From Alloascoidea hylecoeti (Eukaryota), in contig BCKZ01000002.1 in assembly GCA_001600815.1 (NCBI GenBank), forward strand, positions 558,001-622,000: a DNA stretch of 64,000 nucleotides, read 5' to 3'. Positions 1-64,000 of the stretch are shown in pieces. The notes beneath the pieces were generated by a model. That model made no database searches and was not told the DNA's origin. It saw nothing but the letters and a program-made list of their open reading frames with translations. Within the stretch, counting starts at the first letter, position 1; the number at the start of each line of letters is the position of its first letter. The position numbers and the translations under genes are program-made.

Positions 1-190
1 TTTCTTATGTTTACATAACCTCCATCCTTTTAATATTTGAATTCTACCCAAATTATAACCTTCAAAGTTCAAAGCAAAATACAGCTGTTTACAATATATC
101 TATAAGATTTTATATGTATTCTTTGCTCTAACTTTCTTATAGATGATTCGTTTGTTTTATGATCTTCTATATGAAACTTTAGCTACTTTC

Positions 191-859
191 CCTAACTCCG
201 GTATCAGCATCAGTAATCAGCATCAGTATCCACATCTATTACTACCACTCCGTGTATATTAACACATTTTTGAAACTCTGTTATATAATAATACCCTAAA
301 CTCCACTCCTAACAATTGTTTCATGTATTTCTAATAAATGTTGTACTTGAGTTGTAAATATCCAAGAATTTAAATCTTGCCTATAAGCTACTGTCGGAAT
401 GATGGTACTACAGACAATTCAAGGACTGTTTTGGGAAAGAAATTAGGGCTGTGATAGTAGAAGCTACAACAAACGGAACACCAATTGAGGCTGGATCGGT
501 TTGTGTCGGTCCCATCGAGTCATTTCGATTCTTCAAATTGTTTCGTTTCCCGAAACAATGGCCAAAGACATTTCCAACAACAAAGGAATTTTGCTTATAC
601 CCTTCACCGCAAATTCGAAACCTTCAATTAAAATGGGAATTCAACTTCAAAATTGTGGAGATGAATATATATTTACGGGCAAGATTTCCCTGATATTTAC
701 AATTTGAGTACCACATCTATTATTATAAAAAGCATAGAACAGTTGTTAGTAGTGGTCATTTTGGGGTATTATTATATAACATTAACAGAGCTTCAAAAAC
801 GTGGTAATATACAGTGGTATGTAGTCATAGATGTGGATACTGATGATTTTGGAGTTAGG
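191..859. repeat. Diverged inverted repeat (arms ~191-336 and ~721-859) around a coding-like fragment
   Basis: The reverse complement of 721-859 aligns by eye with 191-336 (CCTAACTCC...CAGTATCCACATCTAT...TTATATAATAATACCC...CTAACAA), with indels and substitutions. Confidence 0.7.
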
Positions 860-2048
860 TCGTATATCGCTAGCCTCCCTGTATTGGGAAAGCAAATTTC
901 CTTCACAAGAGCTATTTAATAATAATATAATAGATCTTAAGCTCTTTACCAATATAATTAATACCCCAGGTTCTAATATAGGTCTTAATATTAACAGACT
1001 CATCACCAGAATCATAACGGCAATCTAACTACAGATATAAGTTATTAGTCGATCATTGCTTGCTAATCTTGGATATCGATTTCATCAACACAAAATATAA
1101 TATCTAATGCTTAGTTCATTTGCTTGGTACTGGATTTAGTTCTACAACAAATAAAGTGAACTATTTTTTTATCTAATCTAGATCTTTTGGTACATAATAT
1201 CAATTGATAAACGTACCCTGAACTCTACCAACAATAGCTACACAATAACTATATTGATTTAAGCCTGAAAGATGAGTATGGAAACTCTTAATAACACATT
1301 TTTAATTGATATATGGACAATATTTTATTTTACACATACAATGGATATAAACTTAAAAGTTATATCCCAAATTTATAAATATGGTAAGAAGTTAGTCAGG
1401 AATAATCAAAAAATTGAACGTCTAACTAAGATACATAGATTTAAAGCATTTGAGATAATTATAATCTAGTTATATCATTCATCAGCTACATTAAGTAGTT
1501 GCAACTACTTGCCAATACGTCTCAAATTAAATTTTTACCAAATTTAAGTTTGTAACTTTATACAAAATTAAGAACTTTCAGAAATGTTGGCAATAATGTA
1601 AAATCTAATTCAAAAAATGATTCCAAATTTTTTATTAGAAATCAGGAGAGGATCGTAAAAAGTATAACCTTCCTTTACTGGTATATATAATAGCTATTAT
1701 ATTACAGCTCACTAATTAATCTATGTTTGAGCCCCTCAATTGGCCACCAATTTGTGTATGATGTTTGGTAAACCTACATCAACAAAGTAGTATGCCTACG
1801 GTATACTTATAACTAATAGTTATAGTCAAGCGATATTAATATGTAGTTGAATAATGAGTGGGGAAAAACAAAAATAAATGATACCATCATTTTAATTGGG
1901 TGAATGTAGAAAATGTGGCTTTATATGTGACACCAATATTAATATGACTCTAAGGGCTTATAGCTTAATTATGGGAAAACAAATATTAAAATTCAATTAG
2001 TCATATCTATCGTATAGAGGGTTGTATTCACTAATGCCACATTTGAAA

Positions 2049-5000
2049 CTAATTTTCAAATTCAACTAGTGGAGAGGTTTTAGGGTTACCTTGTTCCCCT
2101 TTACCCAAATTCAACGATGCAAATCCAATTCCCAATCCACCCAAATCTGCAACACTGGATCTAGACAATTCTTTTTGCCTCTGAAATTCTATTCTCTCTC
2201 GCTCATTATCCGGGGTTGATGCTGATGGATTTAAAACATCAACAACTTCAGTATCATTAAGTAGATCACGATCACGGTCACCAAGGCTTCCTGGGCCATA
2301 ATCATCTTCCTCATCTTCATCTTCACTAACGTTGGACTTGGCTCTTGATCTGATAGACCTATTATCTTCACTTGCCCTTGCGGCCATATCAAACTCATCC
2401 ATTCGTCGTTTGACTTCATTGGCCACACGCTTACCATCAGATATAATACCATCAAAGACATCACGTAGAGTTGTGGGTCTAGTTTTATTGTAATCAATAG
2501 AGCGATCCACATGAATAGAGTTAGGAAATGTTTCACTAAAGAAAAGTTCTAAGGTCTCATCTGCTAAAAATACCATTCGAAACGTTGCTAATGTAATGTA
2601 TCGAGGATGATTAGGATCAAGGGCTGCATTTGCACTCATACTTAATGGTTTGGATGCATTATTAATCTGAGCATTATTCATCAATGGATCAAAATCTGCA
2701 GGCAATTCTGCAGGGATTGCATATTCAAAAGCTCTTTGAATAAAACTACTGACGGAAGATAAATATCTTTCTTGTTGTTGATGCTCAAATGGTGTTCTAT
2801 CAACGTCGATCATATCCGGTATAACAATATCTGGATCATCAAAATCTATAGCTTCCTGTTGCTTCTTTTCATATTCCAAAAGTTTTTTCGCGACAGCTTT
2901 TTCAATTTCCTTTTGTGTTAATATATCAAGTTCTTCACATTCCCTCCATGGAGATGTGAGGTATAATAAATCTTCGGACATTTTCAAGATACCTTCTCTA
3001 TCTACTTTTTCTGTTCCTTCTTCATCATATAACTCGAAAAAATTGGACATTGAAGCCATAAGATCATTTCCAACCATATTATTTAATCCTTCAGCAACAT
3101 TTGATAGAGTCAAACTCCCCTGTAATTCAGTATCCCATCTACTAAATAAACGATATAAAAAATGTTCTTTTGGTAAGGGATCTAATCCTCTAATAGGAGA
3201 CTTTGATTTAGAATGATTACTATCACTCCTCGTCTTTCCATTCCTTTTATTATTTTTATCCTCGGGAAGTTTGGCCCAATCAGCAATGCCTGATAAGAAA
3301 ATTCTGAAAGAATCGAAATCCATTCGAGAGTTATTAATACTTGATCCTAAGCCTAATCTATCAGACTGGATTGCTGAGTAAAATCTATCATATATATTAC
3401 TAAGATCATTAGGTGTGATATTGGGAGTCCTTGGTAAATTTCTAATTTGTGTTCTTTTAACAAACGATTCGATACCTTCTAATACTGAATGCTTATGATT
3501 AGATCGTTCTTGGTTGATCATATCATCTGTAACAACACTAAATTCTTTAAAAGCTACAACCAGTAATTCTTGAAATTTTGTAATTGATCTATATTTCTCG
3601 TTTCTGGAATCTGGATGTGCAGAATGATCTAATGTTGCGAAGTAGTCCTTTAAGATTCCAATAAACATGCCATCATCAATAGCACCTAGCAATGCCTCTC
3701 CATTTACTTTTAAGATGGCTAACGCCACTTGAAATAAGGCTTTTGGGCCATTTAAAAAGAATACATCAACAATTCTAAATGCAAAAACCATTGGCATGGT
3801 ACTTATAAAAAATGATAAAAACCACGGTAAGGAAACAACAGAAAGTTGAATATCTGCTTTAACCATATTCTCCCATAAAACCGGCATTGTCTTTTCAACA
3901 AGAGCTTCAAAAACTTTTTGGTCTAACAATGTTCCATACATTGTGTTTGAGTAATAACCAGGAACCATTCTATCACACAAAACAGAAAGGCACCAGAAAG
4001 CCTGTTCTTCAGACATATAAATCAATAATGCTGCCATGACAATATTCATTGCTTGACAATATCCCACATCAGGATTCTTCCAACTATATGCAGTTAAAAC
4101 TCGTCTTAAGCGATCGATGCCTTCGTCAGATTGATAAGCGGGATATTCCGGTAGAGAACGATTAAGATCTTTTTCAATTTCATCGATTGCTAAAGATCTC
4201 TTTCCTTTATTTGCTTCTAAAATCTCTTCATATTCTCTTTGGTTTTGCATTCTTAAATATATAGAACCACATGATAACTCCCAGATTTCTCCTCTTAGTC
4301 GATTAGGTAAACCTACTCGAATTAATTTATAAAAAAGTGGTTGTTTGACAATAGTTAGATTACGACCATTTGTTCTAAAAAAATCAAACCATAGCCTCAT
4401 TTTGGACTTGTCTCGTAATTTTCTGGCATCACCTGGGTATCTAAAATTTTGGCCTAAACCTCCTGAAGGTGGGGCTGTCCTTTTCTGATGTTCGGATCGG
4501 GCTTCGTCTGAAACGGCACTCTCGGTTAAGAGATATTCGGAATATAAAGTATTTAAAAACTGTTTAAGGGCTTTCATATGAGGGACATTTGCTTTTAAAG
4601 CATTTCTTAAGTTATGAGAGAATTTTTCAGATTGAGATCTAATTCCTATCAATTGAATTATAAAATTTTGGCCATGATAAGTTGTAATTGAGAGGGCGAA
4701 AACATAAGACTTTGAAGGAAGACGTTCAACTCTTTTGATAGTGGCTAAGGCAAGAGTAAAGACAAAAGTATTTCTATCAAAAGTATCTCTAAAAATGAGA
4801 AATGCAGGCGAAAGAAATAGTCTTCCGGTGTAAAATTCGGATTCATTAGCAATGGCATTGGAATCGACAGGGCTCTGCGGAGAAGGAGGTTGAAACTGAG
4901 CCTGGATTGACTTGCTCCTATTTCGGATCAATTTTTTACCATAAGGGGTTGACATTGAAATCTCAGCTGCAGATTCATCAATGATAATTTCATCATTTGG

Positions 5001-5129
5001 GAGCCGGAACTCTTTGCGGAAAAGTTCGTCTCGGCTTGGCCTCGGTTCCCGTGGTTGAGCATTGTTCTTATCAAACAGTGAGGCCAGCGAAGTGGAAGCC
5101 TTGGTACGGATTGTATCGAGAAATGACAT
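2049..5129 (-). CDS. MDR1: Rab GTPase-activating protein (GRAM + TBC + EF-hand-like), Gyp2/Mdr1
   Basis: 1026-aa ORF with TBC motifs IEKDLNRS and GYCQAMN, an N-terminal GRAM-like region (FRLP..., GRLFLS) and an EF-hand-like FELYDEEGTEKVD. Confidence 0.88.
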   Translation of the reverse strand: MSFLDTIRTKASTSLASLFDKNNAQPREPRPSRDELFRKEFRLPNDEIIIDESAAEISMSTPYGKKLIRNRSKSIQAQFQPPSPQSPVDSNAIANESEFYTGRLFLSPAFLIFRDTFDRNTFVFTLALATIKRVERLPSKSYVFALSITTYHGQNFIIQLIGIRSQSEKFSHNLRNALKANVPHMKALKQFLNTLYSEYLLTESAVSDEARSEHQKRTAPPSGGLGQNFRYPGDARKLRDKSKMRLWFDFFRTNGRNLTIVKQPLFYKLIRVGLPNRLRGEIWELSCGSIYLRMQNQREYEEILEANKGKRSLAIDEIEKDLNRSLPEYPAYQSDEGIDRLRRVLTAYSWKNPDVGYCQAMNIVMAALLIYMSEEQAFWCLSVLCDRMVPGYYSNTMYGTLLDQKVFEALVEKTMPVLWENMVKADIQLSVVSLPWFLSFFISTMPMVFAFRIVDVFFLNGPKALFQVALAILKVNGEALLGAIDDGMFIGILKDYFATLDHSAHPDSRNEKYRSITKFQELLVVAFKEFSVVTDDMINQERSNHKHSVLEGIESFVKRTQIRNLPRTPNITPNDLSNIYDRFYSAIQSDRLGLGSSINNSRMDFDSFRIFLSGIADWAKLPEDKNNKRNGKTRSDSNHSKSKSPIRGLDPLPKEHFLYRLFSRWDTELQGSLTLSNVAEGLNNMVGNDLMASMSNFFELYDEEGTEKVDREGILKMSEDLLYLTSPWRECEELDILTQKEIEKAVAKKLLEYEKKQQEAIDFDDPDIVIPDMIDVDRTPFEHQQQERYLSSVSSFIQRAFEYAIPAELPADFDPLMNNAQINNASKPLSMSANAALDPNHPRYITLATFRMVFLADETLELFFSETFPNSIHVDRSIDYNKTRPTTLRDVFDGIISDGKRVANEVKRRMDEFDMAARASEDNRSIRSRAKSNVSEDEDEEDDYGPGSLGDRDRDLLNDTEVVDVLNPSASTPDNERERIEFQRQKELSRSSVADLGGLGIGFASLNLGKGEQGNPKTSPLVEFEN

Positions 5130-5831
5130 CAGGCACCCTTATTGGCAGCACGGTCACCTGTCTAAGTTTATCGGATATCCGGTCGAAATATCCCGAAGCT
5201 GTACTGAAAAAACCAACAAACTAAAGAGATCTGAAAGAATGAAGTAATGATAAAGAGCTGAAAATAGATGACTTAAAGGGCTTAACGGCGACCAGGCAGG
5301 GTAACCGAATCACGTGTTTAACTCTTTGTACGAATGCAGCCCGCTGCCAGCGAGTTCTTGGTTCTGTAGTGTAGAGGTTATCACCGTGGATTCTGATTCC
5401 ACAAACCCCAGTTCGAATCCGGGCAGGACCTTCTTTTTGAGATTTGGCCACACAATTGGGCTCATCGGTCAAATTTTCTTCAATTCCGGCACTAATATTG
5501 AAACAAGATCGATATCAGAGTTTAAAAATACGGAAATTGTAGGCTGCTCTAATGTTTCTGAAATCTGTAACTTTACAATTGGCTCTGATTTGGATTGTAA
5601 ATAATCCGTTATTATCTAACATTATTTTCTGAGGAATGCCAAAAATGTCGCCATTTTATTTTGCAAAGCCTTCTGCTAATTTGCTAAATTTAATATAATT
5701 AGCCAAGAATGGTGTCTGGGTGTTATAACCAGCCCTAAAGATCTCAAATACCAGTATATTTAATCTTGATAAACTACAATTAATTAATTCTTTCTTTTAT
5801 ATTTCGAGATTCTGAACTTAACACTCCCATA

Positions 5832-7297
5832 ATGTCTAAGGAATCCTCTACTAGCACGGTATGATTTTATTTTATTTTTCATTATGATTGAGAAACTTCA
5901 TTCAGTTCTTTTTGGTGAATCCGGGTTTCCGATCATCTCTAGAAGTTTTTGAAATTTCTAGAAGATAATGTATTGCATATTAAATAGACCACTTTGCTGA
6001 CTTCCTTTAGGCATCTTCGTCTTCTTGGGCGTCTTTCCTCAAATCCATTGCTTCTTATAATGGTGACTTATATTCCCTAACTGCACCCCCTTTTATTTTA
6101 TCTTCCGTTTCCCTTGTCGAATACTCACAGTTTTGGGGGGAGCATCCAGATTTACTCCTTGAGCCAAATTTTATCAATACCGATTCAGCTGTTGATGAGG
6201 AGGAAGCCTCTGTTAGAAGGTTGATTGCCGTTACAAGATGGTTCATTTCAACTCTGAGATCTCAATATTGTACTAGAAATGAAACATTGGGATCCGAAAA
6301 GAAACCATTAAATCCTTTCCTCGGTGAATTATTTGTTGGGAAATGGGCAGATAACACTCCGGATCAAAGGTTAGGTGAAACTGTCTTAGTTAGCGAACAG
6401 GTGTCTCATCACCCACCACAAACTGGCTATGCTATTTTCAATGATAAAAACAAAACTACTTTACAAGGTTATAATGCTATCAAGGCTTCATTTTCAGGCA
6501 TTTCTATGAGTGTTAAACAATTCGGTCATGCTATTTTAACCTACGAAAACTTGAATGAACAATATTTAATCACTCTTCCTCCTTTACATATTGAAGGTAT
6601 TGCTGTTGCCAGCCCATTTGTAGAATTAGATGGTAAATCCTACATTCAATCTTCATCCGGTTATATTACTGTGATTGATTACTCTGGCAGAGGTTACTTC
6701 TCGGGTAAAAAGAACTCTTTCAAGGCTAGAATTTATCGTGATAATGGATTAACGAAGAAAAAAGAAAATGCCTTGTACACTATTTCTGGTCAATGGTCCA
6801 AGATTTCCAAAATCACTCCACCTGCTTATACTCCGCTTATGAAAGTCAAAGCACGCTCTTCAACTGCTGAAGAAATATTCTTTGATAGTCAAAAGGCAGT
6901 ACCCCAACACTTAATTGTTAAACCTATTGAGGAACAAAATGATTTGGAAAGTAGAAAAGCTTGGAAAGAGGTAGCCGAAGCTATTAAAGTCGGAGATTAC
7001 GACTCAATTCATCAAGCTAAGAGTAAAATCGAAGAAGAACAACGTAGTTTAAGAAAGAAAGAAGGAGAAAATAAGCAACCTTGGAAAACGAGATTCTTTG
7101 TCAAAGATACAACGGAATCTAGTGATCCTGCGTCATTGAGTTTTATTAAGTTATCAAATCTTGCTGGGTTATCAACTAGTAATGTTCCGAGTGGTACCTT
7201 AACAGGGAGTAGTAAAGAAAAGCCTTCAAGTTCCGTATCTAATCACTGGAGATTTAATAGAAAACATTGGGATAATGAAACAGTTATTAAAATTTAG
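5832..7297 (+). CDS. KES1: Oxysterol-binding protein Kes1/Osh4; exons 5832-5858, 6011-7297
   Basis: Intron 5859-6010 (GTATGA...GCTGAC...TAG) restores SSSWASFLKSIASYNGDL...APPFILS. OSBP signature EQVSHHPP and KKPLNPFLGE present. Confidence 0.93.
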
Positions 7298-7488
7298 AAC
7301 CTATTAATGCTTAATTGTTTCTTAATCCACACTTAAATTATTAAATTTCACTGATCTTTTGTTTTTATAGTTCTATTAACTTTTATATATATTGAAAAAT
7401 GATTATAATTATAACTATATCTTTATATATCTTTACTATTGTCTCACGTTAAATATTTAGATCCTATATGGTTGTAATGAAATTAGAT

Positions 7489-7505
7489 TTAGGGTACAGC
7501 CCTAT
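7489..7505. promoter_or_regulatory. Near-palindromic Tbf1-type element TTAGGG-N5-CCCTAT upstream of RPL33
   Basis: TTAGGG 7489-7494 and CCCTAT 7500-7505; a further TTAGGG at 7602-7607. Confidence 0.5.
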
Positions 7506-7664
7506 AAAACATCATGTGCTATATAATGTATTTGGAAATAATGTCACACTTTTTCTATCTCCTCAGAGTAAATCTCAGCATGATAATAAACATCCAAACA
7601 ATTAGGGGAGAAGTGCTCAGAAATATCAAGTTAACTAAGCTGACAACATCTCTCTATATCAACA

Positions 7665-8419
7665 ATGACTGAATCACACAGACGTAAGTTTTTCATGTGG
7701 CAAGAATAACGTTGAAGTATTATGAGGAAGAGAAGGTGTTCACTTAAGTCTTTTCAACATAGCAACAGTGCATAATGAGCAACAAATCAAGTAAGGAACC
7801 AAAAATACACTAGAAGTCTGTTTGATACAACATGTTAATAAATTCATAAGACCGACAATAAATCTTAGAAAGATAAAAGATATCGATAATCAATAATTGT
7901 ATCCTATGAACGAAATATATGCAAGGTGATAAATAATGAATAAATGATTATACAATCCCAACAGTTGTAGATTTTAATTCATTATAAGCGAATATGGACA
8001 ATCTAAATCCTATCAACTGGACATTTTATTGAACACTTCTCTGAATCTATTCGATATACAATAAATCGACTCAAAGCTGTATTATTATATATTCTAACAA
8101 ATGTTTTGATGTAGTCTACGTCAAGGGAAAGCACATCTCCTACCAGAGAAGCAAGAGTGTTAACAACCCAAACATCTCCTTGATTCAGATTGAAGGTGTT
8201 ACCAGTCCATCAGAGGCCCAATTCTACCTTGGAAAGAGAATTGCCTATGTTTACCGTGCATCTAAGGAAGTCCGAGGATCAAAAATTAGAGTTATCTGGG
8301 GAAAAGTCACTCGTCCTCACGGAAACTCCGGTCTTGTTCGTGCAAACTTCAAAAAGAACTTACCAGCCAAGACATTTGGTGCTTCAGTTAGAATCTTCCT
8401 TTACCCATCCAACATCTAA
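7665..8419 (+). CDS. RPL33: 60S ribosomal protein eL33 (L35A); exons 7665-7683, 8115-8419
   Basis: Intron 7684-8114 (GTAAGT...TTCTAAC...TAG). Spliced product [20 protein letters not shown]...RIFLYPSNI. Confidence 0.97.
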
Positions 8420-8738
8420 GTTGATTCGAGAAACGAGGCAACTTCATTATTAGTGCTATAAAATGGCTGTTAATATTACTTCTCTATTATTAGGTTTTTT
8501 ATAAAGACGTATAATATAATCATGTATCCATTTATACACATTATTTATCCAAGGTGCATTGTGTAGCTACAATTATAATCTGCTAGATCGCTTGTAACTT
8601 GCAATTGTAAGATCTTGTCCAATGTCCGGGTAATTAATATACAATATTGCAAGCAGCCAATCAGACGGGATTGTTTATCATTATTCTCCTTCTTTCACTT
8701 TTTCTTTCTCATCTCTTTAATTCTAACAACCGCACATA

Positions 8739-9060
8739 ATGATTCCATTTGAGGCTTTGATTCCATGGGGAATCATTTTCACTGTAAGTGTTTTCGTACT
8801 TTCTACATCTTATATATTTATTTTAACAGGGGGTTTCTTAGTTTTACACTTTCATTGGTGGATCTGTTTCAACCATTCGTTATTACAAAAACGGTTATAA
8901 AAGAGATAGATGGAACATCGATAAATGGGAGGATCAGTTAATAGATCGTGACTTTCGCCTGACTGGTGAATTTAGAGCTCAATCAGATAAACCCATCGCA
9001 CCAGAGGCATTCAAGGTTAGTGCATGGAGAAAACTTCAAATGAATCAAAAAGATTGGTAA
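8739..9060 (+). CDS. NDUFA1: Complex I accessory subunit NDUFA1/MWFE (NIMM); exons 8739-8783, 8842-9060; 87 aa; absent from the ORF track
   Basis: Intron 8784-8841 (GTAAGT...TTTAAC...TAG). Product MIPFEALIPWGIIFTFYTFIGGSVSTIRYYKNGYKRDRWNIDKWEDQLIDRDFRLTGEFRAQSD matches the family pattern (FEAL.P ... RD.RLTG). Confidence 0.88.
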
Positions 9061-9729
9061 ATCGTTTCAAAAAAATGTTTGAGACCTTTATTAGTTGGGT
9101 TCTGGGTTCTGGCTTATTTGAAGTTTGGTGGGATTAATTGTACTAGTGGTGAGAAACCTTCTCCAGTTATTCAGTATCTATTTGCATTTTTGAATGATAT
9201 AGAGAACACTATATACTACAATTATTCAATACAAATTTCTTGGTTTTAATGATAGACACCTTTTTTATTGGAGTAATTTGTAAATGAACGGTCATAATTG
9301 AAAAAATTCCCATTGATACTCATCAATTATGTGTGTACATGCGTTATAAAATTAATGTTTCTTCTATGAATTTAAAGGTACACACCCATTTGTATTGCTT
9401 TGTAGTGGGTATAAGAACTTATACATATACCATGTCTATTTGGATATTAAATCGGTATCATAATCTTTATCACTATATATACTTTAAAAGAGATCGATAA
9501 TACTTTTTATAGACATTTATTCATAATAATATATTCAATTAAATCATATCAACATAAATAATTTTGGGGGGCTATTTACAATAGATTAGACTGTCAAATC
9601 TATAACTTACACAAATGTTAACAAATAATCATGATGCTTGTTCATTATTTTCAGCATTCGAGAAACTTTGACTATAAGATCTCAAAAAATTATTCAGTTA
9701 ATGACTTTTTTTGCTCCGTTTTTTTTGCT

Positions 9730-10470
9730 TTATTCTTCTCCTTTAACAACACCAACCTTTGCGGCTCTCAAAACACGGTTGTTTAAGGCATAACCAACTT
9801 GTTGGACATGGAAAACAGTACCTGGTTCCTTGTCAGGTTGAGGAATCTCAAAAGTAGCCTCATGTCTATTAGGATCGAACTTCTCACCGGCTGGGTCAAT
9901 CTTTTCTAAGCCATGTTTTGATAAAGTCTTCTCAAAGATATCTTGAACCATTTTAATGCCTTCATATAATTGTTTGATATCATTATTCTCATTTACTGTT
10001 TTTCCATCGACGGCATCAAGGGCAAAATGAAAATTATCAACAGATTCAATTAAATCTTTACAGAATTTTGCCAAGGCAAAATCCTTAGCCTTCTGAATTT
10101 CTCTTTTAGTTGTTTCTTGTAAATTACGGAATTCGGCAACTTGACGAATATATTTATCTTTATATTCAGCAACTTCTTTATTCTTTGCTTCTAATTGTTC
10201 TTTAAGAACATCTAACTCTGATTTTTCGATTGGTGGTTCCTTGGAACCATCGGTAGAAGTTGGCTCCTTGACTTCATTGGAGGAGGCTGCTGCTTCTGTT
10301 GTGTCCTTTGATTGGGATTCTGTGGAGACAAATCGTCTGCCTAGAGAAATATGCATGGGTTGAGATCTCATTACTCGTAGAGTAGGCAAAACTTTAGAGG
10401 TAGCCACCCGAGAAGTCATGACTCTTGGTTTAATAGCTAAACTAGCCAAATTAATAAAATTTCGTTGCAT
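9730..10470 (-). CDS. MGE1: Mitochondrial GrpE nucleotide exchange factor
   Basis: GrpE motifs FDPNRHEA and GYALNNRVLRAAKVGV; basic presequence from ATG at 10470. Confidence 0.95.
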   Translation of the reverse strand: MQRNFINLASLAIKPRVMTSRVATSKVLPTLRVMRSQPMHISLGRRFVSTESQSKDTTEAAASSNEVKEPTSTDGSKEPPIEKSELDVLKEQLEAKNKEVAEYKDKYIRQVAEFRNLQETTKREIQKAKDFALAKFCKDLIESVDNFHFALDAVDGKTVNENNDIKQLYEGIKMVQDIFEKTLSKHGLEKIDPAGEKFDPNRHEATFEIPQPDKEPGTVFHVQQVGYALNNRVLRAAKVGVVKGEE

Positions 10471-11065
10471 TTTTCGATTTATCAATTTCTAGTAACAGAA
10501 AAATAAGGGTGAAAGTAATAGAAGCTTAAAGATCCTTTATAGTTCAAGGTTTTTCTTTTTGATTCATGTTCTGGTATCTGCTCGCAAGGTATGAAATTTA
10601 CACGCATGAAGGTTCAAGAATAATACCATAAATACGATATAGGGTTTCCATTTAATGTAGTCCACTTGACGCAACAATATTGGATTCTTGTTAAAAATGT
10701 TCGATAACTTCCTTTTAACCGAATGTAACTTATAGTTCAAAAGTTGACCGGTATTTATTCTTGACCATGGCCTGACATTACCTGTAGTACATTACGGTAA
10801 AATGTTTTAATTAATATATGATGGTACATAAGACAGCTGAAATTAAGTGGAAACACTGTATTATATTATGGCGATTATATGCCACAAAATCCAGATTTAA
10901 ATTTAAATAAATGATTAGCATTGAGGGTCAACGTAAATATTCTATTAACCATTTTCACACCTGAAGGCTATACAAGAATTCATATGTTATGTTCCATATA
11001 TTCATAAACTGTTTTTTTAACTATATAATTATAAAGAAGATGAGATTTAAATTCGAAATATGAAA

Positions 11066-13991
11066 TTATTTGGTTTTTGCTCTTCCTTTTGGTTTTGCTC
11101 TTGGTTTTGCTTTTGTGCCAGTTGCCCTAGCTTTCGTAGATCCTTTGCCAGTTGCTTTTGCTTTTGTTTTCTTTGCTCTCCCTTTTTTAATTGATTTATC
11201 CTTTGTAATATCCTCTGTATCTTCCTCCTTCTCATCCGGAACATCTTCATCATCCTCAATAGCATCCTCTATATCAGGAACCTCCTTTTTCGCTTTACCG
11301 CCACCAATAGACGTGCCTGGATTGAAGATTACAGTAGGATGAGATCCAGCATTATATTGCCTAGTAAAAGATGATTTAATTTGTGTTGTTAAACATTTAG
11401 TTACAATTTCACTTTTATGGTTTCCAACTCCAAAGTCCATGATAGTATCCCAATCTTCCTTAGTTAAATAATACTCGTCAAGTACCGATATAACCTCCGG
11501 AATTCCGTCAACACCATTTAATTTTAATGGCTTTATTAATTTTTGTGAAAGGAATGGAATATACTGTAAGCGAATTTCATGTTTATCACCAGATATACGT
11601 AGGCGAGAATGATATTCAACTTCCTGTAGTAATCGGCGGTATTTATTAGTCTTTGAGTTTTGTCCAAGCCAACTAGTGAAGTTATAGCGACCGGTTGCCT
11701 GTCCTGCTACAAACGAAGCAGGACGAACAGTCGACATCACAGCGTGGAAAGGCATAAGACTCCATTGCTGTTCAGATCCATGAATTCCACGGTCAACTAG
11801 GTCACCGTAGGAGATTGAATCCGCAGCTTCTGCTAAACGCAGTAAATGATTAAGATTGCTTGTCTTTGAATTTCCTGTTATACCAGATGGTCGTGTAGTT
11901 AAGTAGTTTTCTTGTACCATTAATGGAACAAATTGGAAGTCATTGAAATAAAGTTCAATTTTCTCATTGAGATTAGAATGAGACCAGGTTTGACTACTAA
12001 ACAATCTTGACACAATATCCCACGGTTTTAAGATAACATGCTTTTCCCATGCCTTTAGGTTTTTAGACGTATTACCTAAACTCATATTTTTCTGAGTTAA
12101 AGATATAGTCGAAAGAAAATTTAAGATTTGTCGCATATCACCATGAGTACTTTGAATTAAATTTCCAACAACACTAGGGTCAATTTGAATGTTCTCTTTA
12201 CGGCAAATGGCAGTAACTCTTTGCATAACTTGTGTTTCCGTAGGTCTTCTGAATGATAGATCAAGTGTTGTTCTATCAAACGGTTTCATTTTTGGTAATG
12301 ATCTCTCATTACAAATACAAATAATTGGAACTTTAGTTGTTCGGCAAAAAGCTGCCAACTGTCCAACTCCACCGTGATCTCCACTAGACATACCATCAAC
12401 TTCATCCATGATAATAACAAATTTAGAAGAGTTGACAGAATTAGTTGCCGAGTGACTCTTTTTTGTAAAATATCCAGCCAAAGGGGTATTAGAAAGTACA
12501 GCTTTAATCCGATCATTTAATAGGTTCTTACTCCTGACATCTGAAGCATTTTGCTCCAAGACATCATATCCCATTTGTCTTGCAACAAGGTGAGCAGTGG
12601 TAGTTTTACCTATACCTGGGGGGCCAGATATCAATACGGCACGGAATTCACCAGCTGGAAAGTTCTTTCGGGCCATAGAATCCCAGTCCTGTAGCCAACG
12701 TTGTAGTTTAGCAATCATTCCGCTATTTCCACAAATTTCTTTCAAAGTCTTTGGTGCATATTTTGTAGTCCATAATTGTGCACTAGTATCGTGCTTAAGA
12801 GGCTCGGGTTTAAACGATGAGGGAGAAATAGAAGAAGGAACGGATTGGGTCTCCCTTTTCTTTTTTATCTTTGATATTTCTTCCTCTTTTTCCATTTCCT
12901 TTACCATTTGATTTATTTCCTCATCTTGTTTTTTTTGTTTCTCCATAAATTTATGTGCTTCTACTCCAGAACCTCCGTTTACTGGCATTTCTTTCAACAA
13001 TTGAATAAACCCATCTTCATTAATTGCTTTTATATTAAACTTTTTAATTGTCTCTATTTTTTTCCAGCCAGCTTCTTCGCCTAAAACAACTAATGTTGTT
13101 TTTCCGGAAACAGATTTAGTTACCTTTGCTCCATAATTCTTAGCAACCTGTTCACAATCTGGGCGAGAAAGATTTGGTAATGTTCCAGTGAAAACAATGG
13201 TAAGACCAGCTAAACAGTTTGGGGCACATTGAGGTAATTCAATTGATGATCCTGAAGCAGCATCTGAATCATGTCGAGACTTCATTGCTGCAAAATTGAA
13301 TGCCTGTTTTTCAACATCAGACGGTAATTCAGCATCTGGAATCTTAGCTAAAACTTGTTCCGCAGTAGTTGAAGATGTAGATGTATTAGCATTAGATGAC
13401 TTTTTAGCGGTCAACCTAGAAACAGATTTAGTTGAATTAGCAGATTTAGATTTAGTTGCTGGTGGGTATGTATCTGCCTTTCTTTTGGAAGGCCTTGACA
13501 CCTTTTCTACTCGATCAATCATTTCTAAATCGCTATCATCGAGGTCTTCAAATAGATCATCATCTTCACCATTATTGTGATTAACCTTCTTATCATGTGT
13601 ATTGTATTTTGATTGTTTTGAGGATTGTTTAGTGCTTTTAGTTAATTGAGTACTATCAGTACTTTTTTTGGACCTTGAATTGAAATATTCAGAAGCATCT
13701 AATGGTTTTAATTCCTCGATTTTCCTTTTCTTTACAGGTTGTGATTTTCTAAGATAAAAATTAGTATACATTAATCTGGTATAATTGAGAAAATAATAGC
13801 CTTACTTATTCAGTACTTGAATATCGTCGTCACTATCAGACTCAATGACGCGTCCTTTATGTTTCTGGCAATGATAAGTATTTGTTAGAGCGCGTTCATA
13901 AAGGTCAGTTGAACTTAGAACATACCAAACCCGCACGAGCCTTTGGATTTGGAGGGTTTTTAGACTTCTTGAAAAAATCTGCGATATCCAT
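11066..13991 (-). CDS. RFC1: Replication factor C large subunit; exons 13991-13926, 13864-13806, 13748-11066
   Basis: BRCT domain (LAGLTIVFTG...VTKSVSGKT), Walker A GPPGIGKT, Walker B IIMDEVDG. Two short introns (13925-13865, 13805-13749) restore MDIADFFKK in frame. Confidence 0.95.
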
Positions 13992-14074
13992 TATTTTCTT
14001 TTTGATATAAAGATAAATCGCAATTCCGAACTCACCCTAAATAACTTATATATTCAGATTTGTGCCATCTTGGG

Positions 14075-14111
14075 CGGGTAACATAAAGAGGTTTAGAGAG
14101 GAGTCACGTGA
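14075..14111. promoter_or_regulatory. Reb1-like (CGGGTAA 14075-14081) and Cbf1 (GTCACGTGA 14103-14111) motifs upstream of RFC1
   Basis: Direct motif matches in the 250-bp RFC1/TBF1 intergenic region. Confidence 0.45.
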
Positions 14112-14240
14112 TAAGTTAGTTTAGTTAATGTTCAAGAAAACAAATATATATACCTATGTTACAGTTACTTATAATAATCAAGTTAAATATTAAACTTTTT
14201 GTATTACTAAATCTAGGTACCTATAAGGTTCTTATTATAT

Positions 14241-16634
14241 TTATTGACTATGCTCCATTAAAGCCCGAATATCAGAATCAGCAATAATCGGATCTACTAC
14301 TATGTTATCCGTCCCATGAGAAGAATTAGCCATTAAATGAGAAAATTCTTGATCATTATTGATGTCACCACCATTCCTTCTATCTGAAGATAGTTCATTT
14401 TGATCTGTGTCCACATTAGTATCAGTATTTGAGCAATCAACAACAGTATTATTAGTAGCTAAACTATTATTACTTGAAAGCGCTATTACAGAATTAGACA
14501 ATTGATTTGTGTTTTGAGGAGCTGGTGGATTTGCTTGCATGGGTGACATTGATCTTTTCCTCCGTGTTCTTTTCTCCCGTTGAATATCACCAGTTACCTT
14601 ACTTAAATACTCAGGAACTTCTCCGCCATTCTTGATAAAGAACATTTTCCAGTTCCTAGCTTTATCTTTCAGCTGAATCTGATTACGATCCTTTAACTGT
14701 TCACCAAATTTCCCTCCAGCACCATATAACTCTAGAATTTGAGCCCAAAATGGACCTCCAACTGCCTCTAGCCCTTTTCTTAGTGCCATTTCCTCTTCTT
14801 TATTCCATGGCCGCCTTGGTGTTATACTCTTAGATTTACCATCACCTGTGTTTTTGGTCAATTTAAGACCTTGCCATTCTTCTTCGCCTAATTCTCCTTT
14901 GGTGAGTAGATCGGCAGTATTGCTGCCTGTAGCAATATTTGTTACTGAACGCGTTTGGCTCCGTTGCCTCTTTCTAGAAGGATCACTACTCCCATTTCTC
15001 GTCCCATTATTATGCCCAGTATTATTGGAATTGGTTGATCCATTGTTATTATTCGTGTTTAATGAAGCAGTGATCATATTATGGTTGAATGTAGAAGAAT
15101 ACTGTAGGCTCGTAGAGCTTGACGAAGGACCATGACTACCAAAAATCATAGTATCAAGATTTTTTGATACAAAATCAATCAATTCCTTCAGAAATTTGAA
15201 CCAATCATATCTGGTACTTAACTCTTCATCGGTCTCACCACTAACCTCCAATATTTCTCTTCGACTTAGGCATTTTCCAACAAATTGTTCCTCTGTGGTT
15301 GTAAGCAATTCGCCATGTCTTATATTCAAAATATTCTTTTTCAGATCCTTTGGGAACAAATCATTCAACAAGTTTTCCTTTGTTTGACCATCTTCCTTTT
15401 GACTCTCCTCCTGCATTGCTGCAATATATGCCTGTGTCTTTAAATCAAGATATAATGATCCATGTCCTTTTAACATTTTGCCATGTAACGGTGGTTTTGT
15501 GCCCTTTGGAAACTGATCAGACGATGCAGATTTCCCTGAAAATAATGACCAATATGGAATAAAGACATCTAAGAAGTGTTTGTCTAGTTCAACGAAACCG
15601 TTTTGTTCCACTGAAAATATATTGGCCATAAAAGTTGCGATATTAGTTTTACGAATAACGGCATCAATTTCTTGTCCCTTTAACTTCAAGATTGTGTCTA
15701 TCGTGCGTTTATAATTAAAAACCATATTATTTATATCAACATCTTTACTGCTTAATGAAATTATTGATTCAATTGGAGGAATAATATCATCGATAGTTAG
15801 AAACGGTTTATCTGAATATAAAGATCTGGTCGTGAAGAAGGTCCTGATAAAATGATATTGTTTGTCTTCCTCATTAGTTTTAAATTCACTAATCGCTTGA
15901 AAAATCTTCTCCATACTTCCAAGGCAAAGAAATTTTATTATTTGAGAGGCCAGACTGTCTAATAATAATAAAGAGTAGATATTTGTTTGAATTGGCAGAG
16001 GTAATGAATCAATCGCCGATTCTTTTATCGCGAGTGAGTAAATAGGTATATTCATTTCAACTGTTGAATTTATGGGATATGAAGTTATGGAAATGGGTTT
16101 TGAATGGCATGTCCCCAGTAAATCGGTTTGACTATTATTCATAATAGAAGAGTTCATATCCGGTAGTTTGTCATTATTCGCAGCTTGACGTGCTTCTAGG
16201 CGACTAAAAAGATTAATTTTTGGTAGTCTGGACATTATTGAACCTTTTGTGGCCTCTATTTGTTGAGCCATAAATTTAAATTGTTCTGGATTATTGAATG
16301 TCAATAAAGAAGTATTGGACGAGTCTAACTCACTTGCTTGGTTTACCATATCACTAGTCAAATCAATATTTGAATGGACATCCACGTTTTCATTTATATT
16401 CTCCTCTGGTCTGAAACTATTTTCTTGACTCGGTATTTCAGTGACAGTTGTGAGAACCTTAACTGACTTCAGGCTATTATTATTACTGCTGGTTTCTTCA
16501 TTCCTATTTATTGTTGGCGTAGCATCAGTTGTTTCACACTCTGTCCCGTTATCACTCCTTGACTTTTTGGTAGGCGGCTCCTCGCTACCATGAGTCTCAT
16601 TTGAAATATTGTCCTGTGTAGGTTGCTGTTCCAT
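14241..16634 (-). CDS. TBF1: Telobox Myb-domain TTAGGG-binding factor Tbf1
   Basis: RRPWNKEEEMALRKGL...WAQILELYGAGG...QLKDKARNWK telobox; TRFH-like LYLDLKTQAYI. Confidence 0.92.
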   Translation of the reverse strand: MEQQPTQDNISNETHGSEEPPTKKSRSDNGTECETTDATPTINRNEETSSNNNSLKSVKVLTTVTEIPSQENSFRPEENINENVDVHSNIDLTSDMVNQASELDSSNTSLLTFNNPEQFKFMAQQIEATKGSIMSRLPKINLFSRLEARQAANNDKLPDMNSSIMNNSQTDLLGTCHSKPISITSYPINSTVEMNIPIYSLAIKESAIDSLPLPIQTNIYSLLLLDSLASQIIKFLCLGSMEKIFQAISEFKTNEEDKQYHFIRTFFTTRSLYSDKPFLTIDDIIPPIESIISLSSKDVDINNMVFNYKRTIDTILKLKGQEIDAVIRKTNIATFMANIFSVEQNGFVELDKHFLDVFIPYWSLFSGKSASSDQFPKGTKPPLHGKMLKGHGSLYLDLKTQAYIAAMQEESQKEDGQTKENLLNDLFPKDLKKNILNIRHGELLTTTEEQFVGKCLSRREILEVSGETDEELSTRYDWFKFLKELIDFVSKNLDTMIFGSHGPSSSSTSLQYSSTFNHNMITASLNTNNNNGSTNSNNTGHNNGTRNGSSDPSRKRQRSQTRSVTNIATGSNTADLLTKGELGEEEWQGLKLTKNTGDGKSKSITPRRPWNKEEEMALRKGLEAVGGPFWAQILELYGAGGKFGEQLKDRNQIQLKDKARNWKMFFIKNGGEVPEYLSKVTGDIQREKRTRRKRSMSPMQANPPAPQNTNQLSNSVIALSSNNSLATNNTVVDCSNTDTNVDTDQNELSSDRRNGGDINNDQEFSHLMANSSHGTDNIVVDPIIADSDIRALMEHSQ

Positions 16635-16933
16635 TTTCTCAGTTATAAGCGTTTGCTTTTAGAATTATATACAGATCGGTATATTTTTTTCACTGTCAGA
16701 GTGTTTAATAACTTTTTTTCAGATGAGGTGAAAGGATGTTAAATTATAGGCTTAAAATTAGTATGCATATGGGTGGTAATTGTATCTTATAAAGAGTACG
16801 CACTAATTCTATTCTAATAAAAACGTATTATATGTATTATAGCCTTAAATACACCGAAGAATATTCAAGTAAAATTTTACCAAGTAATCAGGTGAATTTT
16901 GAAACCTGAACATTTCCTCCTGCTGTGTATGTG

Positions 16934-16942
16934 TAACCCTAA
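16934..16942. promoter_or_regulatory. Tbf1 consensus site TAACCCTAA in the TBF1 upstream region
   Basis: Exact match about 300 bp upstream of the TBF1 ATG. Confidence 0.45.
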
Positions 16943-18322
16943 AATTCAAGTTCGTTTAAATTTAAAAAAGCAACCAAATGAAAATCAATTATATCATTAC
17001 AATTAAAACTACTGAAATTGTTGCCTTTTATTATATATTACTGGAAGAGATTTAATTCTCTCAAATAGTTATATTAATTAGAAGTTATGGTACATAGTCC
17101 ATCTACTAAAGAGTTTATACATGTAGCAAGAATCGACCATATACATTACACCAAAAATCTCAATTATAACGACCATTTGTCGACTGCTTTCGATCCCTAC
17201 AATTAATATATCAAAAGTATCGGTGTTTATTATAATTAATTATAATATAGTTGAGCTCGTAATAAGCTTTCTGACTTGCAATATTTACTGAGTCCGATCG
17301 TCAATATTAGACAAGTACTTATACTATATATATATATATATAAAGCTATGTTTGCGTATGTAACATTTTAGATTCAGAGAACCATGTCATAAAGGTGCGA
17401 TCCAATCGATATCGTACACGGTAATTAAAATTTTGAACACGTTTTCATATATCAACTGTTAATCGTTCAATTTTAAAAGATTGTAATTTAACATAAAACT
17501 AGTGAATCTATAGCTACCGCGGTCGGTTTAGTAAAGATTGTACGCATATTTACTAGGTGTATTTATATCGATATAATATAGGTATACATGTATGTATTCC
17601 ATACATCAACTACTTGTACAACAATGTAAATGTACAGTCTTATAATACCCAAGTAAATGAGTGGAACATGTAATAATCTATAAAGTTAAATAGAAAGCCA
17701 AACTTACTTAAACACATCATTAATGTAATATTGAATTCGAACAACTATAGGTACTGGTATAATAGCGCTATTGTAAGGTGAGGTAATACCTGAGTTTAGA
17801 TTTACTAATAATTATTGTTGATAAATTTATACATATATATATTACATCATTATATATTACTACGTAGGCTTGATTAACAGGATATAAGTTACGGATTTGA
17901 AAGTTTATGTACACAACTTCAAACTGACATGGTCAGCTAGCTATAGGTATACGAAGAGAACTCGTAAATATTGTTTCATATAAGTTTACAAAACAATCTA
18001 ATATGTAGTAAGGGTATAATCCCAATCCTCCTTCTAAAGACCTCCTACTGTCCATATTTTTTGCTTGTCATTTTCTGGAGCACTGCTCAATAACGTTTAT
18101 AATTATTGTTTTTGTGTTTACAAAATTTACTCTCAATTTTATATGCAGATGAACTTTAAATAATATATGAGTATATTATGGAATGACTATGTATATAGTG
18201 TCACATTTCCCTTTTGGGAACATGAATGCATATAGCATAATCATTTGTTTTGATACTCTTTTTCTTCTATATTTTCCTTAGAATACTTTTAATATTTACC
18301 AAATAATTTTCATTTAACAACA

Positions 18323-19115
18323 ATGGTCAAATCAGCAAAATCCTCCACTAAAGCTACATCCCTTGCAGTCACTTCCCATCCTCCTTACAAAGGTATGTCG
18401 AATATACTTTGACTCGGTTGTTGTCTTTCAATCGTGTCTGTTCTGTTAGATCTTAAAAAATTTGGAACAGAAATTTCAATCGATATTCTGGAAGATAGCT
18501 CAAACAATATCTAACACGTGCTTTCATTTTTTCTTTAGTTTTAATCACTGAGGCAATCATTGCCTTGAAGGATAGAAAAGGATCAAGGTATGCTATAATG
18601 AATGACGGACGCGTCACCGAAAAAGTGTTTAACATTTTTTTATTTGTAGTCGTCAAGCTTTAAAGAAATACATCCAATCTAATTGGGATGTTAAAGCTTC
18701 CAATTTTGACTCCCAAGTTAATTTGGCTTTGCGCCGTGGTGTCGCTGGTGGTGAGTTTTCCCAACCCAAGGGCCCTGCCGGTACCGTGAAGTTGGTTAAG
18801 AAAGAGAAGCCTATTTCTGCTTCTAAGACAGAGAAATCACCACCCAAACCAACCAGTACTGCTAAACCTTCGACTTCAAAAGCAAAAAAAGTAACAACCA
18901 AGCCTGCTACCGCTAAGATCAAGCAAGTCGCTCCCAAGAAAACTGCAGCCAAGAAAACCGCTCCAAAGAAAGCAGCCCCAAAGAAGCCTGCTCCAAAGAA
19001 AGCAACCCCAAAGAAGCCTGCTCCAAAAAAAGCCGCTCCCAAGAAAGCTGTTTCTAGCAAGACTTCAGGAAAGGTTACTAAGGCCAAACCAACCAAGAAG
19101 ACTGTCAAGAAATAA
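18323..19115 (+). CDS. HHO1: Linker histone H1; exons 18323-18392, 18539-18587, 18650-19115
   Basis: Two introns restore the H15 globular domain (HPPYKVLITEAIIALKDRKGSSRQALKKYI...QPKGPAGTVKL), followed by a K/A/P-rich tail. Confidence 0.93.
18930..19049 (+). repeat. Coding 15-nt tandem repeat (about 8 x APKKx) in the H1 tail
   Basis: GCTCCAAAGAAAGCA-like units repeated in frame. Confidence 0.8.
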
Positions 19116-19544
19116 ACGTCTTCCTGTGACAGAAAGTATTTTCTAGTGTGTACACTATTGACTTCTTGTTAAGTTTTTCTTTAAATTTATTACTGATTTG
19201 ATTCTAATGTGTAATTTTAACTTATATAATAATAATAAATTAGATACCATAAGCTTGCAATACTAATTGCGTTATAATAAGAAAAAAAGAAATATAGAGG
19301 TAGAGAGATCTACTAGTATATTCCCAAGTAGTGTCATCAGTGATACCAACAGCATTCCTCAATGTCCCCAGTCTGTTAACCCTGTAGTCACTCTGAACAG
19401 ATGTTGAAACTATGAATATCCCAGAGTTGTGTTACCCTGCGCATAAACAGGCATTACAATTGTAGATGGATTGGCCAACCACCGAGCACTCAGATTGATT
19501 ATCACCATTTTTGTGCTTTAACTGGGTTTTGATAAAATAGCCTA

Positions 19545-22358
19545 ATGTCCCAGGAACAAGAGATTCATACCTCCCCCGAATCACAGTCGCAGATCGGCAG
19601 TGTCACAACTGGAAAGTCGACAAATTCTACAACATCAACAAGAAACTCGAAATCCAATAGGAAGAGTCTGCTGATCAAAGAGCTTCCGGCCACAACCCAA
19701 TTGGACCAAATTCGGAAGGCACTTAATGGGTTTGGGGGAGAGATTGAAAGCGTCGAGATTTGTAAGTGCAAGGGTGATTCTCCGGTTTCGGAGACGGATG
19801 GGGTATCGTTAACAGCTATTGTCTCTGTTTCTGACGACTTTGATGCCAATTCAGCTGCAAAGCATTTGACCTCCAAAGAAGGGTGGAAGGCCCAGTTTGT
19901 ATTAATTCCGACTCGTCCATCTTCTCACTACTCAAACAGTAATGAGCAAGGATCGAGCCTGAGCTCCAATGCAAGGGGAAACGTCTATGTCCGTAATCTC
20001 CCCAGAAATTTCACAGAATCAGATTTACTACTGCTATTCGGAAAATATGGTGAACTTGATCTGGAATCCTGTAAGGTTGTTTATGACTCAGTTGGTATCT
20101 CTGAAGGTTATGGATTTGTTAATTTTCTTTCGGTAGAAGAAGCCCAAGCTGCTATAGATTCTTTACATGGGGCAGAACTAGAAGATCCGGATAACCACTC
20201 TAAGACAAGGTTATTCATTAACCACCATGTGTCAAAAAAAGATAGGGTATTTTCTAACTATGGACCAAATGTTAACTATAATGGTAGTGGAAATGGAAAT
20301 AGTTACAAACATGGACAGGGAAAGTACGGGTATTATGGGTCCGTTGCAAAAGGTGGATACAATTATTATCCCCATTCACATTCAAGAGCCCCATCAGATC
20401 CCAACTTTGTTGAAAACCGTGATGACAGCTTTACGAATCTTTATATTAAAAACGTAGGTCCGAATACTACCGAAGAGGAATTGCTTTCGTTGTTCAGTAC
20501 TTACGGTGAGACAAGTTCTTCCTATTTTATGACGGATGTAAACGGAAAATCAAAAGGTGTCGCATTCGTCAACTTTAAAAATCATTCTGATGCAGCTAAA
20601 GCAGTTGCAGAATTAGATGGCTACGATTTTAATGGAAATATTTTAACAGTAACGAAAAGTCAACGAAAATATGAAAAACATAATCAGCATCAAAAATTTA
20701 ATAAGAGAGGTCCAAATTTTATTCCTCAACCTCTGTATCCACCACAACCTCTATACCCACCTCAGGGAATAAAAAGGCAGTTCAATTTAAATGATCAACA
20801 GAATAAGTTTCAAAATGTTAATTTATATATTAAGAATTTGCCCTTAAATTTCACTGATGACGATTTACTAGAATTGTTTTCTTCTATCGGACCAGTAGCT
20901 TCAACAAAAGTAATGACTGATTCCAATGCACAATCCAAAGGGTTTGGATTTGTTTGTTTTGAACAACAGGTAGATGCAATTAAAGCAGTCAATGAAATGA
21001 GGGACTATGAGGTTGAAGAAGGTAAAAAATTACATGTTTCGTTTGCCCAACGTAAAGATGATTTCACCAATTTTTATCCTCCTCAATTTTATCCAATGGG
21101 TTCTGGACTAGTTCCTATGCCTATAAATAATACGAGAATGGCCCCTTTCAACTATCCTATGCCATTAACTATGACAGTTCATCCTCCAGTGAGCACAGAA
21201 CCTCAACAGATAAAATCTATAAATACACCGATAGTAAAGAATAAGGACACTAAACAAATACAACAATCTCCTAAACAGAGTTATTCCGCAGATGCATCTC
21301 CATCACAACAATCTACTTCATCCCCTGTTATTTCATTATCACAAAATCAACCAAATATACCCATTCCAGGATCCGTAATTGCCAATAGTCCTATACCACA
21401 ATATAGCATTCCCTCACCATTCAACTCAAACGCACGAACAATTCCACAAGGACAAGGACCGGCATATACAGGACAATTGCCAGTCCCGTATCTAATTTCT
21501 TCCTCCGCACCGTTTTACCAACCTGTTTATCCACCTATACCAAATGCCATAAATAGCAGTGTGAGTTCTCCTGTTGTATATGAAAACAACAATAGACGTG
21601 GTAATAAATGGAATAATAGATATGATAATTATTCTAATTATCAACAAGGATATAGATTTGGTTATGGCTATCCAAATTATGGATATACGGTGAATTATGG
21701 AAATGGATATGTTTACCCACAGCAGCAAATGGGTAGACAGTCAAGACGCTCTAATAACGGACCCGGCAGTAATTCTAAACGTTATACGGACTCCAATACA
21801 TATATTGGATTTAATCAAAATCAACATCAAGGTGCAACAAACGAAAGTAATACAAATGCTGGAACAATATTGAACTCTGGTACTAATGGTCATAAGTACT
21901 ATGACTCTCATATTTCAAATTTATTGGCGTTGGTTGCTTCATCTTCAGACGATGCAGCCAAAAGAGAGATTATTATCAATCATTTAACACCACGTATTGT
22001 AAATCATGCAAAGTTTGCTAAAGTTAAGAAAGAACTTGCCAAAATTACAGATCCTGGATCTGACAATAATGATGATAAAGATGCGTTATCAGAAGATGCT
22101 GTTATTGAACAGATAATCAGCATTCTTTTAAGACCCTTAGATAACGAAGACGGTGAAACAAAAGACATTTCTCAGCCTAAAAATAAAGACGATGATGAAG
22201 AAGATGATAAAGAAATGTTACTTATTTCAACATGGTCCAATGATGAGAACATTCTGGTGGATCAAATAGGTAAAGGAATAAATGAGATTTTGCATATTTT
22301 CAAAGAAGCAAATGCCGAAGTATACGGAGAGTCTAGAGAGGATTCAAAAGAGAAATAA
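19545..22358 (+). CDS. Multi-RRM Pab1-related RNA-binding protein, probably Pes4/Mip6-like
   Basis: Three clear RRMs (NVYVRNLP/GYGFVNF; NLYIKNV/KGVAFVNF; NLYIKNLP/KGFGFVCF) and a long P/Q/N/Y low-complexity region. No clear PABC domain. Confidence 0.7.
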   Translation: MSQEQEIHTSPESQSQIGSVTTGKSTNSTTSTRNSKSNRKSLLIKELPATTQLDQIRKALNGFGGEIESVEICKCKGDSPVSETDGVSLTAIVSVSDDFDANSAAKHLTSKEGWKAQFVLIPTRPSSHYSNSNEQGSSLSSNARGNVYVRNLPRNFTESDLLLLFGKYGELDLESCKVVYDSVGISEGYGFVNFLSVEEAQAAIDSLHGAELEDPDNHSKTRLFINHHVSKKDRVFSNYGPNVNYNGSGNGNSYKHGQGKYGYYGSVAKGGYNYYPHSHSRAPSDPNFVENRDDSFTNLYIKNVGPNTTEEELLSLFSTYGETSSSYFMTDVNGKSKGVAFVNFKNHSDAAKAVAELDGYDFNGNILTVTKSQRKYEKHNQHQKFNKRGPNFIPQPLYPPQPLYPPQGIKRQFNLNDQQNKFQNVNLYIKNLPLNFTDDDLLELFSSIGPVASTKVMTDSNAQSKGFGFVCFEQQVDAIKAVNEMRDYEVEEGKKLHVSFAQRKDDFTNFYPPQFYPMGSGLVPMPINNTRMAPFNYPMPLTMTVHPPVSTEPQQIKSINTPIVKNKDTKQIQQSPKQSYSADASPSQQSTSSPVISLSQNQPNIPIPGSVIANSPIPQYSIPSPFNSNARTIPQGQGPAYTGQLPVPYLISSSAPFYQPVYPPIPNAINSSVSSPVVYENNNRRGNKWNNRYDNYSNYQQGYRFGYGYPNYGYTVNYGNGYVYPQQQMGRQSRRSNNGPGSNSKRYTDSNTYIGFNQNQHQGATNESNTNAGTILNSGTNGHKYYDSHISNLLALVASSSDDAAKREIIINHLTPRIVNHAKFAKVKKELAKITDPGSDNNDDKDALSEDAVIEQIISILLRPLDNEDGETKDISQPKNKDDDEEDDKEMLLISTWSNDENILVDQIGKGINEILHIFKEANAEVYGESREDSKEK

Positions 22359-22782
22359 TTTACAGTATCTTTGGATATGTAAAAGCTACGACTTAAAAAA
22401 ATATAAACCCAATAAAAAAATAGCTAGGCTTTTGATATGATTCACGGGGACGGGAGCACAGTATTCAAAGCTGTTTTGTAATGTTTTGTATGTGATCTAT
22501 GCATGGTGTAAAATTTTGAATCTACTTTTGATTTCTTACAATTTGAAAAAAGCTACGTTCCTTCTTTTAGATTTCGATCTTAAAACAACAATTGATGAAA
22601 GCCTATTATGCAGTTTTTTTTTTTTGCTTTTTTTCTTTATGTAACATCTGTGGTGTGCTTGTAAATGTATTTGAATGTTTTTTAGTGTCTAAATAAATGC
22701 ATAACATAAAATTGGATTGCCATAGATTTTATACCTCGCTCGTAGAACTTGGTGAATGATAGTATACAAAAATAGTAATGAT

Positions 22783-23700
22783 TTATAATGATGGGGGAGC
22801 GGCTGCAGTAAACTGATCTTCAGTTTGGTGACGTACTGGTTGTAGTGTCTTAGCTTCACTGGCTTCTTGTTTATGATCATCATGATCATCATCTGTGAGT
22901 TGTTCAACATTCCTAACCTCCTCTATATAAAACTTTAACATTGACTCAATACCACTCTTCAGTGTCACTTCCGAACTGCTACAGGTACGGCAAGCACCTC
23001 TTAGTTTTAAGTAACAAGTTCCAGTTTCTTCTTCAAATTTGATAAATTCGACATCTCCACCATCCTCTAAAATAGCAGGTCGTATTCTAGTAAATATAAG
23101 TTCTTTAATCATAGATATAACCTCAGAGTCTTCGTCATTAATACTTAAATCATTTCTAATGACTTCTGAGGCATCAGTATCTTCTGATATAATAGCATTC
23201 ATGTTTCCTTCAGAAGTTACTTGAGATAGTGACTCAGTTAAGATTGCGAAGATTTGTGGTTTTAATATACTCCAGTCGTAAATTTGGGCGGTTTCTGGAT
23301 CATCTGTTTCAAGTTTTGAGATTGTAATGAAATCATAACCAAACATAATAGACTTGACACCATCAACAGTGAAAAGTTTCATAGCTAATGGAGATTTGAA
23401 GGCCTGCCGAGCTGACATAAATTCCATGGTTTTATTTTGATCATTTGGAAAGATCTTAACGGAAGGAATGAATTTCATTGCAGATTCGTTTGGTGTCACT
23501 TCAGCTTGAATAAATAACGATCTTGAAAAAGATAATGGAGTAAATGATTTTTTTGGTTGATAATTAAATTTGAGCGTAGGTATAATGATAGATCGCTTCT
23601 GTGGCTTTGGAACAGGCAACACTCTGGAATTACATATTGCCAGGGTCCTCGTTAGATTAAGTCGTGCGGATTGAGACTTGGTAATATTTAGCAAAGACAT
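22783..23700 (-). CDS. NFU1: Mitochondrial Fe-S scaffold/carrier Nfu1
   Basis: FIQAEVTPNESAMKF, RIRPAILEDGGDV and the CxxC motif GACRTCSSS. Confidence 0.95.
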   Translation of the reverse strand: MSLLNITKSQSARLNLTRTLAICNSRVLPVPKPQKRSIIIPTLKFNYQPKKSFTPLSFSRSLFIQAEVTPNESAMKFIPSVKIFPNDQNKTMEFMSARQAFKSPLAMKLFTVDGVKSIMFGYDFITISKLETDDPETAQIYDWSILKPQIFAILTESLSQVTSEGNMNAIISEDTDASEVIRNDLSINDEDSEVISMIKELIFTRIRPAILEDGGDVEFIKFEEETGTCYLKLRGACRTCSSSEVTLKSGIESMLKFYIEEVRNVEQLTDDDHDDHKQEASEAKTLQPVRHQTEDQFTAAAPPSL

Positions 23701-24357
23701 TTTACTGGTCTTGTCATAATTTTAGAAAAAAACTAAAAAAAACTAAAAAAATTGTGCAATCGATATCGATGATTATTAATTGGCCAGCTACCAATTATGT
23801 AAGTCACGGGAGCGGAAATATTGTTTTTTTGGCATAAATATCCGAAGAACTGCCGAAATATAAATTATTTTCTGTTAATAAAAGATACTACAGTTACAAA
23901 TAAAATTGACTAATACTTCTATGCTTTATATCCTCTGGTATGGTGTACCAATTAAACTACCACTGTACTTACTACTTAGTACTCACCACTATATGTACCA
24001 TGAACATGTGTTTTGGCTGGACGCAATGAAACGTTCCTTAGATCGAGATGGCGATAGAAGGGTACATTAAATTCAAGAGAAGACAGTCAAACTCTTGATC
24101 AATCCTCGTAAATTAAGGAAATTCTATGTTGAATTTATTATTTAAACTCCCCAAATTTTAAATATTTAACATACATAATGAGGATGATACACATTATTCT
24201 CCTTTAGTTCACCTATATATAGTATTAAAAAATGTATGTAATCACACAAACTCGAAATTGGTAATGTTGGACAACGTTTTCTATATTTTATTTAAAAAAA
24301 TCCTATAATTTCTTCTTCTTTGTTTCTTTCTTCCTACCTTCTAAACAGTCATTACCA

Positions 24358-27300
24358 TCACTGAAACCATGTCTGGATCATTTGCTGTTCGGATGGAGTA
24401 TACTTCCCGGCAATTTGAGCCAATTCTTGCTGAGGAACATTACTTATTATAGTCTTCGTGGCAGTAATGACTTTATTTGCGGTTTGACCTTGTATTGAAG
24501 TATTAATCAAGGCAGCAATAATATCATCTACAACCACTATTAAATTACTTGCAACAGCAGGATGACCAGCAAGTATCAGTTCAGAGAGGAAAATGTAAGC
24601 AAATGGCGCCGCTTCGTCGTCATTAGTAATTGGTAAAGTTTTGATCCATTCATTAATAACAGCATCAAGATTTGGAATACTGCTAGAAAATGCCCTAAGA
24701 ATTTTGGCAATTGCAGCACAAGCATTTTCTGTTGCGTATACATTATCTTCTGATCTTGCATCAGGTATTGATATCGATTTAAATAAAGGCTCAAGAGCAG
24801 CTTTGGAAAAATCTCTGTAAACCTCACCACCATGTTGAGCAGCAACACCCACACCGTATGCAGCAACTTGTCTGATAATAGGGTTTTGATGGAGTAAGCT
24901 TTCACCTAATTTATTGATGAACAAGTCTTTGTATCTCCATGAATCAGGACCACATGTTTCGATTAAATCATCAATTACACATAAGGAAAAGTTAAGGCAA
25001 TCTGTATTTTGCTCATTGAGAAATTGATTTAAAATTTCCAACATTTTTTCAAAGAAAGGAAGGAATCTTCCTTTTGAAATCTTAAAAACAGAATGAATTG
25101 ATTTATTCATCTCACCAACTAAATCTTCATCTGATTCTTCTTCATCGTCATCAACTTCTTCTGTGTATTCATCATCCTGGAATTTATTTTTTATTCTTTC
25201 ATAATAATCTTTCAAGTTTGTAAGAACAGCTTCAACATAAGATTCCATCTGTTTATCATTTAATTCGGCATACTTGTTTTCATACAATAGCTCAATCACT
25301 TGATAAAGAGTAGAATGGAATACGGAAACAACATATAGAACAGGTTCTATTCTAAGTGCTTTTAGCAATTTATCAATAAAAGGAATAGCAAGTTCTAAAA
25401 CTGCAGCAGAATTTCCCGGATTTGCTTCTTTGGCACATATTAAAAGTGGTAAAATCGCTTGGGCAGCTGCATATCTTACGCCATCATGGAAAAAGAATTC
25501 CAACCCAGAAAGAACATTTGCAGCGATTTCCTTGACATATGGATAGAAGTCACCTTTCAGAGATGAAGCATATAGCACAAGTAATTCAATAGCATTAGCC
25601 TTCTCATCTAATAAAGAAGTATGAATGCCAATATGCTTGCCATGTAGATCAACAACATCCCAACCTTCATCTTGGTCATAAACTTCAATCTCAGTATCAT
25701 CTTCAAGCAGATGCAAGTCTTGTTCTGCTTTGGCAGATGCTAATAATGGAGGAATGACACCCGATAAAAAAGGTAAAAAATCTTTACCAATTATTTGACA
25801 AATTCTAGCCCAACCTTGTGTGAGATATGAGGTACATGGATCGTCATCCTCTGTGATTGAATTTTGAATATTAGCAAAAATGGTAGCCAATTCTTGGCAA
25901 TGTGGTGCAAACTTTTCTTTACCAACCGCAAGAGCGATTAAAGTAGAACACTCGATACATTTAGCTTTTAATAGTCGATGTTCTTTTCCTGTGTCGGCCT
26001 TTAAAACATTAAACAATAATGGCATCATCGTGTCATAATATTTAATAAATTTGTTTTCAGCAGCATCAGCAATAACTGCAATTGTTGTAAGAGATTGTTC
26101 TTGAACATAAGATTTTTGAGATTGTAACAATGTTAATAAATGGGTCAATAAATCATCCAAAAATGGTTCTAAAATATCCTTCGTAGCATTTTCAGAGAAA
26201 TTCACTAAGGCAGCAGCAGCATGTGCTTGCACTCTAAAAACGGATTGATTGGAAAGTTTAGAGATCAAAGCTGGTAAGATTCTATCACCAAATTCTCTTT
26301 GAATTTTATCCGCAAAATCTGTAGAAATTTGACCCAATAAGTTACAACAAGCATATTGAACCCTTGGATGGGAGTCATTCAACAATGGTAAACACATATC
26401 CAAAATTTTACCAATCTCATTCATAAGAGTTTCTGAACAGCCTTCGGCAATTGAAGAGAGGGCCATTAAGGCTGCCTGTCGTTCTCTCCAATTATCTGAA
26501 GATATCATATTTGGAATCCATTGGAAAATAGGTGTTAAGATGGAATCAGCTAATCTTAAAGCCAGTCTATCCAAGGCCTGTCTTGCAGCTGAGTATTCAT
26601 CGTCTTCCTCTTCGATATCATCAGAATTGTTCCACTCGGCGGCATCATCATCATCTTCCCCAACTTCAGTCATCATCATCAGTGATTGTAATACGAGACT
26701 ATTAAGATATAATGGTTCTTTCTTGCACATATTTGGTGAATATTCACTAAATGTAGTCAATAATTCTAAAGCGGCTAACCGAGCAGCAGACTCAAGCTCC
26801 TTATTTTTGGCAACAGATATACAGAAATTAATTAGATCAGAAAACATTGATTTGAACATTTTGGGAGCCAATTCAACAAGTTCGATTAAAGACTCGAGAA
26901 CAGAAGCCAACGATGAATCATTACCGTTATTTAATAATGGGGGAAGGCCTTTTAATAAACTTGGTAATAATGGATTAAGAGTCGGCCATGAAGATTTTGG
27001 TAAAGTTTCAAAGAAAGCAACAAAAGCAGTAACAGATGCGACTCTGACATCATCGCTTGGGTCCTCGAATCCAGCATGAAAAATAGGGACAATGTTACCG
27101 AGGAGTGAGATATCAATTAGTTCGGGAATAGCTGAAAATATTCTATAAGCTGACTCTCTCAAGCTTGCATCTTGATTTTTGCTAGCCTCGAATAATGCTG
27201 GTAATATTTCACCCCAAATGTCTTGTTTATTGGTAGGATTAGGCTTTGCCAGTTCAGCAATAGCATCGGAAATTTTATGACGAACTCCGTTTGATTGTGT

Positions 27301-27693
27301 AGACCCAAACCCTTGCAAGAAAATTGTTCTAATTTGATTTTTGACTGGTAAAGAAACGGAATCAATGGTTCGAAGCGTAACATCTGTAGAATTTTCAGGT
27401 TTTCTAATTGCAATCCTTCTGAACAAAACTGCTGAAAATGATCGAATCTAAACATTAACAAGTTAGGAATGACTTTAAATACTTCTGATTTATTTAAAAA
27501 TACTTACGGAATCATCTTCACCGATTATGGATTGTTCTGCGAGACCGACTAAAAGAATCTCAAGCCTTTCAGGTTTCAACCATTCCGAATTAAGACTATT
27601 TTCAGCTTGTGATCGTACTTCGTTGTCTGCAGCAGATAGGCTTTGGAGTAAGTTTTTCAGGGCCAAAGAAGCATCAGCTGGTAAAGAAGACAT
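24358..27693 (-). CDS. PSE1: Karyopherin beta Pse1/Kap121 (importin-5); exons 27693-27508, 27447-24358
   Basis: Intron 27507-27448 (GTAAGT...CTAAC...TAG). HEAT repeats with WRERQAALMALSSIAEGC and HPRVQYACCN. Confidence 0.93.
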
Positions 27694-28787
27694 TTTATAA
27701 TGATGCTATAAAAGAATAAGGTGTCAGTAGATGTGAACAGAAGAAAAGAAAGAGGATGTAAGGACTGGAAATCATAAAATTTTTAGCAATATATGAGTGT
27801 TTGATACACCAATGACAAACAGGACAAAAGTGAACAAAATGGAAATCAAAATAAAAATCGCCGTTAGCTAATATAAAGATAATATTCAGCTATTCCTTTT
27901 GATGCCCAAAAAAAAGGAAAAATAATGAAAAATGAAGTATTAACCAAGTTTATAATCAGATCCATGAAATCCTACAATTTAAGATATATTGTTCCGTGAA
28001 GGAAGAGCTCACAATTAAGCCAATAAATCATAAAAAGAAACACCGAACCTTTTGAGTCCTTTCTTTATAGGAAACATACCTTATTGATTGTATTTGTGTC
28101 TTAAGAAACCCCCGTGTGTTGTAGTAAAATGATTTGTTGTCTATTAACAAACTTTTCTTTACTTGTGTACATCATAGTCCGGTATAATATTTACCCTTAT
28201 GATCATTCCAAATAAGAAATTTTATTTCAATGTATATTATAATTATAGGCTATATTTTTGTGTAAGTGCTTGAATATCATATTTTCAGTTAGTTGTTCTG
28301 TATTTTTCATCCAATATCTATTGTATGTGTAATTTATTTCATAAACATCTTACTGAATATTCAAACTACCCATGCAAATTGAAACTTTAGTTCTAGATCT
28401 CTATACCAATTGCAATTGAACATAAAACACCACGATCTGGAATTAAAATATGTTTAAACTTGCTGGTTCTTATAATTTTCATTGTTTGTGATTGAAATAG
28501 AATTTCGTTGAGCTTGCAAATGTGTGTGATTCAAAATGTGATATATATCGAAGCTCTACTTATAATATCACTAAATGTACAGTATATCATATTCGAATAT
28601 ACAATTGCATTTACCAAGAATGAAAAATAGGCGTCCACTAATAAATTATTTTGTACTAAACTACACCAACTGACAGGTCTACTTGGATATGAGAATATAT
28701 CAAGATCAGAATAGTAATATATCTTATAATATAATCATACAGTAATCGACTCACTTTAACTATGTAGTACGTACTTACCACCTTCAA

Positions 28788-29571
28788 TCATAACTTAAGT
28801 TGAAATTTATCCTTCCATCTTAATTCAGCATTTTCCCAGTTAAGTACTTTATAAATGTTCTTAATATAATCTGCTTTATTATTATAGTATTGAACATAAT
28901 AAGCATGCTCCCAGAAATCAATTCCAATCAATGGAGTGAAATTCAAAGGAACAGGGTCTTGATCTTTAGTGCTTATTAAGACAAGAGTTCCGTCCAGATT
29001 TTTTTTGGCTAACCATCCCCATCCACTACCTTGAATTCCAAGGAGAAGCTTGGTGAATTCTCCCTCAAATGATTCGAAAGATCCCCATTGTTCAACAATT
29101 TTCTTTTTCAAATCAAAACCACCTGAAGCACTGGGGGATGAAGCTGGTGCTAAGTTTTCCCAAAACAATGAATGATTAATGTGTCCTAAATTACAGGTTA
29201 AGATCAGTTACTTGGTCTTTAACTTTTATTTAATTTAGTAGCAATAAACGTTTCACTTACCACCAGCATTAAACTTAATTGTATTTTGCAAATCAACCTG
29301 TTTTCTAATATCTTTAGAATCAACAGCTGCTTTGACCTGAGCATAAGCAGCATTCAAATTGTTTACATATGTCTGATGATGTTTCGAATGATGCAATGTC
29401 ATAATTGTCTCGTTTATATGGGGCTCGAGTGCCTAAAGTAATAAGTTAGTTTAGATCTAGATTGACCGGATCAAATTCTGGTACTTATATATATTTGTTA
29501 ATGTTAGCACAAACTGGACATACATTGTAAGCATAAGGCAATTGGGGAAGTACAAATTCTTTTGGAATCAT
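28788..29571 (-). CDS. Mn superoxide dismutase without mitochondrial presequence (Sod3-like); exons 29571-29524, 29432-29261, 29185-28788
   Basis: Spliced product MIPKEFVLPQLPYAYNALEPHI...LHHSKHHQTYV...FNAGGHINHSLFWENL...QGSGWGWL...DFWEHAYY contains the metal-ligand motifs. Confidence 0.9.
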
Positions 29572-31159
29572 TGTGAAGAAATGAATAGAATTATGAGTGA
29601 AAGAAATAAAAAAGAGGAAAATCTCAATATTTATATATAAACAATCCGAAGGAGCTAGAACGTCTATTTCTGACGAATTGCAATTTTTATTTATCTTTGT
29701 ATTTAATTGAGAACCTTGATGAGCATATTAAATATACTTAATCGAGTAATTACCACTGACTGCATATGCATATAACTTATTTTCAAACTGTCAACTAACT
29801 TGCAATTAGATTTTTCTTTTTTTGCCAATATTTGAAGTATATGGGTATAAGGCTATAAGCTACTAGCAACGATTTTGTATTTAAATATTGACTTGATAGT
29901 AATAAAATGATCAACATCATTGATAATTGATGATCAGATTGTTATATTATGTAGTTGCCAATCAACTTAATTATTAACCACGAGACAATTATGATCATGA
30001 ATAAAATTAAGAGACAATAAATTCTATACAGTATATGCTATAGTTACTTTACTCGTAATATACTAAACTACTATACATATGTATTTCTTTTTAATTCATA
30101 CTTTATATGATATTTTATTTTGAGTATGGCGTACGTTGAAATCGATTGATTACCCGCCCTCATTCTTAATTTTGAATCTTTTCAATCCAGTTCCCTATGT
30201 GCCTTCTGTACACTCCTGGCGTGATACCTGTTACTTAATCAGTCTTTATTCCCTTATCAGCACACCATTATATCCACCACCTACATACCAATATATCCAC
30301 CCCCATTATACCAATTACAAGATACTGTATTAATTAGCTTATGTAAATGAATTTATTATGTTCCTCTACCGAGTATAAATTTATAGATATTTAGAGGCTG
30401 ATTGAAATGATAGTATTATTAAAAAAAATTTAAACCCCTTATTAGTTCTGTGCTCTAAGATATAACCTTATATACCCTCATAGTCCCTCAACATTAACAC
30501 ATAGTTTGTGTGTGTGAATCAAATCATGATCACAACAATTTTATTACTCAATTATTAATAAATGGCTAATTACAATACTAGTGCGTTGTTTTTTTTTTAC
30601 TTGATTAGAGGTTAAAAAAAATTCACCTTTTTTTCTTTGAATGTCATATTTTTCACATCGACATCACATTCCAACGCAGAAAACATAACACAAACATAAA
30701 TGTTCTTTTAAGAACATAAAAACTTGGAATATACCAGCCGATTGTATACAATTAATGTACACTAGAAACGATGAGACTATTTATCTTTCTCCACAATCCC
30801 TCAAAATTCAGTTACAATTGCAACAACATGCATATTTATAACATGCATATTAGAGGTCCAAGAAATGGAGTTTTCAAGTGAATATTATATAATTAAAATC
30901 CAATAAAATTGATGGTAGGATTTATTCTTTCTTTGCCCTACTTATTATCTCCCGAGTCCCTACCCATCACAAATTCACAATGCAATCTAATCCAATTTCA
31001 ACACATATAATAAAAAGGTGTATGGGTGTGTTTTCACATTAACCGTATCTTATCTCATATACAACATATCAATCAAATGGCAAATAGATTAAATTTAATA
31101 AATAATAATAAATAAATAAGTTCTATATTCTAAATCTAGATCTAATTTTAATTCGGATT

Positions 31160-32611
31160 CTAAATTGAAGGGGCGAAAGAAATGATGTCCAATTCAGACA
31201 ATTTATCTTTATTTCGTCCCAACAAAAATACTCTATCCTCCGTTAAGAACAGGTTATAATAGCAACTAATTGGAAGGAAATGAGAGCAGGGTAAATCTGA
31301 TAACTTTTCCTGTGAAGATATTCTCCATAAGGACACTATTCCTTTTGTGTTTGTAGTAACAAGTAAATCCAAATCTTTAATAAATTCTATAACTTTGAAA
31401 TTTTCAAGATTCCATGCACATTTATGTTTAAGGTTATCTTCTAAATTCCAAACCTTTGAGAACGTAAACGTTGTAAAAACTAGAATTCCATTTTGAAGGT
31501 TAAGATCAAAAGTTCTTGTAAAGAAGTCAAGACCTTCATTGGCACCAACTTTCAGTACGCGATGTAAATGATGATGAGTTCCAATCAATTGCATTTCAAA
31601 TATATTAAGTTCGCCACGCATTGTACAAATCACCACGTTTTTCCCATCGGTAACCAATGAATGAATATCATGAACCCCTCTAACAACGTTAATTATTTCT
31701 CCTGTATTTGCTTTTCTAATAAGACATTTCCCCTCTCTACTCCCCGTAATAACGATATCCCCTTGGGCATCAAAGTATTTGGAATCTGGTGTTTCGATCC
31801 TTACCCTCTTTATAATTTCTGCATCTTTGAAATTCCAGATGACCAAACTTTGATCTAAAGATGTGGAAACCACCACATTGGCCGATGCCATTTTTATACT
31901 TTGAACTGATCTATAATGACCTGATAATGTTTTTACTAGCCTTCCTGTTTTTAGATTCCAGATATGAATATTATAGTCCCCTGGAGTTGAACAGGTTGTG
32001 AATATTGTATCTCCTCCGTATTGTTTATTATGATAAATTATATCAACGTGCTCTAGTTTCGTATCATTCAAAAAGTAAAGAAAGTTTCCGTTGAAGTCAT
32101 AAACACCTAATTTATAAGTTATCGCTCCTGTTTGTTTAGACCATGCGATGATCTTAGTAACAATAAAATTCTCGGTTATGAAAACACTTGATTTATTACC
32201 TTTCTCAAATATATTTTGTTTTATAATCTTCCCCCCGCTTTTTAAGGATCTTCGTAATAAGTATTGATAAATAAAATAAGATTTATACAGTTGCGTTTCA
32301 TTATTATTTTCTAATGGATTCTGTAATAAACGAGAATGTGATTGTAACTGTATTCTAAAATCCAAAAAAGAAGCTTTTGATATAGAGATAGGAGAATCAT
32401 GAATATAATGGTGATTTTTGCAAATTAATCTCCAAGTATAATCATCACGAAGTAATTTTAACCATGATTTTGAAGTTTGAGCGACATTAGCTATATCTGT
32501 TGCATCTTGTATTTGTGATATTATATTTAAGCATACTTCTGTTGGAAAATGAGTGAATGGATCAATTCTAGTTGTAGAATTATGATTCATTAGATATCTG
32601 GATATAGGCAA
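31160..32611 (-). CDS. Divergent F-box/WD40 protein
   Basis: F-box DPFTHFPTEVCLNIISQI...VAQTSKSW; WD repeat TLSGHYRSV...STSLDQSLVIWN. Confidence 0.8.
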   Translation of the reverse strand: MPISRYLMNHNSTTRIDPFTHFPTEVCLNIISQIQDATDIANVAQTSKSWLKLLRDDYTWRLICKNHHYIHDSPISISKASFLDFRIQLQSHSRLLQNPLENNNETQLYKSYFIYQYLLRRSLKSGGKIIKQNIFEKGNKSSVFITENFIVTKIIAWSKQTGAITYKLGVYDFNGNFLYFLNDTKLEHVDIIYHNKQYGGDTIFTTCSTPGDYNIHIWNLKTGRLVKTLSGHYRSVQSIKMASANVVVSTSLDQSLVIWNFKDAEIIKRVRIETPDSKYFDAQGDIVITGSREGKCLIRKANTGEIINVVRGVHDIHSLVTDGKNVVICTMRGELNIFEMQLIGTHHHLHRVLKVGANEGLDFFTRTFDLNLQNGILVFTTFTFSKVWNLEDNLKHKCAWNLENFKVIEFIKDLDLLVTTNTKGIVSLWRISSQEKLSDLPCSHFLPISCYYNLFLTEDRVFLLGRNKDKLSELDIISFAPSI

Positions 32612-34185
32612 ATTTAGAACTGCAGTTGACTATAGATTATAGGAGATTGAGAAGGATCTAGAGAAGATAGAAATGCTGTTTTGATGATTATAAAGAGATA
32701 TATAAGAAGGTAGTAGAAGAAAGTGGAAGAAAGTGGTATTTATATATATTTAACAAATTGTCCAGGACTTGGTTGTTCTTTACATAATAATGAAAGAGAA
32801 GAAGGAACATAGAATTTTCAATTGAGGTGTCTATAACTAAGTACCTTAATTGCATATTAAGCAAAAGTATAAATAAATATTAATAATTTTGTATAATATA
32901 TTCATATCTGCACGTTGCAATTATACATATTTTTATGAGAATTATATTTCATTTTGTGTTAAACAAGCTTTAAGTATTATCTTAATATTGTTATTTCTAT
33001 CTATTTGCTTTACGGCGGCTGAAGCTGCATCCCGGAATAACAGGCAAAAACGGAATACCAACAGTCAAAATATGCATATAGATCTAGATAACCCAAGATT
33101 CAAAACTTAAAGACACATTTTATTCTCTTAAACTGTTTTTTGTCATTATTATACTTTAAATCCGCAATTCTATTTTATAATCATCTTATATTATAGATGT
33201 AGTACATTGCACTAAGTGAGTCAAGCCAGAAATCATGTTAGCTAGTTTCGATCTATTATCACTAGCTAATTTAATTTCGATTGTTAGGATTTTTTAAACA
33301 GGCGGATGAGTCATTTTCAATTTCTCATAGATAACTAAATTGAAAAATTAATTATTTTTATATAATGAAAAACATGAATAATTGAGAGATATCGATTTGC
33401 TCCTTGTTTTAGTTTTTGATCAGTTGCGTGACATCACAGTAAGTTTTCTGTGTGTTGCAATTTCAATTAATATTGTCAAATCAATTAAAATGAATGACTC
33501 AAATGACTCAACTACGACATCCTCACAATATTAACCTTACAAAAGAATCGGCCAGATTAATAATTATATAGTTAGATATATCCCTACATGCATCAGTTAA
33601 TTTAATTATAATAGCATGGCATACTACATGTAATATTAATAATTGATTCTCCTACAAGCCGGAACAGATTTGCCGAACAAAAGAATAATGAACAAAATTT
33701 CTTATAATTAATTACTATAAACTTAGAGTAAAAACTTGAAAGTTGTTAACCATTAACATAAACAGAGATCAAAATATATAATTTAACCAAGTAGCTAGCT
33801 CCATCATGTTCGAGATGTTATAATTAGTATGTATATATGGTAAAGTCTAAAATTCGGACGTTTTAGATTTTCATAGTCAAATCCGAAATTTTAGTGTGCA
33901 AATGCCCAATACGTAATCGAACCGAAAATTAAAAGTTATATCTCCAAAACAGAAAAACGCTAATTATATAACGTTAACCAGTTTCAAACCAATATTAATA
34001 TTATTATATATAAAGTATTATAAACAAAACAATAAATCATTAAATTTCGTTATTTTTTAAATATATCGATATCAGATTAGCATGTGTGGTTGTAACATTT
34101 AAAACAAGAAAATAAACACAAAACTGACATTAATTCATAATATATCGCGACCAACGTCACCAATTTAACTAAGTTTATTCTATAG

Positions 34186-34626
34186 CTACTTCAAATTTTG
34201 TGACTGACTCGATTGCCGCTTATCCAGTCTGAAACGTGGATCAAAGAATATCCAGAACACAATAAAAAGTATAGTGCACCTGAAAATAAGAGTTCTTATA
34301 ATTGGAACGATTTTGGTCCCCATACCATGCACTTTCTTTTCTTCCGTAGGGAGTAATCCAAGCTCTATATCCTTTTGAAAAACGAGTCCTTGTTTGGTAC
34401 TACCAATATCGACATTTTTCTCTTGATCACCATATATATATTCGATTTCTTTATAATCTGAAGGTGGCAATGTACCAGAACTGATATAAAATAGAGACCC
34501 CATTCTGAGTTGAGACGGAGGAAAGGAGACGATGCACTGTGAATCATTAATTAATATATTGTGTGCATAATAGGTGTGCCTGGTTATACGCATTGAGTAT
34601 ATTTGGGTATAGAAATATGTCATCAT
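34186..34626 (-). CDS. Hypothetical small protein with a C-terminal hydrophobic segment
   Basis: 146-codon ORF in AT-rich DNA; segment TLIFRCTILFIVFWIFF. No recognised family. Confidence 0.3.
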   Translation of the reverse strand: MMTYFYTQIYSMRITRHTYYAHNILINDSQCIVSFPPSQLRMGSLFYISSGTLPPSDYKEIEYIYGDQEKNVDIGSTKQGLVFQKDIELGLLPTEEKKVHGMGTKIVPIIRTLIFRCTILFIVFWIFFDPRFRLDKRQSSQSQNLK

Positions 34627-35260
34627 ATAAGTAAATTATATTCAGGTCAATTCGCTCAAAAATAAGAATTATAATCCTTAAATATGACTCTGATGTTAGG
34701 TAATGGTGTGTATTAAGTAAAGAAGTTCATATGTGAAGAAAATATCTATTTGTGTGCTGTATGCATAGAACGATACAAACTTAATCCTACACAATTTCAA
34801 TTTTGCACTTTTGCAGGAGTCTTACTGGCTTCATCACTGTAGCCCATAAACTAGGGGTGACAATTGACTGACTCTTATAAAATTATACCATAGCGAGTAA
34901 TACCTTACATCCCCAATAATTTTGAATTTTTTCGGCCAAACACCAATTGTTGTCATACCCAAGTACATGTGCATTACTATTTTCTCAAATACCCAAATTG
35001 TAACTCAAATGAATCACGAAATAAAACTGGAATACTATCTAAATGTTAATTTTATCTAATGACCAAAGAATATTGGAGCAATGTATCGAAATACTCATCA
35101 CCTGAACACCGAACATTTAATTCCACCTCGTGCCGAAAAAACACCCACACACCCACCAAATACCTTTCTGCAGAATTCAGAGTGCAAATACTGTGCGTAT
35201 AATAGTATATTTAATATCTTCAAACTCAATTGCAAATTAGAACTTCCCTTCACATCCAAA

Positions 35261-37827
35261 ATGTCAGGTGGCGGAAAAGTTAAGAAAACAAGAAACAGAG
35301 TCCCTACGTCCTGTAGTGTTTGTCGCAAAAGGAAAATAAAGGTATGCTGAGTCCTGTTATATGTTGTATATTTATAACTAATTATAAATATTTAAAGTGT
35401 GATAAAGGTCGTCCTCACTGCGAAAACTGTATATTGTCTGGTGTCACTCATTCCTGTTTATATGAAAAGCAGCCATGGGCTAAAATATCCCCAATTGGCC
35501 CTGTCTCTTCAAAATCTTTGGAACATGATCTTCTGGCTGAAAATGAAAGGTTAAAACTTCGTATTAGAGAGCTGGAAAACGCTACTGTTACTACTGGTTC
35601 TTCTTCATCGCTATCTCCCAGAACTGTTCAATCTTCTATCTCAAGTGGCTCTAATAGCTTTCCAAATTTGTTTGAAAACAGAAATATTAAGTTAAATAAT
35701 AGTTCTACGACAAGTCCTACTGATTTAAATGCTATCGTTAGCGAGAACGAAGGTAACAATGGCAAAAACGATGTAATTGAACTTACAAACAACTTTGATC
35801 GGTTATTTTTAAAAGAAGATAAAATGGTTCATTATGGTGCTACTAGTATAATGTCAATTATGTCAAACGATCCATATCTCACTGATATGTTTATGCCATA
35901 TATTAAGAATTTAAGAGAACAGGCCGAGAAGGCGAAAAACCAACATTTATTCAATTTATGTGGCGACATTGACAACAGCGACTTAAAAGAGCCTGATCTC
36001 CCAAAGAGTAATATTTTATACTCGACTGTAAGTTCAGCTGAACATGTTATAGATACTGTTGAAGCGATTCTCCCACCACGCAACATTTTTGATATGTTAA
36101 TGACTCGTTATTTTGAGGCTTGTTACACGTTCATGCCACTGGCTAGTCAACGCCCAATGATGATAGAAATAGGGAAAATCTTCAAAGGAGCTTTTAAAAT
36201 AAAATTGCATGTTGAATCTCAATTGGGATTTTGCTTGCTTGCTGAAGTTCTTGTTATGATAAGAATGGCCTACTTATCATTACCATATGATTTGGATGCT
36301 TCGATCGCGAAGGGAAGTGTTTATGACGCCAGTACAATATCTTTATGCCGCTCTGGATATCTAATAGGTCCGGAATTTATTGAAGCTGCTAAGCTATGTG
36401 TCTCTCAGACGTCAATATTGAAACGTGTTAATCTTGCATCTATCAAATGCTTACTATTTCTTCGTATATATAGATTATATGCCCCTGAAGATGGTGATGA
36501 AGGCTCTGAAAGTACGATTCTTTTTGGAATGATTATGCAAATGGGGAATAGTTTGGGTTTAAATAGAGATCCTTCAAAATTCTCCCTCATTAAAGATGAT
36601 GTCTTGCGCCATGTTTGGCGAAAAATCTGGTATGATATTGTATATTTGGATTCACTTCAAGCCCTTATAAATGGATCGACACCTTTAATTCATGATGATT
36701 CTTTTTATGATACTGAGCTTCCTTATGTGATTGATTCTGTAAAAGATGATGAAAGGGAAAAAAATATCATTAAATATTATAGGTTACAGAATGAATTATC
36801 AACTATTTTAAGAGAATCAATGAATCTTTGTTGCGATTTAAAACATCCCTTAAGAAGATCTCAACTTGAAAGTCAAATTTCGAAATTATCTTATTTTTTA
36901 CAAAATCAAATAAAACCTTTTGCATTCTATTTACAACCAAAGGATGCTGATATTACAATCAGAACAGTTAAAGCCCGTGAATTTTGTCTACGACTTATTG
37001 CAACGATGGCAATAAGTTTATATTATTACCTTTTATTTCTTACTTGTAATGAAACTAAACGTGAATTATCTCAAAAATTTGCGTTTAGGGCGTGGGAAGG
37101 AGCTCTTATTACTTTTCGAATAGCATTGACTTATGTTAAAACTGGTTATATTTACTTTGGTGCAGAATCTTTTATTGTTAAACCAACTATACTTTTGGTA
37201 ACACAATCAATGCTACAAATTATTTGTTCATTAACCTTACGACTTCATATGAATTTATTTTCTTGTACTAGACCCCCAGGTGGATTTGTCTCAGATGATG
37301 CTAGAGGATTGGATGAATGGATTAGAAGTGATAAAAATAATGGTGATAGTGGCACGACAATTTATGAGTATATCGAAGAGTTTTATGCAATAGTTTCAAA
37401 ATGGTCATATAAATATTTCCGATTTTGGCGAGTTGGTCAAGCTATTAATATTTTTATAAAATATGTGAAGGAAAAGTATCCATTATTAATTGATGATGGA
37501 ACAAATTATGGAGTTGACTTTTCAGAAAATGATAAACTCATGAAGAATCCAATAAGTACTCCGGATTTCTTTTCAAATACTAATAATGCTGAAACTCCTG
37601 ATATTAACTATGATGCAGTAAATAATATGGATCTTGATTTTTTTGCCGATAATTTATGGTCACAGTATCTTGATCCAACTGGGACTAGTTTCTTTGATTA
37701 TTTCTCACCGAATTTAAACATTCAGTTACCAAATAATGTTGATAATAATATAGGCAGTCAACCAACTCAAAATGATAATGGAAAGTCTACTTCCGATAAC
37801 GAAATGTATAATTTGTTTAATGAGTAA
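35261..37827 (+). CDS. Zn2Cys6 transcription factor with fungal TF middle-homology region; exons 35261-35341, 35398-37827
   Basis: Intron 35342-35397 (GTATGC...ACTAAT...AAG) joins RNRVPTSCSVCRKRKIK|CDKGRPHCENC...C. MHR motif GLNRDP...RKIW. Confidence 0.9.
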
Positions 37828-38657
37828 TTTATAATGATTTTTAAAGGTTTTAGTACTATTGATTAGCATATATATTTTTATTTTCCCCTTTCATTATTAT
37901 TAAATTATCATATCTTCACTTGTGATATCGCTTGCAATATTTTTTAATTCAAAATTGCTGTACATAGATATAGCTTTAGTACTTACAATCATATTTAATA
38001 TTAACGAATATATCTTATGAATTAAAATAAAAAAGCATTAATATTCGAACAAATCATGATACTATCGCTACTTCATATTAAAGCGATATGCTCGTTCAAA
38101 GATACCACGCCTCCAATATGTTCCAGAGAAGCCACCACGGCTAATATATTATATAAGAAAGCTACAAAGTCATTATTCTCTCGAGCTCAACTAAAATGGA
38201 CATACGGTAGGTAATAGCTTCTTTTCAAAGCATTATTAGATGGCAGACCATTTGCACAGATTCGGGTTGAAATGTAACTAAAAATCTCGTATATAATATA
38301 GTCAACCAAGGTTTAAAAGAGAAGAGATGGCTATAGGATTATATACGTAATGTGGGCATAGGAAACATGAGGTGAATTTGTAAAATGAAAAATTGTAAGA
38401 AGATACTCCTCTTATTATAGCTGGTGCTAGTGTGTTCGTATATTGACATAATAATGTTAATGTAACATATATTAACAGTTCGACATAGAATTGAAAGCCA
38501 AATATATAATCATATTAACTAATATTATGATAAAGTGAAAACAGCATCAACTGTGATTAACATCTAAAAATTTCCAATATTTACATTCTCCAATTAACAG
38601 TAATAGCTTATATATACAATAGATTAAGGATACTAACACTTTGAACTTTTTATCTCC

Positions 38658-39386
38658 TTATAGATTTGGGGGTAGCATAACCCCTGCTACTTCGTGAGGT
38701 CTTTCAGTAGCAAGAAGATCAAAGTTGGAGGCAGCATTCAACTATTATATAAACACATTAGAATTATCATAAAGTCCTTATCATATCGTATCATGCTGAG
38801 TTTTAAAGCTTCTTATTATACATACCGTATTTGATATCTCTAGTCTTAATCCCAATCCTGCTAGAAAATTCCTTGTCTTAGGGCCCAATATTCTCGCTTT
38901 TTTTCCTAACCCAAAAACTACCAAATCAGGTTTGGGATGTATAAGACGGAATAAACCCAGAGCATCTTCATCAATTTCTACAATACCCTTATCTAGTCCC
39001 TTGACGACACATTTATCTTTCTCATTCAGATCCGCTAGATTCCATTTTAAGGCCGTTCCACCAATCAAAATCATACCAATTGGCTCATTTTTAGCATTAG
39101 GGCTTGTTATTTGTATCCCAGAAGATAGTGCAAATCCATTCTCCAGAACACTATCAATATTATTTGGAGGTTTAGCTAAAACATCAAACATGTCGAGGTT
39201 TGGTAAAGAATTAGGGCCGTAATCTTGTGGTTGATGATCAACAAGTCCATCATCAAAATCTTCAAAATCCTGTTTGCGTTGTTGTATAATAGTCGAATGA
39301 TGAAATGTTGAGCATTGAAACGAAGTACCCGCTTTAAGGCAGGTCGATATCTGACGTTTCAGGTTGGCTTTGAATACTGTAATCAT
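38658..39386 (-). CDS. NDUFAF3: Complex I assembly factor NDUFAF3 (Mth938 domain); exons 39386-38826, 38741-38658
   Basis: PKPDLVVFGLG; intron 38825-38742 restores T|LNAASNFDLLATERPHEVAGVMLPP. Confidence 0.85.
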
Positions 39387-39666
39387 TTAAATTCAGCTAT
39401 TTCAAACGTTATAAGCAAAGTATAGCTAGAAGGTTTGTTATACACATATGCATGCTGAAATAAACACTATCAATATTTAAAATTTGGTTAAATATTATAC
39501 CAGGCTTCAGCATATTCCAAACACAAATCTAGTCTAAAAATTAGTATTATTGTTGCTCTTTTTAAAAAATCATGCCTCTTATTTCAGCGTATACTTATAT
39601 AAAACGAGTAATGAGTATCCTAAACATGAATACTATCGTGAAGTTTGGAATAACGTAAAGCCATTA

Positions 39667-39738
39667 GCTCCATTGGCCAAATGGTAAGGCATCTGCCTCC
39701 TAAGCAGAAGACTGCGGGTTCGAGTCCCGTGTGGAGTG
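39667..39738 (+). tRNA. tRNA-Arg(CCU)
   Basis: Cloverleaf: acceptor GCTCCAT/GTGGAGT, anticodon arm TCTGC-CTCCTAA-GCAGA, T arm GCGGG-TTCGAGT-CCCGT; downstream T6 terminator. Confidence 0.95.
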
Positions 39739-40390
39739 CTTATTTTTTGAATAAAATTTCGATCACTTTTCAGGTCATTGGCTGCTTCATTCAAAGCTTT
39801 GTTCTGAATCACTTAGGTGCTACGGACATAAAAAGAAAAAGAGGAAAGATGTACACATGTACAAATGATATCATTTGATAGTATTGATTGAGTGAAAGTA
39901 GGAAATGGTGACATTAATACCATAAAAAGTAGCAACATTACTCAAAAAGAGTGAACCTATATAACATTAGTAATAGGTTTTTTTTATTTTCACAATTTTT
40001 TGGTTGTTATAAATATATAGTATTTATAGATATAGAAGTTTAAGATAGCCTTAATGGACACTTGAAAAAAAAAAAACATTCTCCGGCAGTGGATCAATCT
40101 AAAGGTAAATTAGAAAAATGTATCCTATGCTTACAAAACGGTACTGAAACAGAAACATGTCTTTAACTGTTACTATAATATTTAACTCGCTCGTTTATTG
40201 GAAAAGATCTATGCTTGAATGATTTGATTTGCCCACCCTTGTAAGATTCTCAGTTTATAAAACACATAAGCTTTAGTGTGGACGTAATATGGTAAATACG
40301 GGTCCTTAGACGCTTTAGTTCCACTAATTTAACAATATTGGAGTCCTCATCAATTATTAAATTGGCGAATATGGAAAAACGAAAATTAAT

Positions 40391-41100
40391 TCAAAAATTC
40401 AAATAAAGTAGATGATCATGTTAGAAATTCGTTTCGTGGCACAGTGGTTGAATGTTTTGCATCAATCCCAAATCGAAACCAGCTACATGTATTGCCAGTA
40501 TAGGCCCTAGCTAGGGAGAGTTTTAGTTGGTATGGCCTAAAGTTGAGTTCTGCACTGTTGAACAGTTGCTCGATCTTTGTCCATAATCTCATTTCCCACC
40601 CATTAACCCGGGCCCGGTTAGTTAACTGGAAACGGCGAAAGCTGCTCCTCGGACCCAAAAATCGAGACTTTGTAGAACCAATTATAAGACTATACACAAC
40701 AGTGTAACTTTATACGAACTTTTTCTCTTCAATTCTTTTTATCCTCTTATAGATTAGTATAGTTAATTAATTAATAATAGTAACAAAAAAAGTCTTGGGA
40801 TTACTCCCCATATAATAAACCTTATAAAGTTAGCACGATCGTGTTTTTTGTTAGTCCCAAGATCTGACTTTACGAAGCCGTGACAAGTTACATCCCAATT
40901 GCTTTTAAAGAGATACGTGTTCTACGCTTCCGAATATCTATCAAATATAGGTCTATATGTATTTTACCATTGACCAACTATTTGCAATGAATATATATTT
41001 ATTTTAAATGTAGCCCGGGCATGAAGCTCAATAGTTAAAAAATGAACTACCAAACGATTAATCGGGTTCTCACTTTCGAACGGATACATCAAACACTCAA
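40391..41100 (-). ncRNA. Candidate large structured ncRNA (identity unresolved)
   Basis: Nested long-range complementary segments, several completed by G-U pairs on the minus strand; Sm-like AAUUUUUGA at 40399-40391; no convincing ORF. Confidence 0.4.
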
Positions 41101-41272
41101 TTTCTTAAAAAAATATCTATAAACTAAAAAACTTAGCTTATAAAAAGAAAAATCAAATGTATAATTTGTGTTTAACATGCAAAACGCATGTAAACTTGAT
41201 CCGTCCTTGTGAGAAAAGGAAAAGAAACTGAAGGAAACTACAAAAAAGTGTTTTTATTAAATTTCGTCAAAG

Positions 41273-41297
41273 CCGGGTAATGATTGAATAATTAGGG
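41273..41297. promoter_or_regulatory. Reb1 (CCGGGTAA 41273-41280) plus Tbf1 core (TTAGGG 41292-41297)
   Basis: Exact motif matches between the ncRNA candidate and HSH49. Confidence 0.5.
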
Positions 41298-41369
41298 CCA
41301 TTTTTGAAATTTGAGTATAATATTGTTACAACCTAATATTTGATATAAACATAAAGAAAATATATATCT

Positions 41370-42104
41370 ATGGCACAACGGGAGTCGGAACGAAATCAAG
41401 AGGCTACTGTCTATATTGCAGGGATAGCTGATGAAGCTGATGAAGCTTTAATATATGAATTAATGGTTCAAGTCGCTCCAATTGTTGTCGTTAATTTACC
41501 GAAGGACAGAATTTCTCAATCCCATCAAGGATATGGATTTGTTGAGTTTAGAACCGAAAAGGATGCTGATTATGCAGTAGCAATAATGAATGGTGTAAAA
41601 CTATATAACAAGATCTTGAGAGTCAAGAAGGCGACAGCCGATAAACAAAAAGGTATTGATGTCGGAGCAACATTATTTATTGGTAATTTAGACCCATTAG
41701 TTGATGAACAGACATTACACGATACTTTTAGTAAATTTGGAAACTTTATACGGCATCCAACTATTATTAGAGATGAGGAAGGGATATCTAAAGGTTACGG
41801 TTTCATCTTATATGATGATTTTGAAAGTTCGGATAAAGCTTTAGAATCAATGAATAATCAATACCTAATGAATCGAGCCTGTACTATTTCATATGCCTAT
41901 AAGAAAGATGGAAAGGGAGAAAGACATGGAGATGCTAGTGAGAGAATGCTAGCTGCTCGGGCTAAAGAGAATGGTACTTTACCTACTTTAGAGACTAATG
42001 GAGTAGGAGGTGGTGCTAATTCAATTCCATTGAATACCAATAGAACACCGGCACCGGCACCAGACCCTGTGTATCTGAATGGATCAGCGCTATTCAGAAT
42101 GTAA
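41370..42104 (+). CDS. HSH49: U2 snRNP SF3b subunit Hsh49/SF3B4
   Basis: ERNQEATVY...LPKDRISQSHQGYGFVEF; second RRM; YAYKKDGKGERHG. Confidence 0.95.
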   Translation: MAQRESERNQEATVYIAGIADEADEALIYELMVQVAPIVVVNLPKDRISQSHQGYGFVEFRTEKDADYAVAIMNGVKLYNKILRVKKATADKQKGIDVGATLFIGNLDPLVDEQTLHDTFSKFGNFIRHPTIIRDEEGISKGYGFILYDDFESSDKALESMNNQYLMNRACTISYAYKKDGKGERHGDASERMLAARAKENGTLPTLETNGVGGGANSIPLNTNRTPAPAPDPVYLNGSALFRM

Positions 42105-42801
42105 GGGTAGTAAATACACAACCTCCTCCTTTTTAAAGTGATTATTCATGGTTATCAAAATTCGATCACAATCTCATTTAATGTTATGATAGTTTATGTA
42201 GTATACCAGGCCTGTAGGTATCAAAAATCTATAAGGTTATGTGTGTCAGAATTAATATGAATTTTTAATACATGTAATGGTTATGAAAATATAATTGGTC
42301 TGCAAACGAAAAGATCACTGATAGTGCATCTTTGGACTCGTCCATAAATGAGGCAATATTTGCGAGCACATCAATTCCAAAAGAAAAGTTTTTACTATGC
42401 TACCACATTCACCATTATATATATAATCACAAACTTAAGTGTATGTTTTTTATAATTACTTTTAAAATATTTATTTTACATAATTTTGGAACACAGAATT
42501 AAAGTTTTAAGCAGAAGTCAAGTATGAAAGATCTAAAAATTTCCACCCGAATTTATATATAATTATAAGTTTGAACTCAAGCTTAATATAATTATACCTA
42601 GTCATACTATTTACAATGTATTAATTGGTAGTATCTAATACAAAACTGTTAATATGTCGAGATTAAGTATTTAATTATAAAAAGAAACAAAATTTATAGC
42701 CTTCATATCACAATGATTAAAGTATTACTATATACAACATTATAATCATTTAAAATCATCAAAAGACGATATAAGGTAACTGTAGCAGTAATTTTTTTGC
42801 T

Positions 42802-43122
42802 TCAATTGATTCTCTTGCTTATTTGTTCCCATTGGACCTGTCTTGTGATTTTTCTGGTACCAGCCATGCTCATTCCTTCATTTTCACTACGAATCACACT
42901 TCCAACACTCATGAATAGTCCAAAGGTAGCAGCTGATCCAGCAATATATTTCCCTAATGTTCTCATAAAGCCATCTGGACCTGGACCATTTTGTAGAATT
43001 GCATAACCACCAAATAGAACTCCGGTTACAACACCAACCGTTGTTCCCATAGCGAGACCCATTTTAAACTTATCCCAGTTTGAGGGGGCAGCCCCGTATT
43101 GAACTTGTTGAACTGGTGGCAT
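42802..43122 (-). CDS. MGR2: TIM23 subunit Mgr2/Romo1
   Basis: [14 protein letters not shown]...[17 protein letters not shown]. Confidence 0.93.
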
Positions 43123-43326
43123 TGTATATATTGTATTGATAATTGGTTATAATGTAGGGGTTTAAATGATTCTCAATAAAATAGAAGGTGTGTTTAAAAA
43201 TTGCAATTGGATGATTCTTAAAAATAAAAGAAACTAATTACTAATATGTCACGTTGTGTTACGTAATAATATAAATTTACTTTAAATTATTTATTTTTTT
43301 CTGAATATAGGAAAACATAAATCAAA

Positions 43327-43737
43327 TCAATTCCAATCATCATCACTGTCGCTCTCAGTAGTTTTTCTACTAAATACAATCTTCGTTTTCTGGTTGGAAC
43401 GGTTTAATGAAGAAAGGAGTGCAACCAATTGGTCTTCGGTTACTTGACTGCGGATTTGGCCTGTTTGTGCCATTCGTGTTAATTGTTGTTGCACAAGAGT
43501 AGCTTGTTCTGGTCTGACTAATCGGATTCTAGAAAGGCGCTCGCGTGCTCCAGGAGTAAGGATACTGCTAATAGTTCTATAATAATATGTTAGAAATTTC
43601 ATTCATCACTAAATATTGGAAGTAGTGAAGACTCACTCCTGTGCTGCCGACTCCTGAGAACCTTCTTGAGGTTGGCTTTGTTTTTGCAGTTCTGCTAATC
43701 TTGCAGCTCTAATTGCTTGTAGCTCGCTGTCTTCCAT
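43327..43737 (-). CDS. SDD2: PDCD5/Sdd2 dsDNA-binding protein; exons 43737-43637, 43576-43327
   Basis: MEDSELQAIRAARLAELQ; intron GTGAGT...CTAAC...TAG; ILTPGARERLSRIRLVRPE. Confidence 0.9.
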
Positions 43738-43894
43738 AGTGAATAATTTCGTAGTAGAACTTATGAGGAAGTGTGGTTCATTTGCAATATCAATCAATAT
43801 TGATGGTTGTGTATGATGGTAACTACTCTTGCGTGATGCGATTTACTTAGAAGAAATTAATGGAAATTATATAAAATATACAAATTTATTTGGT

Positions 43895-46438
43895 TTAATG
43901 CTTCTTTTTTCCCTTTATCCTCTTTAGTGCTCTCTGTTCTTTTTTCATAGTACCATCAACCATCTTATACCGGCCTTTAACACCTTTAGGTCTTCCACTT
44001 AAACCTCTATTTCCACCTCTGGCAACGACTACAGTAACCTTCTGTCTTTCAGGTTTCTTGCCCGTTAATTTCTTCATTAATTTACCAATTTCTTCAGACT
44101 TTTCTCTTTCTGATTTATCATGGTCATCATTGATGATATCCGATTTTTTCTTCAACTTGGCTAATCTTTGGGCTGCTTTGAACTTCTTTCTTGCCTTTGC
44201 TTCAGCCACCTTCTTAATTGGTCTTGCATTCAATGTTCTTAATTTCGTTTTAATCGCATCAACTGCTTCTTTTGTGATTGGTTTTATTATTCTTGAATGC
44301 TTATTCTCATCATCAAGAAACCAGTCCGGTAATCCATCAACGTCTCTAAAAGTATACCTGTTGAAAGCATCATTAATAACATCGTGCTTTGTTCTTTGAC
44401 CAAGAGCCAATTGATGGGCTAAAGTCATTGCTTCCTCACTAACGATATCAACAGATGGACCCGAATCCTGTTCTTCATTTTCTGATTCATCTGTTTCTTC
44501 AACATCATTTTTATTAGTTTCAAACCCTGAATCTGAATCCGAATTTGAATTAAGTTCAGAAGCGGCTCTAGTATTGGATGATAATTTCTGATTTCGGAGT
44601 TGTTTTTTAGAAAAAACTTTGGATTTAGAGGTTGTGATTTTATTAACCTCAAGACTCTCTGTTTCATCCAATTCATCAAACACAGAATCACTAAAGAACA
44701 TAGCCGCTTTTGAACTTAATGGACCATCATGCTTCTTTTGCAATGTAGTAATTAAACTTTTCACACTGACTTCATCATCTTCAGAGTCTGAGTCGGAATC
44801 ACTTTCAGCATCAGCGACTTCATCGTCATCACTTTCCTCATCACTTCCCTTTTCAGTAATACCACTCCATTCTTCATCGTTGACGTCACCTCTGGCTTTC
44901 TTTGCTCTATATTTTGAATCTCTTTCAGAAACACGTTCTTTATAGCTTTCGTACATTGTATCCAACTGACCTTCTAAATCATCTAATAAATTTTCATCGT
45001 CAGAATCAATAAATTCAGCATCGGCCTCTTTCTTTGATTCCTCATCAATATGAATATCATCAGGCAAATCGCTTTGTTGTAAAACCATTGATTTTTTACC
45101 CTTTGCTAGTTGATCTAAAACACCAGTTTTCTCAGCTTGTTTCAAATCAAATAACATATCCTTACCAATATCACCATCATCAAGACCAATTTCCAATGGA
45201 GAAATCATATCCATTTGAACTCTAGTTATTTCTTTCGTTCTCGTTTCATTCTTTCTCCTTTTCTCTCGTTTTCTTTTTAAACGATCCTTTTCTTGTAGAT
45301 CATTTAGTTCTTTTTCAATTTTTTCATCTTCATTTAATTCTTCAACTTCTAGCTCCTTGTCATCTTTTTTATCAAGTTCTAATTTTGCCCTTGAATGTTT
45401 CCTCCATGTTAAAATTAATTTGAAATCCTTTTTACCTAAAACCTTTAAATCTTTTAAACATTCTAATAATTCTTTTGTCGTTGTTTTTAAAGTTTTGATT
45501 TCTTTCCACTGTGGGTCCGTTTTATCAATTGTTAATTGATTATAAGTGCCTAGTATATTGATCGGTTCTTCGTCTTTTATAAAGTCTAAAACTGGGATTG
45601 TTTTAAACTGTGTATAATCACCCTCGTCATAACCTTCTCTTCTTCTCTTCTTTTTCTCTGGATTGAAAACTTTTGCTTCGTTGTTTGCTGGACCTTCTGC
45701 CATTTCTTCAAAAACCTCTTTTGGATCTAATAATCTTGGATCAATCTTTTTGGGAGCTTTGAATTCTCTACAAACAACGAAAATTTCAGCAGAAACATTT
45801 CTTGAAGATGGTGGTTTTGTTGCTTCAACTTTACCAAAGAATTGTTGAAATAACCACATTAATTTGTTATAATCTTTTGATCTGAAAACTTTTGTTATAA
45901 ATATACCATCCTTTCTTAAAAATTCAACAGCTAATTTCAAAGATTGTAAGACTAATTGAGATTGTGTAAAAGCATCTTGAACCCAGTTCAAACCAACATT
46001 AGGTGCACCATCGTGTAAAACACAATCAGCTTTCCAAGTTTTCATATAGCCACGCAACTGAGATTTGCAATGGTCCGTTGTGATATCTGATTGAAACGTA
46101 ATAACATTAGGTATTGTTTTAATTGGTACTAAATCAACACCAATAATCAAAGAATTTATTGGGCATAGTTTTGTTGCGACCTGACACCAAGAACCTGGAG
46201 CAGCACATAAATCAATAACAACTTTTGATTTTTCTAAAAAATGGCCAAATTTTTCATTGATTTGAATGATTTTAAATGATGAACGAGCTCGATAACCCTA
46301 TATGAAAAGTTTTTTTTAAGTTAATATATTTATTATTTATTATAAAAGTAATGAGATTTGAGAACATACTCTTTCTTTCGCAAGTTTATAATACTGATCT
46401 AAACGACCTTTTCCATTTTTCTTCTGAGTCTTACCCAT
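43895..46438 (-). CDS. SPB1: 27S pre-rRNA 2'-O-methyltransferase Spb1; exons 46438-46370, 46297-43895
   Basis: MGKTQKKNGKGRLDQYYKLAKER|GYRARSSFK; IDLCAAPGSW; LHDGAPNVG; KPPSSRNVSAEIF. Confidence 0.96.
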
Positions 46439-46491
46439 TATTAGCAGTAATACTAGTAATAAAAAAGTGAATAGAAAAAAGAACTTTTTAA

Positions 46492-46523
46492 GATGAGTTT
46501 TTCACACAAATAAAAAAATTTCA
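46492..46523. promoter_or_regulatory. PAC core (GATGAG) and RRPE-like element upstream of SPB1
   Basis: GATGAG at 46492-46497 and AAAAAATTTCA (reverse TGAAATTTTTT) at ~46513-46523, as expected for a ribosome-biogenesis gene. Confidence 0.45.
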
Positions 46524-47266
46524 AAACACCCAAACATCCATATTAGATGCATAAGTTAAGTGGATGTTGTGAGAAAATTTAAAGCTTTAATTGTATAATT
46601 AAGCTAGCTATAGCATCTTATAGGGTAATAGCCATGGATATTCCATATGATAGCCCGAATTATTATTCTATATTTGTGAAATATTGATCAGTATCTATAA
46701 CTAAGCGACGTTACAAAGCGTTCATCTCCAATTGACAAGCTAGACTACCGCCAATTGAGTGGGAGGACCATCTTCAGCCTTACTAACAATATTAAAGTGT
46801 GAAATCAGTAATTTATTACTCTCAGTTTTAGAAGCTGTCCCTCCTCATTCACACTTGATTTAAAATTTAAACCTCAAGTAGAACGTTCACACGCAGATAT
46901 TCTTACAATGGAAATATTATAAACGGTGCTATTGCTATTTTGCATCATAATGAGCAAAGCTTTCTCTTACCTATGTAGTTGTCTGAATAACTAAAATTAG
47001 AATGTATCAAATTAGCAGAGTGTAACTCACTTAAAGATGCTTCTACCGAACAAGTCTCCCACTTTCGTTCACATTATCAATCTGATCTTATTATGAAATT
47101 GGTCTAATTTTATTGCCAATTATGGTCGATTTGTGTATGAATTATAATAAAATTTTACGGTTAGTCCATTTGTTTTGAACGATTGGTGCAATTTTTTGGT
47201 GTTAACGTCAGCCCATTTGTATGTGATCATATTATAACAAGGGCTAGTAGACTTTTACCTCCTATT

Positions 47267-48931
47267 TTAAACTTCTATTGGCTTAGATTCGAGGTACCAC
47301 TTAGCAGTCCACCTTCTACAATCTTTTCCCCATTTAATAAATATTAAAAAAGAAAAGTTCGCAACAAAAGAAATTGCAGCACAAATTCCCAGCGTTCCTT
47401 TGATACCCATTGAATCAACCCAAAACTGAAATATACAAATAAAAACAGTTCCGATTATTGTTCTAATGACCACAATTAGAACCATTGTTGGCCCAGTTTG
47501 TTCCGGATAACAATCAGCAGCATATGCAATTGCAATGGAACCACAAGCGCTAATGCTGAATCCAATAAGCCCAACTCCAAACACTGGTAACATCCAATGT
47601 ACTTCATAACCTATACCAAGTCCATACATTAAGAGTCCCCCTGCATTTAAGATTGCAGCTAGGCCTAGAGTCCATAGCCTAAATTCTGGTTCATAATATC
47701 CATTGTTTTTTCTAGTTAGGTGGAGCTGAAAAGCATCAGAATAACCACCGTATACCATACCAATCAATCCCCCAATGAAAGATGCCAGGTTAATTAAACC
47801 AACTTGGTCTGTAGAGAAATTGTAAGGTTCATCTCCAAAATATTCAGATTCTGAAACAGTTAGAAGTGCCAACCAGCAGATTTGAATACCATAAACAATG
47901 GAACACCAAGTTATAGCTGGATATCGTATTGTTGAGAATGGAAAGAAGAATAACTTTAAAATGGAATCACTACTTCTTTGTTCTGGGGACCACAACCGAA
48001 GTCTCTGCCTGTACGTTTTTTTTGGAATGGGTGAAGATTCTAGGCCCGTCAGAATAGACCGTTCCCGATCAGTAGAATTACTCTGTGGTACAAGCGTGGT
48101 ACTCAAGCTAATGTGTACTGTTTTATCGACGTTAAATTCCGGTAGTAATTGCGGGTTAGAATCGCCATTTTCAATTACAATACTGGGCTTGTTTCTATCA
48201 AACAGAGTTTCTTCCATACAAAATATTTGTAGCACTAGTAAAACACCATTCAGTATCAATATCCACCAAACAATCCATTTCCAGTTACCTTGGCCTTCAG
48301 CTATGTAACCTGCAGCTACAGGTCCAAGGTATGCACCAGCATATAATGAAAACAAATAAATGCTTAGTCTCCTACCCTGTTCATGTAAAAAGAATATATC
48401 TGTAATTGAAATTTGAATTAAAGAGTCTGCTGGAGAACATCCAATTCCTGCAATGACATTATATACGTAAAGACTAGCAACATTCGAGTATAACCCGCAG
48501 ATAAGATTTCCAACTATATTAAAAATGGTCCCAAGAATATAAACGGGTCTTCTACCAATTGTTAAAGCAATGGGTTGAAGAATAATACAACCCATTCCTA
48601 GAAAGAAAAAGCATAAAGCAGAAGAAATGTTAAGAGAATTATAACTAATTTCGTAATACTCTTTCATTGTATCATATACTGGACCCGACCAGTTAACCCC
48701 TGTCGTAAAGAGAAATCCCATGAACCAAACAAGAGCAAAATGAAATTCTTTCCTGGCTCTTGACCAATTTAGAGGATCATTGGGATCGTTTAAAGGTTGG
48801 GGAAACAAAATAATATCTTCATCATCCTTGGTCCGAATGAGATGAGTCTTGTGATTCACATCAATGAGATAAGTCGTTCCAGGCACAATATCATACTCCG
48901 AATTCGAATCAAGATCTTCCGTTTGGGGCAT
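47267..48931 (-). CDS. MFS transporter, Hol1-like
   Basis: IVPGTTYLID...ILFPQPLNDPNDPLNWS, GRRPVY, DIFFLHEQG and EPEFRL motifs; about 12 hydrophobic segments; ATG at 48931. Confidence 0.88.
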   Translation of the reverse strand: MPQTEDLDSNSEYDIVPGTTYLIDVNHKTHLIRTKDDEDIILFPQPLNDPNDPLNWSRARKEFHFALVWFMGFLFTTGVNWSGPVYDTMKEYYEISYNSLNISSALCFFFLGMGCIILQPIALTIGRRPVYILGTIFNIVGNLICGLYSNVASLYVYNVIAGIGCSPADSLIQISITDIFFLHEQGRRLSIYLFSLYAGAYLGPVAAGYIAEGQGNWKWIVWWILILNGVLLVLQIFCMEETLFDRNKPSIVIENGDSNPQLLPEFNVDKTVHISLSTTLVPQSNSTDRERSILTGLESSPIPKKTYRQRLRLWSPEQRSSDSILKLFFFPFSTIRYPAITWCSIVYGIQICWLALLTVSESEYFGDEPYNFSTDQVGLINLASFIGGLIGMVYGGYSDAFQLHLTRKNNGYYEPEFRLWTLGLAAILNAGGLLMYGLGIGYEVHWMLPVFGVGLIGFSISACGSIAIAYAADCYPEQTGPTMVLIVVIRTIIGTVFICIFQFWVDSMGIKGTLGICAAISFVANFSFLIFIKWGKDCRRWTAKWYLESKPIEV

Positions 48932-49696
48932 TATTGTTGGTATTTCTCTTCGTCTATATTGCAGAAAATGGGAGGAAAACAAGATATCTGACAGGAATTC
49001 AAAGGTATTTATTTTTCACCTAGTTTTTGAACATACCAAGCCTTTATCTTTAATAATATTGTAAAAATGAATTGTATTAATTTGTATATATAGCCTATAT
49101 TATCGTATCAGCTATCAACTAGGGTAGTAGGATTGCATTGACACGCAATTATAAATTTAAATAGTATTTTACATATATCTAATTAGGCAGCTTTTTAGAA
49201 AATAATGATGTGGTTTAAACATCCACATGGAAAAGCAAGAATGGTTCTGATAGGGCTGAGAGGCTAATGGCATAAAATAAATCATGATCATCTCAGCTTT
49301 ATGACCCGCCTTGTAAAATTATATTTCAGATCGATAATCAAATATTTAATAGGGTTCACTAAATACCGGGCAAAAATACAGAATAAATTTGTCACTTAAG
49401 AATAAACATATTTCGTGATCGTATATTGTTATAATTAATATTTTTAACCTTTTAATAATTCGTTATATATATACCGGTATATCGTAGGAAAAAACTAGCA
49501 GGTGAGACAAAACCAATTCTTGGTTAATATCTGGGGTAGCTTCAAAAGAGTAATTATCTGAACTGTCAGGATTCCCTGCAACAACAAGCGATCTCACAAC
49601 AATCTTTTCTTCTCCATGTAGTTCTTCAACTGGTCAACAGGATTCTAACAATACCGAAACACCAGATTAAATTAACATATTTAGAAACTTTATTTA

Positions 49697-49720
49697 TTAT
49701 CTTATCTTATCTTATCTTAT
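49697..49720. repeat. (CTTAT)n microsatellite that reads as tandem GATAAG on the minus strand
   Basis: TTATCTTATCTTATCTTATCTTAT. Confidence 0.7.
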
Positions 49721-51377
49721 TGCATAGATTTTCATTTCTAACTATAATCATCATTATTTAATTAATATGCTTTACTTCTTTATTATGTTGACTTAAGTGA
49801 AGAATCACAGCAATGCCCGTATATAGATATCGCTCATATTTATATACATGTGTAACAGTACCATAGCCAGTCATATATATGCATGTGTGATTGACATTGA
49901 TACTTTGGATATCCCGTGTCTAAGATATACGAAGTGTTCGTAAATGTATTGTTGAGATTGAGTCAACAACAAGTATTAAGTAATAAAAGTAAAATATAAT
50001 CAAAATTATATAAAGTATTTTATCTAGCTTCACAAAGGAATACTAAATAATCGTAACACACTAAGGATGAATCGACAATCTGTGCCTGGACGGGGAAATT
50101 CCTAATATGACACTGTGCATGTACATACTTACTATATAAGGATTTACATCTTTGCATAATTACTGTATATGGTAATGCAATGAATAAAGTAAGGAAAAAG
50201 AACTAAGTTGATTTAATTTACCATTTATTTATCTGCATATAGCTTCAGAATTGTCACTTATTGCTCCTGGCAGCTGATTGAGCTAGTTTTAAAAGGGGAT
50301 GTTAAGAAAAGTTTATCATGGTTAGGAAGTCAAAGATTGAACCCTTAATCAGGTATCCTTAGTGTATATTATTGCAAAGGCCTATATGTGGGGTAGAGTA
50401 AGGGAAAGGTTCATATTTTAGTTTGACGTAACCCGATAAAATAAAAATAAGAACATAGAAAATTCTATCTTCCATTTATATATCTGCATACATCGTTAAA
50501 ATTGTCATTTGATGTTATTGGTGCTTAGTTGTGTTGCAAGAAAGGGTGATGGATGAACGTATCTACCATAAGGTTATACTATGATAGTACTGTAGCTGAA
50601 CCTATGGCTCACACTGTTCCAAGAAAAGGTAAGAATATAAACGGCTACTAAGTACTGCAAGGCCTTCAAATGTTCATAAATAGTATCATGTTCCGTAAAT
50701 TCTAGAGATTCCATTAGTCTATGAAATGGAAATTTAAGGGTGGTATTTAGTTTTGGCGCCCTTAAAGTCAGAAAATACTGGCACTCTACGAGGCATGGAG
50801 TATTGTGATTGATCACCAATTACTCTATACAATGAAGTACGGCCACCTTTGATCCCATTATATAAGTTACATAGATTCAGACTTCCGTATATTATAAATA
50901 TTTTGAGGTTAAACTGCACGACCTGACTGTAGAAAAGCCTATACTTTTTTGGATCTGGATCTGTAATGACCGAATAATTGTCAATAAATTCAACACCATC
51001 CTAAACGTCCTAAAACCACTACAATCCATCTTTAGATTATAAGGCCTTATCCTTCTGTTCTTTTGGCTATTCTCGTTCATAAAAGGCCTTTTATGTGCTG
51101 AAACTATTCCCTATCCATCAGAAGGATTTTAAGGGAGTACTAGTGCTGCGGCACTAGTTGCTAAATAAAAAGTGCGCACATTTAGATTTCACCCAACTGT
51201 GCACATAAGAGTAGACCCAAAATTTCCTCACAATCCAGGGTTCAACTTCTTTTCCCCAAAACATCGAAGAAAATGTAATTCACAGACATGAATGAAACTG
51301 GTAAAAAGAAATATGAGAGATGCAATCACTGAGGGTTATAGAGCAACATCATTTCGATGACACTTCATTACATAAAA

Positions 51378-51449
51378 AGGTCGTACCCGGGATCGAACCG
51401 GGATCGCCAGAATCAAAATCTGATGTGCTAGCCATTACACTATACAACC
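51378..51449 (-). tRNA. tRNA-Gln(UUG)
   Basis: Reverse complement GGTTGTA...TCAGA-TTTTGAT-TCTGG...CCCGG-TTCGATC-CCGGG-TACGACC-T, followed by a T-run. Confidence 0.95.
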
Positions 51450-51463
51450 ATTTATGCCCTGTT

Positions 51464-52431
51464 TGAAGTAAGCTACTAATGACTTAATAGCTTACAATAG
51501 ATGTAACTGGCGGAATCAGATACAGACGACGATCAAGATCTTAAACAGGAAAAATGTATTAAAGCTAACCTCCCTCTCTTTAAAGTGGGATTTATCTTAC
51601 GTTTATATAGATAAATCCAAAAGCTATTAATAGGAACAGTTCTAGAAGTAATAAACATAATAAGATATTAAATGTGCAGTAAGAATGAAATACAATTGTA
51701 TATATCCCCGAACTGGCTAGTTCAAGAACTGTGGAATGTCTTCCAGGAACCAATATAAAATGCATCCAAGACATGTTAAATATACTCGCGAAACGATAAC
51801 CAAAGGAACACCCAAAATAATGACGATGCCATGATTGTTCCTTTACACTCTTTGTAAAACTTTCTTCTTTCTTTATGGTTTCTTATTGTTATTATTTTAC
51901 GTTTCATGCTGATACACTCCAGCATGGCGATAAGTACACCTATTGTCGTATGATCTATATATAAACCAGACATAGCTAGAACTATATAAACCCTCGTTTT
52001 TCCTGTTCTCTTGTTAGGTGTCTTTAATTAAGAATTAATATACTTTTTCTTGTTTCCTGTTTTGTGTCGTGACACTCTTTGAAAAGTAAGCTACTAATGT
52101 CTTAGTTGCTTACAATAAATATATCTGGCGGAATCAGATAAAGACGACTATCAAGATGCAAACAAGAAAATATATATTAAAGCTAACCTCCTTTCTTTTA
52201 AAAGTGGGATTTATCTTATGTATATATAGATAAATTCAATATTTATTTATAGGCAATTACAGAAGTAAAATAAACTAAGAATAAAATATACAATGAAGTA
52301 TATGTGAGATACCAACATGTATCGAGAAATAATATAAAATGTATCCAAGAAATGGTAAATGTACTCGCGAAATAATAACCAAAGAACAACCAAAATAATG
52401 ACTATGTCATGATGAGTTCCTTTACACTCTT
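51464..52431. mobile_element. Two diverged direct repeats upstream of tRNA-Gln, probable solo LTRs (51464-52074 with TG...CA ends; truncated copy 52080-52431)
   Basis: 51464-51852 aligns with 52080-52431 (AAGTAAGCTACTAATG, CTGGCGGAATCAGATA, AAGTGGGATTTATCTTA, TTCCTTTACACTCTT). Flanks CTGTT/CTCTT resemble a 5-bp target duplication. Confidence 0.6.
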
Positions 52432-53802
52432 ATCAAAAATAGAGATTAGATTTATGATTTACGATTTACGATAAAGTAGATAAACACGGGTTCGTTAGAA
52501 GATTGCTCAACAATAAGAATACTAATGATGTTAGGAAGAGAAAGAATTGGGATCAGATTATTGATCATAAATACAAAAGAAAACAATATAGAAAAAAATG
52601 GGGCTTTTATCAAAAAGGCACTAGAGCTAAGAAAAAATATTAAATGAGATTGAGTGGGGGAATTCTAATATCTAAAAACTTGAAAAAGTAAAAAATATCT
52701 AATAAAAAAAAAAAATAAAAAAATACTTTTAAGGTGGTCTAGGTTCATAAGAGAAGAAAGAAGAGTGTCAAGAATACACAAAAATAAGAAGAAAAGAAAA
52801 AGAGGTTTTTATTTCACTATATATAGTAGAGATTTCCTCACAATTCTAGTTATATAATTTAATTGGAAACTATATGATAGGTTTAAAAAAACAGTCAAAG
52901 AGAAGCTGAGAAGAAGAAGAAGAGGTTTTTATTTTCTCTATGAGTGATTTCCACAATTTAATATTTTCTAGTTAGAAGGTTTAAATCATCTAGAAATTTT
53001 GATTGGAAATTACATGTAAAGTTAAAAAAGAAATGAGTAAGTGTGATACCGAAATAAAAGCAATAATATAAGCAGTGTATTATAGTTAAGTTATAATATT
53101 GGATTATTGGAACCTTTTTTAACAACACAATGTTGAAGTACTAGCTAGAAAGTACTAACTAGAACGTTTTAGTAATATTTGTATGTCCCATCTATGGATA
53201 TAAATACCCTTCATATTTCCCTCTAGTTTTAGTTCTTATGGTTTTAATAGTAATCAAATAGTCTTAACAATACAAGTAGAATGAGTTTCATCTTACTTTA
53301 TCACGACGTTAATCTTTAATATATGCCTACATGTGTTTAACTAAAACTCATAGACCGTGAGCGCGTCAGACCTTGTAGTTGGGTTGGTTCGCTTTCACAT
53401 TTTATAAAGGATCTTTGTGGAATAAAGACCCCCTCAGGAAAATGAAATAAAGGTGAAATAAATCTGGTATTCCTTATAAAGCGCTTAGTGGCTTATTAGA
53501 TTGATTAAAATGGCTGAATTTAAACCGAATACATAAATATACCAAGAAAGACTAATATTAAGGAAAGCTAGAGTTTAAACTTAAGCTATAAGAAATGATG
53601 TTGCAATTGAGTGTCAAAAATATTACAAAAATTTAAAGAAAAATAATAAAAATTTATAATCATTTTAAACATAAAAGATAAATAAATACGATAAAATAAA
53701 ATAAAAATTTGAGTGAAAAAAATATAGAGATGAGAAAGGAAAAAACAATCCCCAATTGCAAACTAAAAAAGATAATAAAACCGTATATAATATTTTACTT
53801 CA

Positions 53803-56800
53803 TTATAGATCAGACATCCATCCAAAATTTCTAACATCTCTTAAATCATTCAATCCATTTTTAAGTAAATGATATAATTTAATAATTTCCTGTTTATCCT
53901 TTCGATAAATTTCATTCCTGTTTCCTTTTTCATCTCCATCTATATCAGTAACGTCTTTTCTCTTCATTTCATTTAATCGTTTTAAACATTTCTTATGCCA
54001 TATAATCGAATTATCATTATTATTAAGATTATTTTCGATTGTTTTTAAACAATTTTTAGCTTCTATTACAATATGAGCTTTTCGATGATGTAAAAATTCA
54101 TTTGATGATATAAATGAAATTAATAATGTTAATGAAATAATTATAAGTGAAATAATCATTGGAAAAAGATAAGATTTTGGAAATAAAATTTGATGTGATG
54201 TATTATTATTATTTGGAAAAATTGATTCAAGTACTAATTTTGAAGATAATAATAATTTCCTACCCATTTTACCAATATTCATAATACAATCCTGAATTAA
54301 TTCATCAATTTCTTCATCCTCCATGAAATTACTTGATTCAGTATTATTATTATTATTGAAATTTGAACCATTTCTATAAGTTAATTGCAAATTAATATTT
54401 AATGATTGACAACGACTATTAAGCATTTCTAATATTTCATTAAATTTACATTCTGTTTCAAATAATGATAAAAATAAATGTAAGAAACGACTTGATATTA
54501 TTGCTAAGACGTGTTCATTATTATTATCATTAATATATTTTGAATCAAATATTGTTATTTCTTGAGTTATCCATTCTGCATCGTTTTTTAAATGTCTAAT
54601 ATCATTAGAAGTTGATTCATCATCTTTAATATTTGACAATCCAAGGTCAATTGTAGCAGATCCTCCTAAGCATGTCATAATATTATCTAAAATATTTCCA
54701 ATTTCAAAAATAATTGTATCATTTTTACCATGATTATAATCATCATCAATCATCATACTATTATCATTGATACCAACATCATTTTTCTTTTGTATTGTAA
54801 ATGATTTAACAATATTAGGTATTTGATTAACTTTTAAGTTCATGCACGGAATCATCCTTGGTATACCATTCATAAAACATTTTAATGATTGTAAATTATA
54901 TAGTATAAAATATAATTTTATATTGGTTGATGCAATGAAATTTTCATATTTTTCATCTTCGTCAATAATTTTATGAATTTTTTTTTTTTTAACTCTATGA
55001 AATTCCATATCATTTGATATACCAATAATAATTGCAATTTCTGAAATTGATATATTATCAGAATTTAAACCGGAATCAATAATTAACAATAAAGTCATCA
55101 TTAATAATGTTTTGATACTAATGACATCAATTTCATTTTGTTCATTGTCAATTGTTTGTAATTTAATCTTTAACGATACCCATAAATCAGAAATCTGTTT
55201 CAATAATTGAAATAAATCAATATTCTCAACTTCATTATGATTGGTTGAGTTTATATTCAACGTTGTTATTCTTATTTTAAGAGCTTGTATAAAACAACTA
55301 ATCAATAATCCCTTTTCTGAATTATTGAATATCTGTTGTTGTTGATTCACATTTGTAATATTACAAACATTTCTTAATAATTGAAATAAATCCATTCTAT
55401 TTGATGGTAATATAGGCCAACTTAAATTTTCATCAATTATATATTGATAATAAATATCTAAATAATTTTCATCTTTTAAAATTTTTAAAATTTGTTCTAA
55501 GAATTGTGTTAAATCTTTAGAGTTAGATATATTTGTTGGATTAATGATAGTATTAGTATTGTTTGTACTAGGAAGGATATTATTATTTATAAGTGTATAA
55601 CCAGTTGTTGAATTTGATACCTGGCTTATATTTGATTGTTGTAAATTTAAACCTCTTGTATTTGAAGTTAAACTAGCTAATGATAATACTGATAACGAAG
55701 GAGAAACAGCTCTTCTTGAACTATCAAATGTACTAGGAATCAATGCATTATTCAAAGGACCAATTGATAAGTTAGAATTTGAATTTAAACCCGGTAAATT
55801 AATAACGCTATTTGTATTACTACCAAATGATGAAAATGAAATACTTGAATTTCTTGAACCTCTTCTTGAAGGAGAATCAACAAATGATCCATATAATGAT
55901 CTTGGTGAATTTAAAGCACTACCTCCATAATTACTTATACTTCCATTACTTTCATTATCAGAATAATCATCAACAATACTAGATTCATATCCTGATGGTG
56001 GAGCTTGAAAGAAATATGAGTAATTTTGACCAGAACCCGATACACCAGTTACTGGAATTGGATTATTTCGTCTACCATTAGAGTTGCCTTGAAATTGACT
56101 CGAATTATCAAAATTTATACTATTATTTGAGCCCGATCGATGAGTTTTCGGAACAATTGTAATTCTTGGTCGCGATTGGTCACGTGCAGATGATGATGAG
56201 GCACTAGTTGAGGATTCGGAATCTTTAAAATGAGATTCATTTGGTACTTTCCAAAACATACCAGACATCCCCATTCCAGGTATATTTGGCTGTGATAAAG
56301 ATTGTTGTTGCGTAATTCCATTATTTGTAGTTGGTTGAAGTAGTGTAGATAAGTTGCTAATGGTGGTGGTTGGAGTGAGATGAGGACCTACAGCTGGAGA
56401 TGAATCAATCGGATTTAAAATAGGCAGTAATGACGAAGTTGCTCTTGGTCTTGACTCTGGTTGTAATTGACCATCAGGTGATTTGTAAGTAGAATGAGAT
56501 TTTGTGGTAGAAGTTGATGAAAAAGACCTCGCATGGGAAATGGCATGCATCATAGAATTAGTTGCCGGAGAAGAAGTTATTGTATTAATGGGAGGTAGAA
56601 CATAAGGCGAAGCTGGGACAGATGATGGAGAAGTCTTCAATGGTGTTGCAATTGGAGGAACCACAGCATAGGATTCAAGAAAAGATTTGGATCTTCTTCT
56701 ACCATTTTCAATTGCATTATCATGATCTTGATTATTTCCATTTCCATTATCAATGTCATTTCCTTTTTCTTTCTCATTTCCATTCTGATGATGATGATTG

Positions 56801-57262
56801 TAGTTTCTATAAGTAACATATTCAACATTTTCTCTAGTGTAGCCTTTTGAAGGTCCTCTTTTCTGTGGAATTCTACTGAAAGAGCATTTCTCGCCTATTT
56901 TTCGACAATTGGAACAAGTAGTTGGTATATCTCCGGATACCACCCCACGAAGCTGTACCGGGGTCAGTGAGGTTAAATCCGCGTCGCATTTGATCTACCG
57001 AAAGAAGCGAAAATATTTAGTTAGTGGGAGGTACCATCAGATGATGTTGAAATGTATATACTTTTTTCTTGCGACACTATAATATACGAGTTAGTACCTA
57101 CTTCTACATAACAATGATGTGCAAACATACCTGATCGCACGCCCTGGAGACCTTCGACCGTTTCCGACGGGTGCCGTTTGGGTCTGAGCTGGTGGTGACT
57201 GCCACCGTCTGCTGTCCTGGACGGCCAGCCTGTTCTGCCTGGGGAGGTTGATCTGATGCCAT
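53803..57262 (-). CDS. RGT1: Glucose-responsive Zn2Cys6 factor Rgt1; exons 57262-57131, 57076-57062, 56994-53803
   Basis: Spliced RKRSKVSRACDQ|CRKKK|IKCD...TCSNC...CSFSRIPQKRGPSKGY matches the Rgt1 DNA-binding domain; FWKVP motif present. Confidence 0.88.
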
Positions 57263-57310
57263 ACAGAAGAAGGAGGAAATCTTCGGAGGCTGTCTATACT
57301 GAAAGAAACA

Positions 57311-57318
57311 TTACCCGG
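57311..57318. promoter_or_regulatory. Reb1 site TTACCCGG in the 103-bp gap before RGT1
   Basis: Exact consensus match. Confidence 0.5.
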
Positions 57319-57365
57319 AACTCAGCCATATATTATTATTGTCTATCTATCTAAATCTACCAGAT

Positions 57366-58571
57366 CTATGTTAAACTATCGTAAACACTCTTTTCAAACT
57401 TGAAATAGGCCTTTTGAGCAAGTGGATCTCCGGGAGGAAATACCTGTGTAGACCAGGCTCCTGCGACTCCGGCCTTAAAATCAACCCACCATCTTGTATT
57501 AGCAAAACCAGCCCAACAAATCGATCCTGCTTCACGTCCAGTAGTAGGATATCCCTCTTCAAGTACTAAAAATGATAACCCAAATGATTTCTTAACTCCC
57601 GGGAAATGTTCTTGAATGTTTAAATCTTCTTCTGCATCGGCATCTGCATCTCTTGGAAATACAACTACACCATCTGGAAGATTGTTCTTAATTGCTAGAT
57701 CAACAGTAGATTTCTCCAAGATTCTAGCACCATTAAATCCAACTCCATAGTTTAACCAAGCAGCTAAGAAGAGACTATAATCATAAGTTGAAGAGAATAA
57801 TCCCTGTCCACCCAATTGCTCTTCGGGGTCTAAGGGAAGAATATCAGGTATAGCTGTTAATTCTCCATCTGCTCCACGATTATGAAGTCTTGCTTGTCTA
57901 TCCGCATATTCTTGAGTTCTAACAAAAGTAGTATTTTTCATTCCTAATGGATCAAAGATATTTTTTTTCAAATAATCATGGAGTCTCAAACCAGATATAA
58001 TTTCAACGATTTTACCAACCCAATCAATACTGAAACCATATTCCCATTTCACACCTGGATCATTAACTAAAGGAACAAGAAATGAATCAGCTTGTCCAGG
58101 GAAATTACTATAACTAGGATGAATTTCAACTAATTTAGCTAATAATTCATGACTTTGGTGATAAGAAAATCCACTTGTATGTGTAAGAAGTTGTCTTAAA
58201 GTTACATCTGATTTTGCAGTATGGGTAATTGGTGTTTTACCATCCTCTTCAAATCCATCAAGTACCTGAATATCTTTAAAATAATCAACAAAGTTTTTAA
58301 GTGGATCATCAAGATTGATTAAACCCCTTTCAACTAATTGAAGAGCAGCTGTTGAAACAACCGCTTTACCTGCTGAGAATTGAGCGACTGGTGTATCAAT
58401 TGTAAATAGATCTTCAGAACCAATTGCTCTGAGACCAGCTTCACCAGTATAAATTATACCATTGTTATTCACGGTAACTGCTGCTACTCCTGGAAGATGA
58501 ACACCATCTGCATTTTTTACAACTGCATCTTGGAGGGTTTTATCGATGTTTGATTTATCACTAATAGACAT
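57366..58571 (-). CDS. Beta-lactamase-fold serine esterase/acyltransferase (EstB/LovD-like)
   Basis: SxxK motif (FSAGK), TLRQLLTHTSG, PGVKWEYG and WAGFANT; intronless. Confidence 0.88.
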   Translation of the reverse strand: MSISDKSNIDKTLQDAVVKNADGVHLPGVAAVTVNNNGIIYTGEAGLRAIGSEDLFTIDTPVAQFSAGKAVVSTAALQLVERGLINLDDPLKNFVDYFKDIQVLDGFEEDGKTPITHTAKSDVTLRQLLTHTSGFSYHQSHELLAKLVEIHPSYSNFPGQADSFLVPLVNDPGVKWEYGFSIDWVGKIVEIISGLRLHDYLKKNIFDPLGMKNTTFVRTQEYADRQARLHNRGADGELTAIPDILPLDPEEQLGGQGLFSSTYDYSLFLAAWLNYGVGFNGARILEKSTVDLAIKNNLPDGVVVFPRDADADAEEDLNIQEHFPGVKKSFGLSFLVLEEGYPTTGREAGSICWAGFANTRWWVDFKAGVAGAWSTQVFPPGDPLAQKAYFKFEKSVYDSLT

Positions 58572-59257
58572 TTGTATATTTGTATATATATGTAGATAAT
58601 AAGGATACCGACCTGTTTAAATAAGCAAACAAATAAGATATACAATGATAAATGATATAAATAAGATTTTCTGAATCATAAACCAAAAGAAAAGAAATCT
58701 ACCGATAATGTATTTAATTGTTGTTAATTTCACATTCAGCAATTATACTTTGTAATAACCCGCAATGCTAAACCAAACAAGCTTTGTGCAAATCTTAATA
58801 TTTGGTGTATAATCCAATTATAATCACTTTTGACGGTATGGGGTTCAACGGACACAAAAGCAACAATGTTAAAGTTAACATTTGTTATTGTGTAATATTG
58901 ATTATATATACCATCAGAAATGATTAGTAATATTTCTCCACAGTTTTACAAGTATCTATCCTTATAATTATACATGAGAGGGATCAAACATCTGAAAACT
59001 CCCATGCATTGTTTATAGAAAACAATACACAACTCCGATATCGATGGGATCATCATCTGATGCCATTGACATTACAAACAAAAGTCAATTGATGTATCTC
59101 ATCTTTTGCCATTTTCCTTTGTTTGAGAGAAGCTGGTGGAACGTTTGCTGATAGTTACCCTGTTAGGATGATGGCCCGATACGGAAAATACGAAATATAT
59201 AAAACTTGTCCCTTTCTCTTCTTCTCTTCTTCTTTTCTCATTTTTCATCCCTTTTAA

Positions 59258-60292
<1,035 letters not shown>

Positions 60293-60562
60293 ATGATATA
60301 TATTATAAATAAGTTTATAGATTACGAATAAATGATAAAATCTTGATTGATGTATCGTGAATTGCATTATGTATGCATATTAGTCTCTACTTATATTATA
60401 ATAGAACATGTATGTGTCGAATTATAATTATAATATTAAGTCGTATCTCATGTCTCTGCCGTACGTATTTTCGCCGTGTCTCTATTAATTGTATATTGTG
60501 TGATATATTAGTAACCAATTACACCTATGACAGGCCGCAACTGAATATGATCATGAAATTAA

Positions 60563-61779
60563 TTGTACTGGTACGCAATGTTACTACATAATAGTACACA
60601 TACATTCGATTAGTTATAAAATACTCTATGATATTGAATTTATAAAGATATCATATGGGTATAAGTTATACTTTTACTATTATGAAACATTAAACTACAT
60701 TAATATTAATAATATGAATATTCTCTTAAATTTCAAAAATATATATTAAATGAATTTCAGAAAACTAAATATAACTACAGAAACATATAATTATAAAGCA
60801 AATCTAACTCTTTTACAAAGAACTGTAACTGTTCTTACTTGACTAGTGCTAAAATGATGATTAACTACTTCATCTTCGTCATCACCCCCTTTAAAACCAT
60901 GGGAAAAGCATTTCTGTAGAAAAAAAACAATTTGATGTTCCTGTTCTTCGGAACAAAGAGATATTGAAGTGTCAATATTTTCAAGTTTGGGGCTATCTCT
61001 ATGACAGAATACTTCTTTTTCGTCGGCTGAAATATCTTTATTGATATTTAATATTTTTCAGTTCTACTTTTGAAGCTGATTGGGACCTCGACTTCGGTCA
61101 GAACAAAATAATACGAATCATTAGAATTAAATGGGGAAGAAATTTCAGTCTCAATTTTATTGGGGTTTGAACATTTTTTAGTTCTAATTCCAATGCTGGT
61201 TGGAAACTTGACGTCAATGGTAACAAAATAATAAGAATCATCTTCATCAGAATCATGAGAATGAAATGAAGAAATTTCAGCTAGAAATGATTTAATATCA
61301 ATAAAGATATTTCAGCCGACGAAAAAGAAGTATTCTGTCATAGAGATAGCCCCAAACTTGAAAATATTGACACTTCAATATCTCTTTGTTCCGAAGAACA
61401 GGAACATCAAATTGTTTTTTTTCTACAGAAATGCTTTTCCCATGGTTTTAAAGGGGGTGATGACGAAGATGAAGTAGTTAATCATCATTTTAGCACTAGT
61501 CAAGTAAGAACAGTTACAGTTCTTTGTAAAAGAGTTAGATTTGCTTTATAATTATATGTTTCTGTAGTTATATTTAGTTTTCTGAAATTCATTTAATATA
61601 TATTTTTGAAATTTAAGAGAATATTCATATTATTAATATTAATGTAGTTTAATGTTTCATAATAGTAAAAGTATAACTTATACCCATATGATATCTTTAT
61701 AAATTCAATATCATAGAGTATTTTATAACTAATCGAATGTATGTGTACTATTATGTAGTAACATTGCGTACCAGTACAA
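60563..61779. repeat. 486-bp inverted repeat (60563-61048 / 61294-61779) with a 245-bp spacer
   Basis: Arms are exact reverse complements wherever checked, including the A8/T8 run. End coordinates are symmetric, so there is no net indel. Confidence 0.95.
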
Positions 61780-62759
61780 ATACTCTTATATGTTAATAAA
61801 ATTTATTGTTTTTAAATCCAATCGCAATATATTTTATGATCAGTGTTATAAGAAAGCTTCGAAATTACATACGTAGAACCAAGATATAATATTAATTTGT
61901 ATAATTCCACTTTATTGCAATCAATTATATTCCATATATCCTATATCTATGCGATTGCAAGATCCACAATACTTAATTAATCATATTCACTAATAATAAT
62001 AAATATTTTAAGGTGATAACTAGCATGTTATATCATCTATTTTTACACATATAATCACATTAAATATTAATATAAGCACACTGAGTACAGTAGCAATTGA
62101 TTTTTAACAAAAGGGTATAAAGACAATTGAAAGAATTATATTTTTTTCCAATCTTAAATCTAAATTCAAATTCTAGCTAGATCTATATATCTTATAGTCC
62201 AATAGAATCACCATCGAGTTCCTTAGAATTGAGCACCGTATTTTTTTCGAATTCAGACTAATACCTCCATGGATAACTCTTTTAGCAAGAAAAATATTTC
62301 CATCATCAACCAGGGTACATAAAATAACTTAATTAACTGGAGTACTTGAAATTGGCTTAGTATTTAAGCTACTTCATCTTGATACATCATAATAATCCTT
62401 ATGATTACAATTACTAGTAAACCGATATCCACTCTCTTGTCTTTTTGATTTATCATTTCCATCATCTTAATACTCATGGTCATCCATATTAAGAATCCTA
62501 TTGAAGTCCCAGTTAAAAGTATAATTTTCCAAAACATCAGTGATATGAATTCAGATAAAGTTGAAACTTCTTGTAGGGGAGGAAACTTAAGATCGTTGTA
62601 AAGAATTATTGATATCATTTTGGTGAATTCAACGAAGAGTAATATAATGAAACGTAAACGATATTAAAACTGTAGAGAAGTTTAGCCCTATTTATACAAC
62701 TAAGTGAGGCAGATATATATACGGGATTTTTAGAGAGTTTGGTCATGGGCTTGAAGGCA

Positions 62760-63900
62760 ATTTATGCGGAATGGTTTTATGTAGTTGATATCATATTATC
62801 AAATCTATAAAAAAATCAATAAAATATGTGGGATATTAAAGTTACACCAGGAAAATGTCTACTTTTACAAAAAGCACTCTATGGGCTACCTAAAAGTGGT
62901 GAACTTTGGCAGAAACATCTAAATAATAAATTGGTCAACTTAAGTTTCCATCCAACTATTGATGCCAATTCTAAGTATGAAATACTTGTATATAAAATCT
63001 CATTGATAGCTTTTAAAATATCACCAACCAATCTTGACTTTATTTTAAAATTATTAAAACAAGACTTTAATATTCAGGAGCTAGGTACATATAATAAAAT
63101 ATTTTTTAAGAATTCATTTTTATTATGATAAATCTGAAAATCTAAGATTACAGCTACATTACATTAAAAATGTTGTTGACTAGTTTCGTAATAATATTCA
63201 TAATCCACCTTTAAATGGAGATTTTGCAGAATATTGTCTAAAATTCGAAAGGTTGTATCAAATAGTTCTGGACTGTCTCATCTAGACAGTGGACACAATG
63301 TTCTCGACCAGATATTCTCTTTCGATCAAATTATTTGGCGAAATACATTTGTAAATTTTGGTCGTGTAAATTCTACAGCCCATATCTATTATGTAGAATT
63401 GTGATGTTTCTTCAGCAGCATCATAAGGAGATAATTTTTTACTATGATATTGCAATTCAGATTGATATTATGCCCTATGCCGATTTTGCATCTGATCCTT
63501 TATAAAGATACTCAGGATCTGAGTATATTGCCTGATCTGGTCATAACAATATCTTATCAATAATAACACCAAGATGTATTTATTATTGTCTCTACATTTA
63601 ACTGAGAGTGATAACATTTTAAGGTGCATTAAAGAGAGATATTCCAATCATAAATTTATACGAGAACCTGATGTATTTAATTATAACATAAGTGTGTTTC
63701 ATGGAAAACATTATATTATGATAACTCCAGCACTATCATACAAGTTTTATTGGTAAATGTTATCAAGCATGCTAAACACTTGTAGATAAGAAAATTATAT
63801 TTAAAACAATATTAATAAACAAATTGAACTTCTAAACATTCTGAGTCAATAAAACCTAGCAAATATTCTCACTAGACCAACCAATTTGAAAGTGTTTCAA
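62760..63900 (+). mobile_element. Decayed Ty1/copia-type (possibly Ty5-like) pol remnant, RT-RNase H
   Basis: Collinear motifs LQKALYGLPKSGELW (in ORF 62826-63128), FNIQELG, CSRPDIL (~63299), ADFASD (~63479), KHI and NLANILTRP (~63853), broken by stops and frameshifts. Confidence 0.85.
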
Positions 63901-64000
63901 AATTTATCATTCTTATTGTTCAACAATTATATCTGAATTATATTTAGATGTTACTCACTTCACGCGATTTGAATTCACCCTCTATCGATATAAGTCTGAA

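Follow-up and report, generated by a model that had tools for sequence, protein, structure and literature searches.

The region at 40391-41297 of the window, a 64,000-nt stretch of budding-yeast DNA (GC content 33%) that is analysed here as a whole, raises the question of which RNA gene, if any, it encodes. The first-pass annotation had read it as a structured minus-strand RNA of about 700 nt, possibly telomerase RNA. The upstream end of the flagged stretch is an ordinary H/ACA guide RNA of about 210 bases, a short counterpart of snR86, and not a 700-base telomerase RNA. We are highly confident that it represents a stand-alone H/ACA snoRNA gene, orthologous to snR86, that occupies about 41215-41006 of the minus strand head to head with HSH49 and should modify the equivalent of LSU U2314.

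At gathering thresholds, Rfam identified three tRNAs and nothing else in the whole window, a six-frame Pfam scan of 39760-41192 gave matches in none of the six frames, and no second copy of the flagged region was found within the 64 kb. By contig depth, 40432-41500 is single-copy, with at least one strain difference among those listed (at 40916 in run X3). The protein collection contains no close relative of the host: the RRM protein encoded at 41370-42104 has its best match, at 66%, in an SF3B4/HSH49 cluster that includes Trichomonascus, and the SPB1 protein shares 53-59% identity with the matches listed, which come from several yeast groups. At these values (HSH49 no more than 66%, SPB1 53-59% among listed matches) the relatives are too diverged for a synteny comparison, and no homologous locus for covariation analysis was found.

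The minus strand of 41225-41006 folds at -59.1 kcal/mol (z -6.36; 0/200 shuffles as good), with the MFE structure near the centroid, compared with a z of -2.84 for the opposite strand. By composition-corrected energy it comes second of 1130 non-ORF windows of 220 nt, and its z is the best of the ten most stable; the grid began on the snoRNA boundary by chance, and the remaining windows were not optimised in this way. The snoRNA's 3' end was placed three bases past the ACA box and the 5' end, at 41215 or about 41207, was derived from the fold, giving the following features, with those of the putative promoter:

41006-41215, minus strand: predicted box H/ACA snoRNA of the snR86 type, about 210 nt (fold, box and pocket)
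41067-41215, minus strand: 5' domain, about 150 nt (z -6.18, 0/200 shuffles as good)
41214-09/41073-68, minus strand: outer stem of the 5' domain (predicted fold)
41206-199/41085-78, minus strand: stem of the 5' domain (predicted fold)
41195-41170, minus strand: side hairpin of the 5' domain (predicted fold)
41165-41088, minus strand: long arm of the 5' domain (predicted fold)
41071-41076, minus strand: putative non-canonical H box AAAGUG, partly paired in the predicted fold
41070-41065, minus strand: alternative H box AGAACC, partly paired in the predicted fold
41063-41066, minus strand: 5' strand of the lower stem, CCCG, pairing with CGGG at 41017-41014; reads as in the Rfam snR86 consensus
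41056-41061, minus strand: 5' side of the pocket, UUAAUC, pairing with LSU GAUUAA; common to the Rfam snR86 and DdR18 consensus
41026-41055, minus strand: upper stem of 11 bp (41055-45/41036-26; p 0.93)
41019-41025, minus strand: 3' side of the pocket, UUCAUGC, pairing with LSU GCAUGAA
41006-41011, minus strand: ACA box plus three bases, ACAUUU, behind the lower stem; aligns to the final positions of the snR86 model
41280-41274, minus strand: Reb1-like motif TTACCCG (sequence motif)
41299-41292, minus strand: Tbf1-like motif GGCCCTAA (sequence motif)

The 3' hairpin contains a bipartite pocket between two stems, with six plus seven Watson-Crick pairs, an upper stem of 11 and a lower stem of 4, and is followed by an ACA box that stops three bases short of the predicted 3' end. 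The distance from the box to the start of the 3' pocket side is 14 nt, within the 14-16 nt used to define such a pocket. On the 3' side, UUCAU is common to snR86 and the full UUCAUGC to DdR18. A full guide descriptor (at least 11 bp, upper stem of 7, lower stem of 4, box at 14-16 nt), run on both strands of the window, matched the snoRNA site and no other. A looser descriptor, which took every uridine in 2.4 kb of LSU rRNA as a possible target, produced 12 candidates in the window; since this LSU stretch had been chosen for containing the target, the snoRNA match is given by construction with both descriptors and the rarity of the others serves as the control. The snoRNA has the longest upper stem of these candidates (11 versus at most 6), and one other candidate forms more pairs (14 bp).

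Taken alone, the two pocket sides predict the target GCAUGAA-U-N-GAUUAA, a pattern that occurs at a minimum of 112 loci when scanned against prokaryote genomes. Of the ten archaeal loci tested with Rfam, five proved to be LSU rRNA and five did not; each of the five LSU loci has G at N. In all five archaeal LSU loci the U of the 13-bp target sits 56 nt behind the U of the helix-69 loop, which was placed by a motif that we take to be that of this loop. A yeast table places pseudouridine 2258 in helix 69 and lists 2314 as guided by snR86 (PMC8307265, partial text); the archaeal spacing of 56 nt equals 2314 minus 2258, and the target therefore corresponds to LSU U2314 in yeast numbering, as read on archaeal 23S rather than on the host's 25S. 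By its letters, the pocket should direct one LSU uridine to pseudouridine.

An Rfam search had been suggested for fungal TER, RNase P/MRP, SRP and snRNAs; it returned none of these, and sub-threshold matches to snR86 and DdR18 instead. With lax filters, 40968-41110 matched positions 901-1008 of the snR86 model (RF01272) on the minus strand, ending at 41006, with E 0.28 and 11.3 bits, below the gathering threshold of 120 bits for a model of 1008 nt of which only the final 108 positions can match here. A second run gave E 0.68, and a further three runs were without an snR86 match. The common letters are CCCG-UUAAUC ... UUCAU-CCGGG ... AUUU, continuing through the last model position. DdR18 (RF01568; E 3.4-8.1), a further H/ACA family, matched the same strand and also ends at 41006, with both pocket sides and the ACA position aligned. 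SRP, RNase P and RNase MRP had no match in the Rfam runs at E up to 10.

Saccharomyces cerevisiae snR86, an RNA of about 1000 nt, is required for LSU 2314 and is conserved in its 3' hairpin only (PMC2551606, as far as its available text goes). The RNA described here shares with it the guide in the 3' hairpin, the UUAAUC/UUCAU pocket, the CCCG/CGGG lower stem, the terminal AUUU and a paired 5' domain that terminates just ahead of the guide hairpin. In contrast, it measures about 210 rather than about 1000 nt, its 5' domain about 150 rather than about 900 nt, its neighbour is HSH49, and it has an ACA box in place of the AAA of the Rfam consensus. According to the accessible part of PMC5824354, the fungal H/ACA median length is 188 nt, Nc_HACA_7 of Neurospora (about 180 nt) is a distant snR86 homologue with the same target, and S. 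pombe AJ632008 also has this predicted target; the guide lies in hairpin 2 of Nc_HACA_7 and in hairpin 1 of AJ632008, both of which are likened here by description and not by sequence. The Dictyostelium DdR18 model (147 nt, two hairpins) has its pocket sides and ACA position as in the present RNA. The locus is a compact member of the known snR86 family that falls below Rfam thresholds, and the available portions of the snR86 literature do not describe it. In an isolated budding-yeast lineage, a 210-nt form with snR86-like letters in its 3' hairpin agrees with the idea that snR86 reached 1 kb through a later expansion of its 5' domain, links snR86 to the 180-nt Neurospora homologue, and offers a short query for the orthologues that, in the consulted portion of PMC5033589, were not found in three Candida species.

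The main helices of the 5' domain have p 0.83-0.99, with one at 0.53, when the downstream 620 nt are included. Folding of 41225-40385 entire preserves the 5' domain and the upper stem of the guide hairpin; a palindrome past the predicted 3' end, CCCGGG at 40614-40606, captures the lower stem (p 0.82). No guide pocket was identified in the 5' domain, the best against archaeal LSU being 9 bp, and its 150 nt would have a structural role. No canonical ANANNA H box occurs at the hinge position, for which the predicted outer stem leaves no room. Our guess is that, with an outer stem confined to the precursor, AAAGUG would be part of an unpaired hinge. Fungal H boxes vary at their sixth position according to PMC5824354 (available text).

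Fold, box spacing and pocket letters are read from this DNA and the target position from archaeal LSU rRNA, and transcription, processing, binding and modification we infer from known H/ACA biology. The snoRNA would be transcribed by RNA polymerase II from a Reb1/Tbf1-type promoter and its 3' end cut back to three bases past the ACA box. The 3' hairpin would then be bound by Cbf5, Nop10, Nhp2 and Gar1, and the pocket would pair with six plus seven bases of LSU pre-rRNA around an unpaired U-G (GCAUGAA-U-G-GAUUAA). Cbf5 would isomerise the unpaired U, the equivalent of S. cerevisiae 25S U2314. Expression, Cbf5 binding and a need of this pseudouridine for the snoRNA are predicted.

The putative Reb1- and Tbf1-like sites are situated 60-85 bp upstream of where the snoRNA is predicted to start and 70-90 bp from the HSH49 ATG (41370). 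The window contains 14 Reb1-like motifs, two of them with CCCTAA within 60 bp; the one at the snoRNA is 90 bp from the HSH49 ATG, and Reb1-like motifs also occur 113-310 bp ahead of four other ATGs. Because they are found near the HSH49 ATG and other ATGs, the putative motifs are no proof of a second gene. Tbf1 binds S. cerevisiae snoRNA promoters (PMC6410037, partial text). The motifs would belong to a promoter that the snoRNA probably shares with the divergent HSH49-like gene. Of the original proposal, the minus strand, the structured non-coding RNA and the Reb1/Tbf1-like promoter probably stand, whereas the RNA's size, its ends and its telomerase identity do not.

Downstream of the snoRNA, the minus strand of 41005-40430 folds as shuffled sequence does (z 0.02; 54/100 shuffles as good), compared with z -2.10 (2/100) for the plus strand; over 40495-40735 the values are +0.63 for minus and -2.00 for plus. 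One feature of the plus strand stands out:

40437-40447, plus strand: perfect Pol III A box TGGCACAGTGG, the sole strict match in the window (0.05 expected)

The A box begins 12 nt inside single-copy DNA, at the edge of a GC-richer stretch (0.454 over 40421-40680 versus 0.312 +/- 0.051). Weak B-box-like letters at 40470-40480 and T runs at 40719-23 (T5) and 40736-41 (T6), about 290 nt past the A box, lie on the same strand. These observations would fit a convergent Pol III gene in 41005-40430 that supplements the snoRNA, and the uniqueness of the strict A box, the GC island and the better fold of the plus strand speak for it. Against this, motif and boundaries were picked after inspection, the loose A-box consensus has eight matches in the window with 3.7 expected, the B box is mismatched at its conserved GTT, lax filters in Rfam likewise brought no match to SRP, RNase P, MRP or snR52, and there is no guide pocket against archaeal LSU. 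We consider such a gene rather unlikely; 41005-40430 could represent either an additional gene or an ancient remnant. The plus strand also has a GC-richer arm at 40513-40726 (z -2.0) and, at 40780-40899, a local fold with z -4.1 in which the helices 40793-800/40855-62 and 40781-90/40844-53 cross each other.

That there is no RNA gene at all, and that the likeness to snR86 arose by chance in AT-rich promoter DNA, would agree with the sub-threshold Rfam scores, the lack of a clear H box and the presence of other non-ORF windows at z -4 to -5.5. Chance would have to account for the concurrence of the fold, both pocket sides, both stems, the box distance and an exact known rRNA position, which makes this explanation quite improbable. 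Even less probable is a short, convergent telomerase RNA transcribed by Pol III from the plus strand, between the A box at 40437 and the T runs at 40719-40741. A template-like CAUUUCCCACCCAUU at 40590-40604 of that strand has a 4-nt repeated end and is unpaired in the fold of 40495-40735; if true, it would write the 11-nt repeat AATGGGTGGGA. We know of no fungal telomerase RNA that is transcribed by Pol III.

The telomerase RNA originally envisaged would run from 41100 to 40391 on the minus strand, with its template at 40525-40511 and an Sm site at its 3' end. Its raw material is present in the DNA: all eight proposed helices pair, four of them through G-U pairs possible on the minus strand only, and the Sm-like AAUUUUUGA (40399-40391), TTACCCG (41280), GGCCCTAA (41299-41292) and CUAAAACUCUCCCUA occur as described, with the C-rich stretch carrying a 3-nt repeated end. 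The absence of U1, U2, U3, U5 and snR30 signatures was likewise confirmed. Furthermore, 40432-41500 is single-copy, and homology searches miss yeast TERs (PMC6115765, partial text). Nevertheless we regard this reading as practically untenable, as its template is misplaced, its Sm-like motif lies within a repeat, its long helices are outcompeted by the local fold, template-like stretches abound in the window and no junction or pseudoknot descriptor matched in 40430-41005 minus.

The claim of a 700-nt fold did not survive comparison with shuffled sequence, where it was at chance level (z -0.6 to -1.5). The MFE z was -0.62 for 40385-41110 minus (4/20 shuffles as good) and -1.48 for 40440-41105 minus (4/60). 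Seven Watson-Crick stems of at least 8 bp, versus 4.0 +/- 2.0 in shuffled sequence, were reached by 5/60 shuffles. Including G-U pairs, stems of at least 10 bp number 16 versus 12.6 on the minus strand (11/60 shuffles) and 15 versus 7.2 on the plus strand (0/60), and because G-U stems are enriched on plus and not on minus, an unbiased count gives no minus-strand preference. The end-to-end duplex has p = 0.004 with hand-picked windows, is equalled in 26/200 shuffles once windows are scanned, and is equalled by 8% of 1254 anchors in the window, which were not GC-matched. The helix 41100-91/40448-57 falls from p 0.94 when folded from 41105 to 0.0 when folded from 41225, because its 5' strand pairs locally. 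In the fold of 41225-40385 entire, which adds 125 upstream bases, the five long-range helices have p of 0.002 or less, and the internal arms 0.0 (one) and about 0.1 (two). The earlier 5' end at 41100 falls in the middle of the snoRNA, and about 600 of the 700 nt extend past the snoRNA 3' end.

The letters of the Sm-like motif are present and are not the gene's own, as they lie inside a multi-copy element:

39790-40425, no strand assigned: dispersed multi-copy repeat, about 630 bp, containing the Sm-like motif at 40399-40391 (contig depth)

DNA contigs of four runs (X1, X3, X4 and X5) were matched to the window at 80% likeness. In bin 40371-40431 the summed depth was 88 versus 6.2 (X3), 74 versus 10.8 (X4) and 168 versus 22.4 (X1), or 7-14 times single-copy depth in three of the four runs, X5 being too shallow; summed depth does not equal copy number. 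Diverged contigs span 40201-40425 in three of the four runs, and contigs depart from the window sequence at 40425, with loose ends in X1 and X3. The Sm-like motif itself has 10 minus-strand matches in the window. The repeat lies directly 3' of tRNA-Arg(CCT) (39667-39739), has an A run at 40065-40077, and contains no Pfam remnant across 39790-40425.

The proposed template was rejected on position and context. In the proposed RNA it sits at the 3' end, with 112 nt between it and the Sm-like motif, compared with about 580 nt in K. aestuarii; behind it there is no room for a pseudoknot or a three-way junction, and at least 25 template-like stretches occur on each strand of the window. In the accessible text of PMC6115765, which also gives the K. 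aestuarii distance, yeast TERs are ordered as boundary element, template and pseudoknot, with the template necessarily before the pseudoknot, and the three-way junction is absent from some; in K. lactis the junction lies about 30 nt ahead of the Sm site (PMC2094081, partial text). The order of boundary element, template, pseudoknot, junction and Sm site is not found here. A crude junction descriptor (A linker, A-U pairs, GU linker) built from the available text of PMC2094081 has 166 cores across the window and none wholly inside the single-copy 40430-41005 minus. Likewise, our own crude descriptor of a U-A.U triple-helix pseudoknot 3' of the template, limited to a short middle loop, had no match in 40430-41005 minus.

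No entry of the telomere repeat table of PMC7857110, compared by eye, fits the proposed unit, and the species may be absent from that table. The tandem pattern of the proposed repeat has one match in metagenome contigs, a collection in which the organism may be absent; it is internal to a 9-kb contig and represents a short degenerate cluster and no array. A 15-nt reading of the template resembles the Sporopachydermia quercuum repeat, a likeness attributable to chance, as 59 of 160850 template-like stretches of the window share nine or more letters. A small bump in depth at 40493-40614 (0.2-0.5 of single-copy depth) is not telomeric-looking. Compared with budding-yeast telomerase RNAs, the locus thus lacks the template-pseudoknot-junction-Sm order and a junction match, and has its Sm-like motif in a repeat; its likeness to TLC1, K. 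lactis TER1 and the Yarrowia TER is limited to the superficial traits first noted. The long-range helices are chance pairings, the template is flanking DNA and the Sm site is repeat. A false telomerase RNA candidate is thereby removed, which is of modest importance.

A large plus-strand RNase P or MRP RNA that carries a long insertion has almost no probability: letters resembling CR-I to CR-V stand in the right order and 40425-33/41053-59 could form a P4-like helix, but Rfam gave no match on either end piece, P1-P3 would fall in the dispersed repeat, and the letters taken for CR-IV and CR-V are those of the snoRNA stem and pocket read as reverse complement. Candida MRP RNAs of 0.9-2.2 kb (PMC5033589, partial text) would accommodate the size. 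SRP, RNase P, MRP, snR30 and C/D box readings were considered and dropped after Rfam and motif checks.

Elsewhere in the window, 58780-59040 on the minus strand folds (z -4.97; 0/200 shuffles as good) into hairpins, behind which come AAAGUG and, late, an ACA. It lacks a 9-bp pocket against archaeal LSU, is divergent from a GAPDH gene, a Reb1-like motif being present at 59155, and is probably a further H/ACA snoRNA below Rfam detection. The non-ORF windows 29056-29275 (plus), 30656-30875 (minus) and 51806-52025 (plus) fold with z -4.1 to -4.5 (25 shuffles each). The GC-richest non-ORF stretches are 57061-57320 (0.50) and 18721-18980 (0.49), and a long inverted repeat at 60600-61700 forms 50-mer duplexes at -48 to -71 kcal/mol.
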